From a bacterium (GTDB lineage Bacteria > Desulfobacterota > Deferrisomatia > Deferrisomatales > BM512), in the NCBI GenBank assembly GCA_004322275.1, contig SCTA01000040.1, positions 6,138 through 70,137 on the forward strand: DNA of 64,000 nucleotides. Reading direction: 5' to 3'. The translations under genes and the position numbers were made by a program. Position 1 is the stretch's first letter, and every line of letters starts with the position of its first letter. The notes beneath the pieces are model-generated. The model was not told the origin of the DNA. It made no database searches and worked only from the letters and a program-made list of their open reading frames with translations. Below are positions 1-64,000 of the stretch, one piece after another.

Positions 1-1
1 C

Positions 2-997
2 AGAATGGCGGCCATAAACTCCGCTATGGAGATAGACCTGACGGGTCAGGTCTGCTCGGATTCGATCGGCCACCGGTTCTACAGCGGAATAGGCGGGCAG
101 GTGGACTTCATCAGGGGGGCGTCGAGGAGCAAGGGGGGCAAGGCCATAATAGCCATCGCCTCCACCGTGAGGGACGGCGCCAAGTCCACCATTGTCCCCT
201 TCCTGGCCGAGGGCTCCGGCGTGGTCACCACGCGCGGCTCGGTGCGCTACGTCGTCACAGAATGGGGCTACGTAGACCTTCACGGAATGACTATTCGGGA
301 AAGAGTGATGGCGCTTATCGGCATAGCCCACCCGAAGTTCCGGGAATGGCTGCTGGAGGAGGCGAAGCGGCTCCGGTACATCTACCCCGATCAAAAACTG
401 CCCGTCAGTTCCGAATACCCGGAGGATCTGGAAGACTGGGGGGTCTTCCGGCAGAAGAAGATTCATTTTCGCCCGATTCACCCCACCGACGAAAGGTATC
501 TCAAGGATTTCTTCTACAGCCTCTCCGACGAATCGGTCTATATGCGCTACTTCTCCCACGTCCGCCTGATGCCCCACGAAAAATTGCAGGAGGAAGCCAA
601 TCTCGATTTTACGAACAAACTCACGATAGTCGCCATGACAGTAGACGGTGAGACGGAAGAGATGGTGGGAGTCGGCCAGTACGGCCTCGACCCGGCGACC
701 AACGGCGGCGAAGTCTCGCTCAGCATCCGGGACAACTGGCAAGGCATGGGGATAGGAAGAAGGCTTCTGGGAATGCTGATCGAGGCGGGGCTCAGGCGCG
801 GACTTGCCGAACTGACGGGTTACGTGCTCCCCGCCAACCGCAAGATGCTCCAGCTTTTTTTGTCCTTCGGCTTTAACTCCCGTTACGATTCAAACGAAGA
901 GGCCTACATCCTTCATCTGGATATGGAGGAATACCGCAACCGCGGACAGAAGCCGAAAGTACCCGCCTCGCCCACTCCTATCGTAAAGGAAGAATAA
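2..997 (+). CDS. Acetyl-CoA hydrolase/transferase C-terminal domain fused to a GNAT acetyltransferase domain (5' end outside window)
   Basis: The reading frame is open to the window start. The first ~130 aa (GGQVDFIRGA, VVTTRGSVRYVVTEWG, IAHPKFREWL) look like the C-terminal domain of the acetyl-CoA hydrolase / 4-hydroxybutyrate CoA-transferase family. The C-terminal ~140 aa carries a GNAT acetyl-CoA loop (WQGMGIGRRLL). Confidence 0.8.
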   Translation, partial: RMAAINSAMEIDLTGQVCSDSIGHRFYSGIGGQVDFIRGASRSKGGKAIIAIASTVRDGAKSTIVPFLAEGSGVVTTRGSVRYVVTEWGYVDLHGMTIRERVMALIGIAHPKFREWLLEEAKRLRYIYPDQKLPVSSEYPEDLEDWGVFRQKKIHFRPIHPTDERYLKDFFYSLSDESVYMRYFSHVRLMPHEKLQEEANLDFTNKLTIVAMTVDGETEEMVGVGQYGLDPATNGGEVSLSIRDNWQGMGIGRRLLGMLIEAGLRRGLAELTGYVLPANRKMLQLFLSFGFNSRYDSNEEAYILHLDMEEYRNRGQKPKVPASPTPIVKEE

Positions 998-1002
998 CAG
1001 CC

Positions 1003-3591
1003 CTAAAAGAAGGCGCCGAAGATTTTGATGTTGAAGAAGTGATAGTCGAGGGCGGCGGCGAGAAACAGGGTGAGAACCAGCGCCGTAAGGGTATGGACGG
1101 TAAAAGTACCCCTGAACCCCTCCCGCTGCTTGCCGAGGCGGTTGAGCAGAAGAAGCGTCCACAGAAACCCCAGCCAGAGGGCGCTGTGCTGGAAGAGCCG
1201 TATCCACCCTTCGTGCAGTTTCCAGTCTACCGACTTCAGTATGTCCAGCCCCAGCTTCTCACCGATAAGCCGTATCAGCACGTCGCCGAGCTCGAATAAA
1301 AAGTAGAGGTGGTACGACAAAAACCCCATGAAGACGATGGGAAGGTATGCCTGCCCGTATCTCGACAAATGTCTTGTAAACGAATCCTTGTCGGAGAGTT
1401 TGCCGAGAAACGACACGAACAAAAGAGCCAGCACGAACGCGGCCGTGAAGAGGATGAAGAGGAGGGTCATACCGGTAACTACCGGCATCTGCATCTCCCG
1501 CAGCCAGCCTTTTCCCAGAAGCTCGCACCCGAGGGCTCCCATCATCGCGAAGGTGAAGATGCTGAGGTCGGCCTTGCCGCCCGTCTCCCAGATTTCCCTG
1601 CCGGGTATGCGCAGGTTGAGGTTAAGCGAGCGGTGCTGGCAGTTCTTGACGCACGAGCCGCAGAGCTTGCACGAAAGATTTGAGTCCACAGCAGGGGCGA
1701 GGAGGAAGAGAGGGCAGCCCTTGCGCTCGCCGGTGCCGGTGTAGCACTGGTGGCCCGCGCACCTCGCGGTGCAGACGTTCTTGTCGGCGCGAAGCTCGAA
1801 GGGGGAAAGGCGCGCGAAGAGCCCCATCATTCCTCCGAGACCGCAAAAATAGGCGCACCACCCCTGCCTTTCGTAAAAGACGGAGAAGAGAAAGGAGAAA
1901 AGCATCATGCCCGCGAGAAGCCATCCCAGCCGTAGCGGGAAGTTCCTCATCTCGAAGGTCATCTCCATCCACATGATAATCAGCGCCACGGCCATAATCA
2001 CCCAGCCGGAGAATCTTCGCAGCGACTGGGGGAAGAGCCTCTCCTTCTTCTTCGGGAAGAGAAATTTCGCCGCCTCGCCTATGCTTCCCATCGGGCAGAT
2101 GGTGCACCAGAAACGCGCCCAGAAAAAGGAGCCCGCGACCATCAGCGGCCAGCCCAGAGCCCAGCTGTAGACGGAGCCGATGTTGGCTTCGGGTTTTTTG
2201 GGCCCGAAGATGAGAAAGGCGACCAGAATCACGAAAAAGGGCGTCACTGTCCACTGAATGACCGCCGGAAAATACGCGGACCGGAAGAGCTTGTAGATCC
2301 AGTCGAAACGCAGGAGGTCTATCTTGCCCCTCGCCTCGACCTTCCTGAAATCGAGGAAAATATCCTCGGCTTCCAGCACCGGGCCGTTCGCCAGGACTAT
2401 CCCCCGCTTTATCGTCTCCGCCAGTTCCGCGTCGTTGCCCGGCCAGTTGTGATCGAGGAGGACCTTTATCGTCCTGTCGCTGGCGCAAACGGTTTCCTTC
2501 TCAAGCTCTCTGGCGTACTTCTCCAGATAAAAGCAGACGTGGTCGGGAATGTCCTTCTTGCGCTCCCGGAGGGGCGGGATGTGGAAGGAGCGGGTGGAGA
2601 AATACTCCGCCAGCTCGGGAATGAGCCTGCCGTCTTTCTGCAACTCACCGGGGTTGTGGAGAGAGGCGCAGATAAGCCTCGGCCCCGGCTCCCAGGCGCC
2701 CATTATCGCGGCCTGCGAGTATTTCAGGTCTACGATGTGCCGCCAGAGCTTTTTCTGGGCCTCTTCTCCGAGCCTTTCGATTCCGAGAAGGAAAAGGGTT
2801 CCCGCCCGCCCGAGTTCCAGAAGGCCGCTCTTTCTTCTTCCGCTTTCCTCCCAGCCGAAAAGGACCTGCGCCGGGGTGAGAGGCTCTTCCCTGCCGCCGG
2901 GGTAAAGGGATTCTTCGCGGTAGAAGTTTGCGATGAGATAAACCGAGCGGAAGCGGTCGCTGAGGTGGAAGACCGTCCTGCCGAACTGTCTCTTCCCCAC
3001 GCCGCTCTCGCCCCAGACCAGAAGCGAATCCCCCGATCTGGCGAGCCTCTTTATCTCCTCTTCGTTTCGCTTGTAGAACTTTGTCTGGTCGAAGTTGGGA
3101 TGGGAGAGGTCGGAATCCATATCGACCCGTCCGACAATCTCGAAAAGCTCCGAGCGCCGCTCCTCTGTCTGGGCCAGCCTCCCGTCGAGCTTGAGCATCC
3201 GTTTTGCGAGGAGCCGTGACAGGTTCATGGCAAGCGCCGGAGATCGCGCCATCATCGATTCAAGAAATTCGAGGCGGAAAAATACGGCCGTGGAGTCTTC
3301 CTCGGCGACGTAGACGTTGGAGGAAGCCATGTCCATCTCGCCCAGAGCTATCCTTTCGCCGAAGATATCCCCCGGCAAAAAGACGTCCAGCTCTATTTCG
3401 CCGCCGTTCTCCCTGCGGGCTACGAGACGGACCTTGCCCTCTATGAGGACGAAGAGGCCGAGCCCCCCTTCCCTCGGGAAAGGCACCATTTCGCCCTTGG
3501 ACAAGAAGCGCCGCGAGGCCTCGGCGAAAATCTCCGCCATGTGCGCAGGGCCTATGTCCCTGAAGAGTTCGCAGTCCGCCAGACGTTCCAT
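1003..3591 (-). CDS. Fusion protein: cNMP-binding domain + degenerate sigma54-type AAA+ module + polytopic membrane Fe-S (NapH/MauN/NosR-like) domain
   Basis: 862 aa. The N-terminus has a cNMP-binding barrel (GDIFGERIALGE). The middle has bEBP-type AAA+ motifs (Walker A GESGVGKRQ, IPPLRERKKDIP, NWPGNDAEL), but the Walker B DE is absent (GTLFLLGIERL), there is no GAFTGA loop and no C-terminal HTH. The C-terminal ~430 aa is hydrophobic with RFWCTICPMGS, WCAYFCGLG, CTARCAGHQC and CKLCGSCVKNC (CX2CX2CX3C). The ATG at 3591 shares one base with the TAA of the upstream gene. Confidence 0.8.
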   Translation of the reverse strand: MERLADCELFRDIGPAHMAEIFAEASRRFLSKGEMVPFPREGGLGLFVLIEGKVRLVARRENGGEIELDVFLPGDIFGERIALGEMDMASSNVYVAEEDSTAVFFRLEFLESMMARSPALAMNLSRLLAKRMLKLDGRLAQTEERRSELFEIVGRVDMDSDLSHPNFDQTKFYKRNEEEIKRLARSGDSLLVWGESGVGKRQFGRTVFHLSDRFRSVYLIANFYREESLYPGGREEPLTPAQVLFGWEESGRRKSGLLELGRAGTLFLLGIERLGEEAQKKLWRHIVDLKYSQAAIMGAWEPGPRLICASLHNPGELQKDGRLIPELAEYFSTRSFHIPPLRERKKDIPDHVCFYLEKYARELEKETVCASDRTIKVLLDHNWPGNDAELAETIKRGIVLANGPVLEAEDIFLDFRKVEARGKIDLLRFDWIYKLFRSAYFPAVIQWTVTPFFVILVAFLIFGPKKPEANIGSVYSWALGWPLMVAGSFFWARFWCTICPMGSIGEAAKFLFPKKKERLFPQSLRRFSGWVIMAVALIIMWMEMTFEMRNFPLRLGWLLAGMMLFSFLFSVFYERQGWCAYFCGLGGMMGLFARLSPFELRADKNVCTARCAGHQCYTGTGERKGCPLFLLAPAVDSNLSCKLCGSCVKNCQHRSLNLNLRIPGREIWETGGKADLSIFTFAMMGALGCELLGKGWLREMQMPVVTGMTLLFILFTAAFVLALLFVSFLGKLSDKDSFTRHLSRYGQAYLPIVFMGFLSYHLYFLFELGDVLIRLIGEKLGLDILKSVDWKLHEGWIRLFQHSALWLGFLWTLLLLNRLGKQREGFRGTFTVHTLTALVLTLFLAAALDYHFFNIKIFGAFF

Positions 3592-4259
3592 TAGTTGACG
3601 GCCCTTTTAAGGGAACTTTGGCCGGAGGCAAGCTCACAGGCAAGCTCGGCTCCGAGCCTCTTGGCCTCGTCCGCCTGTTCGTGAGTGTGGCCGTAGCGCG
3701 GGAAGTGGTTCTTGATAAGGGGCATTTTCTCCGGGTTTTTGCCCATGAGGACCAGAAAGACACCTATGGAGCGCCAGGGCTCTTTCAGCGGATGAGTGAA
3801 GACCAAAGGTCCTTCCGGTTTCCCCCCCAGGGCGAGTATCGCTTTTTTAAGTTCCCACCAGTGAAGTTTCCAATAGCTCCGGCAGGAGATGAGAGGGATT
3901 ACGGTTTTACCGCGCAAAATCCATTTCCCCTCCTTGTCTAGCCAGGCGAGCACGGGTCCGCTGGGGTTGAAGGACCAGGTCGGCCCTCCGACAATCACAA
4001 CGTCGGGCTCGAAGGAGGAGGAAGCGCTCTCCAGCACGGGGTCTCGTATCTTGAAAAGCGTTCGGAACATCATCCAGGCGGTCATCAGTACAGAGGGAAA
4101 GGGGAAGGGAATCTTTTTTACAGGGTGCAGGCGAAGAACGGATACCGATCCGCCCGCCTCGGCGAAACCGTCGGCGAAAGCGCGAACCAATTTTGTAGTC
4201 TGTCCGCTCAGAGAGTAATAAACGCAGAGAGCCTTGGGCTTTGGCGTTTTGGCCTGCAT
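3591..4259 (-). CDS. Flavodoxin-like fold protein
   Basis: The N-terminus ALCVYYSLSGQTTKLVRAFADG resembles the flavodoxin-like FMN/phosphate loop. Its stop overlaps the start of the downstream 862-aa gene. The exact family was not recognised. Confidence 0.55.
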   Translation of the reverse strand: MQAKTPKPKALCVYYSLSGQTTKLVRAFADGFAEAGGSVSVLRLHPVKKIPFPFPSVLMTAWMMFRTLFKIRDPVLESASSSFEPDVVIVGGPTWSFNPSGPVLAWLDKEGKWILRGKTVIPLISCRSYWKLHWWELKKAILALGGKPEGPLVFTHPLKEPWRSIGVFLVLMGKNPEKMPLIKNHFPRYGHTHEQADEAKRLGAELACELASGQSSLKRAVN

Positions 4260-4470
4260 TATGTAAGGGCTTTCAGGTCCGGCGACGTGTTTTTTAAATT
4301 TATTGGGCTGGCAAAAGCATTATTCACGCCGTTAATATAATACCTGAAAACCTCTTTTTCAGCCAAAAATTATATTTTTTACATTTTTCTATGAATCGAA
4401 AAACCCTGTATCAGCTTTAATAAAACGTCGTTTAATTACTATTTGTTTTTTCTTGAAATAATATTGATTG

Positions 4471-5481
4471 TCACGCCTCGGAGATGATCTTTTCAAGAAT
4501 GTTGAGCTGGGAGCGGTCGCCGATTGCGACCAGCCTGTCTCCCTCCTCGATAATAGTTTTGGCGCTCGGGTTGAACTCCATGTGACCGCTGCGGCGCTTG
4601 ACGGCCACGATTATTATGTCGAGATCGGAGCGGATTTTGCTGTCTACGAGTGATTTTCCCGCGAGATTCGACAGCATCGGGACGAGTATCTCCTCCATCT
4701 GGAGGCCGAGACTCTCGGACTGGGTGGCGAGCTCGATAAAATCTATGACGGCGGGCCGGAGGGCGGCCATCGCCATCCTGGTGCCCCCGATGATGTAAGG
4801 CGATATCACCTTGTCCGCTCCGGCGCGCTGCAGTTTCAGCCTCGACCTCTCCTCCTCGTAGCGCGCGATTATAAAGAGCTTTGGATTCATCTCGCGGGCC
4901 GAGAGGGTTATGAAGAGGTTTTCCGCGTCGGTCTGGAGGACGGTTATAAGTCCCTTGGCCCTTTCAATCCCCGCCTCTCTGAGTATCAGGTCTTCGGTCG
5001 CGTCGCCGAGTATCACCGGAAAGTCGGGGGGGAGCTTTCTTACCGCCCCCTCGTCCCGCTCGATGGCGACGAAAGGCATCGGCCTCTTTTCAAACTCGTC
5101 AGCTATCAGCCTGCCTATCCTGCCGAGTCCGCATATTATGTAATGGTCGGAAAGTTTTTTAATCTTAGACATCGTCCTTCTTCTCCCGAGGGCTTTTTGT
5201 ATCTCGCCCTCGATGATCATCCGGCTGAAAGTGCGGAGCCAGTAGGTGCCGACGGTTATACCGAGGAGTATGTAGAAGATTACGAACACCCTGCCGGAGG
5301 GGGACATAGGCTTCGGCTCGCCGAAACCCACCGTGGAGAGTGTTATAATAGTCATGTAAAAGGAGTCCACGAAGCTCCACCCCTCGATGAGGCGAAACCC
5401 CGTCGCGCCTATGACCACGAGGGCGATAAGCGCACAAAGCATATAGATAAGCGCGTTTTGCGGCTTGGAGGACCAGGGCAT
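4471..5481 (-). CDS. Potassium channel with cytoplasmic RCK (TrkA-N/TrkA-C) domains
   Basis: Two N-terminal TM helices flank the selectivity filter TLSTVGFGE. There is a Rossmann motif ICGLGRIGR and a C-terminal TrkA-C-like segment. Confidence 0.9.
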   Translation of the reverse strand: MPWSSKPQNALIYMLCALIALVVIGATGFRLIEGWSFVDSFYMTIITLSTVGFGEPKPMSPSGRVFVIFYILLGITVGTYWLRTFSRMIIEGEIQKALGRRRTMSKIKKLSDHYIICGLGRIGRLIADEFEKRPMPFVAIERDEGAVRKLPPDFPVILGDATEDLILREAGIERAKGLITVLQTDAENLFITLSAREMNPKLFIIARYEEERSRLKLQRAGADKVISPYIIGGTRMAMAALRPAVIDFIELATQSESLGLQMEEILVPMLSNLAGKSLVDSKIRSDLDIIIVAVKRRSGHMEFNPSAKTIIEEGDRLVAIGDRSQLNILEKIISEA

Positions 5482-5495
5482 CTTTTACGCTCCGG

Positions 5496-5524
5496 TTGAC
5501 GTAACCATGATTTAAGAATAGATT
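5496..5524 (+). promoter_or_regulatory. Sigma70-like promoter upstream of the DEAD-box helicase gene
   Basis: TTGACG (5496-5501), a 17-nt spacer, then TAGATT (5519-5524), about 55 nt upstream of the ATG at 5579. This is pattern match only. Confidence 0.4.
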
Positions 5525-5578
5525 CTCTTTGGTTTATTTCAAAACGGCAACATTAATTACTCAAGAAAAGTCCACTAA

Positions 5579-6934
5579 ATGAAATTATCGGAAATCAAGT
5601 TTTCAGACCTGGAAATTACGGACCCCCTCCTCAACGCCGTCACCGCCTGCGGTTTTGAACACCTCACCGAGGTGCAGGCCCTCACGATTCCCACGACCCT
5701 TAAGGGGAAAGACCTCGCGGTCCAGTCGCAGACCGGTTCGGGCAAGACCATCGCCTTTCTGGTGCCGATCTTCGACAGGCTCCTTCGCACCGAGAAGAGA
5801 AAATCGATCGGCGTCTGCCCCAGGGCGATAGTCATCACCCCTACCCGCGAACTCGCCGTTCAGGTCGCGAAGGACGCCCAGATGCTGGTCGACGGCGGCC
5901 ACCTCCCCTTCCGCATCCTGCTCGCCTACGGCGGAGTAGACTATGCGAAGCAGCGGGAAGACATACGGCAGGGGGTAGACCTCCTCGTCGGAACGCCGGG
6001 AAGGCTCATCGACTACCTCAAGCAGAGGGTCTTCAACCTCGCTTCGGTGGAGATCGCCGTCATCGACGAAGCGGACCGCATGTTCGACATGGGGTTCGTC
6101 GCCGACATCAGGTTTCTTCTCAAGAGGATGAGCAAGTACGACGAGCGCCAGTCGATGCTTTTCAGCGCGACCCTCAGCGACAGGGTGATGGAACTCAGCT
6201 ACGAGTACATGAACGTCCCCGAACTGGTCGAGGTCACCCCTGAGAAGGTCGTGGCGGACCGCGTGGAGCAGATACTCTACCATCTCGGCTCCGACGAGAA
6301 ACTGAGCTACCTCATCGGCCTTTTGTCGAAGGGGGATATGTCGAAGGTAGTCCTCTTCGTAAACACCAAGCATCAGGCCGAGAAGGTCGCAAAGACCCTT
6401 ACCCTCAACGGCTACCCGGCTTCCGTCCTCAGCGGCGACGTGCCCCAGAACACACGCCTCAAGGTCCTGAAGCGCTTCTCCGACGGCGATATACAGGTTC
6501 TCGTCGCCACAGACGTAGCTTCGAGAGGTCTTCACATCGAAAACGTCACCCACGTAGTCAACTACGACCTTCCGCAGGACGTAGAGGACTACGTCCACCG
6601 CATCGGGCGCACCGCGCGCGCCGGCAAGAGCGGCAAAGCGATAGCGCTGGCCTGCGAAAACTACGTCTTCATCCTCCCAGAGATCGAGGAGTACATCGGA
6701 CACAAGATACCGGTGGGAGAACTCGACCCGGCGCTCTTTTTGCCCTATAAAAAGCCCCCCTTCGAGCCCCGGAAATTCAGCGGCCCCCCCGGCAGGGGCG
6801 GCGACAGAGGCCGAAGCGGTCCCGGCGGACGCGGCGGCCCCGGAGGTAGGGGCGGCCCCGGAGGCCGAGGAGGCTCCGGCGGGCAGCAGAAGAGAAGCGG
6901 GGGACAGGGACGAAGCGGCGGACGTTCGAGGTAA
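5579..6934 (+). CDS. DEAD-box ATP-dependent RNA helicase with C-terminal RGG-rich tail
   Basis: Q-motif region, Walker A SQTGSGKT, DEAD box VIDEADRM, SAT, and HRIGRTARAG. The last ~55 aa are Gly/Arg repeats (GRGGPGGRGGPGGRGGSGG). Confidence 0.93.
   Translation: MKLSEIKFSDLEITDPLLNAVTACGFEHLTEVQALTIPTTLKGKDLAVQSQTGSGKTIAFLVPIFDRLLRTEKRKSIGVCPRAIVITPTRELAVQVAKDAQMLVDGGHLPFRILLAYGGVDYAKQREDIRQGVDLLVGTPGRLIDYLKQRVFNLASVEIAVIDEADRMFDMGFVADIRFLLKRMSKYDERQSMLFSATLSDRVMELSYEYMNVPELVEVTPEKVVADRVEQILYHLGSDEKLSYLIGLLSKGDMSKVVLFVNTKHQAEKVAKTLTLNGYPASVLSGDVPQNTRLKVLKRFSDGDIQVLVATDVASRGLHIENVTHVVNYDLPQDVEDYVHRIGRTARAGKSGKAIALACENYVFILPEIEEYIGHKIPVGELDPALFLPYKKPPFEPRKFSGPPGRGGDRGRSGPGGRGGPGGRGGPGGRGGSGGQQKRSGGQGRSGGRSR
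6775..6931 (+). repeat. Coding low-complexity GGN/CGN repeat (RGG tail of the helicase)
   Basis: There are reiterated ggcggc/ccggagg units in the DNA, translated as GRGG/PGG repeats. Confidence 0.8.
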
Positions 6935-6953
6935 CCGTAATGACTGAACGTAA

Positions 6954-7622
6954 ATGTTAGCCAGGCGTACTGCCCCAACGGTCAAACGGACAGGATATTC
7001 GGGGCTTTTACCCCTTATCGCGCTGGCGCTCCTTTTCTCGTCCTGTACCTCTGCTTTTAAAAGCCCATACCCTCCGAGGTGGGGCAAGCTTAGACCTTCG
7101 CCGGAAGGAGGCTGCCAAGACGTAAGCGGCTCTTATGACAATGAAGGCAAGGACTCCGGTTTTGAGAATAACATCGGTTCTTCGGGGATGTCGTTTGACT
7201 GGATATTTTTACCGGATACCTTCTATGGGGGGAGGAGCGATTACATAACTTTAGAGATGAAACCTCCATCGCAGCTTATTTACAGGGGCTTCCTGCCCAA
7301 TGGGAAACTGAATTTCGAGAAAAGTGGCCAGTATGAGTGCGTTAACGGGGGTGTAGCGGTCAAAAGCAACAGGATTGATAGGGACTGGGTGAATTCTTTA
7401 AAGCTTTTGGAGATTTTAGGCAAAGAAACCGCGACGTTCACTTTCAGAAAAACCGTCAACGGAGAATTGGCGGTTTCCCTGGAGGGCAAAAAAACCGGTC
7501 TGTTGTGCATTAACGTCGGCTGTTGCGGAATGCCCATCGGAACAATGTCTCAAGAACGCGAAAGATGGTATCTCTTCAAGCCAGCAAATCGACTTAAGGT
7601 ACAAAAACCAGGACTTCCTTAA
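6954..7622 (+). CDS. Hypothetical lipoprotein (lower G+C than surroundings)
   Basis: It has a signal peptide with lipobox LLFSSC. No family was recognised. Two 60-nt lines inside the gene count 47% and 42% G+C. Confidence 0.55.
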   Translation: MLARRTAPTVKRTGYSGLLPLIALALLFSSCTSAFKSPYPPRWGKLRPSPEGGCQDVSGSYDNEGKDSGFENNIGSSGMSFDWIFLPDTFYGGRSDYITLEMKPPSQLIYRGFLPNGKLNFEKSGQYECVNGGVAVKSNRIDRDWVNSLKLLEILGKETATFTFRKTVNGELAVSLEGKKTGLLCINVGCCGMPIGTMSQERERWYLFKPANRLKVQKPGLP

Positions 7623-7635
7623 CTGTTCGCCCATC

Positions 7636-8454
7636 CTACGATTCTACGATATTTTCGACCCTGAATATCTCGTTCGCAAGCCGTATCCACTGCGCCGAGT
7701 CCAACTCCTCCGGCCTTTCCGTTCCCTTCAGCCCCACCCTTTGCAGAACCTCGTCCCCTTCCCCGAGACGGTCCCTGAGGCAGTTTCTGAGCATCTTTCG
7801 CCTGTGCTGGAAGCTCTCTCCGACGATCGACCAGAGGGTCTCCTCGTCGTCGATGGGAAGCACGGTCTTCGAGAGAGGGTCGAGGCGTATCACGGCGGAT
7901 TCTACCTTCGGCGGAGGCCGGAAAGCGCCCGGAGGAACCTTCATAATTACTTTAACGTCGCAGAATATCTGGGCGAGCACGCTTAGGTTTCCGCGCACCC
8001 TGCCGCCCGGCCCGGCGGCAATCCTCTGGGCCACCTCTTTCTGGAACATGAGAGTCATCGACTTGAAGGCGCGGCGCTCTTTGAGCAGCAGAGCGAGGAG
8101 GGGGCCGGAGATGTTGTAGGGAAGATTGGCGACAAGCCGGAAGGGTTCCCCGGCGGATTTTGCGAGTTCTATGTAATCCGTCTTGAGGGCGTCGCCCTCG
8201 ATTATCTCCACCCCCTCGAAGCCGCCTTCCCGGAGGTGCTCGATCATCCGCCGGTCGGTCTCCACGGCCCAGACCCGCGCCCCGGCGTCGAGGAGCGCCC
8301 TTGTAAGTCCTCCCGGCCCCGGCCCTATCTCCAGCACCGCCTCGCCGGGAATTACCCCGGCCAGCCTTACGATTTTACCGAGAATGTTCTTGTCGAAGAG
8401 GAAGTGCTGACCGAGGGACTTTTTGGGCGAGGGAGCGAGTGGCGCAGCGCTCAT
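7636..8454 (-). CDS. rsmA: 16S rRNA (adenine1518/adenine1519-N6)-dimethyltransferase
   Basis: SLGQHFL and EIGPGPGGLT motifs of KsgA/RsmA. The track ORF is trimmed to the ATG at 8454 (MSAAPLAP...), which overlaps the tsaD stop as ATGA. The 67 upstream codons are Arg/Pro-rich and lie inside tsaD. Confidence 0.9.
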   Translation of the reverse strand: MSAAPLAPSPKKSLGQHFLFDKNILGKIVRLAGVIPGEAVLEIGPGPGGLTRALLDAGARVWAVETDRRMIEHLREGGFEGVEIIEGDALKTDYIELAKSAGEPFRLVANLPYNISGPLLALLLKERRAFKSMTLMFQKEVAQRIAAGPGGRVRGNLSVLAQIFCDVKVIMKVPPGAFRPPPKVESAVIRLDPLSKTVLPIDDEETLWSIVGESFQHRRKMLRNCLRDRLGEGDEVLQRVGLKGTERPEELDSAQWIRLANEIFRVENIVES

Positions 8455-9485
8455 CGGGCGGCGCTTTCTTCCAGCGGCCAGGTCGGGACGGCGTTGAGGC
8501 CGAGGTCCGCCCTCACCCCGGCGAGGAACCGGAGTCTTCCGGCCGAGGCGACCATCACCGCGTTGTCGGTGCAGTAGCGAGGCCGGGGAATCATGACGTT
8601 CAGACCTTTTCTTTGGGCCTCGTCGAGAAGCTTTTGGCGAAGGCGCGAGTTGCACGCAACGCCGCCGCAGACGACGATATCGCTGACCCCGGTGTGTTTA
8701 GCGGCCCGGACGGTCTTCTTGACGAGTACGTCCACCACCGCGTCCTGGAAGGAGGCGCAGGTGTCGAAAAGCTCCTGCCCTTCGAGGCCTTTAAGATACT
8801 TTTCAACGTGGGTGCGGAGGGCCGTCTTCAACCCCGAAAAGGAGAAGTCGAAGCCGCCTTTGTTCAGGAGCGGTCTCGGGAAATTGAAGCGCTTCGGGTC
8901 GCCCTTTTTGGCGAGATTGTCCACCACGACGCCGCCCGGATAGCCAAGCCCCAGTATCTTGGCTACCTTGTCGAAGGCCTCGCCCGCCGCGTCGTCCAGG
9001 GTCTGCCCTATCAACACGTACTTCCCCCCGCCGAGCGAGTGGTAGAGCGAGGTGTGACCGCCTGAGACCACGAGGCCGATGAAGGGCTTGTCGCCCCTGC
9101 CGCGCCAGCAATCCTCGACGAAAACCCCCGCGATGTGGGCCTCCAGGTGGTTTACGGGAACGAGGGGAATATCCGTCGCGAAGGAAAGGGCTTTCGCGAA
9201 ACTCACGCCGACCAGAAGCGCCCCCACTAGGCCGGGCCCCTGGGTTACGGCGATCGCCGAGAGCTCTTCGAGCGAAACCCCGGCCTTCAGAAGGGCTTCC
9301 GTCACTACGGGGATTATCGCCTCGGTGTGAGCCCTGCAAGCCAACTCGGGGACAACGCCGCCGTACCTGGCGTGTATCTCGTTCTGGCTCGCTACGACGT
9401 CCGAAAGCACCCCGCTCTCGCCGCGAAGGACCGCCGCGGCGGTCTCGTCGCAGGAGGATTCGATTGCCAGGATAAGGGTTTCCAA
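8451..9485 (-). CDS. tsaD: tRNA N6-adenosine threonylcarbamoyltransferase
   Basis: ILAIESSCDETAAAV, NHLEAHI and GGVACN motifs of the Kae1/TsaD family. The first codon at 9485 is TTG. Confidence 0.93.
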   Translation of the reverse strand: METLILAIESSCDETAAAVLRGESGVLSDVVASQNEIHARYGGVVPELACRAHTEAIIPVVTEALLKAGVSLEELSAIAVTQGPGLVGALLVGVSFAKALSFATDIPLVPVNHLEAHIAGVFVEDCWRGRGDKPFIGLVVSGGHTSLYHSLGGGKYVLIGQTLDDAAGEAFDKVAKILGLGYPGGVVVDNLAKKGDPKRFNFPRPLLNKGGFDFSFSGLKTALRTHVEKYLKGLEGQELFDTCASFQDAVVDVLVKKTVRAAKHTGVSDIVVCGGVACNSRLRQKLLDEAQRKGLNVMIPRPRYCTDNAVMVASAGRLRFLAGVRADLGLNAVPTWPLEESAAR

Positions 9486-9521
9486 ACTTAAAACATTCCT
9501 TTATTCTTACTCGTTAACGCA

Positions 9522-9665
9522 GCTGAAGGCTGCAGAAAAACGTCGTGAGAAGCCCCGGTTACAAGGAGACGCGCAGCGAGAAGCGAGACATAACAGGGTG
9601 TTAGGCGAGCGCCGAGCGAGCACGCGACGCCGTAAACGGGGCTCGCAACAGTTTTTCTCAGCCTT
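9522..9665 (-). repeat. ~145-bp intergenic repeat element, copy 1 (subfamily A)
   Basis: Its reverse complement aligns with 41703-41848. The left arm (~50 nt, including GAAAAACTGTTGCGAGCCCCG and CGTCGCGTGCTCGCTC) and right arm (~65 nt, CTCGCTTCTCGCTGCGCGTCTCCTTG.AACCGGGGCTTCTC.CGACGTTTTTC) are nearly identical, while a ~26-nt centre differs. The termini are imperfect inverted repeats (GAAAAAC...GTTTTTC, CCCCG...CGGGG). Confidence 0.85.
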
Positions 9666-10985
9666 CTAAAGCAGTTCAGCCGCAAGTTCCGCAAGGTCCG
9701 AACGCTCTCCCTTGGTAAGGGTGACATGCGCGGAAGCGGTTTGCCCCTTGAACCTCTCGACGAGGAAACTCAGCCCATTACTGGTCGAATCGATGTAGGG
9801 GTTGTCGATCTGGTAGGGGTCGCCGGTGAGAACGATTTTCGTCCCCTCGCCCGCGCGGGTGATTATCGTCTTCACCTCGTGGGGGGTAAGGTTTTGCGCC
9901 TCGTCTACGATTATGTACTGGAAGGGGATGGAGCGGCCCCTGATGTAGGTCAGCGGCTCCAGCGCCATCATGTCCATCTCGATGAGTTCCTCGTAGCCCC
10001 TGCGCTTCTTGCCGTCGCGCCCCTCGACGCCCGCGAAGAGAAACTCCACGTTGTCGAAGATAGGCTGCATCCAGGGGCGTAGCTTCTCCTGCACATCGCC
10101 GGGGAGAAAGCCGATGTCTCTTCCCATCGGAAAGATCGGCCTGCTCACCAGCAGGCGCTTGTAGACCTGTTCTTCGACGGTCTTCTGAAGTCCCGCCGCA
10201 ATCGCCAGAAGGGTTTTTCCGGTTCCCGCCCTGCCCACCAGCGTCACGAGGTGGAGGTCGGGGTTCAAAAGGGCGTCGAGGGCGTATCTTTGCTCGCGGT
10301 TCTTCGGGTGAAGGCCCCAAATCTCTTTCGGGAGGCGCAGCGCGACCACCTCGCCGTTCTTTACGTGGCGTCCGAGGGCGGTATGGTTGGGGTCGGTCTC
10401 GTCGATTATGCTGACAAACTGATTCGGGTAAAGCCCTTCCCCCGCCCTGAGCTGAAGCCTGCCGTCCTTGAAGAAGGAATCCACGTCGGCCTTCGGCGCG
10501 TAAACGCTCTCGGTGCCGGTGTAGAGATCTTCGATGTTTGCGACCTTGCCGCGCTCGTAATCCTGGGCGTTCAGGCCGAGGGCGTTCGCCTTTATGCGAA
10601 GATTGGTATCCTTGGTGACGAAGACGACGGGCAGGCTCTCGTCCCGCATGAGGGCGAGGCAGACGGCCAGAATCCTGTTGTCCGCCTTTTCGCTGATGAG
10701 TTCCTTCGGCAGCAAGCTTACGGCGTCCGCGCCGAAGCTGACGCGCACGATGCCCTCGGCTGTTCCCAGACTCACCCCCTTGCGGAGGTCGCCGGTCTCC
10801 CGGAGCTTGTCGAGATAACGCGAAATTTGGCGGGCGTTTCTGCCCGTCTCGTCTACGTTTTTCTTGAACCTGTCTATTTCCTCTATTACCGAGATCGGGA
10901 TGTTGACGTTGTTTTCCTCGAAGGCGTGAATGGCTTCCGGGTCGTGGAGGAGGACGTTGGTGTCGAGGACGAAATTCTTGATCAT
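9666..10985 (-). CDS. PIN-domain / PhoH-like ATPase fusion (YlaK-type)
   Basis: N-terminal PIN (FVLDTNVLLHDP), Walker A GRAGTGKT, Walker B IIVDEAQN, and a PhoH-type C-terminus. Confidence 0.9.
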   Translation of the reverse strand: MIKNFVLDTNVLLHDPEAIHAFEENNVNIPISVIEEIDRFKKNVDETGRNARQISRYLDKLRETGDLRKGVSLGTAEGIVRVSFGADAVSLLPKELISEKADNRILAVCLALMRDESLPVVFVTKDTNLRIKANALGLNAQDYERGKVANIEDLYTGTESVYAPKADVDSFFKDGRLQLRAGEGLYPNQFVSIIDETDPNHTALGRHVKNGEVVALRLPKEIWGLHPKNREQRYALDALLNPDLHLVTLVGRAGTGKTLLAIAAGLQKTVEEQVYKRLLVSRPIFPMGRDIGFLPGDVQEKLRPWMQPIFDNVEFLFAGVEGRDGKKRRGYEELIEMDMMALEPLTYIRGRSIPFQYIIVDEAQNLTPHEVKTIITRAGEGTKIVLTGDPYQIDNPYIDSTSNGLSFLVERFKGQTASAHVTLTKGERSDLAELAAELL

Positions 10986-11009
10986 TCATCCCTTTCTTAG
11001 TCAGGAGGT

Positions 11010-12152
11010 TCACTTCAGGTTTGAGAGTTTTATGAGTGCGTCGCAGAGCGCGTCGGCGTCGGCGATGGTGTTGAAGGGGCCGAAACTGGCGCGCACGGCC
11101 CCGCCGGGGAAGGTCCCTATGGTCTTGTGGGCGTCCGGGGCGCAGTGAAGGCCGACCCTCACCGCAATTGAAAACACTTCGTCGAGCGCGTACCCGAGGT
11201 GCGCGCCGTCAACGCCTTCGAGGTTGAAAGAGACCACGGCGACCCTTTTTTCAGGGTCTTTCGGGCCGTATTCCCAAAGCCCCTTGATCTCTTTGAATCT
11301 TGCGAGGAGGTGGGAAAGTATCTCCAGCTCCCCCTTCCGGATATTCTCCACCCCCTTTTCGAGGAGCCAGGAGATTCCCGCTCCGAGACCGGCAATTCCG
11401 GGGGTGTTCATCGTCCCTGCCTCCAGCCTCTCGGGGAAGACCTCCGGCATCTGCCGGGATTCGCTGGCGAAGCCGGTGCCGCCCTCCATGAGAGGGGCGA
11501 GGTCTATCGAGGGGGAGACGTAGAGAATGCCGGTGCCCTGCGGTCCCAGAAGCCCCTTGTGGCCCGGCGCGGTCAGCATGGATACCCCGTCGCGCACCAC
11601 GTCTACCGGCACAACTCCGGCGGTCTGAGAAGCGTCGAGAAGGAGCGCGACCCCCCTTGTTTTGCAGATTTCGCCGACTCTTTTGAGGTCCAGCAGAGCG
11701 CCGGTGACGTTGGAGCCGTGGGTAAGGGCGACGAGGCGGGTTTGAGGCTTTATAGCCCTTTCGACCGCTTCGGGCTCGATAATGCCGGTCTTATCCGCCG
11801 TTACCGTGGAAACCTCAACGCCGGACTGCCGGAGGGCGTGGAGCGGGCGAAGGATGCTGTTGTGCTCCATTGAGGAGGTGACGACGTGGTCACCCGGTTT
11901 GAGGGAAAACCCCTTCAGAGCGATGTTTATAGCGTGGGTCGCGTTGGAGGTGAAGATTATGCGCGAGGAATCGCCCGCGCCGAGGAGCTTTGCCGCCAGT
12001 TCTCTCGTTTCGTGGATTATCCGCGCCGCGCTGAGGGCGCTTCCGTGACCCGAGCGGCCCGGATTCGCGCCGAGGCGCAGCGCTTCGTCGGCGGCTCTGT
12101 AGACAGCCTCGGGCTTGGGGTGTGAACTTGCGGCGTTATCCAGATAGATCAT
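11010..12152 (-). CDS. Class V aminotransferase / cysteine desulfurase family protein
   Basis: MIYLDNAASSHPKP start, THGSNVTG, and a PLP-lysine region (APGHKGLLGPQG) typical of the NifS/CsdA-like fold. Confidence 0.85.
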   Translation of the reverse strand: MIYLDNAASSHPKPEAVYRAADEALRLGANPGRSGHGSALSAARIIHETRELAAKLLGAGDSSRIIFTSNATHAINIALKGFSLKPGDHVVTSSMEHNSILRPLHALRQSGVEVSTVTADKTGIIEPEAVERAIKPQTRLVALTHGSNVTGALLDLKRVGEICKTRGVALLLDASQTAGVVPVDVVRDGVSMLTAPGHKGLLGPQGTGILYVSPSIDLAPLMEGGTGFASESRQMPEVFPERLEAGTMNTPGIAGLGAGISWLLEKGVENIRKGELEILSHLLARFKEIKGLWEYGPKDPEKRVAVVSFNLEGVDGAHLGYALDEVFSIAVRVGLHCAPDAHKTIGTFPGGAVRASFGPFNTIADADALCDALIKLSNLK

Positions 12153-12153
12153 T

Positions 12154-13005
12154 TCAGTTCCTCGGTCCCTTGCAGGACCCGTCCCGCCTGCCGTCGCCGG
12201 GAGCCAGGCCGGGGCACCCTCCCCGGCATAGCGAGGCCAGAGAGCAGGGCGAGCACTCCCCGGGCAGCCTTGAAAGCTCTTCCCGGATTCTAGCTCTTTC
12301 TTCGGATTTCCATAACTCTTTCATGGAGTGCTCCAGAAGATTCCCCAGTTCCAGAGGGAGCGTCCGGCAGACGAGGAGATTCCCCTTCACATCGACGTGC
12401 GCCAGAGTCTGGCCCCCGGCGCAGCCGGGGTAGCCTGAAAAGGGATTTTGCCCCATCTCCTCGGAAAGGAAGAGATCGTGAATTTTCAGCGGAATATGTC
12501 CGGGTCTTCCTCTGCTTTCCCAAATCCTTACAACCTTTTCGATTGTCTCCCCGGAAAGAGGGGCCGCGGGCCGGCAGGGATTCAGCACGCTAAGCCCCCC
12601 GCCCTCCATCGCAAATCCCAGCGCCTTTTCAAAATCCGAAAGCCCCTCGTCCGTTGACCACAGCCCCCAGGAAAATTCCCTCGCCTTTTTGACCGTCTCC
12701 TCGAATTCGCCCCTCTCGGGATAGGGCGGGAGCAAGGTCAGGGAGACGTTCCCTATCCAGTCGTCCCCGCACTCCCGAAGCACCCTAAGAATCGTCGGCC
12801 AATCCGCCGCGAGACCGAAACGGACACGGCGAAGGGTCAGAAGTTCCCGGTGGAAACCGCAAAATCCGGGTACCGCCGGAAAATCCAGATGCGCTTCGAT
12901 AAAGAGAGGCTTTCCATCGACGATTTTTCCCCATAGGGCTCTCGCCGTCTGGATATCGGCGGGGATATCCCAGGTGACTCGCAGGGGGGAGGTAAGTTCA
13001 GGCAT
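12154..13005 (-). CDS. SPASM-domain protein lacking the radical SAM CX3CX2C motif
   Basis: The C-terminus GCAGGQTLAHVDVKGNLLVCRT...GECSPCSLASLCRGGCPG matches the SPASM/auxiliary Fe-S pattern. No CX3CX2C occurs in the N-terminal 180 aa. Confidence 0.6.
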   Translation of the reverse strand: MPELTSPLRVTWDIPADIQTARALWGKIVDGKPLFIEAHLDFPAVPGFCGFHRELLTLRRVRFGLAADWPTILRVLRECGDDWIGNVSLTLLPPYPERGEFEETVKKAREFSWGLWSTDEGLSDFEKALGFAMEGGGLSVLNPCRPAAPLSGETIEKVVRIWESRGRPGHIPLKIHDLFLSEEMGQNPFSGYPGCAGGQTLAHVDVKGNLLVCRTLPLELGNLLEHSMKELWKSEERARIREELSRLPGECSPCSLASLCRGGCPGLAPGDGRRDGSCKGPRN

Positions 13006-13411
13006 CGTATTTCGGAAGAGCCACCTTGAAAAACTCTATGCCTTCGTCGGTGAGCGCTTCTTCCTCGGCGGGGGTGGTGATGCCCCTTATTGATCTGGCC
13101 GGGGCCTCGTCGTTTTTCATCTTTTTGGCCTCTTCGGCGAAACTTTCGCCCACGTACTCGAAGTTTTTCTCGACGAAATCGCCGAGGGCGCGGTAATAAG
13201 AGAGCGCCTCGACCTTCGACTGTAGGTTTTGTGGAAGATGGTTCTTCTGCACGTGAACCGCTGCCTTGCTGGGAAGCTTTCTGATTTTCACCGACTCGCA
13301 AAGCGGGCAGGCGATGGCCGAGGAGGAGAGCTGTCCGTCGAAATCCTCGCGGTTTTTAAACCAGCCCTCGAATCTGTGGCCGTTATCGCATTCAAGATCG
13401 AAAGTAATCAT
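12998..13411 (-). CDS. DUF1178-type zinc-ribbon protein
   Basis: MITFDLECDNGHRFEGWF...CPLCES resembles the conserved DUF1178 N-terminus. It overlaps the downstream gene by 8 nt. Confidence 0.7.
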   Translation of the reverse strand: MITFDLECDNGHRFEGWFKNREDFDGQLSSSAIACPLCESVKIRKLPSKAAVHVQKNHLPQNLQSKVEALSYYRALGDFVEKNFEYVGESFAEEAKKMKNDEAPARSIRGITTPAEEEALTDEGIEFFKVALPKYDA

Positions 13412-14593
13412 TTACGCTCCGGCGCGTCCCAGGTTGTCAACGTAGATCTTAAGCCTGTCCATGCCTTCTTTTATATTGGCGATGGAGTTGGCGTAGGTGA
13501 ATCTTATATACCCCTCGCCGCCGCTTCCGAAATCTATTCCCGGCGTGCAGCCGACACCGGCGTGTTCGAGGATGTCGAAGGCCAGCCTGTAGGAATCGGG
13601 GCTCAGGTGGCGGGCATTTACGAATACGTAGAATGCTCCCGTAGGGTGACAGCGGAAAGTAAACCCCATCTCCTCAAGCCTTTTTATCATGTACGTGCGC
13701 CGGGACCCATAAGTTTTAACCATCTCGCTCACGTATTCCGAGGTTTCAAAGAGGGCCGTTATTCCCGCCCTCTGGACGAAGGAGTTTGCGCAGATGTAAA
13801 AATTCTGCGCCATCTTCTGGATCGGTCTCACGAACTCGGGAGGCGCTATCATAAACCCCAGCCGCCATCCCGTCATAGCGTAGAGCTTGGAAAAGCCGTT
13901 TATCACGAAGGCGCGGTCGGTAAATTCCAGAATAGTGTGCTCCCGTTCCCCCTCGTAGACGAGGCCGTGGTAAATTTCATCGCTGACGACGTAGCTCCCC
14001 GCGGATTCGGAAATTTTCGCTACCTCGGAAAGCCTCTCCCCGCTGATGAGGGTGCCCGTGGGGTTCGCCGGAGAGTTTATCAGAATCGCCTTCGTCCGGT
14101 CCGTCACGTAGGGCAGCATCTCCTCGGGCACGAACTGGAAGGATTCCTCCTCCCGGACGGGCACGTAGACCGGCTTGCCGCCCGCGAATTCTATCATCGG
14201 CGGATAGGAGGCATAGTGGGGATTGGAGAGGACGACCTCCTGTCCGGGGTCGATGAGCGCCGCGAAGGTCATGTAGAGCGCCGGAGAGGAGCCGGAGGTT
14301 ATAATCACCCTCTCGGGGTCCACGTCTACGCCGTATCTGGCGCGGTAGTGGACGCTTATGGCGGCCCGAAGCTCGTGAATGCCGAGACTGTGGGTGTAGT
14401 GGGTCTGTCCGCTCTCCAGAGCTTCGGCCAGAGCCCTTCGCACCGGCTCCGGGGTGTCGAAATCGGGTTCCCCCACCTCCAGGTGGACGATATGCCTCCC
14501 CGCCCGCTCAAGCGCGTTGGCCGCCTCCAGAACGTCCATCGCGATAAAGCTCGGCATCTTTCTGGTTCTTTCCGAGACGGGGTCGTTTAGCAT
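13412..14593 (-). CDS. Class I/II PLP-dependent aminotransferase (aspartate/aromatic type)
   Basis: The NPANPTG motif and PLP-lysine motif GFSKLYAMTGWRLG are present. Confidence 0.9.
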   Translation of the reverse strand: MLNDPVSERTRKMPSFIAMDVLEAANALERAGRHIVHLEVGEPDFDTPEPVRRALAEALESGQTHYTHSLGIHELRAAISVHYRARYGVDVDPERVIITSGSSPALYMTFAALIDPGQEVVLSNPHYASYPPMIEFAGGKPVYVPVREEESFQFVPEEMLPYVTDRTKAILINSPANPTGTLISGERLSEVAKISESAGSYVVSDEIYHGLVYEGEREHTILEFTDRAFVINGFSKLYAMTGWRLGFMIAPPEFVRPIQKMAQNFYICANSFVQRAGITALFETSEYVSEMVKTYGSRRTYMIKRLEEMGFTFRCHPTGAFYVFVNARHLSPDSYRLAFDILEHAGVGCTPGIDFGSGGEGYIRFTYANSIANIKEGMDRLKIYVDNLGRAGA

Positions 14594-14782
14594 ATTCCCT
14601 CCGGACTCTCACAGGCTGTATGATATTCATTCTCGCGTAAGGCTTCGACGGACAAGCCGCCGAGGACGCGAAAGGTTTTCTTCACCTCAGGCAAACTACG
14701 GTCTTGAAGCAGGCAGCCTCACAAATGGATAGTAACAACAGCAGCGCCCTCACGGCAAGAAAAGGACTATAGTTCCGGCACA

Positions 14783-15664
14783 ATGGAAGAGCGCCAGGAA
14801 ATTTTTTCACTTTACGCGGCTTTTGCCGCCTCTCTAGTGCTTCACGGGGCGATTATCGCGCTTGGCGTGGGTACCTTCACCCCTCAAAAAAAGGCCGATT
14901 CCCTCATCTTCACCGTCTCGATGGTGGATACCATGTCGGGGAGCGATTCCGGGAGCGCGCCTCTGCCTCCCGTCCCTATTCCCTCTCCTCCCCGTCCGGC
15001 CGCCCCGGTTGCAAGCGAGAAAGCGGCCGCCCCCTCAATGGAAGCTCAAAAACCCGCTGAAGCGGGCGGCGGCGGGGAAGGCGGAACAAGTCCTTCAGTC
15101 GAGGCGTCCCCTCCCGTCCAGGTTCCGGCCGCAATAGAAACTCCCCACTCGAAATCCGATGCGGCAACGGTGATAATCCCCCTTCCGGCGCAAGGAAAGG
15201 GAACGGCTTCGGGAAACGGAGCGCCCTCCCCCGCCGCGAAATCCGAAAAATCGGTGAAATTAAGGGAATTCAAGCCCTCGAAAGAGGATTTTATAACCCT
15301 CGCGCCGATGTCAACGGCCCCCCCCGACCCCGTAAAAGAAAAGGGAGAGGTGACCCTTAGCCTCGGGGATCCGGATCTTCGCTACAGGGGGTATCTCGAC
15401 AGGGTCCGCTCCTCGGTTGACAGGAGCTGGAACTGGCGGGAGGCGATTCTCGCGGCGGGAAGGCCCGGAAGCGTCACCGTGAGGGTAACCATCACGCGCA
15501 GCGGTCAGGCCGACGCCGTCCTCGTCACGAGCTCGGGCTCGAAGATCCTCGACAACGAGACCATAGCCACCGTAAGGCGGGCGCAGCTTCCCGATTTCCC
15601 TGAGGAGTGGGCGATTACGAAGCTTAACCTTATTGCGGAGTTTCAATACACCTACGGAGATTAG
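14783..15664 (+). CDS. TonB-family energy transducer
   Basis: It has an N-terminal TM anchor, a Pro-rich spacer (PLPPVPIPSPPRPAAP), and a C-terminal TonB fold segment (GSVTVRVTITRSGQADAVLVTSSGSKILDNETI). Confidence 0.75.
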   Translation: MEERQEIFSLYAAFAASLVLHGAIIALGVGTFTPQKKADSLIFTVSMVDTMSGSDSGSAPLPPVPIPSPPRPAAPVASEKAAAPSMEAQKPAEAGGGGEGGTSPSVEASPPVQVPAAIETPHSKSDAATVIIPLPAQGKGTASGNGAPSPAAKSEKSVKLREFKPSKEDFITLAPMSTAPPDPVKEKGEVTLSLGDPDLRYRGYLDRVRSSVDRSWNWREAILAAGRPGSVTVRVTITRSGQADAVLVTSSGSKILDNETIATVRRAQLPDFPEEWAITKLNLIAEFQYTYGD

Positions 15665-16452
15665 GCGGGGATGTTTTTCGCCCAGACCAGCCTGTCGGCT
15701 CCGGCGGTTTCGGCGCACTTCTGGGCGTGGGCTTCACCGCTGAGGAAGAAGAGAGCGTTCCCGGAGGAATAGAGGGGTTCCGGCCTCTGGAGGTTGGTCA
15801 CCGTAGCCGGGGGGTATTTTCTGCAGACCCGCCCGCAGCCGAGAGGGTCTTTAAGGATGTTTTCGCTGTAGGGACAGGCCAGCGCCACCGTCGCCGGAAA
15901 GTACGGAGCGCAGATCGAGACCTTCGCCCCCTCCGGCAGGGACGGCCTGTGAACCCCCTGAAAAACCGGGTCCAGCTCGAACCTCGTAACCCCCAGCTTC
16001 ACGGCGAGTTTCACCGAATCCTCGTCGTCCCAAAGGCTCCCGGAGATGCCCCGCGCCTCCTCCTCGCTCGCCCCCAAAAGCATGTCGAGGCAGCGCGAAT
16101 CCCTCCGCTGGCGCGAAAGGAGCCTCCCCGCCGTCACAGGGTTCGCAGTTCCCCTGCCGCTTGCGAAATGAAGCACCCCCCAGTCGTTCGCGACCCATTC
16201 CTCCCCCTTCACGAGAAGTTCCGTGAGCCACGAGGTCACGAGGGGAAAGTGCGCCTGGCGCGCGAGGGGCGTCACCAGGGAAAAAGAAAGTCCCCTTCCG
16301 GCGCAGAGGATGCGGGCTTTCTTGACCTCCTCGCCCGAGGGGAGTTTCATCGGGCAAAACTCCGCGCCGAAGTTGACGCCCGAATAACCGGGCTCGTCGA
16401 GCGCCGCGAGTTCTCCAAGGGACGAGGCGAGCAGGAATCTGGCCGTTTTCAA
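15661..16452 (-). CDS. Hypothetical protein with C-terminal Cys cluster, translationally coupled to mobB
   Basis: 263 aa with no family recognised. The C-terminal spacing is C-x11-C-x12-C-x3-C (SICAPYF...ACPYS...GCGRVC). The TTG start at 16452 overlaps the mobB TGA. Confidence 0.5.
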   Translation of the reverse strand: MKTARFLLASSLGELAALDEPGYSGVNFGAEFCPMKLPSGEEVKKARILCAGRGLSFSLVTPLARQAHFPLVTSWLTELLVKGEEWVANDWGVLHFASGRGTANPVTAGRLLSRQRRDSRCLDMLLGASEEEARGISGSLWDDEDSVKLAVKLGVTRFELDPVFQGVHRPSLPEGAKVSICAPYFPATVALACPYSENILKDPLGCGRVCRKYPPATVTNLQRPEPLYSSGNALFFLSGEAHAQKCAETAGADRLVWAKNIPA

Positions 16453-16952
16453 GGCTCCAGAACCTTTTTAACTATCAGGTCCGCGATGGCTTTCGCGTCG
16501 TCGCGGTGGAGGACCGTCACACCTTCGATTCGCGCGGCTGCGTCCTCGACGGCGATACAGATTGTTCCCTCCGCCAGCATGGGGGTTTCCCCCGCCCGCA
16601 GCACCTCCACTCTCGGGTAGCCGCTCTCCCCCTTCCACCCTTCGACCAGTAAAAGAGCCGTCCCCTCGGGACAGAGACCGGCGAGAAAATCCGGTGTGAC
16701 GCCTTCGGCCGGGCTATCCCTGAAGATGACCAGCTCGTCGCCGTTGGCGAAAAAGGTAGCCACTGCGCCCGCGCGCCTGTGGCGCCAGGTATCCTTGCCG
16801 GGGGTGTCGACCTCTACCTTTTTCCGGCGGTGCTTGGCTGTGGCGGCGGCGATGCCTTTTTCCTTGAGGTAACAGAGGAGCTTTTCGACGAGGGTTGTCT
16901 TTCCGCTGCCGGAAAAACCCGAGATGAGGCAAATGGCGGGTTTTTTTACCAT
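16449..16952 (-). CDS. mobB: Molybdopterin-guanine dinucleotide biosynthesis adapter protein
   Basis: MVKKPAICLISGFSGSGKTTLVEKL P-loop and MobB-like length. The track ORF is trimmed to the ATG at 16952, which overlaps the moeA end by 7 nt. Confidence 0.85.
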   Translation of the reverse strand: MVKKPAICLISGFSGSGKTTLVEKLLCYLKEKGIAAATAKHRRKKVEVDTPGKDTWRHRRAGAVATFFANGDELVIFRDSPAEGVTPDFLAGLCPEGTALLLVEGWKGESGYPRVEVLRAGETPMLAEGTICIAVEDAAARIEGVTVLHRDDAKAIADLIVKKVLEP

Positions 16953-18181
16953 CCCGCCGCTCTGCCTTCCAGGAATTCGTAATCGTAGACCTGAACGTCC
17001 ACCTCTTCGCCGGGCTCGATAACCTCCCGTCCCACGGGAAGGATGAGAAGGCCGTTGGCCTCTACCAGCGTGGAGAGCATGCCCGAGCTTCTCTTGCCTA
17101 AACCGACTACCTTGAAGCGCGTTCCGAACCGTTCGATTCTGCACCGGACGAACTCTATCCTGTCGGGCCTGCCCTTCACCCTTTCCGCCCTCTCGTCGAG
17201 GATGGCCTTGAAGACCGGGCGAAAGAGCCTCTGCGCCCCCATCAGCTTTCTCAGCGCGGGCCTTACGAACTGCTCGAAGGAGACCATCGCGCTGACGGGG
17301 TTTCCGGGGAGGCCGAAGACCGGCACCCTGCCCTTCATGCCGAAGAGCACCGGCTTTCCCGGCTTTACCGCGACCTTCCAGAACTTCGTGTCAACGCCCC
17401 ATTCGGCGAGCACGTCGCGGGTATAGTCGTAATCGCCCATCGAGACGCCGCCGGTGGTCAGAACCATGTCGCAGGTGCGGGCGTTACCAAGTATTTCGAG
17501 AAGCCCTTCCCTGTCGTCGCGCCCTATGCCCAGGCGCACCGGTATCGCTCCGGTCTCCAGAACCTGCGCGGAAAGGCCGTAGGAGTTGGAGTTGATTATC
17601 TTGAACCCTTCGGTGGGGGCGTCTATCTCCACTATCTCGTCGCCGGTGGCGAGAATGGCCACCTTCGGCCTCTGGTGAACCTTGACGAAGGAGCGTCCGA
17701 GGGAGGCGAGCATTCCGACCTCCGCCGGGCGTATCCGTATCCCCGGCGGAAGAACCTGATCGCCCGCCGAAACGTCTTCTCCGGCCTTCCTGACGTTGGC
17801 CCCCGGCCTCGGCAGTGAAAGTATCTCCACCTCCGCGCCCAGCCGGGCAGTATCCTCTACGGGTACGACGGTATCGGCGCCGGGAGGTATCGGGGCGCCG
17901 GTCATTATCTTTACCGCCTCGCCCTCCGCCACCGCGCCGGAGAAAAGATGCCCGGCGGCTATCTCGTCCACCACCCGGAGCACCGCCCTTTCGCCGACGG
18001 CGTCGGAGCGGCAAAAGGCGTAGCCGTCCATCGCCGAGTTGTCCATAGGCGGAAGGTTTCTCGGGGCGAACACCTGCTCGGCCAGCACCCTGCCGAGCGC
18101 TTCGGTTATCGAGACCGTTTCGCTGGGCAGAGGTTCGAGAGAGGAGAGGATTTTCTCCTGCGCTTCGGAAAAAGAGATCAT
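16946..18181 (-). CDS. moeA: Molybdopterin molybdenumtransferase
   Basis: MISFSEAQEKIL..., PPMDNSAMDGYA and TTGGVSMGDYD motifs. It is trimmed to the ATG at 18181. Confidence 0.9.
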   Translation of the reverse strand: MISFSEAQEKILSSLEPLPSETVSITEALGRVLAEQVFAPRNLPPMDNSAMDGYAFCRSDAVGERAVLRVVDEIAAGHLFSGAVAEGEAVKIMTGAPIPPGADTVVPVEDTARLGAEVEILSLPRPGANVRKAGEDVSAGDQVLPPGIRIRPAEVGMLASLGRSFVKVHQRPKVAILATGDEIVEIDAPTEGFKIINSNSYGLSAQVLETGAIPVRLGIGRDDREGLLEILGNARTCDMVLTTGGVSMGDYDYTRDVLAEWGVDTKFWKVAVKPGKPVLFGMKGRVPVFGLPGNPVSAMVSFEQFVRPALRKLMGAQRLFRPVFKAILDERAERVKGRPDRIEFVRCRIERFGTRFKVVGLGKRSSGMLSTLVEANGLLILPVGREVIEPGEEVDVQVYDYEFLEGRAAGW

Positions 18182-18254
18182 AAATATTCCAGCAATAAAG
18201 GGGAAAGCTCTGTCGGAGCGGTTCTTCGGATCGTAGCAGCGGCGGGGCGGGCGG

Positions 18255-19442
18255 TCAAGCCCGCAGGGCGGCGAGAGCCCGTATGACGCGCCTTCTCGCG
18301 GCCTCCACGCTGGTGTCGTACTCTCCGGGAACCGCCTCCTCGGTAAGCTTTTTCCAGAGGCCTCCGCAGACGCAGAAGCCGAAGGGTTTTTTGCCCATTG
18401 CGGTGGTCTTCGTGGCGTGGCACTCGGGGCAGGCGAAAAGATCCTTCGCGCCGGAGTTCTTGCCCCGCTTCGCCAGCGGCTTTCCATCGACCTCGACGAT
18501 ATCCATGGCGAAATCCACGGTGCGCGCGGAAGAAAGAGCGGTTCCGAGGCCGAAGCCGTCCACGAGAGGCTCCAGCTTGTAGATATCGTACTCTCCGAGG
18601 CCGCCCGAGACGTAGACGCCGACGTTAGTGTGGCCGCGAAGGTTGAGCTCCCACCTTACCTCGCGGATTATCCTCTCGAAATCGCCCCTTCTGCTTCCGG
18701 GGGTGTCGAGCCGTATCCCGGCGAGCTCTTTTCCGAGGGCTTCGGCTACCCGCATGGCTTCAAACTTCTCGTCGTTGAAGGTGTCGATGAGGCTGATTAC
18801 CTTGGCCTTGTCGCCGAAATACTCCTTGAAGGCGAGGGTCGCCTCGACGGTGTCTCCCATGACCAGTATGAGCGCGTGAGGCATCGTACCCATCGGGGGG
18901 ACGCCGAGCCTCTGGGCGGAGGAGATGACGCTTATGCCGTCGAAACCTCCGAGAAAGGCGCTCCTGTCTATCATCGGCGATATCGCCGGGTGCATCCTCC
19001 TCGCGCCGAAGGAGAGCAGAATCTTCTCCGCCGCCGCCAGCCTGCACCTCGCCGCCATCGTAGCTATTCCGGTCGCCTGACACAAAAACCCGAGCAGGAC
19101 CGTCTCGTACAGGCAAAAGTCCTCGTAGGGGCCTTCGATTTCGAGCACGGTGTCCCAGGGCCTGAAAAAGGAGCCCTCGGGAATCGTACGGATTTTAAGG
19201 TCCGCCCCCCTTGCGCGAAGGGCCTCCAGAAGCCCCATCGCCTCGTCCAGTCCGGCGAAGACCGCCCACTCCCAGTCCTCGGGAAACCCTTTGGTCATTA
19301 TCTCGGCGCGGACCCGCTTTGAGATTCCCTTTTTTTTCAGGATATCCTTCGTTCGCTCGAAATAAACGTCGGTGACGACCCCCGAGACTATCTCCTCTTC
19401 GGAGACGACGTTGAGGAAACTTCCTTTCTTTTTCGCGCTCAT
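18255..19442 (-). CDS. pncB: Nicotinate phosphoribosyltransferase (type II PRTase family) with C-terminal zinc ribbon
   Basis: NAPRTase-family core (VTDVYFERT, GTMPHALI, RLDTPGSRRGD). The C-terminus is CPECH...CVCGG. The ATG at 19442 overlaps the pncA TGA (ATGA). Confidence 0.78.
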   Translation of the reverse strand: MSAKKKGSFLNVVSEEEIVSGVVTDVYFERTKDILKKKGISKRVRAEIMTKGFPEDWEWAVFAGLDEAMGLLEALRARGADLKIRTIPEGSFFRPWDTVLEIEGPYEDFCLYETVLLGFLCQATGIATMAARCRLAAAEKILLSFGARRMHPAISPMIDRSAFLGGFDGISVISSAQRLGVPPMGTMPHALILVMGDTVEATLAFKEYFGDKAKVISLIDTFNDEKFEAMRVAEALGKELAGIRLDTPGSRRGDFERIIREVRWELNLRGHTNVGVYVSGGLGEYDIYKLEPLVDGFGLGTALSSARTVDFAMDIVEVDGKPLAKRGKNSGAKDLFACPECHATKTTAMGKKPFGFCVCGGLWKKLTEEAVPGEYDTSVEAARRRVIRALAALRA

Positions 19443-19960
19443 ATAATCCTTGCCCCGAGTACGGTTTCCATGTGCTTTAGCGCCCATTCGTGGTCTGTCT
19501 TGTCTATCCCGGCTACGGCGTCCCTCACAACCTCGACGCAAAAGCCCCTCACAGTGCATTCAAAAGCCGTGTACATGACGCAGATGTTGGTAAGGCATCC
19601 CGTCAGCCTGACCGTTCCAATTTCCAACTCCTCCAGCTTTTTGTCCAGCTCCGTCTTCCAGAAAGAGGAATAGGTGGTCTTCTTGACGATTATATCTTCG
19701 TTTTCGGGTTCCAGTTCACCGACAATCTGCGCCCCCTTCGTTCCGCCGACGGCGTGGGGCGGCCAGCGGTGAAATTCAGGGTCGTTGATGGCGTGGGAGT
19801 CGCAAACGTATATCACCGGCTCTCCCCGCGATCTGGCGCTAAGAATATTCCTTTTGACCTCCGGCATTATTATCCAGTTGTCGGGGACGTAAAGAGGGGC
19901 GTTTTTGTCGGTGAAATCGTTCAGCATGTCGATGACTAGAAGCGCCCGTCTCATGTTCAC
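19439..19960 (-). CDS. pncA: Nicotinamidase / isochorismatase-family hydrolase
   Basis: ALLVIDMLNDF and a catalytic Cys region (LTGCLTNICV). It lies directly upstream of the NAPRTase gene. Confidence 0.8.
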   Translation of the reverse strand: MNMRRALLVIDMLNDFTDKNAPLYVPDNWIIMPEVKRNILSARSRGEPVIYVCDSHAINDPEFHRWPPHAVGGTKGAQIVGELEPENEDIIVKKTTYSSFWKTELDKKLEELEIGTVRLTGCLTNICVMYTAFECTVRGFCVEVVRDAVAGIDKTDHEWALKHMETVLGARII

Positions 19961-20610
19961 CAGCCTCTCTCACCCGTCAAGGGGACGAAGCGAACGCCGC
20001 CGAGGCTGATTTGCCTGTACAAATCCCCCTCCCTGACGATTTTCAAAAGCTCCTGGGAGCCCATAGTTCCTACCGGTATAACCAGAACGCCTTCTTCGGG
20101 CCTGAGCTGCTCTTTCAGGGCCGGGGGCACCGAAGGGGCTCCGGCGGTGACTATTATGGCGTCGTAGGGGGCGAATTCCGGGAGCCCGAGGGTTCCGTCG
20201 CCCACGAAGAACTTAACCTCTTCCCCCAGACCGCACGAGGCAAGCGCCTTCTCGGCCTTTTTGGAGAGCACCGGGTCTTTTTCTATCGAATAGACCTTGC
20301 AGCCCATAGCGGCGAGTATCCCCGCCTGATAGCCGGAGCCGGTTCCCACTTCCAGCACCTTGTCTCCGCTGGAGACATCCAGCGCCTCGCTCATGAGCGC
20401 GACTATATACGGCTGCGATATGGTCTGCCCGCCGCCTATGGGCAGGGGAGCATCGTCGTAGGCGGAATCCTGAAGGTCCTCGGGCACGAAAAGATGTCTC
20501 GGGAGGACTTTGAAGGCGGAAAGCACGAGTTTGTCGCGCACTCCCCTCGCCTCGATCTGCTCTTTCACCATCGAGCGCCTGAGAACCTCGAATCTTTTGC
20601 TCTTTTCCAT
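19957..20610 (-). CDS. pcm: Protein-L-isoaspartate O-methyltransferase
   Basis: ISQPYIVALM and VLEVGTGSGYQAGILA motifs. Confidence 0.92.
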   Translation of the reverse strand: MEKSKRFEVLRRSMVKEQIEARGVRDKLVLSAFKVLPRHLFVPEDLQDSAYDDAPLPIGGGQTISQPYIVALMSEALDVSSGDKVLEVGTGSGYQAGILAAMGCKVYSIEKDPVLSKKAEKALASCGLGEEVKFFVGDGTLGLPEFAPYDAIIVTAGAPSVPPALKEQLRPEEGVLVIPVGTMGSQELLKIVREGDLYRQISLGGVRFVPLTGERGW

Positions 20611-20698
20611 ACCGCACCCCGGGAAAGTTAAGGCGTTTTTACAATACCGTCAATTTAAAGCTAGTATCCCGCCTTAATTTGTCAACACGGTAAATGGC

Positions 20699-22066
20699 TT
20701 ACGTCCCGTCCACCCTGACCACCCTGCACCCGAGCGACCCCCGCGCAAAGCTCACCTCGACCTCGTCTCCCGGCGACTGACTGGCGGCGTCGGTGACTAT
20801 CTTTCCACTCCTGTCGACAACCACGGCATACCCCCTCTTCAGGACCGCCGAGGGGCTGAGCTTGTCAAGCGACCCGCTAAGGAGAGACAAGTTGCTCTTT
20901 CTGGAGGAGAACCCCCGTTCAAGAGAGATATGAAGTCTTGCCTCCAGAGCGCAGAGACGCGAGGAAGCCCCGGCGAGGCGAAGCTCGGGCGAGATGGTTC
21001 CCAACTCCCTCCGGGCTTCGTAAAACCTCTCCTTTAGCCCCGCGAAGTTCCGGGCGAGAGCGCCGGAAGCGGTCTCCATGAGTCTGTCAACCCGCAGCCG
21101 CCTTCGCTCTATGACGCGGCCGGGCTCGGACCTGTATGGGTCGAGAGAAGTGAGCTTTTCACGAAGTTCCGCCGTCAGCGCCCTCATCGAAGAGGCCAGG
21201 GAGAGTTCCGAACGGGCCAGTAGTGCCAGCCAGTGGGAGGATTCCCTTGCCGCCAGCTCTGCGGCGGCCGAGGGGGTCGGGGCGCGTTTGTCGGCGGCGA
21301 AATCCGTCAGGGTAAAATCCGTCTCGTGGCCGACTGCGGAGATTACGGGAACCCGGCACCCCGCTACGGCGCGGACGACCCTCTCGTCGTTGAAGGCGGA
21401 AAGGTCCTCCCCCGCGCCGCCTCCCCTCCCGACGATGACGAGTTCGACCGCTTCCCGTTCCTGCGCGTCTTCAAGGGCTCTTACAATCTCCTCCGGGGCC
21501 TTTTCCCCCTGCACCCGCGCCGGGCAGACGTATACGTCGAGCCAGGGAGCGCGCCGCTTTAAAACGTGCAGTATGTCGCGCACCGCCGCGCCGGTTGGCG
21601 AAGTGACGACCGCCACCGCCCTCGGCATCGCCGGAAGAGGGCGCTTTCGCTCTTCGGCGAAAAGCCCCTCCGACTGGAGTTTCTTCTTCAGCGCTTCGAG
21701 TTGAAGGCGAAGTAGCCCCTCGCCCACCGGCGACATGTGCTCCACGATTAGCTGGAGGTCGCCCCTCTGTTCGTAGACGGAAAGTCGGCCCCTCGCCAGC
21801 ACGGCCATGCCGTTTTTAGGAGGGTGATCGAGAAGACGGAGCGCGGAGCGGAAACAGACGGCGCGAAGCTGCGCGTTTTTGTCGCTTAGATTGAAGTAGG
21901 CGTGGCCGGAGGCGGGGATGCGAAGATCCGATATCTCGCCCTCAAGCCAGACATCGTGAAAGGTGTTCTCCGTAAGAGCCCTGACCAGAGAGATCAGCCC
22001 GGTGACGGAAAGAACCTCGCCGGGAACGGGCGTCCAGCCCCTATCGTTCGATGGATTCAACGACAT
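20699..22066 (-). CDS. xseA: Exodeoxyribonuclease VII large subunit
   Basis: N-terminal OB fold (VWLEGEISD), a central catalytic region (VVTSPTGAAVRDI, RGGGAGEDL) and a long C-terminal helical tail. Confidence 0.92.
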   Translation of the reverse strand: MSLNPSNDRGWTPVPGEVLSVTGLISLVRALTENTFHDVWLEGEISDLRIPASGHAYFNLSDKNAQLRAVCFRSALRLLDHPPKNGMAVLARGRLSVYEQRGDLQLIVEHMSPVGEGLLRLQLEALKKKLQSEGLFAEERKRPLPAMPRAVAVVTSPTGAAVRDILHVLKRRAPWLDVYVCPARVQGEKAPEEIVRALEDAQEREAVELVIVGRGGGAGEDLSAFNDERVVRAVAGCRVPVISAVGHETDFTLTDFAADKRAPTPSAAAELAARESSHWLALLARSELSLASSMRALTAELREKLTSLDPYRSEPGRVIERRRLRVDRLMETASGALARNFAGLKERFYEARRELGTISPELRLAGASSRLCALEARLHISLERGFSSRKSNLSLLSGSLDKLSPSAVLKRGYAVVVDRSGKIVTDAASQSPGDEVEVSFARGSLGCRVVRVDGT

Positions 22067-23108
22067 CCGAAAGCTCCGGCATATCTTTCAGGTACTCCTT
22101 GAGGCGCTTTTTAAGGTCGTTTTCCATCTGGCGTATCCGCTCGCGGGAGACGCCGAAGCGGTCGCCTATCTCGCGCAGGGTCTCGGGGTCTTCCGCCATG
22201 AGCCTTTTGTCGAAAATAATCCTGTCGCGCGCTTCGAGCGTCTCTCGAAACCCCATCAGCTTTTCGTTTATAACCTTGCGGAGTTCCTCGTTTTCCAGCT
22301 CGCTGAAGGAGGAAGGGGCTTCGTCGGGCAAAAGGTCCATCCTCGAAGTCGTCCCCTCTTCGTCAACCGGGGCGTCGAGAGAAACGTCAGAGCCCGAGAG
22401 CCTCATCGACATTTCGATGACCTCCTGCTCCTTCACGCCGAGCCGGGAGGCGAGAAGCTTCGGCTCAGGGCGGAATCCCTCGGCCTCAAGGGCCTCTTTT
22501 TCTTTTTTAAGGTTGAAAAAGAGCCTTCGCTGGTTCTGGGTTGTCCCTATCTTCACCAGCGACCAGTTGTTGAGAATGTAGCGGATCATGTAGGCGCGAA
22601 TCCACCACGCCGCGTAGGAACTGAGCTTGACGCCCCTTGCCGGGTCGAACTTCTCTACGGCCCGCATAAGGCCGATGTTTCCTTCCTGTATCAGGTCGAG
22701 GAGGTTACTTATGTTGCGCCGAAATTCGTAGGCTATCTTGACCACGAGGCGCAGGTTGGAGACGACGAGCCGATAAGCCGCCTCCAGGTCGCCCTGGGTG
22801 TGGTAGCGGGTGGACAGCTCTTCCTCCTCCTCGTGAGTCAGGAGCGAGTGCCTTCCGATCTCCCTGAGGTACTGGGAAAGAGGGTCGGCCCTTCCGCCCT
22901 CGGCGGTTATGAGCCCCTTGCCGTGTGACGGCTCCTCCAGATCGGTCTCGAAAAAATCAACGTCGGCCGCTTCAAGAACCTCCGGCTCAATGGCGACGGG
23001 TTCGGCTATCTCCTCCTCGTCGGAAGGCGAATACTCCCTTTCGGTCTCCTCCGGTATACCGTCGTCACCGCCGAATTTTTCCGGGTCGTCCCTCAGTTTA
23101 CCGCTCAT
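22041..23108 (-). CDS. rpoH: RNA polymerase sigma factor, RpoH (sigma-32)-like
   Basis: Region 2 (LIQEGNIGLMRAVEKFDP), an RpoH-box-like TTQNQRRLFFNLKKEK, and region 4.2 (GVSRERIRQMEN). It has an acidic N-terminal extension. Its 3' end overlaps the xseA start by 26 nt. Confidence 0.85.
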   Translation of the reverse strand: MSGKLRDDPEKFGGDDGIPEETEREYSPSDEEEIAEPVAIEPEVLEAADVDFFETDLEEPSHGKGLITAEGGRADPLSQYLREIGRHSLLTHEEEEELSTRYHTQGDLEAAYRLVVSNLRLVVKIAYEFRRNISNLLDLIQEGNIGLMRAVEKFDPARGVKLSSYAAWWIRAYMIRYILNNWSLVKIGTTQNQRRLFFNLKKEKEALEAEGFRPEPKLLASRLGVKEQEVIEMSMRLSGSDVSLDAPVDEEGTTSRMDLLPDEAPSSFSELENEELRKVINEKLMGFRETLEARDRIIFDKRLMAEDPETLREIGDRFGVSRERIRQMENDLKKRLKEYLKDMPELSDVVESIER

Positions 23109-23138
23109 AGGGGAAACTCCGGCTTCCTGATTTCAAGC

Positions 23139-23816
23139 TCACGGATTTGCATGGCATTCCTTGCACCACTCTTTGCCGTCACCGCCGGAAAGATCCCTGG
23201 GCCCGTGCGGATCGTGGCAGGAAACGCAGTCCATGCGCCTTCCCGGCCTCGAAGGGTCGTTTTTAGAGGTGACCGGGTGGCGCAGCTTCGGGTGTTTCGA
23301 TAAAGAATACTTCTCATGGCAACCTGCGCAAAGTTTTACGGTCTCTTCGCTCGAAGGCATGCCCGCTTTGTGACAGGAGGAGCACTTTTTGGCGAAATCC
23401 GGTTTTCCGTGCTTTCCCGTTCCGTAACTCTTGTGGCAATCCCTGCAGGAGCCTTCCGCCTCGTGGCACTCGCCGCAGTTTTTCGCGAAAGAATCGTGAA
23501 AAAGGGGTTCTCCCTTGTACGGAGAGCCCTTTTTGAAGGAAACCTCCACCTTCTGCCCGTCCACCTTTAAAACCGAGCCCGAAGGGGAAATCCCGCCCAC
23601 TCTCAGGTGGCGAATTTTTCCCTCCCCGGTGAAACTCCCTTTGGCTTTCACGTTGTCAACTTCGACGAGCGGGGGTTTGCCGGACTCGACAACCACCCAG
23701 AGGTATTCCGAGCCGCTCACGTAACCGGCGACGGGCGCGAGAATTTTCACCCCGGCGTAAGTTTCCGCAGGCAAAATCGCCAGCATCGCAAGGAAAACAA
23801 ATTTCAATGACTTCAT
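23139..23816 (-). CDS. Periplasmic hexaheme c-type cytochrome
   Basis: It has a signal peptide and six CXXCH sites (CGECH, CRDCH, CSSCH, CAGCH, CVSCH, CKECH). Confidence 0.87.
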   Translation of the reverse strand: MKSLKFVFLAMLAILPAETYAGVKILAPVAGYVSGSEYLWVVVESGKPPLVEVDNVKAKGSFTGEGKIRHLRVGGISPSGSVLKVDGQKVEVSFKKGSPYKGEPLFHDSFAKNCGECHEAEGSCRDCHKSYGTGKHGKPDFAKKCSSCHKAGMPSSEETVKLCAGCHEKYSLSKHPKLRHPVTSKNDPSRPGRRMDCVSCHDPHGPRDLSGGDGKEWCKECHANP

Positions 23817-23820
23817 GGAA

Positions 23821-25407
23821 TTAAACTCTCGAAACCTTTCCGCCGGATTCTGCCGCCCAGTGGTCCACCGCCCTTGCCCCGTCTATCGCCGCGCTTACAA
23901 TTCCTCCCGCGTAACCCGCCCCCTCGCCTACCGGATAGAGATTTTTAAAGGTCAGGGACCTCATCTCCCCGTCCCGAAGGATGCGCACCGGGCTGGAGGT
24001 TCTCGTTTCGACGCCGATAAGGTTACCACCCGCCAGCGGCGGTAACTGGGCGATAAGCGCGGGCAGGGCGTCACGAAGGGCCGTAGAGGCGAACCGGGGC
24101 AGGCACTCCGAAAGATCGGCCTTTTTCAGAGGCCACGGGCAATTGGAATGCACCTCAGGTCCGCTCCCTTTTCCGAGAAACGCCGCCACGGTCTGAGAGG
24201 GCAGAGCCATCTCACCCGCCAGTTCATACCCCCTCTTCTCCCAGCGCCGCTGAAAATCCAGCCCCTTCAGGGGATCCCCCCCGAAATCCTCCGGCCTCGT
24301 CTCCACCACCAGCGCGGCGTTGGCGTTTTTGCCGGAGCGCATCGCCCCGCTCATGCCGTTGACCACAACGCCGCCCGGTTCGGCTCCGGCGGGTATGACC
24401 GTCCCGCCCGGGCACATGCAGAAGGAATATACGCCCCTCCCGTCGCCCGAACGAGCCTTGATTGAGAACTCGGCGGGCGAAAGACCGGGGTAACCGGCCC
24501 ACCTGCCGTACTGCTGCGAATTAACAAGCTCCTGCGGAAGCTCGACCCTGACGCCGACGGCGAAACCCTTGGCCTGAAGGTCCACCCCCTGCTTTCCGAG
24601 CGCCCGGTAGAGTTCGCGGGAGCTGTGGCCTGTGGCCAGAAAGACCGCCCCGGCCGGAAGCTCGCCTTCTTCGGTGATTATTCCCCTGACGCGGTTCTCT
24701 TCAATTATGAGTTCCCGGGCTCTTCTCCCGAAGAAAAAAACCGCGCCCCTCTTCGTCAGATACTCCCTGACGTTGGCGATTATCCGGCGCAGCCTGTCGG
24801 TGCCGAGGTGAGGCCTGGAGTCGAAGAGAATCTCTTCGCCACCCCCGGCCTCGACGAGCCGCCGGAGGACCCACTCCTTCCGGAAGTCCTTCACCCTCGT
24901 GGTGAGCTTGCCGTCGGAAAAGGCCCCCGCCCCCCCTTCGCCGAACTGCACGTTGCTCAAGGGGTTTAAAATCCCCTTCCTCCAGTACGCCGCTACGTCA
25001 GCCATCCGCTCGCGGACAATCTTCCCCTGTTCGAGGATTACAGGCCTCAATCCGTATTCGCAGAGGCGTAGCGCCGCAAAGAGACCGGCGGGCCCCGCCC
25101 CGACGACAAGCGGAGGATGGCGTGGAAGGGTTGTTACCGGCCTTACGGCCCACTCCTCGCCCTCGTAGCGCGAAACCTCGGCTGCCGACTCCTGTACCTT
25201 TAGTTCGCCGTCCACCTCCAGAACCACGGAGTACTCGTAAACCGGGGGCCTTCTCCCTCTGGCGTCCATCGACCTTTTCAGTATCGAAAGGGAAAGGACT
25301 TTTCCGGGTGAAACGGACAGACGCCCCGCGGCCGCTTCCAGAAGTTCTCTTTTTCCGGAGCCGGGCGCGAGTCTGAGGTTTCTCACTGCAAAGCGGTTTA
25401 CATGCAA
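23821..25407 (-). CDS. FAD-dependent oxidoreductase (COG2509-like)
   Basis: Dinucleotide-binding motif VVGAGPAGLFAALRL. Overall similarity is to NAD(FAD)-utilising dehydrogenases. Its stop lies 4 nt before the cytochrome gene start. Confidence 0.85.
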   Translation of the reverse strand: MHVNRFAVRNLRLAPGSGKRELLEAAAGRLSVSPGKVLSLSILKRSMDARGRRPPVYEYSVVLEVDGELKVQESAAEVSRYEGEEWAVRPVTTLPRHPPLVVGAGPAGLFAALRLCEYGLRPVILEQGKIVRERMADVAAYWRKGILNPLSNVQFGEGGAGAFSDGKLTTRVKDFRKEWVLRRLVEAGGGEEILFDSRPHLGTDRLRRIIANVREYLTKRGAVFFFGRRARELIIEENRVRGIITEEGELPAGAVFLATGHSSRELYRALGKQGVDLQAKGFAVGVRVELPQELVNSQQYGRWAGYPGLSPAEFSIKARSGDGRGVYSFCMCPGGTVIPAGAEPGGVVVNGMSGAMRSGKNANAALVVETRPEDFGGDPLKGLDFQRRWEKRGYELAGEMALPSQTVAAFLGKGSGPEVHSNCPWPLKKADLSECLPRFASTALRDALPALIAQLPPLAGGNLIGVETRTSSPVRILRDGEMRSLTFKNLYPVGEGAGYAGGIVSAAIDGARAVDHWAAESGGKVSRV

Positions 25408-25471
25408 TTCATCAATCCCCTTAAAATTTTAAAAAGATTAGCAGAAAATGAGTGGCGGGTCACCGCCTCCT

Positions 25472-25499
25472 TTGAAACGTTCCCGCAAGGATGTAGAAT
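25472..25499 (+). promoter_or_regulatory. Sigma70-like promoter upstream of the Lon-like protease gene
   Basis: TTGAAA (25472-25477), a 16-nt spacer, then TAGAAT (25494-25499). A GGAGGA Shine-Dalgarno precedes the ATG at 25524. This is pattern match only. Confidence 0.45.
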
Positions 25500-25523
25500 G
25501 AAAAAACAACAAGTGGAGGAAAA

Positions 25524-27923
25524 ATGAAGAACCCTGTGCAGCAGGATTTGCTAAGGAAGAAGGTACCGCCCGATTCCTTCGGTTTTGAAACTACCGCGGA
25601 ACTCCCCCAGCTCTGGAAACCCCTCGGGCAAGACCGCGTGCTTTCCGCCCTCAATTTCGGCCTCGACGTAGAAAGCCACGGCTACAACGTCTTCCTCTTC
25701 GGCCCCCCCGGAGCCGGCAAGCAGACCACGGCTACCGGCGTCATAGAAGAATTCGCGAAAAAGGGTGCCGTTCCCGACGACTGGGTTTACGTCTTCAATT
25801 TTGAAGAAGAGGAAAAGCCCAGGGCCATAGCGCTGACTCCCGGACTCGGCGAGGAGTTCCGCGACGGCGTGGCGCACCTCGTTCAATGGCTGATCGAAGA
25901 GATACCCAAGGTCTTCCAGAACGAGCTGTACATAAAAGAAAAGGAAGAGGTCTTCAGGAAAAACCAGGAGGCCAAGAACGAGGCTTTCCAGTCTCTCGAA
26001 GAACTGGCCAACGTCCACAGCTTCATCGTACAGAGAAGCGCGGAGGGTCTGGCCCTCATTTACGGCAAGGACAACGAGCCTCTGAGCCCGGACGATTTCG
26101 AGAAACTCACGGACGAAGAAAAGGGGGTCATCCAGAGATCCCGCGACATATTGCAGGAGAAACTGCGCGAGACGATAAATCTCGTAAAAGAGATCGACCA
26201 GCAGATGCAGGAAAGCCTGAAAGAACTCGACAACCGCTACGCGATGTCCGCCGTCGGACAGGAGTTCTTTCTGCTCGAAGACAAATACAAAGGTTTCCCC
26301 CGCGTCATCCAGTACCTTCAGGCCCTGAAAAAGGACGTTCTCGAAAACATCGCCAGATTCCGGACCGACAGCCGCGACGGGCCGCCAATCCCCCTCCTCC
26401 CCTTCTTCCCCAGAGACGAGGGGCCGGGCGAACTGGTTAAGCGCTACAAGGTCAATCTTCTCGTCAACAACAAGGGGCTTGAACACGCTCCGGTCGTCTT
26501 TGAATCCAACCCCAACCATCACAACCTCCTCGGCAGGATGGAGTACAGGGCGCAGTACGGCACCTTTTTCACTGATTATACGCAGATAAAGGCCGGGGCC
26601 TTCCACCGCGCCAACGGCGGCTTTCTCGTCCTCAGCGCCCGCGAGGTCCTCCTTAATCCCTTCGCCTACGAGGCTATGAAGCGGATTTTAAAGGATCAGG
26701 AGATACGGATGGAGGAGATCGGCGAGCAGTACCGCCTCATCTCCACCACCACCCTCCGGCCCGAGCCGATTCCCATAAGGACCAAGGTCGTCCTCCTCGG
26801 AACGCAGTGGATATACTACCTCCTCCAGCAGTACGACGAGGATTTTCACAAGCTCTTCAAGGTCAAGGGCGAGTTCGTTAGCGAGATGGAGGACACCGAC
26901 GACAACAGGATGTGCTACGCCTACCTCGTAGCCAACCAGTGCGCCCGGGAAGGTCTCATCCACTTCAGCCGGAAGGCCGTAGCCTACTTCGTCGAAGAAG
27001 GTTTCCGCATGGCGGAACATCAGAAAAAACTGGCGACCCACTTTCTGGGTCTCTGCGACCTGGTGCGCGAAGCGAGCCACTGGGCCAAAATAGCCGGGCA
27101 GAGCGTCGTAGACGAGACGCACGTCAAAAAGGCACTCGACCAGATTAAATACCGCAGCGACTACCTTGAAAAACTCCTCGGCGAGATGATTACCGACGGC
27201 TCCATCCTCATCGACACCGAAGGTACGGTTGTAGGCCAGGTCAACGGCCTCTCCGTCTACGACATGGGAGACTACGCCTTCGGCAAGCCCTCAAGGGTGA
27301 CGGCGAGAGTCTTCCTCGGCAAGGAGGGCGTCATAAATATTGAGCGCGAATCCGAGCTGGGAGGCAGAATCCACAACAAAGGCGTGCTGATACTCCAGGG
27401 GTTCTTCGGTGCCAGGTACGCGCAGCGTGTACCGCCCACCTTCGGCGCAAGCATCTGCTTCGAGCAGTCCTACGGCGGCGTGGAGGGCGACAGCGCCTCC
27501 TCCACCGAACTTTACGCCCTGATCTCCGCCATCACCGACATCCCCCTCCGGCAGGATATAGCCGTCACGGGGTCGGTAAACCAGATGGGGCAGATACAGG
27601 CCATCGGCGGGGTAAACCTCAAAATCGAGGGATTCTTCAACACCTGCAAGGCTAAAGGGCTCACCGGAACGCAGGGGGTGATGATCCCGCAGGCCAACGT
27701 CCAGAACCTCATGCTTGACGAAGAGGTCGTAAAAGCCGTAAACGAAGGGAAGTTTCATATATACTCGGTCTCGACCGTGGACGAAGGGCTTGAGATACTC
27801 ACCGGCATGACCCCCGGCACCGCCAACGAATTCGGCGATTACCCCGAAGGAACGCTGAATGCGAGGGTGGTCTCCAGACTTGAGAGATTCGCGAACCAGT
27901 GGAAGAAGCTGCACACTGATTAA
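25524..27923 (+). CDS. Lon-like AAA+ protease (LonB/COG1067 type)
   Basis: Walker A GPPGAGKQT, a long helical insertion, and a C-terminal Lon proteolytic domain (GDSASSTELYAL with catalytic Ser, GGVNLKIEGF with Lys). Confidence 0.88.
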   Translation: MKNPVQQDLLRKKVPPDSFGFETTAELPQLWKPLGQDRVLSALNFGLDVESHGYNVFLFGPPGAGKQTTATGVIEEFAKKGAVPDDWVYVFNFEEEEKPRAIALTPGLGEEFRDGVAHLVQWLIEEIPKVFQNELYIKEKEEVFRKNQEAKNEAFQSLEELANVHSFIVQRSAEGLALIYGKDNEPLSPDDFEKLTDEEKGVIQRSRDILQEKLRETINLVKEIDQQMQESLKELDNRYAMSAVGQEFFLLEDKYKGFPRVIQYLQALKKDVLENIARFRTDSRDGPPIPLLPFFPRDEGPGELVKRYKVNLLVNNKGLEHAPVVFESNPNHHNLLGRMEYRAQYGTFFTDYTQIKAGAFHRANGGFLVLSAREVLLNPFAYEAMKRILKDQEIRMEEIGEQYRLISTTTLRPEPIPIRTKVVLLGTQWIYYLLQQYDEDFHKLFKVKGEFVSEMEDTDDNRMCYAYLVANQCAREGLIHFSRKAVAYFVEEGFRMAEHQKKLATHFLGLCDLVREASHWAKIAGQSVVDETHVKKALDQIKYRSDYLEKLLGEMITDGSILIDTEGTVVGQVNGLSVYDMGDYAFGKPSRVTARVFLGKEGVINIERESELGGRIHNKGVLILQGFFGARYAQRVPPTFGASICFEQSYGGVEGDSASSTELYALISAITDIPLRQDIAVTGSVNQMGQIQAIGGVNLKIEGFFNTCKAKGLTGTQGVMIPQANVQNLMLDEEVVKAVNEGKFHIYSVSTVDEGLEILTGMTPGTANEFGDYPEGTLNARVVSRLERFANQWKKLHTD

Positions 27924-27924
27924 A

Positions 27925-27988
27925 GTAGGGTGCGTTAGGCGAAGCCGTAACGCACCAGAGATTTGCTCGACGTTTTTTAACAGCCTCC
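27925..27988 (+). repeat. Composite intergenic repeat: palindromic hairpin module + right-terminal motif of subfamily A
   Basis: GTAGGGTGCGTTAGGCGAAGCCGTAACGCACC (hairpin 27930-27955) is followed by CTCGACGTTTTTTAACAGCCTCC. The latter matches the right end of the element at 41823-41845. Confidence 0.8.
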
Positions 27989-28010
27989 TTACCTTAAAAG
28001 AGGTTTTTAG

Positions 28011-28271
28011 ATGAAAAAGTGGTTAAACATCGGTTTTATCGCGCTTTGCGCCCTGATTTTGATAGTTCTCTGGAACGCGCCCCCCGAAACCACCAAGAAA
28101 ACGCCGAACGACAAGACCCACGAGAACCCCAGGCAGTTCGAGCGCTGCCCCTCATGCCACATCGAGGGAACCGAAGGCGCACCCAAAGTCCTTCCCGACC
28201 ACCTCAACAGGGAGGGGAAGCTGATGTTGGACCACGTTAAATGTTATATGTGCCACAAGGAGAAGAAGTAA
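28011..28271 (+). CDS. Small membrane-anchored diheme c-type cytochrome
   Basis: 86 aa with an N-terminal TM helix and two CXXCH sites (CPSCH, CYMCH). An AAAGAGG Shine-Dalgarno lies upstream. Confidence 0.75.
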   Translation: MKKWLNIGFIALCALILIVLWNAPPETTKKTPNDKTHENPRQFERCPSCHIEGTEGAPKVLPDHLNREGKLMLDHVKCYMCHKEKK

Positions 28272-28319
28272 CTCTTTGTCCAGCGCATCCTTTACGCCCC
28301 CGGCGTGTCACTTGCCTGA

Positions 28320-28452
28320 CGGCTTCGGCTTTTGCCGCGGGGCGAAGCCTGCCCTCGGAATCTTTTACCGGGGGTCGCTACTCGCTCGCGCTCCTCGACG
28401 TAGTCACGCTACTATCTTCGTCGCGCTCACTGCGGGCTCCTCGCCCGGCGAC
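28320..28452 (+). repeat. Intergenic repeat, subfamily B copy
   Basis: It shares CGGCTTC..GGCGAAG..CGCGCTCCTCG.CGTA....TAC....TCGTCGCGC....CTGCGG.CTCCT.GCCC with 44350-44454 (reverse complement; by my by-eye count about three quarters of the right ~60 nt match) and more loosely with 53406-53506. Confidence 0.6.
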
Positions 28453-28546
28453 AAAATCCTGTGCCGTATTTAAAAGCGGGTCTCTGCAATTGCGCCGGAT
28501 TACCGTCATTTCCACAAAATAATCCGGCTTGGGCAAGCTCTCAGAC

Positions 28547-28630
28547 CGTGGGGTGTGTTAGCCGCGAAGCGGCGTAACGCACCGAAACTTTAGCGAAGCA
28601 GGTCGCTGCGCGGGCCTTGCATTTGGGGCT
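28547..28630 (+). repeat. Palindromic hairpin module + right-arm-like segment
   Basis: CGTGGGGTGTGTTAGCCGCGAAGCGGCGTAACGCACCGAAA (hairpin variant) is followed by GTCGCTGCGCGGGCCTTGCATTTGGGGCT. The latter resembles CTCGCTGCGCGTCTCCTTGAAACCGGGGCT of subfamily A. Confidence 0.65.
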
Positions 28631-28666
28631 ATTCCGGTGCAGGTTTGAACCCAACCGTAGGGTGTT

Positions 28667-29512
28667 TCATCTGCAAAGCGGTCTTTTCCCGATTGCGTAC
28701 GAAACTTTCACATCAAGCCATATCCCTTCACCTGTCGAGAGTTCCTGTATCTCCTTCAAATGTTCTTTCTTAAACTCCTCCAGATCATCAGGAGTAAGCT
28801 CCTTCAAGAGTCTGCGGAGGCCCGCATTCCATACAACATCCCACCATTGTCCGGCATCGGCGAGATGATAGCCAAGGTCTTTAACATCGACGCGGATATC
28901 GGCCAGCCCGGCATTTTCAAAAAGTGAAATGCATTCCTCAGGGGTTGAGAGGCGCCGCAACGCCGAGGGAGTCTCAACGCCGTATTTACCGATTCGCTCA
29001 GAGAACATATCCACCAGCGGAGAAAAAGTCCCTTCGCAAAAGTTCGTCACAATCACCTTTCCGCCCGGCTTCACCTTTGAAAGGATATGACAAAGCAGTT
29101 GCTCCATGTCTTCTACGAAGAAGATGCTGAATGAAAATACCGCAGCATCGAAAAAACAGTCCGGGAAATAGAGGGCCTGCATGTCCATGGGGATCAGAGT
29201 GATATTACGTAGGCCTCTATCCCTGATCTTGGCTTTTGCGCGCGCGAGCATCCCCTCTGAAAAATCGATTCCCGTAACGTGGCCCCCCGGCAAGGCTCCA
29301 GCAAGCGCTATCGCGGCGTTGCCGGTGCCGGTCGCGACATCAAGCACATTTTCATTGCCATCGAGGTCCATGAATTCCGGAATATATTTCGCGCTCTCGG
29401 AGAAATAGCGCAGAGCGGGATTGTCATATCCTTCAGCCACGTCGTCAAACGTCTCTCTGAGCTTCTCTTTTACTTCTTTCTCACTAGCGGGGTCGTTCAT
29501 TCTCTTCTCCAA
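28667..29512 (-). CDS. Class I SAM-dependent methyltransferase
   Basis: SAM-binding motif I VLDVATGTGNAAIALA and a post-I acidic residue (GIDFS). The 3' half of the gene is visibly lower in G+C (two lines counted: 47% and 40%). Confidence 0.88.
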   Translation of the reverse strand: MEKRMNDPASEKEVKEKLRETFDDVAEGYDNPALRYFSESAKYIPEFMDLDGNENVLDVATGTGNAAIALAGALPGGHVTGIDFSEGMLARAKAKIRDRGLRNITLIPMDMQALYFPDCFFDAAVFSFSIFFVEDMEQLLCHILSKVKPGGKVIVTNFCEGTFSPLVDMFSERIGKYGVETPSALRRLSTPEECISLFENAGLADIRVDVKDLGYHLADAGQWWDVVWNAGLRRLLKELTPDDLEEFKKEHLKEIQELSTGEGIWLDVKVSYAIGKRPLCR

Positions 29513-29533
29513 GCCTGGTCGGATTGAGGATAT

Positions 29534-29570
29534 TATCGGTGCGTTACGGCTTCGCCTAACGCAACCTACG
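29534..29570 (-). repeat. Palindromic hairpin module, inverted copy
   Basis: Its reverse complement CGTAGGTTGCGTTAGGCGAAGCCGTAACGCACCGATA is nearly identical to 27925-27956 and related to 28547-28586. Confidence 0.8.
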
Positions 29571-29602
29571 TTTACTCCGCTTTCGCGGGAGCGACGATCA
29601 AA

Positions 29603-30931
29603 TCAAGAACCTTTGCCCTCCAGAAACTCCAGCGTAGTCAGCGGCGCGCCGAACTCTTCCTTCGGCCGGTTGAAGTAACCTATGTCCAGCTTCGGGAACT
29701 CACGTTTGAGTTTCAGGGCCGCGTTCTTTATCCCTATCGCTCCCTTCGCCTCCTTGATGTCTTTCGGGAGGTTTTCGAGGTAAAGCCTCGGGTCGATGGA
29801 CATATTGCGGAAGTGAACCATCTGGAGTCCGGTCGAATTCACAAGCTCGAAGAGGGCGTCCATTTCCTCCGGCAGGTCGGTGACGCCGGGGAAGATAAGG
29901 TAATTGAGCGCGGTGTAAAGCCCCTCTTTGACCGAAAGCTCAAGCGACCTTCTCACGTCGGAGAAGCGGTAGGTGCGCGGCCTGTAGTAGGCGTTGTAGG
30001 CGGTTTCCCGCGCGGAGTTCGCGGAAATCCTCACCGAATCGAGCCCGGCGCGGGCGACTTTAAGAAGCTCCTCCGGCAGACTCCCGTTGGTGTTGAGATG
30101 AACAGTTCCCTTTTGCGTTCTGGCGCGAAAATCCTTTACGGCGCTCTCCAGCAGGTTTCCGCCGAGGAGAGGTTCTCCCTCGCACCCCTGGCCGAAGCTG
30201 ACTACCCCCCTCTCGACCCCTTCGAGGTGCTCGACGGCGACCTCGGAAAGCTCTTCGACGGTGGGGGTGAACTCTATCCGCTCCTGAGAGGCGGGGCAGC
30301 AGTCGGAGGGCTGGAGGCTGATGCAGCCGACGCAGGCGGCGTTGCAGGCCATCGCCGTCGGGAGCGGCGCTTCCCACCGCTGCATGAAAAAGTTCTTCGC
30401 GGCGAAGCAGTGGTATTCGAGTGCGCAGCGGGAAAGGTGCGTGATAAGGCGGTTTTGCGGTGATTTTTTAATCCGCTTTCTCACCCTCGGGGCGATCTCC
30501 CTGTCGTCGTAGTGGCAGGTCTCGGAATGGGTCATCGGATCGACGCGGAAGGCCGCCGCGACCATCTTCCCCTCCCGCCAGCCAACCGCCGCGTACGCCC
30601 AGAGCGGGAGGTAGGAGTGGCAGCCGTAGTCCGGCGCGCCGCCGGGGTAACTTGCCGCCGGAAGTAACGTCCTCGCGTACCCGGCCTGCAGCATGGCGGT
30701 TACGCCCCTCATGTTCTTCAAAACCTTCGGCTTTTGCGCGGCCTCGTCCCATCCCACGGCCTGCGAGCCGGGTAGGAAGAAGACTTTCGTACCCTCCGGC
30801 AGAGGGATAAGCTCCTCCTCGTCTACCCTCACCCACGAAGCGCCGGATTGTCCCGTCATCGAAAGCTCGTGATGGTCGTAGATATTCCCGCCGTTGTCGC
30901 AGACCAGAAGTTTCGCACTTTCTCTCTTCAT
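29603..30931 (-). CDS. Radical SAM enzyme with ~200-aa N-terminal extension
   Basis: CNAACVGC (CX3CX2C) occurs about 205 aa into the protein, and no SPASM-type C-terminal Cys cluster is present. The track ORF is trimmed to the ATG at 30931 (MKRESAKLLVCDNGG), which overlaps the rhomboid TGA (ATGA). The upstream part of the 658-aa track ORF lies out of frame over the rhomboid gene. Confidence 0.8.
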   Translation of the reverse strand: MKRESAKLLVCDNGGNIYDHHELSMTGQSGASWVRVDEEELIPLPEGTKVFFLPGSQAVGWDEAAQKPKVLKNMRGVTAMLQAGYARTLLPAASYPGGAPDYGCHSYLPLWAYAAVGWREGKMVAAAFRVDPMTHSETCHYDDREIAPRVRKRIKKSPQNRLITHLSRCALEYHCFAAKNFFMQRWEAPLPTAMACNAACVGCISLQPSDCCPASQERIEFTPTVEELSEVAVEHLEGVERGVVSFGQGCEGEPLLGGNLLESAVKDFRARTQKGTVHLNTNGSLPEELLKVARAGLDSVRISANSARETAYNAYYRPRTYRFSDVRRSLELSVKEGLYTALNYLIFPGVTDLPEEMDALFELVNSTGLQMVHFRNMSIDPRLYLENLPKDIKEAKGAIGIKNAALKLKREFPKLDIGYFNRPKEEFGAPLTTLEFLEGKGS

Positions 30932-31620
30932 CGTACCGAAGAACCCTTTTCGCCCCTGAAAATGTAATAGGCCGCAGCCCCCGCGACGAACCCGCCGATG
31001 TGCGCCATCCACGCGACGTTCCCGGCGACCCCTCCCGCGCCCTGTATGAGCTGGAGAAAGAACCATATCCCCAGAAAGACCACTGCGGGAAGCTCTATGA
31101 ACTGGAAAAAGAAGAAGATCGGCACGAGGGTGAGCACCCTCGCTTTCGGGAATTTGAGCATGTACGCCCCGAGAACGCCCGCTATGGCCCCCGAAGCCCC
31201 GACGGTGGGTAGGGTAGAGGTGAAGTTGAAGGCGAGATGTATGAGCCCCGCGAAAAGCCCCCAGACCAGATAGCAGGCGAGGAACCTGACCGTGCCGAGC
31301 CACTCCTCCACGTTGTCGCCGAAGATCCAGAGCATCCACATATTCCCCAGCAAGTGAAAAAATCCCCCGTGGATAAAGATGGAAGAGAAAAAGGGAAGCG
31401 ACTGCTCCCAGAGGGTGAAACGGGCGGAAAGTGACGGGTCGGAATAGCGTATGGGCAGGATGCCGAACTTGTTGAAAAAGGCGTAGGTTTCCTCGGTGGG
31501 TATGCGGGAGAGCACCCCCGCCTGTATCTCGATTATAAAAACGAAGACGTTCAGGACGATTATGAGATACACCCCCCAAGGGGTGGTTCTCGTCGGGTTA
31601 AGGTCGCGTATGGGGAACAA
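30928..31620 (-). CDS. Rhomboid-family intramembrane serine protease
   Basis: Six or more TM helices, with HGGFFHLLGNMW, a catalytic GASGAIAGVLGA and a catalytic-His region WMAHIGGFVAG. Confidence 0.9.
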   Translation of the reverse strand: MFPIRDLNPTRTTPWGVYLIIVLNVFVFIIEIQAGVLSRIPTEETYAFFNKFGILPIRYSDPSLSARFTLWEQSLPFFSSIFIHGGFFHLLGNMWMLWIFGDNVEEWLGTVRFLACYLVWGLFAGLIHLAFNFTSTLPTVGASGAIAGVLGAYMLKFPKARVLTLVPIFFFFQFIELPAVVFLGIWFFLQLIQGAGGVAGNVAWMAHIGGFVAGAAAYYIFRGEKGSSVR

Positions 31621-31629
31621 AAACCACCG

Positions 31630-32799
31630 TTAAACCAGTGCGCGCACGGCGCTGTCGATGCCGGACACGGTAAGCGGATACATGGGAAAGATTCTGCCGA
31701 TGGTCTCGATGGTTCTGTGTCCGGCCCACTCGGCTTCCGCGACGGGATTTAGCCACGCGCGCTTGGGGAAAGCCCTCGCGAGGCTTTTCAGCCGGTCTAT
31801 CCCCTTTATCATCGAGACGCGCTTTCTCTCCATAAAACCGTTGGGAATCATAAGCTCGAAGGGGGCCATCACCGCGTCGCCGACGACGATGAGCCTGTAA
31901 TCCCCTCCCCTCGTCTGCCGAAGAAAGTCCTCCACCTCCACGAACTCGCCCTTCTCCACGTCGGTGTAGAGATTATCATAGATGCAGTTGTGAAAGTAGA
32001 AGGGGCGAAACTCCTTGAAATGGTTGATCGAATTGGCGGCCGAGAAGAGCTTCTCCGAAAGCACCCTGAAGGGCTCCATCGACCCGCCCGTATCCATAGC
32101 CAGCACCAGCCGTGTCTGGTTCTCCCTCTCCCTGCCGAAGACCAGCTCAATCTCCCCGCCCTCTCTCGCGGTGCGGTCGATAGTCTCGTCGATGGAGAGG
32201 GTTTCCGCCCCCTCGCTCCGCAGCGCCCGAAGGCGCTTGAGGGCGACGCCGATGCGCCTCGTGTCGAGGGTTCTGTCGCCGCGAAGGTTCCTGTAATCCC
32301 TCCTGACGGCCCTAAGGAGCGCTCCCCCGCCGTCCCCCTCCTCGTCGAAGGTCACACCGGCGGGGTTCTTGCCGTCCTGCCCGTAAGGGCTCGTTCCCCG
32401 CGTTCCGACGAAGTGATCGCCGCAGCAGTGAGTCGCCCCTTTCTGCTCACGCAGAATCTTCTCCATCGCTCCCCAAAGCTCGCCGGGGCTCAGACTGCTA
32501 AGATAATCGAGTTCGTCGCGGCCAAGTTCAGGCGGCGTAGCGGAGGATTTCAGCCAGAGGAGAATGTCGTCCAGGTCATAGGTGGCGGCGTCAGCTCCAC
32601 GGAAGACGGCGGCGAAGACCTGGTCGAAGGAGTCGTAATCCTCGACGTTCTTTACAAGGAGCGAGCGCGAGAGGGCGTAAAAGCCGTCGAGGGTGTGGCC
32701 GTGAAGCCCCCGTTTAAGCGCCTCCAGCAGGGTAAGCCACTCGGTCGGCGTGACTTTAACTCCGTAGGAGCGAAGGGCGAAGAAAAAGGCTGTCAGCAA
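31630..32799 (-). CDS. VWA-domain protein, CoxE-like
   Basis: CoxE-type N-terminus (LLTAFFFALRSYGVKVTPTEWLTLLEAL). The VWA core has a variant MIDAS (LAMDTGGSM). The start is uncertain: an in-frame TTG at 32799 lies 5 nt after the MoxR stop, and the longer track ORF start would overlap MoxR by 134 nt. Confidence 0.78.
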   Translation of the reverse strand: MLTAFFFALRSYGVKVTPTEWLTLLEALKRGLHGHTLDGFYALSRSLLVKNVEDYDSFDQVFAAVFRGADAATYDLDDILLWLKSSATPPELGRDELDYLSSLSPGELWGAMEKILREQKGATHCCGDHFVGTRGTSPYGQDGKNPAGVTFDEEGDGGGALLRAVRRDYRNLRGDRTLDTRRIGVALKRLRALRSEGAETLSIDETIDRTAREGGEIELVFGRERENQTRLVLAMDTGGSMEPFRVLSEKLFSAANSINHFKEFRPFYFHNCIYDNLYTDVEKGEFVEVEDFLRQTRGGDYRLIVVGDAVMAPFELMIPNGFMERKRVSMIKGIDRLKSLARAFPKRAWLNPVAEAEWAGHRTIETIGRIFPMYPLTVSGIDSAVRALV

Positions 32800-32803
32800 C
32801 TCC

Positions 32804-33640
32804 TCACCTTCCCGCCGGTTTCCTTGAAAGCGCCTCCGCGTCTTCCCGGTTCTTGAGCAGAGCCCCGAGAAAGGGGATGTTTTCAGGTTTTCCCGCGCCA
32901 TCAACGGGCAAGCCGGTGCCCGAAGCCCGCAGAACACGTATCCAGTCGATGAGTTCCGAGGTAGAGGGGGGTTTTCCTATGCCGGGAACCTCGCGGAGGC
33001 CGTAAAATATCTTAAGGGCGCTCTCAAGAAGCCCTTCTTCCAGCCCCGGGTGGTGTACCTCCACTATCTCGCGCATCTTTTTTTCGCCGGGAAAAGCTAT
33101 GAAGTGAAAGACGCACCTCCGAAGGAAGGCGTCGGGAAGCTCCTTTTCGCTGTTGGAGGTTATTATCGTCACCGGCCTTTGCTTCGCCGTGACCTTCTCC
33201 CCGGTCTCGATTACCTCGAAGCTCATCTCGTCCAGTTCGGAAAGGAGGTCGTTGGGAAACTCGATATCGGCCTTGTCTATCTCGTCGATGAGAAGGACCG
33301 TCCGCTCCGTGGCCGAAAAAGCCCTTCCGAGGGGGCCGGGTTTGATGTACCTGCCGATATCCCGCACGTCGCCCTCGCCGAAGCGGGCGTCGTTCAGGCG
33401 CGAAACCGTGTCATAGGTGTAAAGGCCGTCTCTCGCCTTCGTGGTCGATTTGACGTTCCAGACAATTATCGGCAGCCCCAGGGCGCGGGCTATGTGGTGC
33501 GCCAGAAGGGTCTTGCCGGTGCCGGGCTCCCCTTTCACCAGCAGCGGTCTTTCGAGCTCCAGAGCGACGTTCACGACGCTCATCAGTTCGTCGGTTACAA
33601 CGTAGCTCTCGGTACCTTTGAACCTGTGAAAATTTTTCAT
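32804..33640 (-). CDS. MoxR/CoxD-like AAA+ ATPase
   Basis: Walker A VKGEPGTGKT, Walker B VLLIDEIDKAD, and sensor/arginine region LPDAFLRRC. It is trimmed to the ATG at 33640, which is preceded by a GGGGAGGA Shine-Dalgarno. Confidence 0.9.
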   Translation of the reverse strand: MKNFHRFKGTESYVVTDELMSVVNVALELERPLLVKGEPGTGKTLLAHHIARALGLPIIVWNVKSTTKARDGLYTYDTVSRLNDARFGEGDVRDIGRYIKPGPLGRAFSATERTVLLIDEIDKADIEFPNDLLSELDEMSFEVIETGEKVTAKQRPVTIITSNSEKELPDAFLRRCVFHFIAFPGEKKMREIVEVHHPGLEEGLLESALKIFYGLREVPGIGKPPSTSELIDWIRVLRASGTGLPVDGAGKPENIPFLGALLKNREDAEALSRKPAGR

Positions 33641-33744
33641 GGTCCTCCCCTGCGCGCGCTTGAGCGTTACAGTACGAATATAGAATAAATTCAAGATTGC
33701 GGCGCAAAATAATTTGCAGGCGGGAGGAGATTGAGGAGGGACGG

Positions 33745-33785
33745 GGGGCTGCGTCAAAGGCCGCAGCCCCTTCCCTTTTTATTTG
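33745..33785. terminator. GC-rich hairpin between the cytochrome cluster and the MoxR operon
   Basis: GGGGCTGCG-loop-CGCAGCCCC (33745-33770). The T-run follows on the plus strand only and an A-run precedes on the minus strand, so its role as a minus-strand terminator is ambiguous. Confidence 0.35.
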
Positions 33786-33796
33786 CGGGTTATTTT

Positions 33797-34828
33797 TTAA
33801 TTATCCGGCGCGCCCTCGGCTATCCACTGGCGGATAGCCCTGTAGTCGGGGTCTTCGGCGCTCCAGAAATACCCGCCGGCGTGGGTGAATTCGCCCGCCG
33901 GGCCCGCGATGGTCTTGGTCAGAAGCGGGCTTTCGTCCGGGGTCGCGGCGTAGTCCAGAGCGAAGTACGCTATCCCCTTCTTTTCAACGGAGGAGACGGT
34001 GGAGCCCGCGTAAGTGGTGAAATCCTGGCCGTTGCTGTAGTCGATGGAGGTTGAAGGGTCCTCGACGTCCGATTTCGTCACCAGCCTCGACATGGTGGCC
34101 CCCGGAATGTGGCAGGGCACGCACTTTGAGACGAAGATCGGCAGGATGTGCTTTTTGAAGCTCATCCCCTCCGCCGGGTAAGAGTCCAGCGTGGACTTTC
34201 TGGCGCCCCAAAGGCCGCCCCTGCTCCCCATCGCGGAATGGTGCATATTGCAGCTCATCCTGGAGGACGGGTCGGTCGCGCCGCCCACCGGGGCTATCGT
34301 GACCATCGGCGTCGTCTGGTCGCCGCTCTTCACCCACCCCTTGTACTGCCAGGTCCGCGAATCCGCGGGGTCCGCCGGCTGCGTATCGGTATAGAGCAAT
34401 ACGGTCGTGCCGGAGTGGCTGGCGATGGAGTAGGGATTGCTGGCAAAGGACGTGTAGGACCAGAAGTTCCCCACGCTGTTGCTGGTCATGCTTATGACGT
34501 TGCCGCCGATGTCCTGAAGGATTATCTCGCCGCCTTCGGCGGTCCTTCTGGCGGCGCGGTCCTCGTAAAAAGTGCCCGAAACTGAAAAGACGTAGTTCTG
34601 CGCCTTCCCATTGGGGCGGTGGCAAAGGCCGCAGTCCTCCCCCGCGTTGTGGAGCCCCGTTCCGGGGCCGTTGTCCTTGCCGGGAAGGTGGTCCGACGGG
34701 GCGGGCTGGTACATGCGCCCTGCGGCGGAAAAGTTTTCCGGGCCGTAATCTGCGGCGACGGCGCAAAGCGCCGTCCCGAAAAGCCCGATGGCGATTAAAG
34801 CGTTTATGTTCAAAATGGTTTTTCTCAT
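33797..34828 (-). CDS. Secreted c-type cytochrome with PSCyt1-like C-terminal domain
   Basis: It is trimmed to the ATG at 34828 (MRKTILNINALIAIGLFGTALCAVA signal peptide). There are two CXXCH sites (CGLCH, CVPCH). The C-terminus ILPIFVSKCVPCH...YRAIRQWIAEGAP resembles the planctomycete cytochrome c domain. Confidence 0.7.
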   Translation of the reverse strand: MRKTILNINALIAIGLFGTALCAVAADYGPENFSAAGRMYQPAPSDHLPGKDNGPGTGLHNAGEDCGLCHRPNGKAQNYVFSVSGTFYEDRAARRTAEGGEIILQDIGGNVISMTSNSVGNFWSYTSFASNPYSIASHSGTTVLLYTDTQPADPADSRTWQYKGWVKSGDQTTPMVTIAPVGGATDPSSRMSCNMHHSAMGSRGGLWGARKSTLDSYPAEGMSFKKHILPIFVSKCVPCHIPGATMSRLVTKSDVEDPSTSIDYSNGQDFTTYAGSTVSSVEKKGIAYFALDYAATPDESPLLTKTIAGPAGEFTHAGGYFWSAEDPDYRAIRQWIAEGAPDN

Positions 34829-34866
34829 CTCAAAATCTCCCTTAAAGGATGATGGGGGATATCCTC

Positions 34867-36249
34867 CTAATGACAACTGCCGCTTCCGCCCGTATCTCCG
34901 CCGCTGCTGCCTCCGGTGACCGGGGCTCCGGTAGCGGGATCGATCATGCTCACCCCTCCGGTGTTGCCGTTCGAGAGGGGGCCGCCGATCATGATGTTTC
35001 CCTCGGCGTTTGCAGCGAGACAGACGCCGTAGCCCTGACCCTCTATCATTGCGTCGAAGGAGGTCGCGGAGGAGAGCGTGGAGGCGGAATTCACGTCCTT
35101 GCCCTTGAAGAAATAGACCTTTCCGCCCATGGGCTTTCCGGCGCAGTTGCAAAGAGGGGCGCTGACGGCGAAATCGGGCTTGCCGTCTTCGTCGATATCT
35201 CCCGCGAGCGCGATAGCAAAACCGAAACGATCGAAGGGACCTGCTCCGCAGATTTTGGCGAGGAGATCGGAGGGATTCGTTGAGAGATCGATCGTCCTCG
35301 TTCCGGTTCCTCCCTTTATCACGTAAAGGCAGCCGGTTTCCTTGCCATCGTTTACAACCGCCTTGGGCGCTCCGATAGCGAACTCGCCGAAGCCGTCTCC
35401 GTCGATATCGCCAAGCACCGCCAGGGTTCTTCCAAAGCCGGTGGCGGCGCTGGTGACGGTCACGTCGGGAGCCGAAAGCGAGGGGGAGAAGGCGGGACCG
35501 CCGTAAAAGCCGAGAACCTTCCCGGAAGCAGAGATAAGGAGGTCATCGGTTCCGTCGCCGTTTACGTCTCCGGAAGCGGCCGACCATCCCAGTCCCTTTA
35601 CCGCCGAAGTTGCGTACAGCGAAATTGTGCGCGTCAAATCCGGCCCGAAATAAAGGTAAACCGCCCCCTGGCTCTGGAGCGCCGGGTCGCTGGTGTTGAA
35701 GGGAGCCCCCGCAATCACGTCGGAGTATCCGTCGCCGTCCAGATCTCCTCCGGCGATGGCGTAGCCGAACTTGGCAAGCGGATACTCCCCGGAGAGCTTT
35801 TTTATCAGCTCTCCGCCGGTCCCTCCCCGGTAGACGTAGACGCTTCCGCTGAGGGAAGGGTCGCTGGCTCCGTCGCCGGAACCGTTTAGGGCGCAAACGG
35901 CGAAATCGTCGATGCCGTCTTTGTCCACGTCTCCCACGTTGGCGAAGGAAAAGCCGAAATTGTCGTCGCCGGTGAGCACCATCGAGGGCCTCGTGCCGTA
36001 ACCTTCGCCCTCCCTGGTGTAAACCAGAAGCGCTCCGGTCTTTGAGGCCGCTTCCGCGTAAGGAGCGCCGACGATCTTGTCTTCGTCGCCGTCGCCGTCT
36101 ATGTCCACAAACCCGCCGGCCGATCCCTGCCTGCTGTTCGTGAGGGTTATCGAGCTGTCCACGGAACCGTCGCCGCCGCCGCTTCCGCTGCAACCTATAA
36201 ACGAGAGCGCCATAGCCAGGGCCAGACCTCCCTGAATTATTTTCTTCAT
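34867..36249 (-). CDS. FG-GAP repeat lipoprotein
   Basis: It is trimmed to the ATG at 36249 and has lipobox LSFIGC. There are six or more FG-GAP/Ca-binding units (DIDGDGDED, DVDKDGIDD, DLDGDGYSD, DVNGDGTDD, DIDGDGFGE, DIDEDGKPD). The C-terminus is GGSGSCH. Confidence 0.8.
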   Translation of the reverse strand: MKKIIQGGLALAMALSFIGCSGSGGGDGSVDSSITLTNSRQGSAGGFVDIDGDGDEDKIVGAPYAEAASKTGALLVYTREGEGYGTRPSMVLTGDDNFGFSFANVGDVDKDGIDDFAVCALNGSGDGASDPSLSGSVYVYRGGTGGELIKKLSGEYPLAKFGYAIAGGDLDGDGYSDVIAGAPFNTSDPALQSQGAVYLYFGPDLTRTISLYATSAVKGLGWSAASGDVNGDGTDDLLISASGKVLGFYGGPAFSPSLSAPDVTVTSAATGFGRTLAVLGDIDGDGFGEFAIGAPKAVVNDGKETGCLYVIKGGTGTRTIDLSTNPSDLLAKICGAGPFDRFGFAIALAGDIDEDGKPDFAVSAPLCNCAGKPMGGKVYFFKGKDVNSASTLSSATSFDAMIEGQGYGVCLAANAEGNIMIGGPLSNGNTGGVSMIDPATGAPVTGGSSGGDTGGSGSCH

Positions 36250-36383
36250 CGAAACTCTCCTTTTATCCAGCAAATTCTTACGTTTCCTGAGGATTTTCCC
36301 GTACCGCCCGGAACAAGGGCGCACAACAAGGCCTTCGACTTTGCGGGTGTGCTATCTTGCTTTAGAGACGGTTTCGGGAGCTG

Positions 36384-36866
36384 TCAGACGAGGGAGGCCA
36401 CTTTGGGAGGGGGGTCGGGAGGTTCCGGGTAACGCCCGGCGGGAGTTTCCGAATGGGTTGAATAGCTCAGAACCCGCCATTCGCCGGTTTCGGCCCGTGA
36501 AACCACCGGCAGGAAAAGATCGGGCTTCCCCTGGGAGGAATCGATAAATCCTGCCCTGTCGCCGCAGGGAGCGGCGTAAAAGCCGGGCAACGAACTGTCG
36601 CGGTCTTGCCCGGATTTTTCATCGCTCTCGTGCTGGCCCGAATCGCAGCAGGAGGGCTCCTCCTGCCGGTAGCAGCAACAGGTCTTCGCGGCCACCCGCT
36701 CCGGCGCGCAGCCGCAAAGCTCGTGGTTTCCCATGCAGACGGCGGAGTGAGATCCGGAATTGACGGCCTTGCCGGGAGGTTGAAAGACGACGGAAAGCTG
36801 CATCAGCGCCAGCGTCACCGCCAGCACCGTCACGACAATCGCAGTTTTCGTCGAAATTCTCTTCAC
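36384..36866 (-). CDS. Membrane-anchored Cys-rich protein
   Basis: GTG start at 36866 with an AAAGGA Shine-Dalgarno. It has one N-terminal TM helix, then 8 Cys in ~32 residues (CMGNHELCGCAPERVAAKTCCCYRQEEPSCC). No family was recognised. Confidence 0.55.
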   Translation of the reverse strand: MKRISTKTAIVVTVLAVTLALMQLSVVFQPPGKAVNSGSHSAVCMGNHELCGCAPERVAAKTCCCYRQEEPSCCDSGQHESDEKSGQDRDSSLPGFYAAPCGDRAGFIDSSQGKPDLFLPVVSRAETGEWRVLSYSTHSETPAGRYPEPPDPPPKVASLV

Positions 36867-36881
36867 TCTCTATCCTTTAAC

Positions 36882-37889
36882 CTAGAAGCTCGCTGAAAAT
36901 GACGCAACAAGCCCGTATTTCGTAACGAGTTGAATCCCGTTCACGCGCTCCCAAAGCGGAAACTGGAATTTCAGGCTGACGTTCGCGCTGCCTGGCGGAC
37001 TCAGTTCCAGTCCGGCCGAGCCCCAAAGGGCGTCGCCGCCGGTGTTGGCCGTATCGTCGATAAGGCTCGCCGGGTTGGTGTACTTGCCGTCCCGGTCGCT
37101 GGCTTTTCCAACGTCCAGAAATTCCAGCCCTCCGGAGATTCCCAGCCGCCTCAGCGGGTAATACCTGCCCGTGGCCTTGAGGGAGGCGACGCTGCCGAAG
37201 CGGTAACCCTCGGGATTCCGGGTTGCGTACTGGTAGGAAGCCGAAAGGTCGAAGGAGACTTTCTCCCCCTCCCTCCCGTAGGCGATAAACGCCAGAGGGT
37301 CCCAAGAGCCGGAGCCGGGCTGCATGTGGGCGTGGATGAAATTCCCCGAGGAACCCTTCTTCCTGTAATCGCCCGAGGGAGTTTTGACGCCCGCGCCCAC
37401 GGTCAGGGAGCCGTTATCCGTTTCGGAAGGAGGAGAAATAACGTAACCGGAGCGAAGGACGATATCCCCGAGGCCCGATACCGGGTCCATCTCCGTCTCT
37501 TCCCAGCCCAGTCCGGGACCGCGGTCAAGAGACATAGCCATCGTGTAGCGGACGTAGGGAACGGCGACGGATACCGGGGTGCGCGGGTTCGGCTTGTAGC
37601 CCGCCGAAAGGGTGTACCTTTCCATCTCCATATCGACCGGTATGACCGTGTAATCGGTCTTTTCGCGGATGTCGCCGATGGAAAGGCTTTCGGCCCCCTC
37701 GCGGTACCCCTCCATCAGAGAGTAGCTGTAGGAAAGCCCCATCAGGAACCTGTCGCCGATGGCGGTGTTTCCCGCTTCCGCATGGTCCGAACCCGCGGAT
37801 TCGCAGCAGGGGCTCGACGCCCTGGAAGGAACGGAGATGAGCAGGAGAGCCGCCGATAACAGCAATGCAATACGAAAATTAATCTTCAC
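36882..37889 (-). CDS. Outer-membrane beta-barrel protein (MetA-pathway/phenol-degradation-like transporter family)
   Basis: It has a signal peptide, alternating-hydrophobicity strands, an SGLGD motif and a C-terminal aromatic residue (...SFSASF). The mature N-terminus is SSPCCESAGSDHAEAG. The start codon at 37889 is GTG. Confidence 0.65.
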   Translation of the reverse strand: MKINFRIALLLSAALLLISVPSRASSPCCESAGSDHAEAGNTAIGDRFLMGLSYSYSLMEGYREGAESLSIGDIREKTDYTVIPVDMEMERYTLSAGYKPNPRTPVSVAVPYVRYTMAMSLDRGPGLGWEETEMDPVSGLGDIVLRSGYVISPPSETDNGSLTVGAGVKTPSGDYRKKGSSGNFIHAHMQPGSGSWDPLAFIAYGREGEKVSFDLSASYQYATRNPEGYRFGSVASLKATGRYYPLRRLGISGGLEFLDVGKASDRDGKYTNPASLIDDTANTGGDALWGSAGLELSPPGSANVSLKFQFPLWERVNGIQLVTKYGLVASFSASF

Positions 37890-38153
37890 TGGTCTTTTGC
37901 CCTTTGGAACCGGTGCATTTTCCGCATCGTTTTGCGGGTTATTTGAAGTCTAGGTTACGCGCCGCCGGTTGCAAGAGGCTGTACGGCTCAATCTTTCGTA
38001 GGAATTCCGGAATATGGACATGAGCGTTTGTCCTACAGGAGGAGAAGCTTTGCGGGTCAACCCTTGCCGAAAAAAAAATTTCGGCTCAAAATTTTTTCGC
38101 CCCCGCGCGCCAAATCATGGTTAAATTGGTAATAGTTTTAAAAAGGAGAGCAA

Positions 38154-38708
38154 ATGGCAAAGTGCCCAGGGCAGGATACCGCGCAGTGGGGCTACGATTC
38201 GATCTTCGACGTCGAGTGCCCCAAGTGTAAAAAGCCGGTTGAGTTTTTCAAGGACGAGATGCGCCGCAAGTGCGGAAGCTGCGGCGAGCGGGTCTTCAAC
38301 GACAGGATGGATCTCGGGTGCGCCAAGTGGTGCCCCTCGGCCGAATCCTGCATCGGCGCGGACGGGCTTCGGGACTTCAAGGTAAACGAGCAGCGGAAAA
38401 CGCGGCGCGAAGACCTACGCGAGCTTTTGTCCCACTCCGGCGGCGACGCCGAGGTTGAGGAGCTCTTCAAGACCCTTTACAGCGAATATCCGAAGGACGA
38501 TGCGATCTTCGACACCAACCGGCTGGCCACGGTTCAGGAGAGAAACGAAAACCTCTTCAACCGCGCGACAGCCGTTTTCAGAAAGTTCCTCCAGGAGCGC
38601 GCCGAAACGGCCAAGCGAGCCGCCGAAGGCCGCGCCCGCACTGAGGAACTTCTCTCGCACGACCAGTACTCGAAAAGAAAGAAAGAACTGGCGGAACGCG
38701 GAAAATAA
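38154..38708 (+). CDS. Cys-rich zinc-ribbon protein with charged helical C-terminus
   Basis: KCPGQD...CPKCKKPVEFF...CGSCGERV...GCAKWCPSAESC. A GGAGAG Shine-Dalgarno lies upstream. No family was recognised with certainty. Confidence 0.6.
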   Translation: MAKCPGQDTAQWGYDSIFDVECPKCKKPVEFFKDEMRRKCGSCGERVFNDRMDLGCAKWCPSAESCIGADGLRDFKVNEQRKTRREDLRELLSHSGGDAEVEELFKTLYSEYPKDDAIFDTNRLATVQERNENLFNRATAVFRKFLQERAETAKRAAEGRARTEELLSHDQYSKRKKELAERGK

Positions 38709-38805
38709 AACAGCTCTTGACAGCGGATTACAGTTAATCCATTCTTTCCACTCGTAAAAAACTCGAGGCATGAAGCCTCGTAACCAAAACCCGGAGGACA
38801 AAAAC

Positions 38806-38976
38806 ATGGCTTACAAGATAACCGATAAGTGTCAGGCCTGTGGTGAGTGTGTAGACGCTTGCCCGGTGGGCGCAATCTCCGAGAGCGGCGGCAAATACTT
38901 GATCGACGCGGACAGCTGTGTCGATTGCGGCACCTGCGCTGAAGAGTGCCCCTCCAACGCCATCGAAGAAGCCTGA
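38806..38976 (+). CDS. 2x[4Fe-4S] clostridial-type ferredoxin
   Basis: 56 aa with CQACGECVDACP and CVDCGTCAEECP. The track ORF is trimmed to the ATG at 38806, preceded by GGAGGA. Confidence 0.9.
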   Translation: MAYKITDKCQACGECVDACPVGAISESGGKYLIDADSCVDCGTCAEECPSNAIEEA

Positions 38977-38997
38977 GCTTTGCGGCTTTGCCGTAGG

Positions 38998-39030
38998 AAA
39001 GCCGGAGCCTTTGGTTCCGGCTTTTTTCTT
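38998..39030 (+). terminator. Rho-independent terminator after the ferredoxin gene
   Basis: Stem AAAGCCGGA / TCCGGCTTT with a 9-nt loop, followed by TTTCTTTTT. Confidence 0.6.
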
Positions 39031-39049
39031 TTTCGGCGCGGAATTTGAA

Positions 39050-41359
39050 GTGAAAAAACCGTTTGAGAGAAGATTTTTAAGAGTCTCCGGCATCGTGCAG
39101 GGGGTGGGGTTCCGCCCCTTCGCGGCCCGGCTCGCGGGCGGCCTCGGGCTGACGGGGCAGGTCGCCAACACCACCCGGGGGGTGGAGATCGAGATTCAGG
39201 GCAAAAAAGCCGTCCTCGACGAGTTCTGCAGCCGCCTTGAACGCGAACTTCCCCCCGTCGCCCTGATCCTCGGCGTAGAGTGCGAAAACATTTCTCCCGT
39301 TTCCGGCGAAAACTCCTTTAAAATCGTCTCCTCGCGCACCGACCCGGTCTCCTCGGTGATAATCCCCCCGGACATCGCCACCTGCCCTAAATGTCTGGCG
39401 GAACTTCTCGACCCCTCGGACCGGCGCTTCGGTTATCCCTTCATCAACTGCACCGATTGCGGCCCGCGCTATACGATTATCGAAAAAACCCCCTATGACC
39501 GCCCCAACACCTCGATGGCGGGTTTTACAATGTGCCCGGCGTGCGAGACGGAGTACGAAGCGCCGCAAAGTAGGCGCTTTCACGCGCAGCCCAACGCCTG
39601 CCCCGCCTGCGGCCCATCGCTTTGGGCTCTCGACGGCTCGGGAGAGAGAATAGATTCTGAACCGGTCGCCGAAGCCGCAAGGATCCTCTCCTCGGGGGGC
39701 ATAGTCGCCCTTCTCGGAATCGGGGGTTTCCACCTCGCCTGCGACGCGGCGAACGAAGACGCCGTCACCCTCCTTCGCCGAAGAAAGAAGCGGCCGGGAA
39801 AGCCCTTCGCGGTGATGGCGGACTCCATGAAGACCGCCAGGAGCGCGGGCAGGCTGTCGCAGGGCTCCGAGAGGGAGCTTGCGGGCCCTTGGGCGCCGAT
39901 TGTCCTTTGCCCGTCAAGGGAGACCTCGCCGGTCACCCCCTCCGTCGCGCCGGGGCAAAACACCGTGGGGCTCTTCCTTCCCTACGCACCCCTCCACCAC
40001 CTTCTCTTTAAAGACGAAGGTTCGCCCCGCCTGCTGGTAATGACCAGCGGCAACCGGAGCGACGAACCGCTTATCTCCACTGTGAAAGAGGCGCTTGAAA
40101 AACTCGGCGGGGTCGCCGACCTCTTTTTGGTCCACGACCGCCCGATAATCCACCCGGTGGACGATTCGGTGCTAAAGGATATGGGGTCGCTGGGAGTTGT
40201 GGCTGTCAGAAGGGCGAGGGGCTACGCCCCCAGGCCCGTTCCTGTGAAGGGAAAGAACCCCGGAACGGTTCTGGCGGTGGGTGCGGAGCTTATGAGCGCG
40301 GTGACGGTCCTGCAGGGCGGCCTCGCCTTCGTGGGCTCACATGTGGGTGACCTCAAAAACCTCGAAACCGAGGAGTACTTCCGAAGGGGAGTAACCCACC
40401 TTCTGGAGCTGCTGCGGGCCAGGCCAGTCCTCGCCGCCTGCGACCTCCACCCCTCTTACCGCTCGACGGCTTTCGCCGAAGAATACTCAGCCGAAGAGTC
40501 CATCCCCCTCCTTCGCATCCAGCACCACGAGGCGCACGGGGCGGGGTGCATGGCCGAAAACTCCTTCACCGGCGAGGGAGTGGTTCTGGCTCTCGACGGC
40601 GTCGGCTACGGCCACGACGGGACGATCTGGGGGGGAGAGATTCTGACCGGCAAGCCCGGCTCCTTCTCCCGCAAGGCGCACCTTCTGCCAGTCCCCCAGC
40701 CGGGAGGCGACAGCGCGGCGCTGGAACCCTGGAGGATGGCGGCCTCGCACCTTCGCCTTATCGCGGGAAGCGGCTGGAAGGAGCTGCCTCTGGGCATTTT
40801 CAGAGGAAAGACGCCTGAGGAGTTGACGACTCTGGATGCGATGATGGAAAAGGGGCTGGGTTCCCCCCTCACCTCCTCCTGCGGCAGGCTTTTCGACTCG
40901 GCCGCCGCCATTGCCCTCGGCATTGAGGGGCGGATACTCTATTCGGCGCAGGGGCCGATGGAACTGGAAGCCGCCGCTTCGCGCTCGCTCTCTTCGAGAA
41001 ATTACCCGGAGGGAAAGATAACCCCCGACGGCTCGAAGTTTATAATCGACCCCTCTCCCCTCCTTCAGGCTCTTCTGGACGACGCGCTGAAAAACCGCGA
41101 CAAGTCCGCGATGGCCAGAAGCTTTCACGAGGCGCTGGCGAAGACCTTTTTTACGGCGGCAAAGAGCGTCGCGGAAAGAGAAGGGCTGAATGACGTTTTT
41201 CTCACGGGCGGCTGCTTTTTCAACTCGATTCTCGCCGAATCGCTAAAGCTCATGCTGGAAAAAGAGGGGCTCAAGGTCCACCACCACCGCCTGATACCCC
41301 CCGGCGACGGCGGAATATCCTACGGCCAGGCTAGCTGGATCGCGCTCAAGGGCTCCTAG
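39050..41359 (+). CDS. hypF: [NiFe]-hydrogenase maturation carbamoyltransferase
   Basis: It has an acylphosphatase domain (VSGIVQGVGFRPF), two zinc-finger pairs (CPKC...CTDCGPRYT, CPAC...CPACGP), a YrdC-like domain and a Kae1-like C-terminal domain. I propose a GTG start at 39050, after the terminator. Confidence 0.92.
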   Translation: MKKPFERRFLRVSGIVQGVGFRPFAARLAGGLGLTGQVANTTRGVEIEIQGKKAVLDEFCSRLERELPPVALILGVECENISPVSGENSFKIVSSRTDPVSSVIIPPDIATCPKCLAELLDPSDRRFGYPFINCTDCGPRYTIIEKTPYDRPNTSMAGFTMCPACETEYEAPQSRRFHAQPNACPACGPSLWALDGSGERIDSEPVAEAARILSSGGIVALLGIGGFHLACDAANEDAVTLLRRRKKRPGKPFAVMADSMKTARSAGRLSQGSERELAGPWAPIVLCPSRETSPVTPSVAPGQNTVGLFLPYAPLHHLLFKDEGSPRLLVMTSGNRSDEPLISTVKEALEKLGGVADLFLVHDRPIIHPVDDSVLKDMGSLGVVAVRRARGYAPRPVPVKGKNPGTVLAVGAELMSAVTVLQGGLAFVGSHVGDLKNLETEEYFRRGVTHLLELLRARPVLAACDLHPSYRSTAFAEEYSAEESIPLLRIQHHEAHGAGCMAENSFTGEGVVLALDGVGYGHDGTIWGGEILTGKPGSFSRKAHLLPVPQPGGDSAALEPWRMAASHLRLIAGSGWKELPLGIFRGKTPEELTTLDAMMEKGLGSPLTSSCGRLFDSAAAIALGIEGRILYSAQGPMELEAAASRSLSSRNYPEGKITPDGSKFIIDPSPLLQALLDDALKNRDKSAMARSFHEALAKTFFTAAKSVAEREGLNDVFLTGGCFFNSILAESLKLMLEKEGLKVHHHRLIPPGDGGISYGQASWIALKGS

Positions 41360-41667
41360 AAAACCACGCCCCTCACGCATTTTTTGTTGTGGTAAACCGT
41401 GGGATAACCCCTGCAAACTTCCGGCTTCGCGTCGTGTATCCCGCAGACGGCGCGATCCGGTCCTTCGCGCACGATGAAAGGGCAGGCTTCCTGCCTCGAA
41501 CCGTCGCTCTTCACCCAGAGAGCGCCGTCCTCGCCCACCGCCGAGAGGATGTCCGCTCGCCCCTCCTTACGCCATCGTTCCAGGTCGCTTTGGGAAGCCG
41601 TGAGCGCCGCCCCATAAAGATCGCAGCAGATACCGCAGGCGACACAGCCGTTATTTTTTTCAGTCAT
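41356..41667 (-). CDS. YkgJ-family zinc/iron-chelating protein (CxxCxxCC)
   Basis: GCVACGICCDLYG motif. It is trimmed to the ATG at 41667, because the track ORF's extra 60 codons run through the repeat at 41703-41848. The 3' end overlaps the hypF stop by 4 nt (convergent genes). Confidence 0.75.
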   Translation of the reverse strand: MTEKNNGCVACGICCDLYGAALTASQSDLERWRKEGRADILSAVGEDGALWVKSDGSRQEACPFIVREGPDRAVCGIHDAKPEVCRGYPTVYHNKKCVRGVVF

Positions 41668-41702
41668 GGCTTTACCCCCTGTAAATCTGGTATTTTCCCT
41701 TC

Positions 41703-41848
41703 GGAGGCTTTGAAAAACTGTTGCGAGCCCCGTTTTCTGCGTCGCGTGCTCGCTCAAAGCTCGGCGTATTAAACTATACTGCCTCGCTTCTCGCTGCGCG
41801 TCTCCTTGAAACCGGGGCTTCTCTCGACGTTTTTCAACAGCCTCCAAG
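41703..41848 (+). repeat. ~145-bp intergenic repeat element, copy 2 (subfamily A)
   Basis: See 9522-9665. The arms are identical apart from a few mismatches, and the central ~27 nt differ (AAAGCTCGGCGTATTAAACTATACTGC here). Confidence 0.85.
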
Positions 41849-41919
41849 ACAAATTTTGAAAGGCTAAACTGCTTTTGACCACTGAAAATTCAGAATACAT
41901 AGAACCGGCGGAGAATCCA

Positions 41920-42462
41920 ATGGGCAGGGCGGCTTTCGCCTACGGCCTCGGGATAATACTGGCGCTGGTGACGATCTTCTGGCTGAAAAAGCCCCTCGTC
42001 TTTTACGGCGCGACGCGCGGGGAGGAGTTCTTCCTCGGCAAAAATCCGAGGGAAAGCATTCTTTTCGGCCTCGCCGCCGGAGGCGCGCTCATCGTCACGG
42101 GCGAGCTTTTCATGCGCTTCACCCACTGGGGCAAGGCCGTCGTGCGGATGCTTCGGGCCGTCGTGGGGCTCTTGCATCCCATGGACGCCCTGCTGCTGGC
42201 CTTCCTCAGCTCCTTCGGCGAAGAACTTATCTTCAGGGGCGTCCTTCTGCCCTACCTTGGGCTTTACGGCTCCTCCTTCGTCTTCGGCCTCCTCCACCTG
42301 GTCCCCAGAAAGAAGATGTGGGTCTGGTCGGTCTGGGCCCTCGGAGCGGGACTCGGACTCGGCTGGCTCGCCGTCAGGACCGGGGGGCTTCTCGCGCCCA
42401 CCCTGGCTCACTTCGGAGTCAATTTCCTCGGCCTCTACTTCCTCGGCAGGAGAAAAATTTAA
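41920..42462 (+). CDS. CPBP-family intramembrane glutamic endopeptidase (CAAX protease-like)
   Basis: SFGEELIFRGVLLPYLG and FGLLHLV motifs. The start is either the ATG at 41920 or the TTG at 41875. Confidence 0.8.
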   Translation: MGRAAFAYGLGIILALVTIFWLKKPLVFYGATRGEEFFLGKNPRESILFGLAAGGALIVTGELFMRFTHWGKAVVRMLRAVVGLLHPMDALLLAFLSSFGEELIFRGVLLPYLGLYGSSFVFGLLHLVPRKKMWVWSVWALGAGLGLGWLAVRTGGLLAPTLAHFGVNFLGLYFLGRRKI

Positions 42463-42574
42463 TAATCGCCTCCTCCGGGGAAATTGAAACGCTCTCCTGC
42501 TCCGGTAAAATGGTAGAATGCGGCGTCCGCCGGAAGGCTGCACCGGCGGAAGGACTTATACCCTTTAGAGGTAA

Positions 42575-43021
42575 TTGATTTTGGAGATAGAGAGAAAATT
42601 CCTCGTCCTGAAGGAGAAACTTCCCCCTCTGGGAGAAGGGGAAAAGATTCTGCAGGCGTATCTCGGCCTCGACCCGGTGGTGCGCGTCCGCGTGACCGGA
42701 CAGAAGGGCATACTTACCGTCAAGGGCAAGGGGCTCCTTTCGAGGCAGGAGATAGAAACCGGAATCGAACGTGAAAAAGCCCTCGCCCTGCTTAAACTTC
42801 GCGTCGCGGGGAGCAGGGTTATCGAGAAAACGCGGCATATAATTACACACGGCGGCAAAAAATGGGAACTCGACCTTTTCGAGGGAGAACTTGCCGGACT
42901 TGTCGTCGCCGAAATCGAACTTGAAGCGGAGGATGAAGAGTTCACCCTTCCGCCCTGGGCCGGAAGCGAAGTGACTTTCGATCCCCGTTACCAAAACGCC
43001 AATATGGCGGGAATGAAATAA
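42575..43021 (+). CDS. CYTH-domain protein (class IV adenylate cyclase / triphosphatase fold)
   Basis: N-terminal ExExK signature (EIERKFLV), plus VRVRV... and AEIELE acidic strands. The start codon is TTG. Confidence 0.8.
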   Translation: MILEIERKFLVLKEKLPPLGEGEKILQAYLGLDPVVRVRVTGQKGILTVKGKGLLSRQEIETGIEREKALALLKLRVAGSRVIEKTRHIITHGGKKWELDLFEGELAGLVVAEIELEAEDEEFTLPPWAGSEVTFDPRYQNANMAGMK

Positions 43022-43022
43022 C

Positions 43023-43379
43023 ATGGAAACCATTGTAAGACCCCTCGACGTAATCGGGGTGTACATCGACGAAAAGCTCGCCTTCTTCGCGAGGGTCGAG
43101 GAGATATCTCCCGACGTAAAACCGGGATGGCGGAAAATGCGCTTTTTAATCCTCAACCCGGCTATCGAAGAGCGCGAAATGACCTGGATACTGCAACCCT
43201 CGCAGATAAACGGCGAACCCTACTCGATGGAGGGCATTCCCGTCCGCATCGAGCGTCTACCCGACCCAGTCCCGGCCGCAACTGAGTCTCCCCCCGAAGA
43301 GGAGCCTCCCGCCCGTAAGGAAAAAACGGAAAAAACCGCGAGAGTGATAGAGTTTCCGGGCCGGAGAGAGAAACATTGA
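43023..43379 (+). CDS. Hypothetical protein
   Basis: 118 aa, sandwiched with 1-nt and 4-nt junctions between the CYTH and RluA-family genes. No motif was recognised. Confidence 0.5.
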   Translation: METIVRPLDVIGVYIDEKLAFFARVEEISPDVKPGWRKMRFLILNPAIEEREMTWILQPSQINGEPYSMEGIPVRIERLPDPVPAATESPPEEEPPARKEKTEKTARVIEFPGRREKH

Positions 43380-44332
43380 AAAGAGAAGGTGAAAGAAAGA
43401 GCGCCCCGAGGCAGTCGAGGATACAGGGAACGCCCTTCACCGTGGTCTACGAGGACAAGGACATCCTCGTGGCCAACAAGAAGGCGGGCATCCTGACGGT
43501 TCCAATTCCCGGAAAGAGCTCGAAGAACCTCGAAGAGATAATCAACAATTACCTCCTCTCCCAGAAACGCTCGGCGCAGGCCGTACACCGCATAGACCGC
43601 TTCACCTCCGGCCTCGTCGTCTTCGGCAAGGGGAGAAACGCCTGGGGCAAGCTGGTGGAGCAGTTTAAGGAGCACACCCCCGAGCGCGTCTACCTCGCGG
43701 TGGTGCGCGGCGTTCCCAGGAAGGACGAGGGCACCCTCCGCCACCAGCTAAAGCTGACCAAGAACGGCTTTCGCCAGCTTGTAGTGAAAACCGACGGCAC
43801 ACTAGCGATAACCCACTACAAGGTTCTGGAGAAATTCGACGGCGCTTCGCTTCTTGAGGTGCGCCTTGAGACCGGCCTCAAAAACCAGATTCGCGTCCAG
43901 TTCCGGGCCATCGGCAATCCGCTGGTCGGCGACCGCCACTACAGCCCCGGCGAGGAGGAAGAGGTGCTGCTCGATCGTCAGGCCCTTCACGCCTGGAAAC
44001 TGTCCTTCAAGCACCCCACCGAGGGCAGGATAGTCTCCTTTGAAGCCCCTCTCCCGCAGGACATGGAGTCGCTGATCGCGCGGCTCCGCAAAGGCGGCGC
44101 CAAAAGAAAAGAAGCTCCCCAAGCGAAAGATACTCCTTCGCGTAAAGAAACCGCTCCGAGGAAAGAGGCTCCTCCGAAGAAGGAAGCCCCTCCGAAGAAG
44201 GAAGCCCCTCCGAAGAAGGAAGCCCCTCCGAAGAAAGAAGCCCCTCCGAAGAAAGAGCCGCCAAACAGGTTCAAAAAATCGATGCGCGGAGAGCCTGTCA
44301 AGAAGAAGCGTACGGCGAGGGTCAAGCCGTAA
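43376..44332 (+). CDS. RluA-family pseudouridine synthase with KKEAPP-repeat tail
   Basis: Catalytic motif HRIDRFTSGLVVFGK and the NQIRVQF motif. The C-terminal ~70 aa is Lys/Pro/Glu-rich with five tandem KKEAPP units. Confidence 0.88.
   Translation: MKREGERKSAPRQSRIQGTPFTVVYEDKDILVANKKAGILTVPIPGKSSKNLEEIINNYLLSQKRSAQAVHRIDRFTSGLVVFGKGRNAWGKLVEQFKEHTPERVYLAVVRGVPRKDEGTLRHQLKLTKNGFRQLVVKTDGTLAITHYKVLEKFDGASLLEVRLETGLKNQIRVQFRAIGNPLVGDRHYSPGEEEEVLLDRQALHAWKLSFKHPTEGRIVSFEAPLPQDMESLIARLRKGGAKRKEAPQAKDTPSRKETAPRKEAPPKKEAPPKKEAPPKKEAPPKKEAPPKKEPPNRFKKSMRGEPVKKKRTARVKP
44145..44262 (+). repeat. Coding 18-bp tandem repeat (KKEAPP x5-6)
   Basis: GAAGCCCCTCCGAAGAAG is reiterated head-to-tail with minor variants. 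Confidence 0.85.
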
Positions 44333-44349
44333 TTTCCGGCAAACTATTT

Positions 44350-44454
44350 CGGTGAAGGGCAAGGAGTCCGCAGGGCGCGCGACGAGCAGTACCGTTTATA
44401 CGGCGAGGAGCGCGCCCGAGAAACGACGCCGCCCTTCGCCGAAAGAGGAAGCCG
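44350..44454 (-). repeat. Intergenic repeat, subfamily B copy
   Basis: Its reverse complement aligns with 28320-28452 (shared blocks CGGCTTC, GGCGAAG, CGCGCTCCTCG, TCGTCGCGC, CTGCGG.CTCCT.GCCC). It fills the gap between two convergent genes. Confidence 0.6.
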
Positions 44455-44457
44455 GAC

Positions 44458-45741
44458 TTAGAGGTTGGCTCCGTAGATAAGAACGTTTTCCGGTATCACC
44501 TGCCCGCTCGGCTGATGCCTCCACTCCCTCCTCTCCAGCGCGAAGGGAATGTACAAAAGGCGCGCGCGCAGAATCCTGAACTCCGTAGTGGCGATCAGCG
44601 GCAGCCGGTTTTTCTTGTCCATAACCATTGACGAAAGGATTACCGGGAGGGCTTCGACCGCCTCCTTCAGCGAAAGCCTCACCGGCTCCGCGTTTATCTT
44701 CCCCTTCTCGGGCCTCGGCGGGCCGTGTTCGCCGGTAAAAAAGAGGGTGGCGATCTTTCCGAGGCGCAGGAATATCTTAGATTTTATCTTGAAACCCGGG
44801 ATCAGGGCCGAGCAGTTGTCCGAACCCCACTCTTTAGGCGTTATCCGGTAGGGGGTGGCCCAGAGGGCGAGGTCAGCCCTGCTCTTGAGCCCTATGGACT
44901 CCGCCGAAAAGTCCAGCTGCCAGAAGGGGAAGAGCCTCTGCCCCTCTCCCAGTTCGCCGAGAAGGGCAAAGGGCATCTCTCCGAACTTCTCTCCCCTCGT
45001 CCACCAGGCCTTCGCGCAGTTCGGGCACAGAAGCACCTCCGCGCCGTGGTCGGGGGGCAGAGCCCCCGCGCAATTGGGGCAGATGAGCGGCAAAAACCTC
45101 ATCGGGGCGTGGTTTCCGGCCTTTCCCAGCGCCTCTTTAAGCGCGCCCGCTTCACCCTGAGTGAGGCAGTACTGCCGCCCGTCCGGAAAAGCCTCCCGGA
45201 GACAGACTTTTTCCCCTTCCTCCCTGAGCGCGAAAGGGGCGTGGACGATTACGGCGGTCTCGCCGATGAGCCGGGACATGAGCTGGTCCACGCGCACGCC
45301 GAAGACCTTGTCCACGGCGCTGCCGTCGATGGCTTTTTCCACGGGGATGTCGGTTTGAGGGGTGTTTTTGGGCCAGTTGGTGAGGGTGAGCTGCCAGGCC
45401 TGGGGGCGCACGCCCAGACTCACCCCCTCAGGCAGGAGGGAGGTGGCGGGGGCGGTGGAATCGAGAAGATGGGCCTCGACCTCGCCCGTTTCGCTGAAGA
45501 CCTTGTAGCGGAGGCCCTTCAACCTCCAGAAGGGCAGGTAGATTATCTCCTCCCCTCGAAACTCGTCTACGACGGGCAGGCGGTAACCGAGCGGGCCGTC
45601 CTGAACTATGTAGAGGCTGGTTTTACAGTAGCGGCAGGAGAGGACCCTGTCGCCCACTTCGACTTCGACCTTGGCCCCGCACTGCGGGCAGGTCCCGACT
45701 GCTTCCCAAGCGGGGGAATTGCCTGACTCTTCCTCCGCCAC
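44458..45741 (-). CDS. Hypothetical protein with internally duplicated zinc-ribbon module
   Basis: There are two copies of [CPxCG...CxxC ribbon followed by an aromatic PFW motif]: CPQCGAKV...CRYCKT...YLPFWRL and CPNCAGAL...CPNCAKAWW...LFPFWQL. Confidence 0.6.
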   Translation of the reverse strand: MAEEESGNSPAWEAVGTCPQCGAKVEVEVGDRVLSCRYCKTSLYIVQDGPLGYRLPVVDEFRGEEIIYLPFWRLKGLRYKVFSETGEVEAHLLDSTAPATSLLPEGVSLGVRPQAWQLTLTNWPKNTPQTDIPVEKAIDGSAVDKVFGVRVDQLMSRLIGETAVIVHAPFALREEGEKVCLREAFPDGRQYCLTQGEAGALKEALGKAGNHAPMRFLPLICPNCAGALPPDHGAEVLLCPNCAKAWWTRGEKFGEMPFALLGELGEGQRLFPFWQLDFSAESIGLKSRADLALWATPYRITPKEWGSDNCSALIPGFKIKSKIFLRLGKIATLFFTGEHGPPRPEKGKINAEPVRLSLKEAVEALPVILSSMVMDKKNRLPLIATTEFRILRARLLYIPFALERREWRHQPSGQVIPENVLIYGANL

Positions 45742-45755
45742 TTATGAGTCTCCCG

Positions 45756-46889
45756 TCAGCCCAGGGACTGTCCGCACTGGTTGCAAAAGGAGGCTTCCAT
45801 CAGGTTTTTCGCACCGCAGTGGGTACAAACCTTGTCATGGATCGGAGTGGAGGCGGGAACCCCGCACGCAGGGCAGAATTTCGCCCTCGGGGAGATGTTT
45901 TTCCCGCACTCGGCGCACTTTTTCAGCACCACTATCTGGCTTCCGCAATGGCAGCAGAACCGCGCGTCACGGCTCACCTCCCCTCCGCAGTCCGGGCAGA
46001 CGGACATATTTTCGGCTCTGCCCTTTTCCGGGGAAAGCATTCCTCCGAAAAGGCCCGGAACCACCATTCCCATGCCCATGCCGAGACCCATCCCCATCCC
46101 TCCGGCCTGAGCGCCCCCCTCCGAAGCGCCTTTTTCAAGCGCCATCGCCATCTTCATCTTCAGGAGGTCGTCAAGTCTTCCCCCGATCGCTCCGAGGCGA
46201 GTGCGCTCGTCTATAGCCTTTTGCACCTCGTCGGGAGGGGTTATGGCGTTTATGAAAAGAGACTTCAGCGAAAGGCCGTAGCGCGCGAAATCGGCAACCA
46301 ACCGCTTTTGCAGCCCTTCCGCTATCTCCTCGTAGAGGGCCGGGAGGTTAAGGAGGGTGTCGAGCTTTTCGCCGAGGAGGTCGTTCAGGCGCGAGACTAT
46401 AACCTGTGCCAGATAGCTTTCAAGATCGGCGATGTCATAGCTCGCCTTCGTCCCGACGATGGAGTTCACGAAGAGCACGGGCTGGACGACCTGGACGTTA
46501 AAGACACCGTGAGCGCGGAGGCGAACTAACCCCAATTCGTTGTCCCGAAAGGCCACGGGGTCTCTGGTGCCCCAGCCGAGGTTCACGAAATCTTTCAGGT
46601 TTACGAAATAGGCTTCGGCGCGGAAGGGACTTCTCATCCCCCACGGAATCGCCAGCATCTTGTTCAATACAGGAAGGTTTTTGGTGGTGAGGGTGTGCCT
46701 GCCGGGGCCGAGGGCGTCGCAGGCGGTTCCCTCGGAGTAAAAGACCGCGGCCTGGCTCTCCCGGACGGTTAGCTGCGCGCCGAACTTTATCTCGCCGGAG
46801 CCCTTTTCGGGAATCCTGTGGGCCACGGTTTTGCCCGAATTGTCAAACCATTCGAGTACTTCCAGAAAGACGAGGTTGTCCGTCCCCAT
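45756..46889 (-). CDS. SPFH/band-7 domain protein with three C-terminal zinc ribbons (YdjI/COG4260-like)
   Basis: The N-terminal SPFH-like region (IKFGAQLTVRESQAAVFY...GRHTLTT) is followed by a Gly/Met-rich linker and the zinc ribbons CPDCGG..CCHCG, CAECG..CPACG, CTHCG..CNQCG. Confidence 0.78.
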   Translation of the reverse strand: MGTDNLVFLEVLEWFDNSGKTVAHRIPEKGSGEIKFGAQLTVRESQAAVFYSEGTACDALGPGRHTLTTKNLPVLNKMLAIPWGMRSPFRAEAYFVNLKDFVNLGWGTRDPVAFRDNELGLVRLRAHGVFNVQVVQPVLFVNSIVGTKASYDIADLESYLAQVIVSRLNDLLGEKLDTLLNLPALYEEIAEGLQKRLVADFARYGLSLKSLFINAITPPDEVQKAIDERTRLGAIGGRLDDLLKMKMAMALEKGASEGGAQAGGMGMGLGMGMGMVVPGLFGGMLSPEKGRAENMSVCPDCGGEVSRDARFCCHCGSQIVVLKKCAECGKNISPRAKFCPACGVPASTPIHDKVCTHCGAKNLMEASFCNQCGQSLG

Positions 46890-46922
46890 GAAATTTCTCC
46901 CGCAAAGGAAAATACCGGATTG

Positions 46923-47303
46923 TTAGTGGGATTCGCCCGCGCCGTAGTGTCTTTTCAGGACGTTGGCTATCTGTACCTTGAGTTCGTCAAGCGAGGTGGA
47001 CTTGACGACGTAGCCCTCGGCAAGCCAAGTGGAACAGTCGTCCTTGTAGGCCCCGTACGCAGTGGAAAGCACGACCGGAAGGCGCGGGTGATTTCTCGAT
47101 ATTTCCTGAAGGACGTGAAGGCCGCTCTCGCGCCTTAGCTTGATATCGAGCACGACGACGTGAACGGGCTCTTCGCTGATAATTTTAAAGGCCTCCGCCC
47201 CGGTCTCGGCGGAGCGGACGTTGTACCCCTCCTCCTCAAGCTCCATCTGGTAAAGGGCACGGATGCTCTTTTCGTCGTCTACAACAAGCACCGTATATTT
47301 CAT
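46923..47303 (-). CDS. Single-domain response regulator (CheY-like receiver)
   Basis: VLVVDDE, a phospho-acceptor region VVVLDIKL, and T/K positions (LSTAYG...K). There is no output domain. Confidence 0.88.
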   Translation of the reverse strand: MKYTVLVVDDEKSIRALYQMELEEEGYNVRSAETGAEAFKIISEEPVHVVVLDIKLRRESGLHVLQEISRNHPRLPVVLSTAYGAYKDDCSTWLAEGYVVKSTSLDELKVQIANVLKRHYGAGESH

Positions 47304-47422
47304 AAGGGTCTCCGTCAGAGTAAAAAGATACCTTCTTTATCCTAACACCCGTGAAAATCCAGTCAACCCCTTTGTAACCCCGGCGCACCATGAATTGCAA
47401 CAGGGGAGCGGGATACGGGACA

Positions 47423-50047
47423 CTAATTGTGACTGGCGAGTCTCTTTTTCACCCAGGCGATCTCTTCTTCCCTCGTCGAAATTGCTCCGTCGAGGCGTGC
47501 GCCGAGAAGCTCCGAGAGCAATTTTTTGTAGTCGGGGCCGGGAGGAACCCCCATCTTTCCGAGGTCCTTGCCTCCGAGCAGTGTTTTTGCGTTCACGAGG
47601 CGCGTGTAATACCTGCTGAGCGCCTTTCGCTTGGACTCGTCGCGCGTCTTCGCCATCGCCCACAGAAGAGTGATATCTCCGTAAGCGCTGCAAATCCCGT
47701 AAATCCTTGAATCCGGTATGAAATCGCCGGATTTCGAGGTGCGAAGGGCCAGCAAAAGCGCGTTTCCTTCCTTCCACACTTTTTTAAGTTCCTCTCCCTC
47801 GGCGTTTTCTATGTTGAACTCCCTCAGAAAGGTGTCCAGCTCGGCGTCGTCCAGCGGTTCGAGCAGCGCGAGCATTACGAGTTTCCACGCCTCCACCTTC
47901 CTTTCGAGGAAGAGGAGCGAGAACCACGATACGACCTCGTCCACCGCCGAAAGTTTCTGGAGCGCCTTGTCGTTCAGAACAATCCTGGGGTGAAAGCTCT
48001 GAAGGCAGCCGTATTTATTCAGGACGTTCAGCCCCTTCATGGGCTCCACTTCCTCAAGGAGGCTCCGCCACTCCCTAAAGAGCCTCCTGCCGCGCGAACG
48101 GGAAAGAAAGCCGCCGCTTACCGCGCTCTTCAGCAGCTTTTCGGTCTGCGTCCCGAGGCGGAAGCCGAAGCGCTCCGAAAATCTCAGGGCCCGAAGGATT
48201 CTTGTTGGGTCGTCCACGAAGGAGAGGTTGTGGAGTATACGGACCGTCCCCTCCTTGAGGTCGCGAAGTCCGCCGAAAAAATCTATCACGTCGCCGAAAC
48301 GCGAGGGCTCCAGTCTGACGGCGATGGTGTTTATGGTGAAGTCCCTGCGGTAGAGGTCGAGCTTGAGACTCGATTCCTCCACGGTGGGGAGGGCGGCGGG
48401 GCGTTTGTAGTACTCGGTCCTCGCGGTGGCGAAATCGATGGAAAAACCGTCTTTGAAGGTCATCTTGGCGGTGGAGAAGGGGCGGTGTTCGCGGACTTTC
48501 GCGCCCCAGAGTCCGGCGGCCTTTTTCGCGAGGGCGATGGCGTCGCCCTCGACGACTATGTCTACGTCGAGGTTTTTCCTGTGAAGTAGAAGGTCGCGCA
48601 CCAGCCCGCCGACAAGATAGGCCTGCATCCCCTCCGAAACCGCCAGCTCGCCGAGGGCCTTGAGTTTTCCAAAGACGTCCGGGGTCAGCAGCTCCTCCAT
48701 AGCCCTTTTGGCGGACCGCACGGTCGAACTTTTCGGCGGGCTGAGGGGCTCCATGCGCTCGTCGCGGGTGAGGACTTCGAGGATATCGGTTCTGGTTATC
48801 GCGCCGATGAGAGTCTCCTCCTCGACCACGGGCAGGAACCGGAGGCGCTTGTCCACGATGAGGGCGCGGAGGGTGTCGAAGCCGGTATCGGGCGAGACGG
48901 TGGAGAATTCCGAGGTCATGTACTCCTCGGCGGGCGCTCCCGAAAGTCCGTGGGCTATCGCGCGCTCCACCACCATTCTCGTGATAATTCCGGCTATTTT
49001 TCCCTCTTTCAGCACCGGCATGGCGTTTACGTGGTACCTGTTCAGCGATTCCCTGACGCCCTCAAGGGTGGCCTTTACGTCCACGGTCTTAACGGGTGAG
49101 GAAAGGATGTCGCGGGCGGTTATCTTCGGCTTTACGAAGAAGGGAAGGATTTTTTCAAGCTCTTCCTCGACCTGAATGGGGGTGAGGTCGCGGATAGCAG
49201 CCGAAGCGGCCTCGCGGTGGCCTCCCCCCCCGAAGTGTTTCGCAATTATGGATACGTCTGCCTCCGGCAGGCGGCTTCTGGCCACGAGTATCACCCTGCC
49301 TTCCATGGAGACGCTCATAATCAGCACGTCGATGTTCTCTATCTCGCAGATCTTGTGAGCGAGCGCCGCCACGTCCCCGAGATAATGAGAAACGGAGGCG
49401 ACGGCGGTAGTCACCTTCACGCCGTTAAAGGCGCGCGTAACCATGCTTTTTAGAAGGTCGTCCAGCAGGGCGACCTCCTCGGCGGTCATCTCCGGCTCCA
49501 GAAATCCCGTCACCGCCGAAAGATCGGCGCCCATCTCCAGAAGTTTTCCCGCCGCGTAAAAATCCCTCGGCGTCGTGGCTGAAAAGGTCAGCTTTCCGGT
49601 GTCCTCGAAGATTCCGAGAAGCATTACCGTCGCCTCGGCGGGCTCTATGGGGATTTTTTTCTCCAGCAGGAGCTCCACCATCAGTGTCGTCGTAGCGCCG
49701 ACCATTTCGACCTTGCCAAAATCGGCCCTGATGACCTCGCTCCCTTCCGGGTGGTGGTCGTAGAGGTGGACCTCGACGCCTTTCTTGCCCAGAAGCTCCG
49801 CGAATTTTCCGATGCGGCCGGGGTCTCCCACGTCAACGATGATCAGCCGGGTGATTTTACCAAGGTCGATGCGTTTGGCGGATTCAAACCCGGCGGCGTA
49901 GATCGAGGAGGCGAGAAAGAAATTCCTTAGGCTCTTTTCCTGCGAGCCGGGAAAGGAGAGAAGCGCCTCCGGGTAGAGCTTTTTGGCCGCGACCATAGAC
50001 CCGAGCGCGTCGAAATCCGAGTTTACGTGGGTAGTTATGACTTCCAA
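47423..50047 (-). CDS. DHH/DHHA1 phosphoesterase - CBS pair - tRNA nucleotidyltransferase/poly(A) polymerase fusion
   Basis: N-terminal DHH motifs (HVNSDFDALGS, DHH at LYDHHPEG, GGGH), tandem CBS domains, then the nucleotidyltransferase head domain (LVGGLVRDLLL...DVDIVVEGD) and an RNA-binding body. Confidence 0.88.
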   Translation of the reverse strand: MEVITTHVNSDFDALGSMVAAKKLYPEALLSFPGSQEKSLRNFFLASSIYAAGFESAKRIDLGKITRLIIVDVGDPGRIGKFAELLGKKGVEVHLYDHHPEGSEVIRADFGKVEMVGATTTLMVELLLEKKIPIEPAEATVMLLGIFEDTGKLTFSATTPRDFYAAGKLLEMGADLSAVTGFLEPEMTAEEVALLDDLLKSMVTRAFNGVKVTTAVASVSHYLGDVAALAHKICEIENIDVLIMSVSMEGRVILVARSRLPEADVSIIAKHFGGGGHREAASAAIRDLTPIQVEEELEKILPFFVKPKITARDILSSPVKTVDVKATLEGVRESLNRYHVNAMPVLKEGKIAGIITRMVVERAIAHGLSGAPAEEYMTSEFSTVSPDTGFDTLRALIVDKRLRFLPVVEEETLIGAITRTDILEVLTRDERMEPLSPPKSSTVRSAKRAMEELLTPDVFGKLKALGELAVSEGMQAYLVGGLVRDLLLHRKNLDVDIVVEGDAIALAKKAAGLWGAKVREHRPFSTAKMTFKDGFSIDFATARTEYYKRPAALPTVEESSLKLDLYRRDFTINTIAVRLEPSRFGDVIDFFGGLRDLKEGTVRILHNLSFVDDPTRILRALRFSERFGFRLGTQTEKLLKSAVSGGFLSRSRGRRLFREWRSLLEEVEPMKGLNVLNKYGCLQSFHPRIVLNDKALQKLSAVDEVVSWFSLLFLERKVEAWKLVMLALLEPLDDAELDTFLREFNIENAEGEELKKVWKEGNALLLALRTSKSGDFIPDSRIYGICSAYGDITLLWAMAKTRDESKRKALSRYYTRLVNAKTLLGGKDLGKMGVPPGPDYKKLLSELLGARLDGAISTREEEIAWVKKRLASHN

Positions 50048-50048
50048 A

Positions 50049-50963
50049 CTACCCTCCCCTCGGATGGTGCTTTTTTACCATAGTGCGCAGGTGGTCGCGC
50101 GAAAGGTGGGTGTAAATCTGGGTGGTCGAGAGGTCGGCGTGGCCGAGCATCATCTGGAGGCTGCGAAGATCCGCCCCGCCCTCCAGAAGGTGGGAGGCGA
50201 AGGAGTGGCGCAGGGTGTGGGGGCTGGTGTCGCCGGGGATCCCGGCCCTCCGGCACCCTTCCTTCACCAGCTTCCAGGCGCTCTGCCGAGAGATGGCCTT
50301 GCCGAACCTGTTAAGGAAGAGTACGTCGGTCGCCCTCTTTCCCTTGGCGAAAGCGGGCCTTCCCCCCGCGAGGTAAAGCTCTATCGCTTCCTTGGCCCTC
50401 TTGCCTATCGGGACTACCCTCTCCTTGGAGCCTTTGCCCATAGTTCTGATAAAGCCGGCGTTCAGCTCCACCCCCGCTATCCTAAGCGAGCATATTTCCG
50501 ATACCCTGAGGCCGGCGCCGTAGAGGAGCTCCAGCATCGCCCTGTCCCGAAGCCCCTTCGGAGTACTCCCCTCGGGGCTCTCCACAAGCGCCTCGGCCTG
50601 TTCCCGCGTCAGGGTCTTGGGGAGGGAGCGCCACTGGCGGAGGGATTCGAGCCTTTCCATCGGGCTTTTGTCCGTAATCCCCTCGCGTATGAGAACCTTG
50701 TAGAAGGTGCGAAGGGCCGACATCCTGCGGGCCATCGACCGGGGTTCAATACCGCGCAGGCTCTCGGATTTGAGAAAGTCCATCACGTCTCTGGCCTGAG
50801 CCTTCTCCGGCGGGATGTTTCCGCTCTTTTTGAGCGCGGTGAAGAAAGCCCGCAGGTCGCGGGCGTAGGCGTCCACGGTGTTTTTTGAAAGCGAGCGCTC
50901 GACGATGAGGTAATTGAGGAAAAAATCCAGAAGATTGTCGGGAGACTTTGCGTCTCCCCTCAT
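50049..50963 (-). CDS. xerD: Tyrosine recombinase, XerC/XerD family (XerD-like C-terminus)
   Basis: HTLRHSFASHLLEGGADLRSLQMMLGHADLSTTQIYTH...HHPR. The ATG at 50963 overlaps the TGA of the upstream kinase gene (ATGA). Confidence 0.85.
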   Translation of the reverse strand: MRGDAKSPDNLLDFFLNYLIVERSLSKNTVDAYARDLRAFFTALKKSGNIPPEKAQARDVMDFLKSESLRGIEPRSMARRMSALRTFYKVLIREGITDKSPMERLESLRQWRSLPKTLTREQAEALVESPEGSTPKGLRDRAMLELLYGAGLRVSEICSLRIAGVELNAGFIRTMGKGSKERVVPIGKRAKEAIELYLAGGRPAFAKGKRATDVLFLNRFGKAISRQSAWKLVKEGCRRAGIPGDTSPHTLRHSFASHLLEGGADLRSLQMMLGHADLSTTQIYTHLSRDHLRTMVKKHHPRGG

Positions 50964-52033
50964 ATCTCGCAAGTCATGCCCCTGGGAAGTTCGATGGTTA
51001 CGACCGTGCCCTTGCCCAGCTCGCTGCGGATGTAGACCTCCCCCTGGTGGTGGCCCACGATGCGGTGAACCATGGTAAGGCCCATCCCCGCACCGGACAT
51101 CTTGGAGGTGAAGAAGGGGTCGAAGACGTGGTCTAGGTCGTTGGGGGCTATGCCGCGCCCGTTGTCGGAGACGTTGATCAGTATTTTGTCTTTCCGGGAG
51201 GGGTCTATCTCAATTTTGATCTCTCCGCCGTGGTCCATCGCCTCTACGGAGTTCTCTATGAGGGCTTCCAGGGCCAGCTTGAGGTTCTTGCCGTCGCCGA
51301 AAATGACCGTCTCCCCTTTTCCGGCTTCGACCGTAGCCTTCACCTTCGCCTTTTCAAGCTGTTCTTTTTTCCCCTCTATCGCCCATTTCGCCACGTCCAC
51401 GAGATTTATCGGGGTTCTTGGCTCCGCGATCAGGGTCTTGAAGGAGACGATGGCGTTGACCATGTTCTCCAGCCTCTCGACCTCCTGAATGATGTGGGTG
51501 GTGTACTCGCGCAGGGGATCGGTGGGCGGAAGCGCCATGTGGATTCGCCGCGCGAAGCCGCCGATGGCCACCATCGGGTTTCTGACCTCGTGGGCGACTC
51601 CCTCCGCCATCAGCCCGAGGGCGCCCATCTTTTCCCTCACGACGCGCTTGGCCTCGCCCTGCCTGCGCTTTATGAGCATCCTCACTCTCGCCGCAAGCTC
51701 CCGGGGGTTGAAGGGCTTGGTCATGTAGTCGTCCGCGCCGATGCCGAGCCCTTTTTCCTTGTCGGGAACGTCGGCCTTGGAGGTAAGGAGAATTACGGGA
51801 ATGGAGTTTGTAGCGGGATTGGATTTTATGCGCCTGCAGACCTCGAAGCCGTCCATTCTCGGCATGACGACGTCGAGGACGACGAGATCGGGGTTGAACG
51901 ATTCTACCTTCTCCAGAGCCTCTACGCCGTCGTGGGCCACCTCGACTTCGTAACCGACGGATTTGAGGTGCTCCGCAAGGAGATCGGCGTTATCGACATT
52001 GTCGTCCACCACCAGAACTTTTTCAGGATTCAT
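50960..52033 (-). CDS. Hybrid response regulator / histidine kinase (REC-HisKA-HATPase_c)
   Basis: N-terminal receiver (VLVVDDN...VVLDVVMP), H-box GVAHEVRNPM, and N/G boxes (DNGRGI, GAGMGL). There is no TM or sensor domain. Confidence 0.88.
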   Translation of the reverse strand: MNPEKVLVVDDNVDNADLLAEHLKSVGYEVEVAHDGVEALEKVESFNPDLVVLDVVMPRMDGFEVCRRIKSNPATNSIPVILLTSKADVPDKEKGLGIGADDYMTKPFNPRELAARVRMLIKRRQGEAKRVVREKMGALGLMAEGVAHEVRNPMVAIGGFARRIHMALPPTDPLREYTTHIIQEVERLENMVNAIVSFKTLIAEPRTPINLVDVAKWAIEGKKEQLEKAKVKATVEAGKGETVIFGDGKNLKLALEALIENSVEAMDHGGEIKIEIDPSRKDKILINVSDNGRGIAPNDLDHVFDPFFTSKMSGAGMGLTMVHRIVGHHQGEVYIRSELGKGTVVTIELPRGMTCEI

Positions 52034-52191
52034 TTAAAACCTTCATCTGCAAAGTGCTGCAAAAGTAACGAAACCCGCCCTTTTTAACCCCCCCACCTTA
52101 TAGCAGCCTGAAAAATATTTCACTTACCTATAAAATTACACACCTGCGTCAGATTTCAAGTGTCCTTTTTGAAAAAATGGCGGTTGACGGC

Positions 52192-53382
52192 CTATATGAC
52201 GATTAATTCTCTCGGCGAGGAGGTAACGAGCTCCGCTCCGTCCGCCCGCACCACGTAGGTGTCCTCGATTCCCGCTACTCCCTTTCCCCGGAAGATGAAC
52301 TTGGGTTCGAGGGCGAAGACCATCCCCTCCTCCAACGCCATCGGAAATTTGTTGGCGAGGAAGGGGTATTCGTCCACCTCCAGGCCGATGCCGTGGCCGA
52401 CAAAGGAAACCTTGTCGCCCTCCCCCAGGAAATTGTCGAAGTAAGGCGTCTTTTCGGCCAGAGTGACGGCCAGTTTGAAAAGGTTCCCCGCTATCACGCC
52501 GGGTCTGGCGCTTTTAGCCACCTCCTCCTGAATGCGCCGCGAGGCCTCGAAGGCGGCCTCGAAGGGCTCGTTAATCTTTCCGAGAGAAAAGAGCCTCGTC
52601 TGGTCGCTCAGGTATCCTCCGCAATTGCCAACGAGATCTACCGAGACGGGTTCTCCGGCGCGAATCGCCCTCTGGCTCGAAGCCTGCCCCAAAAGCGGCG
52701 AAAGCCCCCTGCCGGAGGTGGGCATATCGTAGCCGCTGGCCTCGGCGGCCGACTCCCCGGCCATTACGTGGCCGTAAAAGAGCCACTGGTTGTACCCTCT
52801 CATCGGGGTGTAACCGGCGTGACCGGCCTTTCGCATCGCGTATTCGACCTCGGCTGCAAGCTCAAGCTCGGTCATTCCCTCCCTGAGGACCGAGGGAACC
52901 GTTCCCGCGCCGATGCGCACCATTTCGGCCGAATTTTTAATCGCCGAAAGCTCCGTTTCGCTCTTTACGGCGCGGGTGAGCATTATGGCGTGAGAAGAAT
53001 CCGCGAATTGTGTGTTGGGGAAGCTCTTTTGGAGGCGATCGAACTGTGTGACGGGCAAAAGCTCCATCTCGACGCCGAGGGGAGAGGGAATCTTTCCGAG
53101 GCGCGTCGTGATGAGCGCGGGAAGGTCGCGTACGCTGGGGAGCGGCTCCACCGGCCAGACGCTCTCGACCCCGGCGCGGTCGAAATCTTTCCGGCAAAAG
53201 ACCAGAGGCTCCCCGCCGGGCGTTATGAGGACGTAGCCCATCTGGGCGGTGCCGGTGAAGTAGTAGCGGTTGATGCGGTGGGTAAGGAGAACCCCTTCGA
53301 GCTTTTGCTCCCCGAGAATTCTCTGAAGCCTTTCTACCCTTTTTTCAAACTCCTCTTTCTTGAACCAGGGCAACCCGAGCAT
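52192..53382 (-). CDS. M24-family metallopeptidase (Xaa-Pro aminopeptidase/creatinase-like)
   Basis: Pita-bread fold motifs (VSVDLVGNCGGYLSDQTR, GHGIGLEVDE, ALEP). I prefer the ATG at 53382, preceded by GGAGGA. The alternative is the GTG at 53394. Confidence 0.85.
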   Translation of the reverse strand: MLGLPWFKKEEFEKRVERLQRILGEQKLEGVLLTHRINRYYFTGTAQMGYVLITPGGEPLVFCRKDFDRAGVESVWPVEPLPSVRDLPALITTRLGKIPSPLGVEMELLPVTQFDRLQKSFPNTQFADSSHAIMLTRAVKSETELSAIKNSAEMVRIGAGTVPSVLREGMTELELAAEVEYAMRKAGHAGYTPMRGYNQWLFYGHVMAGESAAEASGYDMPTSGRGLSPLLGQASSQRAIRAGEPVSVDLVGNCGGYLSDQTRLFSLGKINEPFEAAFEASRRIQEEVAKSARPGVIAGNLFKLAVTLAEKTPYFDNFLGEGDKVSFVGHGIGLEVDEYPFLANKFPMALEEGMVFALEPKFIFRGKGVAGIEDTYVVRADGAELVTSSPRELIVI

Positions 53383-53405
53383 TGTCTCCTCCACAGGTCT
53401 CGCAT

Positions 53406-53506
53406 CCGGCTTTTGGCCCGCTTTCGCCGCTCATCGGTCGCAAAATCCTCGACGTAGAACAACTACGCCTCCGGTTTTGCCCTGTCTTCGCGACGAAATC
53501 GCTCTC
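53406..53506 (+). repeat. Intergenic repeat, subfamily B-like copy (more divergent)
   Basis: It shares CCGGCTTTTG.CC.GC, TCCTCGACGTAG..AC..CTAC and TCTTCG.CG with 28320-28452. Confidence 0.45.
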
Positions 53507-53553
53507 AAAATCCGGCGCGATCCCGGAAAAGGCCTGTTTACAGAAAATATCCC

Positions 53554-54897
53554 TTAGTCTTCGCCCTCGTTTTCGCCGGAGCGCTTTCTCTTTCTGAAAT
53601 ACATGCGGAGCGGAACGCCCTCGAAACCGAAGGTATCACGGAATTTGTTCACGAGGTAGCGCTCGTAATGCTTCGGAATCCCTTCCGGGTAGCTCGAAAA
53701 GGCGGCGAAGGCCGGGGGCTTGGTGGAAACCTGGGTCGCGTAGTAGATGCGGGTCCGCTTCTTTCCCACCATCGGAGGGGGAAGCTCGCGCATAGCAGCT
53801 TCCATGAAATCGTTGAGCTTGCTGGTGGTTATGCGCCTTCCGAGGTCCTCGTGAACCTTGTCGACAAGCTCGAAGACCTTCTCCACGCGCATTCCCGTGA
53901 GGGCCGACATGGAGATTACCGGTATGTGCCTGTGAGGCCCGAGCATGTGGGCGATCTCTTTTCTGGTGTGGTCGAAGGTCATGTGATCCTTGTCCACGAT
54001 ATCCCACTTGTTCAGGCAGATTATTACGCCCCTGCCGCCGCGCACGATAAGATCGAGAATCTTGAGGTCCTGGTCGGAGACCCCTTCCACGGCGTCCACC
54101 ATCAGGAGGCAAACCTCGGCGCGGTCAATCGCCTTAAGCGCCTTGAGCACGCTCCAGCGCTCGACCCCGGTCTCGACCCTGCTCTTTCTTCGGATGCCCG
54201 CCGTGTCGATGAGGGTATAGGCTTTCCCCTTGACCTCCACCTGGGTGTCGATGGCGTCCCGGGTGGTGCCCGCTATCGGGCTTACGATGACCCTTTCGGC
54301 GCCGAGGATGGCGTTGACGAAGCTCGACTTGCCGGTGTTGGGCCTTCCGAGGACGGCGACCCGGACGCTCTCCTCCTCGCCCTCTTCGCCGGTAACCTCT
54401 TCGGCTTCCGGAAACCTGTCGGCAATCTCGCTCCTCAGGTCCGAGATGCCGAGGTTGTGCTCGGCGCTCACCGGAAGTATGGCCTGAAACCCCAGCGCGT
54501 AGAAATCCGTTACCATGTCCTCGTGCTTCGGGCCATCGACCTTGTTTACCACCAGAAGTACGTCGCTGGAGCGCTTGCGCAGGAATTCCGCGATCTCCCT
54601 GTCCAGGGGAAGGACGCCTTCGTGGGCGTCGGCGACGAACAGTATGAGGTCGGCCTCGCTTACCGCCTGCTCGACCTGGCTCGCCATCGAGCCGGTGAGG
54701 GCGTCTTCCGAGTAGGGTTCGAGCCCTCCGGTATCGACGAGGGTGACCCTCTTGCCGTCGATTTCGGCCGTGGCGTAGTTGCGGTCGCGGGTGACGCCGG
54801 GAACGTCCTCGACAATAGCCACCTTCCTGCGGACAAGCCTGTTGAAAAGCGTGGACTTGCCGACGTTCGGCCTTCCGACTATGGCTACGAGGCTCAT
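53554..54897 (-). CDS. der: Ribosome-associated GTPase with tandem G domains
   Basis: Two G domains (GRPNVGKST twice, DTGG/DTAG, NKVD/NKWD) and a KH-like C-terminus. Confidence 0.93.
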   Translation of the reverse strand: MSLVAIVGRPNVGKSTLFNRLVRRKVAIVEDVPGVTRDRNYATAEIDGKRVTLVDTGGLEPYSEDALTGSMASQVEQAVSEADLILFVADAHEGVLPLDREIAEFLRKRSSDVLLVVNKVDGPKHEDMVTDFYALGFQAILPVSAEHNLGISDLRSEIADRFPEAEEVTGEEGEEESVRVAVLGRPNTGKSSFVNAILGAERVIVSPIAGTTRDAIDTQVEVKGKAYTLIDTAGIRRKSRVETGVERWSVLKALKAIDRAEVCLLMVDAVEGVSDQDLKILDLIVRGGRGVIICLNKWDIVDKDHMTFDHTRKEIAHMLGPHRHIPVISMSALTGMRVEKVFELVDKVHEDLGRRITTSKLNDFMEAAMRELPPPMVGKKRTRIYYATQVSTKPPAFAAFSSYPEGIPKHYERYLVNKFRDTFGFEGVPLRMYFRKRKRSGENEGED

Positions 54898-55796
54898 GCG
54901 TCGGCCTCGCCGTAACCGAACCGCTTAAGCTGCACGGGGTCTTTCGTCCAGTTTTTCTCGACCCCGACGTGAAGGTCCAGAAAGACTCGAGTGCCGAGGA
55001 GTTTTTCGAGGTCCATGCGGGCCCTCTTGCCGATTTCCTTGATGAGAGTGCCGCCCTTCCCTATGATTATCGCCTTCTGGCTGTCTCGTTCTACGTGGAT
55101 GGTCGCGTGTATGACGTTGAGGTCCTGCTCCGGCTTTTCCTCCCACAGTTCGATGGTGACGGCGACGCTGTAGGGGAGTTCCTCGCCGGTGAGCTCAAAG
55201 ACCTTTTCCCTGATGAATTCCTGGGCGATGAAGCGCTCCGGCCTGTCGGTGAGGTAGTCCTCCGGGTAACAGGCTGGATTTTCCGGCATGGCCGCGGACA
55301 TGGCGTCGAGCAGTTCCCCTGTGCCCTTTCCGCTGAGGGCGCTTACCTCGAAGACCTCGGAGGAAGGAAGAAGCTGCGAAAACTCCCCGCCCGCCCCCTC
55401 CCTTACGTCGCTTTTGTTGACCACGACAAAGACTGGGACTTTGGCTTCGGAGATCTTCTCGGCCAGCATCCGGTCTTCATCCCTCACTCCGTCCTTCGCA
55501 TCGACCAGAAAAAGAACCAGATCGACCTCGGAGAGGGTCGAAAGCGCCCGGCGGGCCATGTACCTGTTGATCAGCTTCGCCCCCTCGTGGACTCCGGGGG
55601 TGTCGAAGATGACTATCTGGGAGCTTTTGTGGTTGATTATCCCCTTTATGCTGTTTCTTGTGGTCTGGGGCTTTCTGGACGTTATCACGATCTTTTCGCC
55701 CAGTATCTTGTTCAGCAGAGTCGATTTTCCGACGTTCGGACGCCCTATGAGAGCCACGAAGCCGCAGTGAGTAATACCGTTGCCGCTTTCCAACAT
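54894..55796 (-). CDS. era: GTPase Era
   Basis: GRPNVGKSTLLN, DTPG, NKSD and a C-terminal KH domain (VERDSQKAIIIGKGG). Its stop overlaps the der start (ATGA). Confidence 0.93.
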   Translation of the reverse strand: MLESGNGITHCGFVALIGRPNVGKSTLLNKILGEKIVITSRKPQTTRNSIKGIINHKSSQIVIFDTPGVHEGAKLINRYMARRALSTLSEVDLVLFLVDAKDGVRDEDRMLAEKISEAKVPVFVVVNKSDVREGAGGEFSQLLPSSEVFEVSALSGKGTGELLDAMSAAMPENPACYPEDYLTDRPERFIAQEFIREKVFELTGEELPYSVAVTIELWEEKPEQDLNVIHATIHVERDSQKAIIIGKGGTLIKEIGKRARMDLEKLLGTRVFLDLHVGVEKNWTKDPVQLKRFGYGEADA

Positions 55797-55806
55797 TGTC
55801 TCCGGT

Positions 55807-58614
55807 TTACTCGTTAACGGCCTTTAATCTGGCCGCCACTTCCCCGCCCTCTTTGGCGTGGTAGATCATGAAAGACCTGGTCGTGGTGATGTTCTTGTCA
55901 TCCGAAGCGGTTATGACGAGTATGTTCGACCCTTCCTCGAGTTTAACCTCTATCGAAGTGTCGAAATTTTTTGTAAGTCCGGCGTTTTTGTAGGCGATCT
56001 TCTTTTCGCCCAGATAGGCGTACAGTTCCTTAACCGCGGAATCGTCGCTGACCTTCAGATCCACCTTGATCTTTTTGGCGGTCGTCCGAAGCGGAGGAGT
56101 GGTTATCGCCATCAGAGGGGGAAATCTGTCCTCGCTCTTAAGGCACTTGTCCCCGACGGTGAAGACGAGTTCGTCGTTTATGGCCGAGCCGCTTTCGGTG
56201 TCGGAAACGGAGACTATTACCTTGAACTTCCCTTCGTCGTCGGCTTTTTTGAATTCAAAGGTCATGGGGGCTTCCCTCGAATCGCCGGGACTCAGGTTCT
56301 CAAGGGTTCTTCTCGCGGCTTTCATGTAGATCCGCTCGTTCTCGCCCTCGGCGCGAAGATTCACCTCTGTTTTGGCGGAAGCGCCCTCTCCCCGGTTGAA
56401 GACCTTCATCTTCAGTTCAATAAGGTCGCCCGGGTCTATGGAGCAATTGCCCGAGTACTTCTTTTCCGGGTTCGTGTCGGAGAACCCGTAGGAGTAAGCG
56501 TAACGGGGAGGCACGGAGCCTCTTGCGACTACCCCGCCGAGCCCTTCTCCGGCCCCTTCTTCCTTGTCCGAGAGAAGAGATATGGTGACCGGGTCCCATC
56601 TGGACGGAAGGGATTTGGGGGCCTTGACTTCGGTGGTCCAGCTTTTTTCCTCTCCGGGCATGATCTTGCCGAAGATGAAATCGAGGCCGTCCAGTATCGG
56701 GTTGTCGGACTTGGTCCTTCCCCAGATGCGGTGGGCCGGATTCTTGCCGCTGTTTTTCACGGAGATCTTTATCTTCGAGGAATCCCCTGCGGTAAGGCTG
56801 AAATCCCCGTCCATGGTTACGGTCAGAGAGCCCTTCTCGGGCCTTTGCCCCTCGCTCCAGTCCACACCGACGTTCTTCATGGCCTCGGCGAGTTTTTCCT
56901 GCTCTTTCTTGTTCGCTTTCTCTATCGCCGGAAAGGCCGCCTTCTTGAGGATTTCCCTGTCCGCGCCGCCCCGCTGTTCCGCCGGAACGTCTCCGATGAC
57001 CGACTTGGCCAGTGAAACCATGAAGTCTTCTTCGAGGCGGACTACCTTCTCCTCGGTGGAAAGCTCGGCGAAGCTCTTTTGCTGGTTGTGGGGGGTATCG
57101 CCCATAAGTTCGCCGTCGGGTTCTTCGTCCGGATCCTGCTGCTGGGCGCTCGCCTGATAATACTGAACCTCGGCTATGGGCTGGCTCTTTGAATCGGTGC
57201 TCCCCCACTCCGTGAAGGCGTTTTTAAGGTCAGCCTCCAGCATATGTTTTACCGGCTTTCCGACGCGAGCCTTCTTTTGGCCGACGTTCGCCCCGTAAAC
57301 GAAGATATCCGGCTGTATGCCGATGGACTGTATCGACACGTCGTTGGGGGTGAGATACTGGGCGATCGTGAGCTTCAGGGCGCCGTTGTCGGGAAGCGGA
57401 TAGAGCTTCTGGACGGAGCCTTTGCCGAAGGTTCTGTCGCCAATGAGGAGGGCGCGATGGTCGCGAAGCGCTCCCGAGACGATCTCGGAGGCGGAGGCGC
57501 TGCCCTGATTTATGAGGAGGATGAGAGGCTTGTCGGAGATTGGCTCGTCCTCCTGAGCCTCCACCTTTTCGCTGTCCTCGGTGCTTCTGCCGCGGGTGGC
57601 GACTATCGTGCCGTGGTTCATGAATCCGTCGGAAAGCTTTACCGCCTGGTCGAGGAGCCCGCCGGGATTGTTGCGCAGGTCCATGATGATTCCGGCGAGA
57701 TCGGGATTCTCCCGCTCGGCCTTTCCTACGGCGGAGCGCACCTCGTCTGTGGTGGCCTTCTGGAAGGTCTTGACCTTCATGTAGAGAACCGTCGGGGAAG
57801 CGTCTTTTTTGGGAAGCACGTAGCTCTCGACGCTCTCGACGTGTATCTCTTCTCTGGTAAAGGTGAATTCCTTCGGTTCCTTCCAGCCGTCGCGCTCCAG
57901 GGTCAGAGTGACCTGTGTTCCGGGTTCGCCCCTCATCTTCCATTTGGCGGTATCCAGAGGCATGTTTATCGTCGGCTCGCCGTCGATGAAGATTATGCGG
58001 TCGCCGGCTTTTAGCCCGGCCCTGTCGGCGGGGGTGTTGGGGATCGGGTTTATAATCGACATCTGTCCGTCGCGAAGGCCGAAGACGAAGCCTATCCCGC
58101 CGAAGCTCCCCTGCGTTCCGACCATGAAATCCTTGAACTGCTTGGGATTTATGACGTTGGAGTGGGGGTCCAGCTCCGAGACCGCGCCGTTGAAGGCGGT
58201 GTAGTAGACGTCGTCTTTCTTCTCGGAGCCCTGCAGTTCCCCTGCAACGAAATCGAGGACCTCGTTTAGCGACTGGGCCGCGCCTAGCATGGTGGTGGCC
58301 TGTGAGATGTCGATCTCCCTGACCTTCCCCGCGACGTTGACCCTGGCGGTTTTAGAGTCCCTGTCGATGATGACCGGGGGGAAACTGGTTTCCAGGGCCT
58401 TGAACGCCCCCTCTGTCATTTTCGCGGGGTCCGCGCGCTCCGGATCGACGTACCGCCCCTCTACGTAGGCGAATACCTGATGGGTTATCCTGGGGTACGG
58501 GTCGCCGACCGCATGAAAGACTCGTCCCATTCCTGACTGGGTAAAGGTCCACGCGGAAGTGGCCAGCAAAAGAGTGGCTACAACCGCCAGTAAAGCTAAA
58601 CTGCGACGTTTCAC
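55807..58614 (-). CDS. S41-family C-terminal processing peptidase with PDZ domain and long C-terminal extension
   Basis: PDZ (PADRAGLKAGDRIIFIDGE) and S41 catalytic region (LINQGSASASEIVSGAL, GDRTFGKGSVQ). I propose a GTG start at 58614, 7 nt downstream of a GGAGG Shine-Dalgarno. Confidence 0.88.
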   Translation of the reverse strand: MKRRSLALLAVVATLLLATSAWTFTQSGMGRVFHAVGDPYPRITHQVFAYVEGRYVDPERADPAKMTEGAFKALETSFPPVIIDRDSKTARVNVAGKVREIDISQATTMLGAAQSLNEVLDFVAGELQGSEKKDDVYYTAFNGAVSELDPHSNVINPKQFKDFMVGTQGSFGGIGFVFGLRDGQMSIINPIPNTPADRAGLKAGDRIIFIDGEPTINMPLDTAKWKMRGEPGTQVTLTLERDGWKEPKEFTFTREEIHVESVESYVLPKKDASPTVLYMKVKTFQKATTDEVRSAVGKAERENPDLAGIIMDLRNNPGGLLDQAVKLSDGFMNHGTIVATRGRSTEDSEKVEAQEDEPISDKPLILLINQGSASASEIVSGALRDHRALLIGDRTFGKGSVQKLYPLPDNGALKLTIAQYLTPNDVSIQSIGIQPDIFVYGANVGQKKARVGKPVKHMLEADLKNAFTEWGSTDSKSQPIAEVQYYQASAQQQDPDEEPDGELMGDTPHNQQKSFAELSTEEKVVRLEEDFMVSLAKSVIGDVPAEQRGGADREILKKAAFPAIEKANKKEQEKLAEAMKNVGVDWSEGQRPEKGSLTVTMDGDFSLTAGDSSKIKISVKNSGKNPAHRIWGRTKSDNPILDGLDFIFGKIMPGEEKSWTTEVKAPKSLPSRWDPVTISLLSDKEEGAGEGLGGVVARGSVPPRYAYSYGFSDTNPEKKYSGNCSIDPGDLIELKMKVFNRGEGASAKTEVNLRAEGENERIYMKAARRTLENLSPGDSREAPMTFEFKKADDEGKFKVIVSVSDTESGSAINDELVFTVGDKCLKSEDRFPPLMAITTPPLRTTAKKIKVDLKVSDDSAVKELYAYLGEKKIAYKNAGLTKNFDTSIEVKLEEGSNILVITASDDKNITTTRSFMIYHAKEGGEVAARLKAVNE

Positions 58615-58716
58615 TAAAAACCTCCGTCTGGTTCTGTCGAATGCGCTGTGTACAGCTAAGAAGCTAACACACAAAAAGGCCGCCGGGGGAAGAAAACCTC
58701 TGACAATAAGGGAATT

Positions 58717-59025
58717 TTACGAGATTCCGTCGAGTATCTCCTGAAGTTCAGGCGATACCCATGTGAACTCTATTCCCATGCCTCCCCGCGAATGGCGGAT
58801 GAGGGCTTGCGGCACTCTCTTCGCCCACTTCACGACCCCGGCTCCAAGGGCGACTCCGCCGTTAATTTTTATGGTAAGTCTTACCTTGGTTCCGGGGGCA
58901 AAGGTCTTCGTGGAAACCAGAAACATGCCCGTCTTGCTTATATCGGCGGTAACCGCCCGAAAAGACCCCGGGTCGGCCTGTACCAACAGTCTCAGTTTCT
59001 TGCGTTTGTTGTCGCGCTTTTCCAA
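58717..59025 (-). CDS. PilZ-domain protein
   Basis: It has an RxxxR-like KRKKLR and D-x-S-x-x-G (DISKTG) c-di-GMP-binding motifs. Confidence 0.75.
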   Translation of the reverse strand: MEKRDNKRKKLRLLVQADPGSFRAVTADISKTGMFLVSTKTFAPGTKVRLTIKINGGVALGAGVVKWAKRVPQALIRHSRGGMGIEFTWVSPELQEILDGIS

Positions 59026-59201
59026 CGTAAGTCCCCGCTCATTGAAAAGCCATTAACCCTCTTGTTCAAGGCTCTTATGAAGGAAAAGTCTTTTTTGGTC
59101 AAGCTGCTACGACAATGTGCGAAAAAAAACGGGCGGAGTTTCCCGGAAGGTTAAGCGGCTCAAGCGAAACAGTGCGGTTTCATTCGGGCATGGAGGTATT
59201 T

Positions 59202-59522
59202 TCAGCTCTTTTCCAGCGAGTCCATGTATTCCGCCCACTCTATGGGAAGCATGTATTTTTTCCGGGCGTTGCACTCCGGGCAGCAGGGGACGACATTAGC
59301 TCTGGTCGTCTTGCCCCCGCGTATGAGAGGGACGAGGTGGTCCATCGTCAGGTCCCTTGGCGGGAACTCTTTTTTGCAGTAATGGCAAACCCCCGCCGCC
59401 CTGCGGTTCTTCCACCACTGGGAAGCGCGAAGCTCGCGGGCCTTGCGCTTTTCTCTGGCAATTTCTTCCTCGCCCGCGCAGGGGAGGAAGAAAAAATCGC
59501 CGCCTGTCTCTTTTTTATCCAT
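59202..59522 (-). CDS. Small HNH endonuclease-domain protein
   Basis: CHYCKKEF...DHLVPLIRGG...NVVPCCPECNARK (HNH with a CxxC zinc pair). Confidence 0.8.
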   Translation of the reverse strand: MDKKETGGDFFFLPCAGEEEIAREKRKARELRASQWWKNRRAAGVCHYCKKEFPPRDLTMDHLVPLIRGGKTTRANVVPCCPECNARKKYMLPIEWAEYMDSLEKS

Positions 59523-59530
59523 TTTTCCCG

Positions 59531-59566
59531 CAAACGAAAAAGGCGGCCCGCGACGGACCGCCTTTT
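59531..59566 (-). terminator. Rho-independent terminator after the tetraheme cytochrome gene
   Basis: On the minus strand, AGGCGGTCCGTCGCGGGCCGCCT forms a GGCGG/CCGCC-based hairpin followed by TTTTTCGTTTG. T-rich sequence also follows on the plus strand, so it may be bidirectional. Confidence 0.6.
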
Positions 59567-59596
59567 CCAGACAGAAAGGTTAGACCGTTCGGGCGA

Positions 59597-59941
59597 TTAT
59601 TCGCCGCCGTGGCAATCCTTGCAGCCCATTTCCTTGACGACGGTGGCGCTGTTCTTGTTGTGGCAGCCGTAGCACTTGCCGACTTCCTTCTTGTGGGCGG
59701 CGTCCTTCATCTTGCCGGAGTCGTTGTGGCAGCCTCCGCACTTGAAGTCGCCGGACTCGGCCTTGTGGTGGCAGACGTCGCACTTGACCTTGGCGTGCTT
59801 GGCGTGATCGTAGGTGATCGGGGTCTTTTCGCCGAAGTTGGAGACCTTGACCGGAGCCTTGGGAGCGTCGGCGGCTACGGCGGCGAGGCCGATTCCGACA
59901 AAGAAGAGCGCGGCGGTGGCGATAGCAACGAGCTTTTTCAT
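59597..59941 (-). CDS. Periplasmic tetraheme cytochrome c3-family protein
   Basis: It has a signal peptide and four CXXCH sites (CDVCH, CGGCH, CYGCH, CKDCH) in 114 aa. Confidence 0.87.
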   Translation of the reverse strand: MKKLVAIATAALFFVGIGLAAVAADAPKAPVKVSNFGEKTPITYDHAKHAKVKCDVCHHKAESGDFKCGGCHNDSGKMKDAAHKKEVGKCYGCHNKNSATVVKEMGCKDCHGGE

Positions 59942-60039
59942 TTTCCTGATTCCTCCATCAGTTGTTTTCTATCTTGTTTTTGCGGTGATGCCATTTTCAA
60001 AATGAGGCGCCTTTATATATCATGGAGATTTACCCCAAA

Positions 60040-60552
60040 TCAAGCGGATGCTGAACGTTTACTCTGAAGTTTTGAATCTTTTTTTTCAACGCCTTCAGAC
60101 ATGGCTTTTTTCTCGTTTTGAAGCGCTCCCGAGAGCTTCTCGTCCGAGAGGGCCAGTATACGGCAGGCCAGAGCGGCGGCGTTTATCGCCCCGCCCTTTC
60201 CTATCGCAACGGTCGCGACGGGGATTCCGGGGGGCATCTGGACGGTGGACAAAAGCGCGTCGAGCCCGCCGAGCGGCGAGGCGTCAACGGGAACGCCGAT
60301 GACGGGTTTTGTCGTCTCTGAGGCGACCACTCCGGCAAGGTGGGCCGCCATGCCCGCGGCGCAGATGAAAACCTCGACCCCGCCCGCTTCCGCCTCCGCG
60401 ACAAGCTTTCTCGTCCGTTCGGGGCTGCGGTGCGCGCTGCTGACCCGAAGGTCGAAGCCTACTCCCATCTTCCGGAGATACTCTTCCGCCCCCTGCATTA
60501 CCGGGTAATCGGAGTCGGAGCCCATCAGGATAAGCACTCTTATGTCAGCCAT
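60040..60552 (-). CDS. purE: N5-carboxyaminoimidazole ribonucleotide mutase
   Basis: ILMGSDSDYPVM and SSAHRSPERT motifs. Confidence 0.92.
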   Translation of the reverse strand: MADIRVLILMGSDSDYPVMQGAEEYLRKMGVGFDLRVSSAHRSPERTRKLVAEAEAGGVEVFICAAGMAAHLAGVVASETTKPVIGVPVDASPLGGLDALLSTVQMPPGIPVATVAIGKGGAINAAALACRILALSDEKLSGALQNEKKAMSEGVEKKDSKLQSKRSASA

Positions 60553-60594
60553 TTAACCGCCTTCACCAATATATCGGGAATAATTCCCTGAAAG

Positions 60595-61866
60595 TCAAGA
60601 TTTTAGAGCTTTCCTGCCGATGTCGGTCCTGTAGTGCGCGCCGGGCCAGTGGATAACCTTTACGGCCCTGTAGGCGTTCTCTATCGCCTCCGCCACCGTG
60701 GAGCCGAGAGCCGTGACGCCCAGCACCCTGCCGCCGTTGGTCACTATCTTACCGTTTACTTCCTTCGTACCGGCGTGAAAGACGACTACGTCCGGAATTT
60801 TGGCGGCTTCGTCGAGCCCTTCGATGGGAACGCCCTTTGGATAGTTGCCCGGATACCCTTCGGAGGCCATTACAACGCAAACCGTAGCCCTCGGGTCCCA
60901 TTCGAGCGTTATTTCGTGAAGCCGCCCTTCGAGGCAGGCCTCGATTACCTCTACGAGATCGCTTTTAAGCCGTATGACGAGGGGCTGGCACTCAGGGTCT
61001 CCAAAGCGGCAGTTGAACTCCAGCACCTTGGGCCTGCCGTCCTTTATCATTATGCCGCCATAGAGGATGCCGACGTAAGGATGCCCCTCGCGGGCCATTC
61101 CCTCGACCATCGGCTTCATGACTTTTTCCATTATCTCGTCAAAGAGCTCGGGCGTGACGACAGGGGCGGGACAGTAAGCGCCCATGCCGCCGGTGTTGGG
61201 GCCGGCGTCGCCGTCGTATGCCCTTTTGTGATCCTGACTCGAATCCATCGGCACTACCGTCCTGCCGTCGCAGAAGGCAAGGAAACTGGCCTCCTCCCCT
61301 TCCAGAAACTCTTCGACCACGAGGAGGTTTCCGGCGTCGCCGAATTCTTTTGCGACCATGATGGAATCCACAGCGTCGAGGGCTTCCTTCTCGGTAAGCG
61401 CCACGATTACGCCCTTGCCCGCGGCCAGGCCATCGGCCTTTACCACTATCGGAACAGATTTTTTGCGGATGTATTCCTTCGCGGCGGCGGGATCGGTGAA
61501 CTCGGCGTATTCCGCCGTCGGCACGCCGAATCTCATCATCGCCTGCTTCGAGAAGGACTTCGACCCCTCGAGTTGAGCGGCGAACTTCGACGGCCCGAAG
61601 ACCCGGAGGCCGTTTTCCTTGAAAAGATCGACTATGCCGAGGGTGAGCGGCGCTTCCGGCCCCACCAGAGTCAGGTCGATTTTGTTTTCTTTCGCGAATT
61701 TTAGAAGCCCCGGAAGATCTTCCGAGCCGATATTTACGTTTTCGGCCAGAAGGGCCGTTCCCGCGTTGCCCGGCGCGGCGAAAATTTTCCTCACCCTGGG
61801 GCTTTTGGAGAGCTTCCAGACGAGGGCGTGTTCCCTGCCCCCCGAGCCGATTACCAGTACCTTCAT
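60595..61866 (-). CDS. purD: Phosphoribosylamine-glycine ligase
   Basis: [18 protein letters not shown]-grasp core and the PurD C-terminal domain. Confidence 0.93.
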
Positions 61867-62459
61867 TTGGAGTGTCCCTTAAGCCAGTTCGAGATTGCGG
61901 TGTCGTACTCGGCGGTGCGAGAGAAGGCCTTTACGCAGAGCTCGTAGCGCAGCGCGTCGCCTATCGCGCCGTCGTTGGCGTCCATTTCACCCAGAATCCT
62001 GTAATAGTCGGCGGGATCGACGACGACGGTGACAAACTTGTGGTTCTTCGCGGCCGCACGGATCATGCAAGGGCCGCCGATGTCTATCTGCTCTATAGCA
62101 TCGTCGAAGGTGCAGCCGGGAACGGCGACGGTCTTTTCAAAGGGATAGAGGTTGATGGCGACGAGGTCGATCGGCTCGATACCGTACTCTTCCATCTTCG
62201 CAACGTGCTTGGGGTTGTCGCGGATGCCGAGGATGCCGCCGTGAACCTTGGGGTGAAGGGTCTTTACCCTGCCGTCCAGCATCTCGGGAAAGCCGGTGTA
62301 CTCGCTCACGTCCTTCACCTCTACCTCGGAGTTGCGGAAGAGGCGGGCGGTGCCGCCGGTGGAGAGTATCTCGACGCCGCGCTGGTTCAGCCCCTTCGCG
62401 AAGGCCGCCACGCCCGTCTTATCGTAAACGCTTATGATTGCCCTTCGTATCTTCACCAT
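61863..62459 (-). CDS. purH: Stand-alone IMP cyclohydrolase (PurH N-terminal MGS-like domain only)
   Basis: [33 protein letters not shown] and [15 protein letters not shown] motifs. The protein ends at 198 aa, with its TGA overlapping the purD ATG. No AICAR formyltransferase domain follows. Confidence 0.85.
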
Positions 62460-62499
62460 GTTTGAGTCGCCTTTCGCATAAGAGATATATATTTACGGT

Positions 62500-63621
62500 T
62501 CAATAATGTCTTGGTACGCGGCAGCCTATGGAGCAGAGGATTTCATAGGGAATGGTATCCTCCCACGAAGCCATCTCCCCGGCGGTAATCTCAACGCCCT
62601 CCCGTTTCCCGATGAGAATCACCTCGTCACCTTCGCTAACTCCGGGGGCGTCGGTGACATCCGCCATGATCAGGTCCATGCAGACCCTGCCGACCACCGG
62701 CAAACGCCTGCCGCGGATTATAACTTCTCCCGCGCCTCCGAGGGAGCGCCTGTAGCCATCGGCATAGCCCACGGAAACCGTCGCTATCCTGCTCGGCCTT
62801 TTCGTGACGAACCTTCCGCCGTAGGAGACAGGCACCCCTTCTTCGAGGTTCCTCACCTGCAAAACGGCGCTGACCCATTCGAGGGCGGGCTTCAGAATGC
62901 CCTCCGGGTCGAGGTCCGGCTCGGGGCGGATTCCGTAGAGGGCTATTCCCGTTCTCGCGCAGTCGAAACGGGCGCTTTCTTCAGTAAGAAGAGCCGCCGA
63001 ATTGGCGGCGTGAATCATCCCGCAGTCTATGCCCGCATCCCTGAACGTCGAGAGCACGGACCGGAACCTCTCAAGCTGGAGCGCGGTAAACTCCCTGCTC
63101 TCGCCCGCCCTCGCGAAATGCATCGAAACGCCGGTGAGTTTCAGAAAAGGATTTTCCCTGAAAATCCTTCCCGCCTCGCCTGCCTCCCCGACGGTAAGGC
63201 CGAGTCTGGCCATGCCGGTGTCGAAGTTGAGGTGGAGCCCGAATAAAACCTCTCTCCTTCGCGCCTCCTCCCCCATCTCCCGAAGAACCCGAAGGGAACT
63301 GACCACCGGGGTGAAGCGCCTCTCGGAAAGGAGTGAAAGCTGCCCTGCCTCGGAGCCGAAGAGGAGGATGATCTCCGCCCTTATTCCGGCGTCGCGGAGA
63401 AGACAGGCCTCGTCCAGACTGCTTACGGCGAAAATGTCCGCTCGCGCGCGCTCCTCCAGCGCCTTTGCGACCGGCACCGCCCCGTGGCCGTAGGCATCAG
63501 CCTTCACGACGGGACAGATGCGGGCCTTTCCGGCGACTTTTTTCAGATACCCGTAATTCGAGACGATGGCGTCGAGGTCCACCCTGGCCCAGGTCCGCCG
63601 GAAATGAACTACTTCGCTCAT
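62500..63621 (-). CDS. alr: Alanine racemase
   Basis: PLP-lysine motif VVKADAYGHGAV and the C-terminal beta domain. Confidence 0.92.
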   Translation of the reverse strand: MSEVVHFRRTWARVDLDAIVSNYGYLKKVAGKARICPVVKADAYGHGAVPVAKALEERARADIFAVSSLDEACLLRDAGIRAEIILLFGSEAGQLSLLSERRFTPVVSSLRVLREMGEEARRREVLFGLHLNFDTGMARLGLTVGEAGEAGRIFRENPFLKLTGVSMHFARAGESREFTALQLERFRSVLSTFRDAGIDCGMIHAANSAALLTEESARFDCARTGIALYGIRPEPDLDPEGILKPALEWVSAVLQVRNLEEGVPVSYGGRFVTKRPSRIATVSVGYADGYRRSLGGAGEVIIRGRRLPVVGRVCMDLIMADVTDAPGVSEGDEVILIGKREGVEITAGEMASWEDTIPYEILCSIGCRVPRHY

Positions 63622-64000
63622 TTAAAACTGCTTGAGTTCAGATACCATTTACCGTTGAACTTCCAGCGCTGGAAGATATCCTTTTTAACCGGCGTGACCG
63701 TGCCCTTTTCGTAGACCATTACATATCCCGATATCTCGGAATCCGAAGGGGTGCCAAAATTGCCGACGAGATCGGCGATGTCGTAGCGGGTGACGCTGTA
63801 CTTCGCTATGAAACGGTAAAATTCGTTGCGGATATCCTCGCGTCTCTCCGGCGACACCATTTCAATCGCCGAATCGACGTTCTTTTGTTTTACGAGGCCC
63901 CAGAAATTTTCAAAGGAAGCGCGGAGGGTCGTTTCAAGCTCCCTTCTCTTCTGCACCTCTTCGACCGAGAGGCGGTCGGAGGGTGGAGGAGGCGCCGGAG
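63618..64000 (-). CDS. Hypothetical protein (5' end possibly outside window)
   Basis: The track ORF starts at a GTG (63956), but the frame stays open to the window end. No motif was recognised. Its stop overlaps the alr ATG (ATGA). Confidence 0.45.
   Translation of the reverse strand, partial: PAPPPPSDRLSVEEVQKRRELETTLRASFENFWGLVKQKNVDSAIEMVSPERREDIRNEFYRFIAKYSVTRYDIADLVGNFGTPSDSEISGYVMVYEKGTVTPVKKDIFQRWKFNGKWYLNSSSFK

Follow-up and report, generated by a model that had tools for sequence, protein, structure and literature searches.

A dispersed palindromic repeat, probably mobile, in intergenic DNA of a bacterium related to the Deferrisomatales

Results

Two full copies and one fragment of a non-coding element lie in intergenic DNA

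In the window, that is, the whole 64-kb stretch of DNA that was analysed, a gene encoding a PIN-PhoH (PhoH2-like) protein (9666-10985, minus strand) lies upstream of tsaD (8451-9485, minus strand, with a TTG start codon at 9485), and the next gene past tsaD encodes an rRNA adenine dimethylase of the RrnaAD, rsmA/ksgA type (7636-8655, minus strand). The spacer between phoH and tsaD holds a first copy of the element, hereafter copy A. The terminal repeat of copy A begins with the last base of the phoH stop codon, the G of TAG, and the start codon of tsaD, together with the AAGGAA upstream of it, is intact despite the presence of the insertion.

The second copy, copy B, has a small CxxCxxCC-domain gene on its left (41356-41667, minus strand, ATG at 41667), at a distance of 35 nt from that ATG, and a plus-strand gene encoding a CPBP/Rce1-like protein on its right. 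The start of the latter may be placed either at ATG 41920 or at TTG 41875; the first-pass annotation, which had been made from the sequence alone, gave the TTG, but the ATG appears to be the more likely start, since GGAGAA precedes it. The same annotation had pointed out that the copies lie in the sense orientation at a short distance from a start codon. Because the CPBP start has been revised and copy B has a divergent neighbour whose ATG is equally close, a constant distance to the start codon does not hold, and the orientation of the element is not a distinguishing feature.

At a third site, a solitary right terminus of the element is located 22 nt upstream of an ORF encoding a small dihaem cytochrome (28011-28271), which carries the motifs CPSCH and CYMCH. 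This terminus is fused to an unrelated, REP-like repeat with a GTAG-hairpin, GTAGGGTGCGTTAGGCGAAGCCGTAACGCACC (27925-27956), a second and inverted copy of which is found at 29538-29569. In the RAYT and REP literature, a REP is a short imperfect palindrome that is often preceded by GTAG or GTGG. The window holds a classic-looking GTAG-hairpin REP that exists separately from the element. A short derivative of the element had previously been placed at 27925-27988; we could retain the part from 27954 to 27988, which matches the element, while 27925-27956 corresponds to the different GTAG-hairpin repeat. Also in the window, a 125-nt hairpin is located at 44333-44457. A sliding scan of minimum free energy was dominated by GC content, and this hairpin was the only one to stand out. 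The existence of these other palindromic families, the GTAG-hairpin with its two copies and the 44333-44457 hairpin, suggests that the genome tolerates or propagates elements of this kind.

Table 1. Coordinates of the element copies and of their parts in the window
Feature	Position	Strand	Remarks
Copy A, full element, 142 nt	9525..9666	-	Between the PIN-PhoH stop codon and tsaD
Copy A, left arm	9614..9666	-	Terminal inverted repeat GAAGGCTGAGAAAAAC at 9651-9666
Copy A, divergent centre, 26 nt	9588..9613	-	Tip stem-loop TAACA-CCC-TGTTA
Copy A, right arm	9525..9587	-	Terminal inverted repeat GTTTTTCTGCAGCCTTC at 9525-9541
Copy B, full element, 143 nt	41703..41845	+	Between the divergent CxxCxxCC-domain and CPBP/Rce1-like genes
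Copy B, left arm	41703..41755	+	Terminal inverted repeat GGAGGCTTTGAAAAAC at 41703-41718
Copy B, divergent centre, 27 nt	41756..41782	+	Tip stem-loop GGCGTAT-TAAAC-TATACTGCC
Copy B, right arm	41783..41845	+	Terminal inverted repeat GTTTTTCAACAGCCTCC at 41829-41845
Solo right terminus, ACCAGAGATTTGCTCGACGTTTTTTAACAGCCTCC	27954..27988	+	83% identity with the corresponding end of copy B; without left arm and without centre

The arms are conserved and the centre is strongly diverged

Copies A and B could be aligned end to end (reverse complement of 9522-9669 against 41700-41848). A profile built from both of them recovered both, with E-values of 3.6e-50 for 9522-9669 (minus strand) and 1.4e-51 for 41700-41848 (plus strand), in agreement with the two copies of ~145 bp that had been noticed at first sight. 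With the same profile, no full copy other than these two was detected in the 64-kb window, the only additional match being the partial right end at the third site (E = 0.009). The boundaries of the copies listed in Table 1 were obtained by trimming the aligned segments to the inverted termini.

Comparison of the two copies showed that 5 out of 53 positions differ in the left arm and 5 out of 62 in the right arm (91-92% identity), so that the arms deserve their earlier description as near-identical. Exact arm blocks of 23-26 nt were each present twice in the window, against an expectation of 0 according to shuffled sequences. The centre is far more diverged than the arms. It had been described as unrelated between the copies, which is right as to the strong divergence and too strict as to the wording, given that 14 of the 27 columns (~52%) are identical. 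Each of the two centres is unique, without a second occurrence in the window. The copies are separated by 32 kb, have opposite orientations and are surrounded by unrelated genes; the similarity between them ends exactly at the ends of the palindrome, their flanks are not shared, and they have no 31-mer in common.

Each copy is a whole-length palindrome predicted to fold into one long hairpin

Both copies are imperfect palindromes along their whole length, with ~80% self-complementarity: when the left half was aligned with the reverse complement of the right half, 53 of 65 positions matched in copy A and 54 of 67 in copy B. The termini had been recognised from the outset as imperfect inverted repeats. 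They measure 16-17 nt (Table 1) and continue into the whole-length palindrome. When folded as RNA, the element gave a single long hairpin of -64.7 kcal/mol for copy A (z = -4.9) and of -66.8 kcal/mol for copy B (z = -7.6), and the opposite strand was equally stable (-61.0 and -67.5 kcal/mol, respectively). Folding as single-stranded DNA yielded z-scores of -3.7 (copy A) and -5.1 (copy B). The proposal that RNA or DNA could adopt a long hairpin is therefore sustained by the folds of both strands and of single-stranded DNA. In both the RNA and the DNA folds, pairing takes place between the arms, and neither arm folds upon itself. Despite their 52% identity, both centres are self-complementary, and each of them closes the hairpin with a tip stem-loop of its own. 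The 35-nt solo terminus of the third site cannot form the hairpin.

The consensus structure comprised 44 pairs, all of them present in both copies. Six of the 10 differences between the arms corresponded to three compensatory pairs, one A-U/G-C change at the outermost stem and two A-U/U-A changes, and 0 compensatory pairs remained in a control in which the partners were slid by 1-3 columns. The covariation shuffle control gave 56 out of 500, and a comparison of two sequences only is inherently weak; consequently, the covariation between the arms is regarded as suggestive.

With respect to coding potential, no ORF with a match in the protein databases was found in the 142-143 nt of the element, and comparison of the six-frame translations of both copies with 5.8 billion proteins returned nothing at E <= 10. 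The element is dispersed, non-coding and palindromic.

The phoH-tsaD spacer of the closest available relative lacks the element

The PhoH protein encoded next to copy A is 100% identical to the NCBI MAG protein TAL15648.1, and the same protein is encoded on a Logan contig assembled from SRR8426595. Beyond these identical sequences, the best matches showed 86% and 74% identity, followed by Deferrisomatales proteins at ~72-74%. A 9.4-kb JGI contig also encodes a protein that is at least 90% identical to this PhoH. The closest available relative, with the PhoH that is 86% identical, is contig SRXB01000100.1 of GCA_009724975.1, and it shares the gene order aminotransferase, DUF1178, SPASM, aminotransferase, phoH, tsaD and RrnaAD dimethylase. 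The spacer between phoH and tsaD is 180 nt long here versus 36 nt in GCA_009724975.1. This difference of 144 nt corresponds to the element, that is, copy A accounts for all the extra length of the spacer. The flank ...TTCA-AGCTG... can be aligned across the gap, the sequence TTCAGCTG... that follows the element matches TTTCAAGCTG... in the spacer of the relative, and both PhoH proteins end in ...AAELL*. Judged by alignment to this one relative, at 86% protein identity, copy A is an insertion with respect to the closest available genome.

In an independent Logan assembly of this organism, the contig ends within the element, 100 nt beyond the phoH stop codon. Breaks of this sort are typical of repeats, yet copies A and B lack any common 31-mer, and the break gives a mere hint of further copies. 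A consistent target-site duplication was not found at copies A and B. Two candidates were discarded: CTGC at copy A is at odds with the ...AAELL* terminus, which is conserved in PhoH, and ATTTT at copy B requires boundaries located 6-7 nt further out.

Searches for further copies, parental elements and enzymes

Exact-seed scans of 185,579 representative genomes and of JGI metagenomes did not reveal any other full copy. A 21-mer of the left arm had 0 matches in the representative genomes and 0 in the JGI metagenome contigs. A 19-mer of the right arm produced 62 single matches in unrelated high-GC genomes, which were discarded because the profile showed that they were chance matches limited to the seed. 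Three seed scans of viral contigs gave 0 matches, blastn against plasmid and phage collections gave none, and the element was also absent from the ~430 nt of the contig that extend beyond the right edge of the window. Exact-seed scans of public collections did not detect an insertion sequence with the same ends that might be the parent of the element. Owing to this absence from the collections scanned, the family appears to be confined to one sparsely sampled lineage.

Among the ORFs of the 64-kb window, scans with Pfam and NCBIfam models identified no transposase genes, and specifically none of the RAYT/Y1, IS200/IS605 or IS110 (PF01548/PF02371) types, and no integron integrase. The sole tyrosine recombinase of the window (50049-50972) is XerD, with 357.8 bits for a cut-off of 329.6, and it scores far below the cut-offs for integron integrases. 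Rfam 15 yielded 0 hits at the gathering thresholds, and scans with permissive E-values only produced weak chance matches to eukaryotic families, in keeping with the first impression that the element is not a known RNA family. A scan for promoter consensus sequences found nothing attributable to the element. Intrinsic terminators, taken as short GC-rich stem-loops with a T-run immediately after them, were absent from copy A, and the scan of copy B found just an internal stem of 5 bp (41813-41826), within the expectation from shuffled sequences.

Discussion

We propose that the element is probably a lineage-restricted, non-autonomous palindromic repeat that resembles MITEs in being small and devoid of genes and REPINs in its architecture, and that inserted in intergenic DNA. 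This reading as a mobile repeat is based on the sharp-edged dispersed copies, the empty site, the lack of coding capacity, the full hairpin, the matched changes in the arms and the self-pairing centre, with the caveat that the copies visible are two full ones and one fragment within 64 kb. A MITE-like or REP-like mobile repeat was one of the possibilities raised by the first-pass annotation, and it gains from the unrelated gene contexts, the opposite orientations, the empty site, the palindrome and the absence of coding sequence. According to this proposal, a candidate trans-acting enzyme encoded elsewhere in the genome would copy or move the element, and its target of recognition would be either the hairpin in its folded single-stranded form or the pair of identical ends. 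Recognition of this type would account for the matched changes of the two arms, and for a centre that is free to drift as long as it pairs with itself. The lack of a target-site duplication would fit enzymes that leave none, such as those of the HUH/RAYT, IS200/IS605 or IS110 types. As copy A lies in the phoH-tsaD transcription unit, the RNA hairpin that would be transcribed from it is best seen as a by-product. An influence of this hairpin on mRNA stability or read-through is possible, but such an effect would be secondary and not the reason for the existence of the element.

REPINs are doublets of REP sequences that form hairpins and are mobilised by RAYT transposases, with a spacer that is less conserved than the highly conserved inverted ends on both sides of it (Bertels & Rainey 2011, PMC3116915). 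The element resembles them in having conserved inverted ends with a spacer that is constrained apparently only in length and pairing, in the hairpin that the whole element forms as single-stranded DNA or RNA, in the compensatory changes, in its extragenic location and in the existence of single truncated ends as decay products. It differs from them in its length of ~143 nt with conserved arms of 53-63 nt, whereas REPINs measure ~90 nt with REPs of ~25 nt, in that its arms lack a clear internal REP palindrome and its termini lack GTAG, and in that there is no RAYT gene in the window. A genome with REPINs is expected to hold tens to hundreds of them, together with a cognate single-copy RAYT gene that the repeats flank; two copies in 64 kb would extrapolate to many, which does not count as evidence for such a number.

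Bacterial MITEs comprise Correia/CREE, ERIC, Nezha and the Chunjie element of Geobacter uraniireducens, among others reviewed in PMC3184786. With 142-143 nt, the element is within the size expected of a MITE (less than ~400 bp, without a transposase or a real ORF). It is also like several MITEs in being shorter than 200 bp, in having terminal inverted repeats around a non-coding core, in its very stable stem-loop, in its intergenic or intra-operon position and in that an empty orthologous site can be demonstrated, here for one copy and in one relative. In contrast, the flanking direct repeats that are the classic signature of MITEs (TA in Correia- and ERIC-like elements, 9 bp in Chunjie) are absent or inconsistent at the element, its sequence is not similar to Correia/CREE, ERIC, Nezha or Chunjie, as judged by the lack of matches in the plasmid and phage collections and in Rfam, and no parent IS with matching ends was found in the public collections scanned. 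For these reasons, namely the longer arms, the lack of an internal REP palindrome and of a RAYT, and the lack of a consistent duplication, we file the element as MITE/REPIN-like and as a member of neither group.

One alternative is compatible with this proposal and would name the enzyme. The element might be a hairpin landing pad that an IS110-family element (guided by a bridge RNA or seekRNA) targets near its centre, or else a non-autonomous derivative moved by the recombinase; we consider this unlikely. The arms would then act as a structural 'gate' and the divergent centre as the recombination point for a bridge-RNA-guided recombinase of this family, a division of roles that we also regard as doubtful. 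REP hairpins are known targets of IS110-family elements (PMC1525189), and a stem-loop in the DNA at the target is reported to be necessary for ISPpu10 (bioRxiv 10.64898/2026.03.19.712850). The hairpins targeted by IS110 and IS1111 elements (PMC1525189; PMC11187229) are, like our element, intergenic hairpin repeats; the differences are that the window contains no IS110 gene, that neither copy is interrupted and that the resemblance is limited to ~15-23 nt. Nor does the element qualify as an IS110-family end or a bridge RNA, for which a DEDD recombinase gene would have to be adjacent and the non-coding RNA would lie in the end of the IS; what it resembles is DNA that flanks such insertion sequences in other organisms.

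The resemblance came to light in a metagenome scan with a degenerate pattern of the right terminus, which gave a single match, at 230-252 of locus L065. The first base of the match is also the final base in the stop codon of a PAP2-like gene, so that the match abuts a gene stop codon as copy A does, and it lies 50 nt from the stop codon of an IS110-family transposase. Homologues of this transposase (82-91% identical) in other contexts define the subterminal inverted repeats of the IS, CTTCGAGACGG... and ...CCGTCTCGAAG, and according to these ends the L065 23-mer is located 8 nt outside the right subterminal repeat. In three loci with further copies of the same IS clade, found via the transposase (L067, L070 and L075), a similar motif, a T-run followed by CA(A/G)C.G.CT, is present 9-13 nt outside CTCGAAG, and this motif had no other occurrence in the ~600 kb of DNA that we examined. 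L067 also carries an inverted partner, CAGCCCGTTGAAAAAGG, on the other flank, which would place the IS in the middle of a hairpin, as would fit the insertion of IS110 elements into REP hairpins and the stem-loop need of ISPpu10. Against this link, ~0.5-2 chance matches are expected for the seed pattern by our own estimate, and the similarity of L065 beyond the seed is weak (p ~0.03-0.04) and crosses the boundary between the IS and its flank, on account of which we no longer treat it as real homology. Moreover, an unbiased profile of the window element misses L067, L070 and L075, the motif expression was written after the sites had been seen, L066 and L068 do not have the motif, L075 has no left partner, the motif of L070 is inside a rearranged left-end region, and the soil contigs come from unrelated organisms. 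The link between the window element and the IS110 flanks must accordingly be considered fragile. If it were true, the terminal motif GTTTTTCA(A/G)C(A/G)GCCT would connect a Deferrisomatales-like genome with IS110 insertion sites in unrelated soil bacteria.

A cis-acting structured RNA was the other possibility raised at the start, with the variable centre as a specificity segment. The element would then be a 5'-UTR or intercistronic module, or an attenuator or terminator, whose hairpin controls the downstream gene and whose variable tip provides specificity. Several features are those expected from such an RNA: the hairpin is very stable, copy A is inside a co-directional gene pair and should hence be transcribed, the stem is bordered by an A-run and a T-run, as bidirectional terminators are, GGAGG and CCTCC at the two termini pair with each other, and some of the changes between the arms are compensatory. 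However, the genes downstream (tsaD, the CPBP protease and the dihaem cytochrome) are unrelated, the phoH-tsaD pair of GCA_009724975.1 does without the element, and the antisense strand folds equally well, without any strand preference. In addition, copy B occupies a divergent promoter region and is as near to the ATG of the other gene, the third site keeps 35 nt that are unable to form the hairpin, no Rfam family matches, and neither a consensus promoter nor a canonical terminator arises from the whole element. In view of the unrelated genes, the empty site, the folding of both strands, the divergent context and the Rfam result, the suggested RNA module, with its specificity centre, is not upheld, and we find this role quite improbable.

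It is very improbable that the element is not mobile at all and that the copies arose by a one-off segmental duplication, by gene conversion or as terminator-like hairpins that evolved independently. Such origins would agree with the existence of only two known full copies and with the lack of target-site duplications and of a transposase in the window, but the similarity stops at the ends of the palindrome without shared flanks, the copies face opposite ways at a distance of 32 kb, a truncated end is present at a third locus, convergence cannot give 91% identity over 115 nt, the empty site differs by precisely 144 nt, and the Logan assembly breaks inside the element.

Integron attC sites have the core sites R'' and R' with the consensus RYYYAAC and GTTRRRY, and they are expected in cassette arrays of a single orientation with intI, or in a CALIN cluster. 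A reading of the element as an attC-like single-strand recombination site for a tyrosine recombinase, with conserved R and L boxes and a variable tip, can be rejected as extremely improbable on core-site sequence and genomic context. The element does share with attC sites an imperfect palindrome in which the ends are conserved and the terminal structure varies, and its unequal arm lengths leave bulged bases. However, GAAAAAC and GTTTTTC retain no more of that consensus than the triplets AAC and GTT, the two copies do not form a cassette array but are found among housekeeping genes, oppositely oriented and with 32 kb between them, and XerD, the window's only tyrosine recombinase, is not an integron integrase.

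Returning to the non-autonomous palindromic repeat that we favour, its confirmation would bring to light a family of palindromic mobile repeats that is lineage-specific and was not catalogued before, from a poorly sampled branch related to the Deferrisomatales. It does not open a long-standing question, and a wider reach would come only through the possible, and weak, connection with target choice by IS110 elements and their bridge RNAs. In practical terms, the repeat could be used to flag assembly breaks and to type strains, and it would warn annotators that a hairpin of this kind should not be taken for a regulatory RNA. It would also provide a small example of an insertion within the phoH-tsaD pair, just upstream of tsaD.

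IS110-family elements

The soil-metagenome contigs carry a clade of IS110-family elements with subterminal inverted repeats of ~27 nt (CTTCGAGACGG... and ...CCGTCTCGAAG). A T-run followed by the motif CA(A/G)C.G.CT was found in four of the six right flanks, positioned 9-13 nt outside the subterminal repeat, and in one contig (L067) an IS of this family sits at the centre of a hairpin. In four contigs (L070, L071, L072 and L074), copies of one IS110-family element have a left end 27-31 nt beyond the right end, with a spacer that varies among contexts. L070 also contains a rearranged left end that encloses an internal segment made up of ...CGTCTCGAAG and the motif. These right-end/left-end pairs reflect one of two arrangements: copies in tandem, or circle junctions that were captured.

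Location of the repeats, genes and IS110-family sites (window positions, unless a Logan contig, L001, or a contig with IS110-family elements, L065-L075, is named)
Feature	Position	Strand	Basis or remark
GTAG-hairpin repeat, copy 1	27925-27956	+	
GTAG-hairpin repeat, copy 2	29538-29569	-	
Small ORF, putative dihaem c-type cytochrome	28011-28271	+	signal-anchor sequence, two CXXCH motifs
Pseudouridine-synthase gene	43376-44332	+	
Tandem repeat, 18-nt period, ~9 units	44108-44269		3′ part of pseudouridine-synthase ORF
Long hairpin, 125 nt, intergenic	44333-44457		DNA fold
ORF	44458-45741	-	
Tyrosine recombinase	50049-50972	-	XerD, TIGR02225, 357.8 bits, above cut-off
Logan contig segment within copy A	L001 11321-11420 = window 9566-9665		
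IS110-family clade, sites	L065 230-302; L066 2656, 4446; L067 201, 1856; L068 56, 1777; L075 640, 2340		soil metagenomes
IS110-family right end then left end	L070 2154-2330; L071 1487-1700; L072, L074 after transposase stop		

Other repeats and genes in the window

A second repeat, unrelated to the 143-bp element, is present within the window in two inverted copies lying 1.6 kb apart, on either side of the cytochrome/methyltransferase region. Its sequence, GTAGG(G/T)TGCGTTAGGCGAAGCCGTAACGCACC, consists of a 5′ GTAG followed by a hairpin with a 9-bp stem and looks like a classic REP sequence; copy 1 adjoins the solo end (right terminus only) of the 143-bp element. The small ORF of this region had been taken for a cytochrome in the first-pass annotation, a proposal that is plausible: though no Pfam match was obtained, the predicted product carries a signal-anchor sequence and the motifs CPSCH and CYMCH, as would a dihaem c-type cytochrome.

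The intergenic hairpin between the convergent pseudouridine-synthase gene and neighbouring ORF folds as DNA at -38.5 kcal/mol (z -5.95), and part of it has an inverted 77% match at 28371-28413. This hairpin may belong to one more family of palindromic repeats, or it may be a terminator that works in both directions. The tandem repeat inside the pseudouridine-synthase ORF is built of AAGGAAGCCCCTCCGAAG and its variants and encodes a low-complexity, K-E-A-P-P-K-like tail. The tyrosine recombinase was ruled out as an integron integrase, given that it scores as XerD.

A close PhoH relative and the Logan contig

A 440-aa PhoH protein (P0241), encoded on a 9,397-bp JGI metagenome contig, is at least 90% identical to the PhoH of the window, and its source is a relative closer than GCA_009724975.1, the closest genome in our comparison. 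The 18.4-kb Logan contig SRR8426595_29430, from the same organism as the window, terminates within copy A of the 143-bp element at ...CTCGCTGCGCGTCTC. Since the contig breaks there even though copies A and B have no 31-mer in common, the break suggests that more copies resembling A exist, or that strains within the sample vary.

Follow-up and report, generated by a model that had tools for sequence, protein, structure and literature searches.

The DNA analysed here is a 64-kb stretch of a bacterial genome (hereafter the window), in which several copies of an imperfect palindromic hairpin lie between a gene encoding a LonC-like protease and a gene encoding a radical SAM protein. The features of this segment, from left to right, are:

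25524-27923, plus strand: LonC-like protease gene, the left conserved anchor (Pfam LonC_helical, AAA_32, LonB_AAA-LID and Lon_C)
27923-27960, plus strand: REP copy 1, variant A (covariance-model match of 55.0 bits, E-value 1e-17)
28011-28271, plus strand: cyt86, encoding an 86-aa membrane-anchored protein with two CXXCH motifs (Pfam Cytochrome_C554 match below cut-off)
28272-28545, no strand: non-coding spacer, indel-rich by blastn relative to the corresponding contig from another sample (L191, SRR17933179)
28546-28587, plus strand: REP copy 2, variant B (covariance-model match of 45.1 bits)
28657-28681, plus strand: truncated REP, the fourth copy, variant B, fused to the 3′ end of the methyltransferase gene
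28667-29500, minus strand: class I SAM-dependent methyltransferase gene, 277 aa from its ATG, with the open reading frame extending to 29512 (Pfam Methyltransf_25/Ubie_methyltran)
29534-29571, minus strand: REP copy 3, variant A (covariance-model match of 50.8 bits)
29603-30931, minus strand: radical SAM gene, 442 aa, the right conserved anchor (Pfam Radical_SAM)

The first-pass annotation had called the two genes enclosed by the hairpins correctly, one as a diheme cytochrome gene and the other, at 28667-29512 on the minus strand, as a SAM-dependent methyltransferase gene, which public gene calls start at the ATG at 29500. All NCBIfam matches to the methyltransferase fell far below their cut-offs and gave no specific function. 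Within the spacer downstream of cyt86, positions 28371-28446 are a copy of an unrelated small repeat; the 93-aa open reading frame of this spacer has no Pfam match and the spacer itself no match in Rfam.

Hairpins were detected with a covariance model made from 53 members of the family, including the three full copies in the window, which was applied to the window with its filters disabled. It returned exactly three full matches in 64 kb, with E-values from 1e-17 to 5e-14; the next scores, excluding opposite-strand matches of the copies themselves, were 7.6 bits or less, and no further copies were found in the remaining ~62 kb. A 26-nt core pattern, allowing up to three mismatches, matched 27930-27955 (plus strand) and 29539-29564 (minus strand), with no matches in 100 shuffles. 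Pattern scan and covariance model together confirmed the three hairpins, two on the plus strand and the third inverted, that had been picked out at first inspection; the truncated fourth copy had been overlooked. Along the window the copies are oriented +, +, +, - and all fall within 1.65 kb (P ~0.002 for three random sites in 64 kb spanning that distance or less). Their absence from the other ~62 kb argues, by rough Poisson reasoning, for fewer than about 200 copies in the genome, which is low compared with a classical REP family. In the Logan assembly of the source sample (SRR8426595), contigs break off at the first two copies, which hints weakly that the source genome contains more of them.

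The full copies all fold into stems of 12-14 bp that have a single bulged G and are capped by a GAA loop. Their DNA folding energies are -9.2 to -13.1 kcal/mol (-12 kcal/mol for copy 1), and the folding z-score of copy 1 is -6.2, that of copies 2 and 3 about -2.8. The hairpin, which measures about 38 nt, is built from a GTAG or GTGG head, a 9-bp basal stem (GGTGYGTTA/TAACGCACC), the bulged G, a short variable apical stem and the loop. The head is GTAG in copies 1 and 3 and in the truncated copy, and GTGG in copy 2. Variant A, as in copy 1, has the apical stem GGC/GCC, and variant B, as in copy 2, has GCCGC/GCGGC together with a T.G pair in the basal stem, the loop being GAA in both. The truncated copy keeps the head, 5′ basal arm, apical stem and loop and has lost the 3′ basal arm. 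Copy 1 is most closely related to copy 3, and vice versa; the two are 94% complementary over 35 nt. The stem sequence, with its bulged G and GAA loop, differs from the consensus sequences of the E. coli, Pseudomonas and SMAG elements.

The hairpin is not confined to the window. A scan of GTDB genomes, using a pattern that left the head unspecified, found at least 120 loci. Among the matches listed, GTAGGG precedes the stem in 90 of ~125 and Nostocales make up the majority; the hairpin also occurs in Pseudomonadota, Rodentibacter, Hyphomicrobiaceae and Syntrophaceae, and plasmid matches are found only in Gloeothece (Cyanothece) PCC 7822 and Calothrix. One hairpin sequence is common to Cyanobacteria, Pseudomonadota and Desulfobacterota-like genomes with GC contents of 0.33-0.68, and copies in the other genomes are scattered over several loci per genome. 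Across the family the GTAG head and basal stem are conserved and the apical stem covaries. Among the 53 hairpins, 59 cells were changed on both sides compared with 21.5 in shuffles, and pairing holds in 93.9% of cells, a share that drops to 23-48% if the 3′ partner is shifted by 1-3 columns. Close pairs in other genomes are nearly always inverted doublets with GTAG outside (50 of 53), mostly separated by spacers of 16-35 nt, which is the architecture of REPINs; the widest close pair found is 149 nt apart, and no doublet with cargo was found at the at least 120 other loci.

A Pseudomonadota MAG (L098) connects the hairpin family to a RAYT. It contains a 198-aa open reading frame (7148-7744, minus strand) that matches the NCBIfam model NF047646, 'REP-associated tyrosine transposase', at 181.6 bits (cut-off 80) and is bracketed by hairpin doublets at 7046-7145 and 7751-7850, whose REPs carry the apical stem of copy 2. 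A Pseudomonas MAG (L115) has the hairpin body of copy 2 behind a GTAG head. No RAYT or Y1 gene was found within the 64-kb window, and ORF clustering across the at least 120 hairpin loci revealed no protein that consistently adjoins the hairpin, which is what dispersed REPs should show. A generic IS200-like Y1 seed retrieved only an interrupted Y1_Tnp gene in L055, located 1.5 kb from a lone hairpin, which was not used as evidence. Since the hairpin combines a conserved head and basal stem with a covarying apical stem, inverted doublets and a flanked RAYT gene, it is a REP of the known GTAG/RAYT kind. The initial proposal of a REP/BIME-like family has thus held up, on the strength of the GTAG-headed imperfect palindrome, the inverted doublets in many genomes and the RAYT gene flanked on both sides in one of them.

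Within the GTAG-tagged REP superfamily, 24 GTAG families have been described (Di Nocera, De Gregorio and Rocco 2013, PMC3733652); these REPs are found singly or as dimers, mainly downstream of ORFs, frequently supply stop codons through their termini and flank RAYT genes. The hairpin shares with this superfamily, which takes in E. coli REP/BIME elements with RayT (YafM), Pseudomonas REPs and Stenotrophomonas SMAGs, an imperfect palindrome of 20-40 nt that has an unpaired GTAG/GTGG at one end. The likeness extends to the occurrence of singletons and inverted dimers, to a location downstream of ORFs between unidirectional or convergent genes, to an overlap between REP and ORF ends through which REPs supply stop codons, and to a RAYT gene flanked by REPs. 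The window copies differ in being few, all singletons and confined to one locus, and the covariance model found neither an inverted doublet nor a degenerate partner for any of them. The cyanobacterial families GTAG-12, -15 and -16 are known from Anabaena, Nostoc and Cyanothece (PMC3733652), and these overlap the genera that host the hairpin (Nostocales, Gloeothece/Cyanothece and Calothrix), a comparison by genera rather than by consensus sequence. The hairpin sequence is absent from the supplements of that study, a literature search with the sequence returned only unrelated primer matches, and nothing in the whole window reached the gathering score of any Rfam 15 model, nor did 27800-29700 match any at E-values up to 5.

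REPINs consist of two inverted REPs and a short spacer, and a RAYT encoded by a single-copy gene replicates them (Bertels and Rainey 2011, PMC3116915). The doublets in other genomes, including the two that enclose the L098 RAYT, conform to this arrangement, but the window has no doublet, and its inverted pair is 0.85-1.6 kb apart with genes between. A further likeness is to IS200/IS605 elements and PATEs, where a Y1/HUH transposase recognises imperfect hairpins in one DNA strand. In such elements the left and right subterminal hairpins differ from each other and lie in direct orientation, and tnpA or tnpB is usually present. The hairpin described here is instead of a single type, forms inverted doublets in other genomes, has a RAYT-type partner (NF047646, in L098) and has no tnpA or tnpB nearby.

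The three intact copies in the window all lie in spacers downstream of ORFs with the GTAG strand in sense orientation. Copy 1 is 1 nt past the Lon stop codon, in the Lon-cyt86 spacer, with its GTAG strand in the Lon sense; copy 2 is in the spacer between the convergent cyt86 and methyltransferase genes, 274 nt past cyt86; and copy 3 is 31 nt past the radical SAM stop codon and 33 nt ahead of the methyltransferase ATG, with its GTAG strand on the sense strand of both these genes. Such positions, along with the stability of the stems, would suit terminators or mRNA 3′-end stabilisers that evolved locally and have no mobile history, and REPs downstream of ORFs have been reported as plausibly transcribed RNA elements (PMC3733652). 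However, no T-tract follows any copy (the tails read AGAGATTT, GAAACTTT and GATAATAT), and a search for terminator-like sites on both strands of 27700-29800 found none, compared with 3.0 expected in shuffles. No hairpin is present at the orthologous gene ends of relatives, and local evolution is insufficient to explain a hairpin whose sequence, with its unpaired GTAG head, is found again in distant phyla and flanks a RAYT in one genome. The suggestion that the hairpins are just terminators therefore fails in its canonical form, and we regard a purely local origin as unlikely; stabilisation of mRNA may be a secondary effect of REPs, one that leaves their origin unexplained.

Comparison with relatives separates the old from the new at this locus. 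Homologues of Lon and radical SAM in Deferrisomatales are 59-63% and 65-69% identical, respectively, and the radical SAM gene belongs to a conserved MoxR-VWA-rhomboid-radical SAM block, the same upstream block being present in the 93% relative, L189 (JGI 3300045051). The cytochrome gene has a host-like GC3 of 0.76, and its orthologues (85-86 aa, 56-59% identity) are located 34-92 nt past Lon in L193, L194 and L195, whose Lon-cyt86 spacers contain no hairpin. cyt86 is thus native, a conserved partner found downstream of the Lon-like gene, rather than acquired cargo. No hairpin was found downstream of radical SAM in L189 (93%), L197 (74%), L198 (71%), L196 or L190, nor anywhere in the nine relatives' loci. 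In two Deferrisomatales genomes Lon-DUF3187 converges on radical SAM, and PspC follows radical SAM in the 93% and 74% relatives; tblastn detected no remnants of DUF3187 or PspC in the spacer or elsewhere in the window. A search of metagenome contigs with Lon found only relatives of ~40% identity with no shared neighbours. Given that the Lon-cyt86 adjacency recurs in three other genomes and that the methyltransferase is linked to 28440-28479 in L191, an independent sample, the assembly across the hairpins is credible.

The methyltransferase gene, by comparison, is not syntenic: it is missing from all nine of the relatives' loci examined, with the caveat that the contig of L189, the nearest relative, reaches only 197 nt past radical SAM, so that a methyltransferase could lie further downstream there. 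Its lower G+C content, remarked on at first inspection, is borne out by a GC of 0.51 and a GC3 of 0.565, both about 2 SD under the means of the 55 ORFs in the window (0.588 ± 0.034 and 0.709 ± 0.073, respectively). Named homologues come from Nitrospirae, Nitrospinae and Desulfobulbaceae, the best being Nitrospirae MAGs at 64-67%, whereas the closest named homologues of the neighbouring Lon and radical SAM are from Deferrisomatales. Composition, best named matches and absence from the same place in every relative examined make it most likely that the methyltransferase was acquired horizontally. The first-pass annotation had suggested that the hairpins could mark, or have mediated, acquisition of a cassette of ~1-1.6 kb. 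Acquisition of the methyltransferase remains the tenable part of this proposal; the cytochrome gene is native, following Lon in three relatives, and mediation by the REPs is unsupported, the L191 copy of the methyltransferase having no upstream hairpin. Since an ancestral Lon neighbour lies inside it, the outer hairpin pair cannot bound a cassette. The same position of cyt86 rules out that copies 1 and 3 are the halves of a split ancestral doublet, and an inversion between these copies is ruled out by the present Lon-cyt86 orientation, which is that of the relatives.

The truncated REP ties the family to the methyltransferase gene itself, whose final four codons and stop codon it encodes on the minus strand. 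L191 carries an 87%-identical methyltransferase gene with a 3′ REP remnant and the downstream spacer. The truncated REP is identical to the better-preserved L191 version at 20 of 25 nt, and the L191 version in turn matches copy 2 at 96.6% over 29 nt. Methyltransferase homologues stop 0-4 residues sooner, at ..G(K/V)(R/K), and the PLCR*/PLRG* tail is restricted to the two REP-fused genes of the window and L191. Because the fusion is common to both of these genes, it predates the split between their lineages.

A more ambitious interpretation takes the inverted hairpins as the ends of a RAYT-moved mobile unit, a 'giant REPIN' or composite element, that brought the methyltransferase, and perhaps the cytochrome with it, into the junction between Lon and radical SAM. 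The REPs flanking the methyltransferase have their GTAG motifs outward, as do 50 of the 53 natural doublets; copies 1 and 3, as noted above, are closest to each other; the enclosed gene is compositionally foreign and absent in relatives; and homology with L191 ends 6 nt upstream of the methyltransferase ATG, 28 nt from copy 3. Against this, the cytochrome gene within the outer pair is ancestral, natural doublets at the other loci scanned are mostly 16-35 nt apart and carry no cargo, and the REP adjoining the methyltransferase is truncated and probably inert. In L191 the methyltransferase gene retains the REP remnant at its 3′ end, lacks a hairpin upstream and is preceded by DNA unrelated to that of the window, so that the two-REP unit is not seen to move as a whole. 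Neither L191 nor cyt86 conforms to a hairpin-bounded unit, with both ends and cargo, that recurs at unrelated loci, and we know of no description of cargo mobilisation by a RAYT. We therefore consider this origin very improbable, and the chance is slimmer still that the methyltransferase, trapped between two inverted GTAG REPs, forms a loaded REPIN that could be excised and reinserted by a RAYT. If true, the domesticated REP/RAYT system would be an occasional vehicle for horizontal gene movement, and the spread of the REP over Cyanobacteria, Pseudomonadota and Desulfobacterota-like genomes would be a trace of that mobility.

Integron-like attC sites bounding gene cassettes, which are likewise imperfect palindromes with an extrahelical base adjoining genes and whose core consensus (GTTRRRY/RYYYAAC) the stem GTTAGGC/GCCTAAC fits, are rejected on size and orientation, as attC sites are ~55-140 nt long with two core pairs (R″-L″ and L′-R′), whereas the hairpin has a single stem in a body of ~32 nt, shows mixed rather than array-like uniform orientation, and elsewhere forms tight inverted doublets and flanks a RAYT rather than an integrase.

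The account that we favour, and judge to be probable, is that GTAG-class REPs have colonised a plastic junction, at which the methyltransferase most likely arrived by horizontal acquisition, carriage of the gene by REPs being unproven. REPs are short, non-autonomous mobile hairpins, which a RAYT (an HUH/Y1 enzyme) recognises and moves in trans as single-stranded DNA; mobilisation in trans by a RAYT in the source genome may have delivered the copies described here. The three intact singletons and one truncated copy, of two variants, are all located in the spacers of a single junction, which separates two convergent conserved blocks, FAD protein-Lon-cyt86 to its left and radical SAM-rhomboid-VWA-MoxR to its right. 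The compositionally atypical methyltransferase most likely entered this junction horizontally, and one REP became fused to its 3′ end, supplying the stop codon. The remaining copies probably came later, by local insertion of REPs in the lineage of the window. On this account the REPs mark a plastic, REP-colonised junction.

The class to which the hairpin belongs is well described, and both REP clusters at variable junctions and REP-derived stop codons have been reported before, so that the finding is in this sense an ordinary one. The conserved pairing of a tiny diheme cytochrome with a LonC-like protease may itself merit attention. REPIN-RAYT systems are described, in 10.1101/2022.05.22.493013, as mostly vertically inherited, and the presence of one REP in hosts ranging in GC from 0.33 to 0.68 and belonging to at least three phyla is a poor fit to such inheritance; with its head and basal stem conserved across phyla, this REP is a test case for the horizontal spread of REPs and RAYTs. 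The locus also allows events to be placed in order, with fusion of a REP to a gene before two lineages split and local insertions thereafter, an order that is useful for understanding REP dynamics in an uncultured Deferrisomatales-like lineage.

We searched the whole window, with filters off, using a covariance model (R1) trained on 53 hairpins of the window-hairpin family, the window's own three copies included. Exactly three full matches were obtained, the next-best score being at most 7.6 bits when the opposite strands of the copies are excepted, and a truncated fourth copy, overlooked in the first-pass annotation, was found joined to the methyltransferase gene at its 3′ end.

27923-27960, forward strand: copy 1 (R1 55.0 bits), within the spacer between lon and the small cytochrome gene
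28546-28587, forward strand: copy 2 (R1 45.1 bits)
28657-28681, forward strand: truncated fourth copy, 69 nt from copy 2
29534-29571, reverse strand: copy 3 (R1 50.8 bits)

The hairpins are as first described: a 26-nt core, with up to three mismatches allowed, was found at 27930-27955 (+) and 29539-29564 (-), and shuffled sequences gave no match. The chance of three random sites in 64 kb falling within 1.65 kb is P ~0.002, and the observation is real and non-random. Each intact copy has a 9-bp basal stem (GGTGYGTTA/TAACGCACC), one bulged G in its 3′ arm and a short apical stem with a GAA loop, preceded by an unpaired head that reads GTAG in copies 1 and 3 and GTGG in copy 2. Copies 1 and 3 carry the apical stem GGC/GCC (variant A) and are 94% complementary to each other over 35 nt; copy 2 carries GCCGC/GCGGC (variant B), as does the truncated copy, which retains the head, 5′ arm, apical stem and loop. 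Logan contigs assembled from the source sample (SRR8426595) break off within copy 1 (L001, 12400-12431) and 6 nt past the tail of copy 2 (L185, 3908), while copy 3 is assembled through; the two breaks may point to further copies, or be due to the palindrome alone. R1 detected no copy in the other ~62 kb of the window, which by rough Poisson reasoning suggests fewer than ~200 copies in a ~4 Mb genome.

A pattern scan of one genome per GTDB species (GGTGCGTTACN{3,5}TTCN{3,5}TAACRCA) returned at least 120 loci. The majority of the matches listed are from Nostocales and other Cyanobacteria, and the other hosts listed are Rodentibacter abscessus (complete genome), a Pseudomonas MAG, another Pseudomonadota MAG, one Hyphomicrobiaceae MAG and two Syntrophaceae MAGs, with host GC ranging from 0.33 to 0.68 across the hairpin-bearing genomes listed. 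GTAGGG directly precedes the stem in 90 of the ~125 matches listed, though the pattern left that stretch unspecified, and among these matches the basal stem is invariant except for one C/T position left free in the pattern. Covariation marks the apical stem: 59 cells have changes on both sides, against 21.5 ± 3 in shuffles, and 93.9% of cells pair, a share that falls to 23-48% once the 3′ partner is shifted by 1-3 columns. Under a looser pattern, hairpins close to one another form inverted doublets in 50 of 53 pairs, their GTAG motifs lying on the outside and their spacers mostly measuring 16-35 nt; outside the window the family thus has the same architecture as a REPIN, termed an 'HH dimer' in PMC3733652. 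No protein regularly adjoins the hairpins across the loci listed, as expected of dispersed repeats.

Some individual loci deserve mention. In Moorena bouillonii PNG5-198, identical head-to-tail tandem hairpins, repeated every 83 nt and identically flanked, occur at two places in one genome (L033, 5487-5599; L044, 925-1037); outside this strain the inverted doublet, not the tandem, prevails. A 2.6-kb contig labelled Acetobacteraceae MAG (L066, CAZZZY010000961.1; GC 0.39) has hairpin flanks near-identical to three Nostoc sp. P6620 loci (L048, L067, L081) and is probably of Nostoc origin, mis-binned in a lichen metagenome. A lone hairpin in a Scytonema hyalinum MAG (L055) has, 1.5 kb away, an IS200-like Y1_Tnp gene (1729-2855; Pfam PF01797, 48 bits) that is seemingly interrupted by an inserted 123-aa ORF (2130-2501); no link between hairpin and gene was found.

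On a 201-kb contig of a Pseudomonadota MAG (L098), two hairpin doublets 600 nt apart enclose a 198-aa ORF (7148-7744, minus strand) that scores 181.6 bits against the equivalog model NCBIfam NF047646, 'REP-associated tyrosine transposase' (cut-off 80), and the REPs adjoining this RAYT ORF have the apical stem GCCGC/GCGGC, as in window copy 2. With the conserved head, the covarying stem, the inverted doublets and a flanked RAYT all present in the family, the hairpin is a GTAG-class REP, with the RAYT of this contig as a cognate for the family, and the REP/BIME-like family proposed in the first-pass annotation is upheld. The window hairpins thus belong to an already known kind of element: GTAG REPs have been described in eight phyla, Cyanobacteria among them, as singletons and dimers, mostly downstream of ORFs, with REP termini supplying stop codons and with repeats flanking RAYT genes (PMC3733652). 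The 64-kb window itself contains no Y1 or RAYT gene, and the hairpin matches no known RNA family.

The copies lie among the following genes.

23821-25407, reverse strand: FAD-dependent protein
25524-27923, forward strand: LonC-like protease
28011-28271, forward strand: cyt86, an 86-aa diheme protein
28667-29500, reverse strand: class I SAM methyltransferase
29603-30931, reverse strand: radical SAM protein
30928-31620, reverse strand: rhomboid
beyond the rhomboid gene, reverse strand: VWA and MoxR genes

Since the nearest named homologues of Lon and the radical SAM protein are from Deferrisomatales (59-69% identity), the window comes from a Deferrisomatales-like bacterium. Related loci from other genomes or samples are arranged as follows.

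L189 (radical SAM 93%): MoxR-VWA-rhomboid-radical SAM, then a PspC-like gene 1 nt past the stop (11325-11519)
L197 (radical SAM 74%): radical SAM, then PspC (1964-2185)
L198 (radical SAM 71%): an 836-aa gene follows radical SAM
L190 (Deferrisoma camini) and L196 (Deferrisomatales MAG) (radical SAM 65-68%, Lon 61-62%): Lon-DUF3187 convergent with radical SAM-rhomboid
L193 and L194 (Lon 66%): 85-aa two-CXXCH protein, 56-57% identical to cyt86, 92 nt past the Lon stop
L195 (Lon 63%): 86-aa two-CXXCH protein, 59% identical to cyt86, 34 nt past the Lon stop

The two relatives with the most similar radical SAM proteins, L189 (whose contig ends 197 nt past the radical SAM gene) and L197, carry the small PspC-domain gene directly behind radical SAM; no PspC homologue is present anywhere in the window. 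R1 found no hairpin in any of nine relatives' loci, and the three relatives with cyt86 lack one between it and Lon. Judged from these gene orders, the content of the junction between the Lon-cyt86 and radical SAM-rhomboid-VWA-MoxR blocks differs in every lineage examined.

Acquisition of a cassette that would take in the cytochrome had been suggested as a possibility. This is contradicted by its orthologues after Lon in L193, L194 and L195: Lon-cyt86 is a conserved gene pair and cyt86 has a host-like GC3 (0.76), so the cytochrome is not cargo. Lon with a membrane-anchored two-CXXCH protein of 85-86 aa (window, 25524-28271; L193, 1836-4585; L194, 1815-4564; L195, 6001-8686, where gene calling left the small gene uncalled) is kept in four genomes at 56-59% identity. 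The small protein falls in no Pfam or NCBIfam family, and it and Lon may form an unrecognised functional pair.

The methyltransferase probably differs in origin. It is absent from all nine relatives' loci, its composition is indeed low (GC 0.51; GC3 0.565, ~2 SD below window ORFs) and its named close homologues are in Nitrospirae MAGs (64-67%), so the gene was most likely acquired horizontally. The next homologues are in Nitrospinae, Desulfobulbaceae and others, and in one Nitrospirae MAG the homologue lies in an unrelated context. Another sample (SRR17933179) yielded a 1,083-nt contig, L191, with an 87%-identical methyltransferase; it aligns first to window 29506-28651 (86% nucleotide identity) and next to 28479-28440. 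The gene on this contig closes with CCG CTT CGC GGC TAA, final codons and stop that are formed by the loop and apical stem of a variant-B REP, which continues with the basal arm and CTAC and is 96.6% identical to window copy 2 over 29 nt; the window gene ends in a decayed version of it (20/25 nt identical). Since this REP-derived end is common to both and other homologues end in ..G(K/V)(R/K), without the PLCR/PLRG tail, the fusion of REP and gene would predate the divergence of the two copies. Indels bounded by REP halves distinguish the two sequences downstream. No hairpin precedes the gene in L191, whose DNA is unrelated to the window from 6 nt before the ATG, so copy 3 is particular to the lineage or locus of the window.

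Two other small repeats were observed here. At 28495-28527, two 8-bp arms, CCGGATTA...TAATCCGG, form an inverted repeat around a 17-nt loop, within a ~62-nt stretch missing from the otherwise homologous L191 spacer. A repeat unrelated to the REP (28371-28446, +) recurs at 44357-44430 (-) with 76% identity over 76 nt and the common core CGCGCTCCTCGnCGTA...TAC...TCGTCGCGC..CTGCGG.CTCCT.GCCC; both copies are intergenic, the second between convergent ORFs (43376-44332, +; 44458-45741, -).

In the simplest account of the order of events, the methyltransferase would have come to the junction with a REP remnant and part of its downstream spacer, into a genome that already held a REP/RAYT system or received it with the gene; variant A would then have inserted into the two nearest spacers; a full variant-B copy is found 69 nt from the remnant. 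We consider it probable that the hairpins are RAYT-dependent REPs that gather at a plastic junction and flag it, rather than demonstrable carriers of the gene. That they are locally evolved terminators or stabilisers is unlikely: each of the three intact copies closely follows a gene in sense orientation, copy 1 between two probably co-transcribed genes, which would allow such a function as a side effect but fails to explain their origin, and the canonical terminator raised in the first-pass annotation is rejected because no copy is followed by a T-tract. Delivery of the methyltransferase by a cargo-carrying REP pair is very unlikely; the orientation is REPIN-like, but the native cytochrome lies inside the outer pair and the second end is missing in L191. 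Of the cassette first proposed, the methyltransferase is probably acquired DNA, the cytochrome is native and a REP role in moving the gene is unproven. attC sites, which fit in neither size nor orientation, are scarcely credible. The hairpins are most unusual in that one REP sequence is common to distant phyla.
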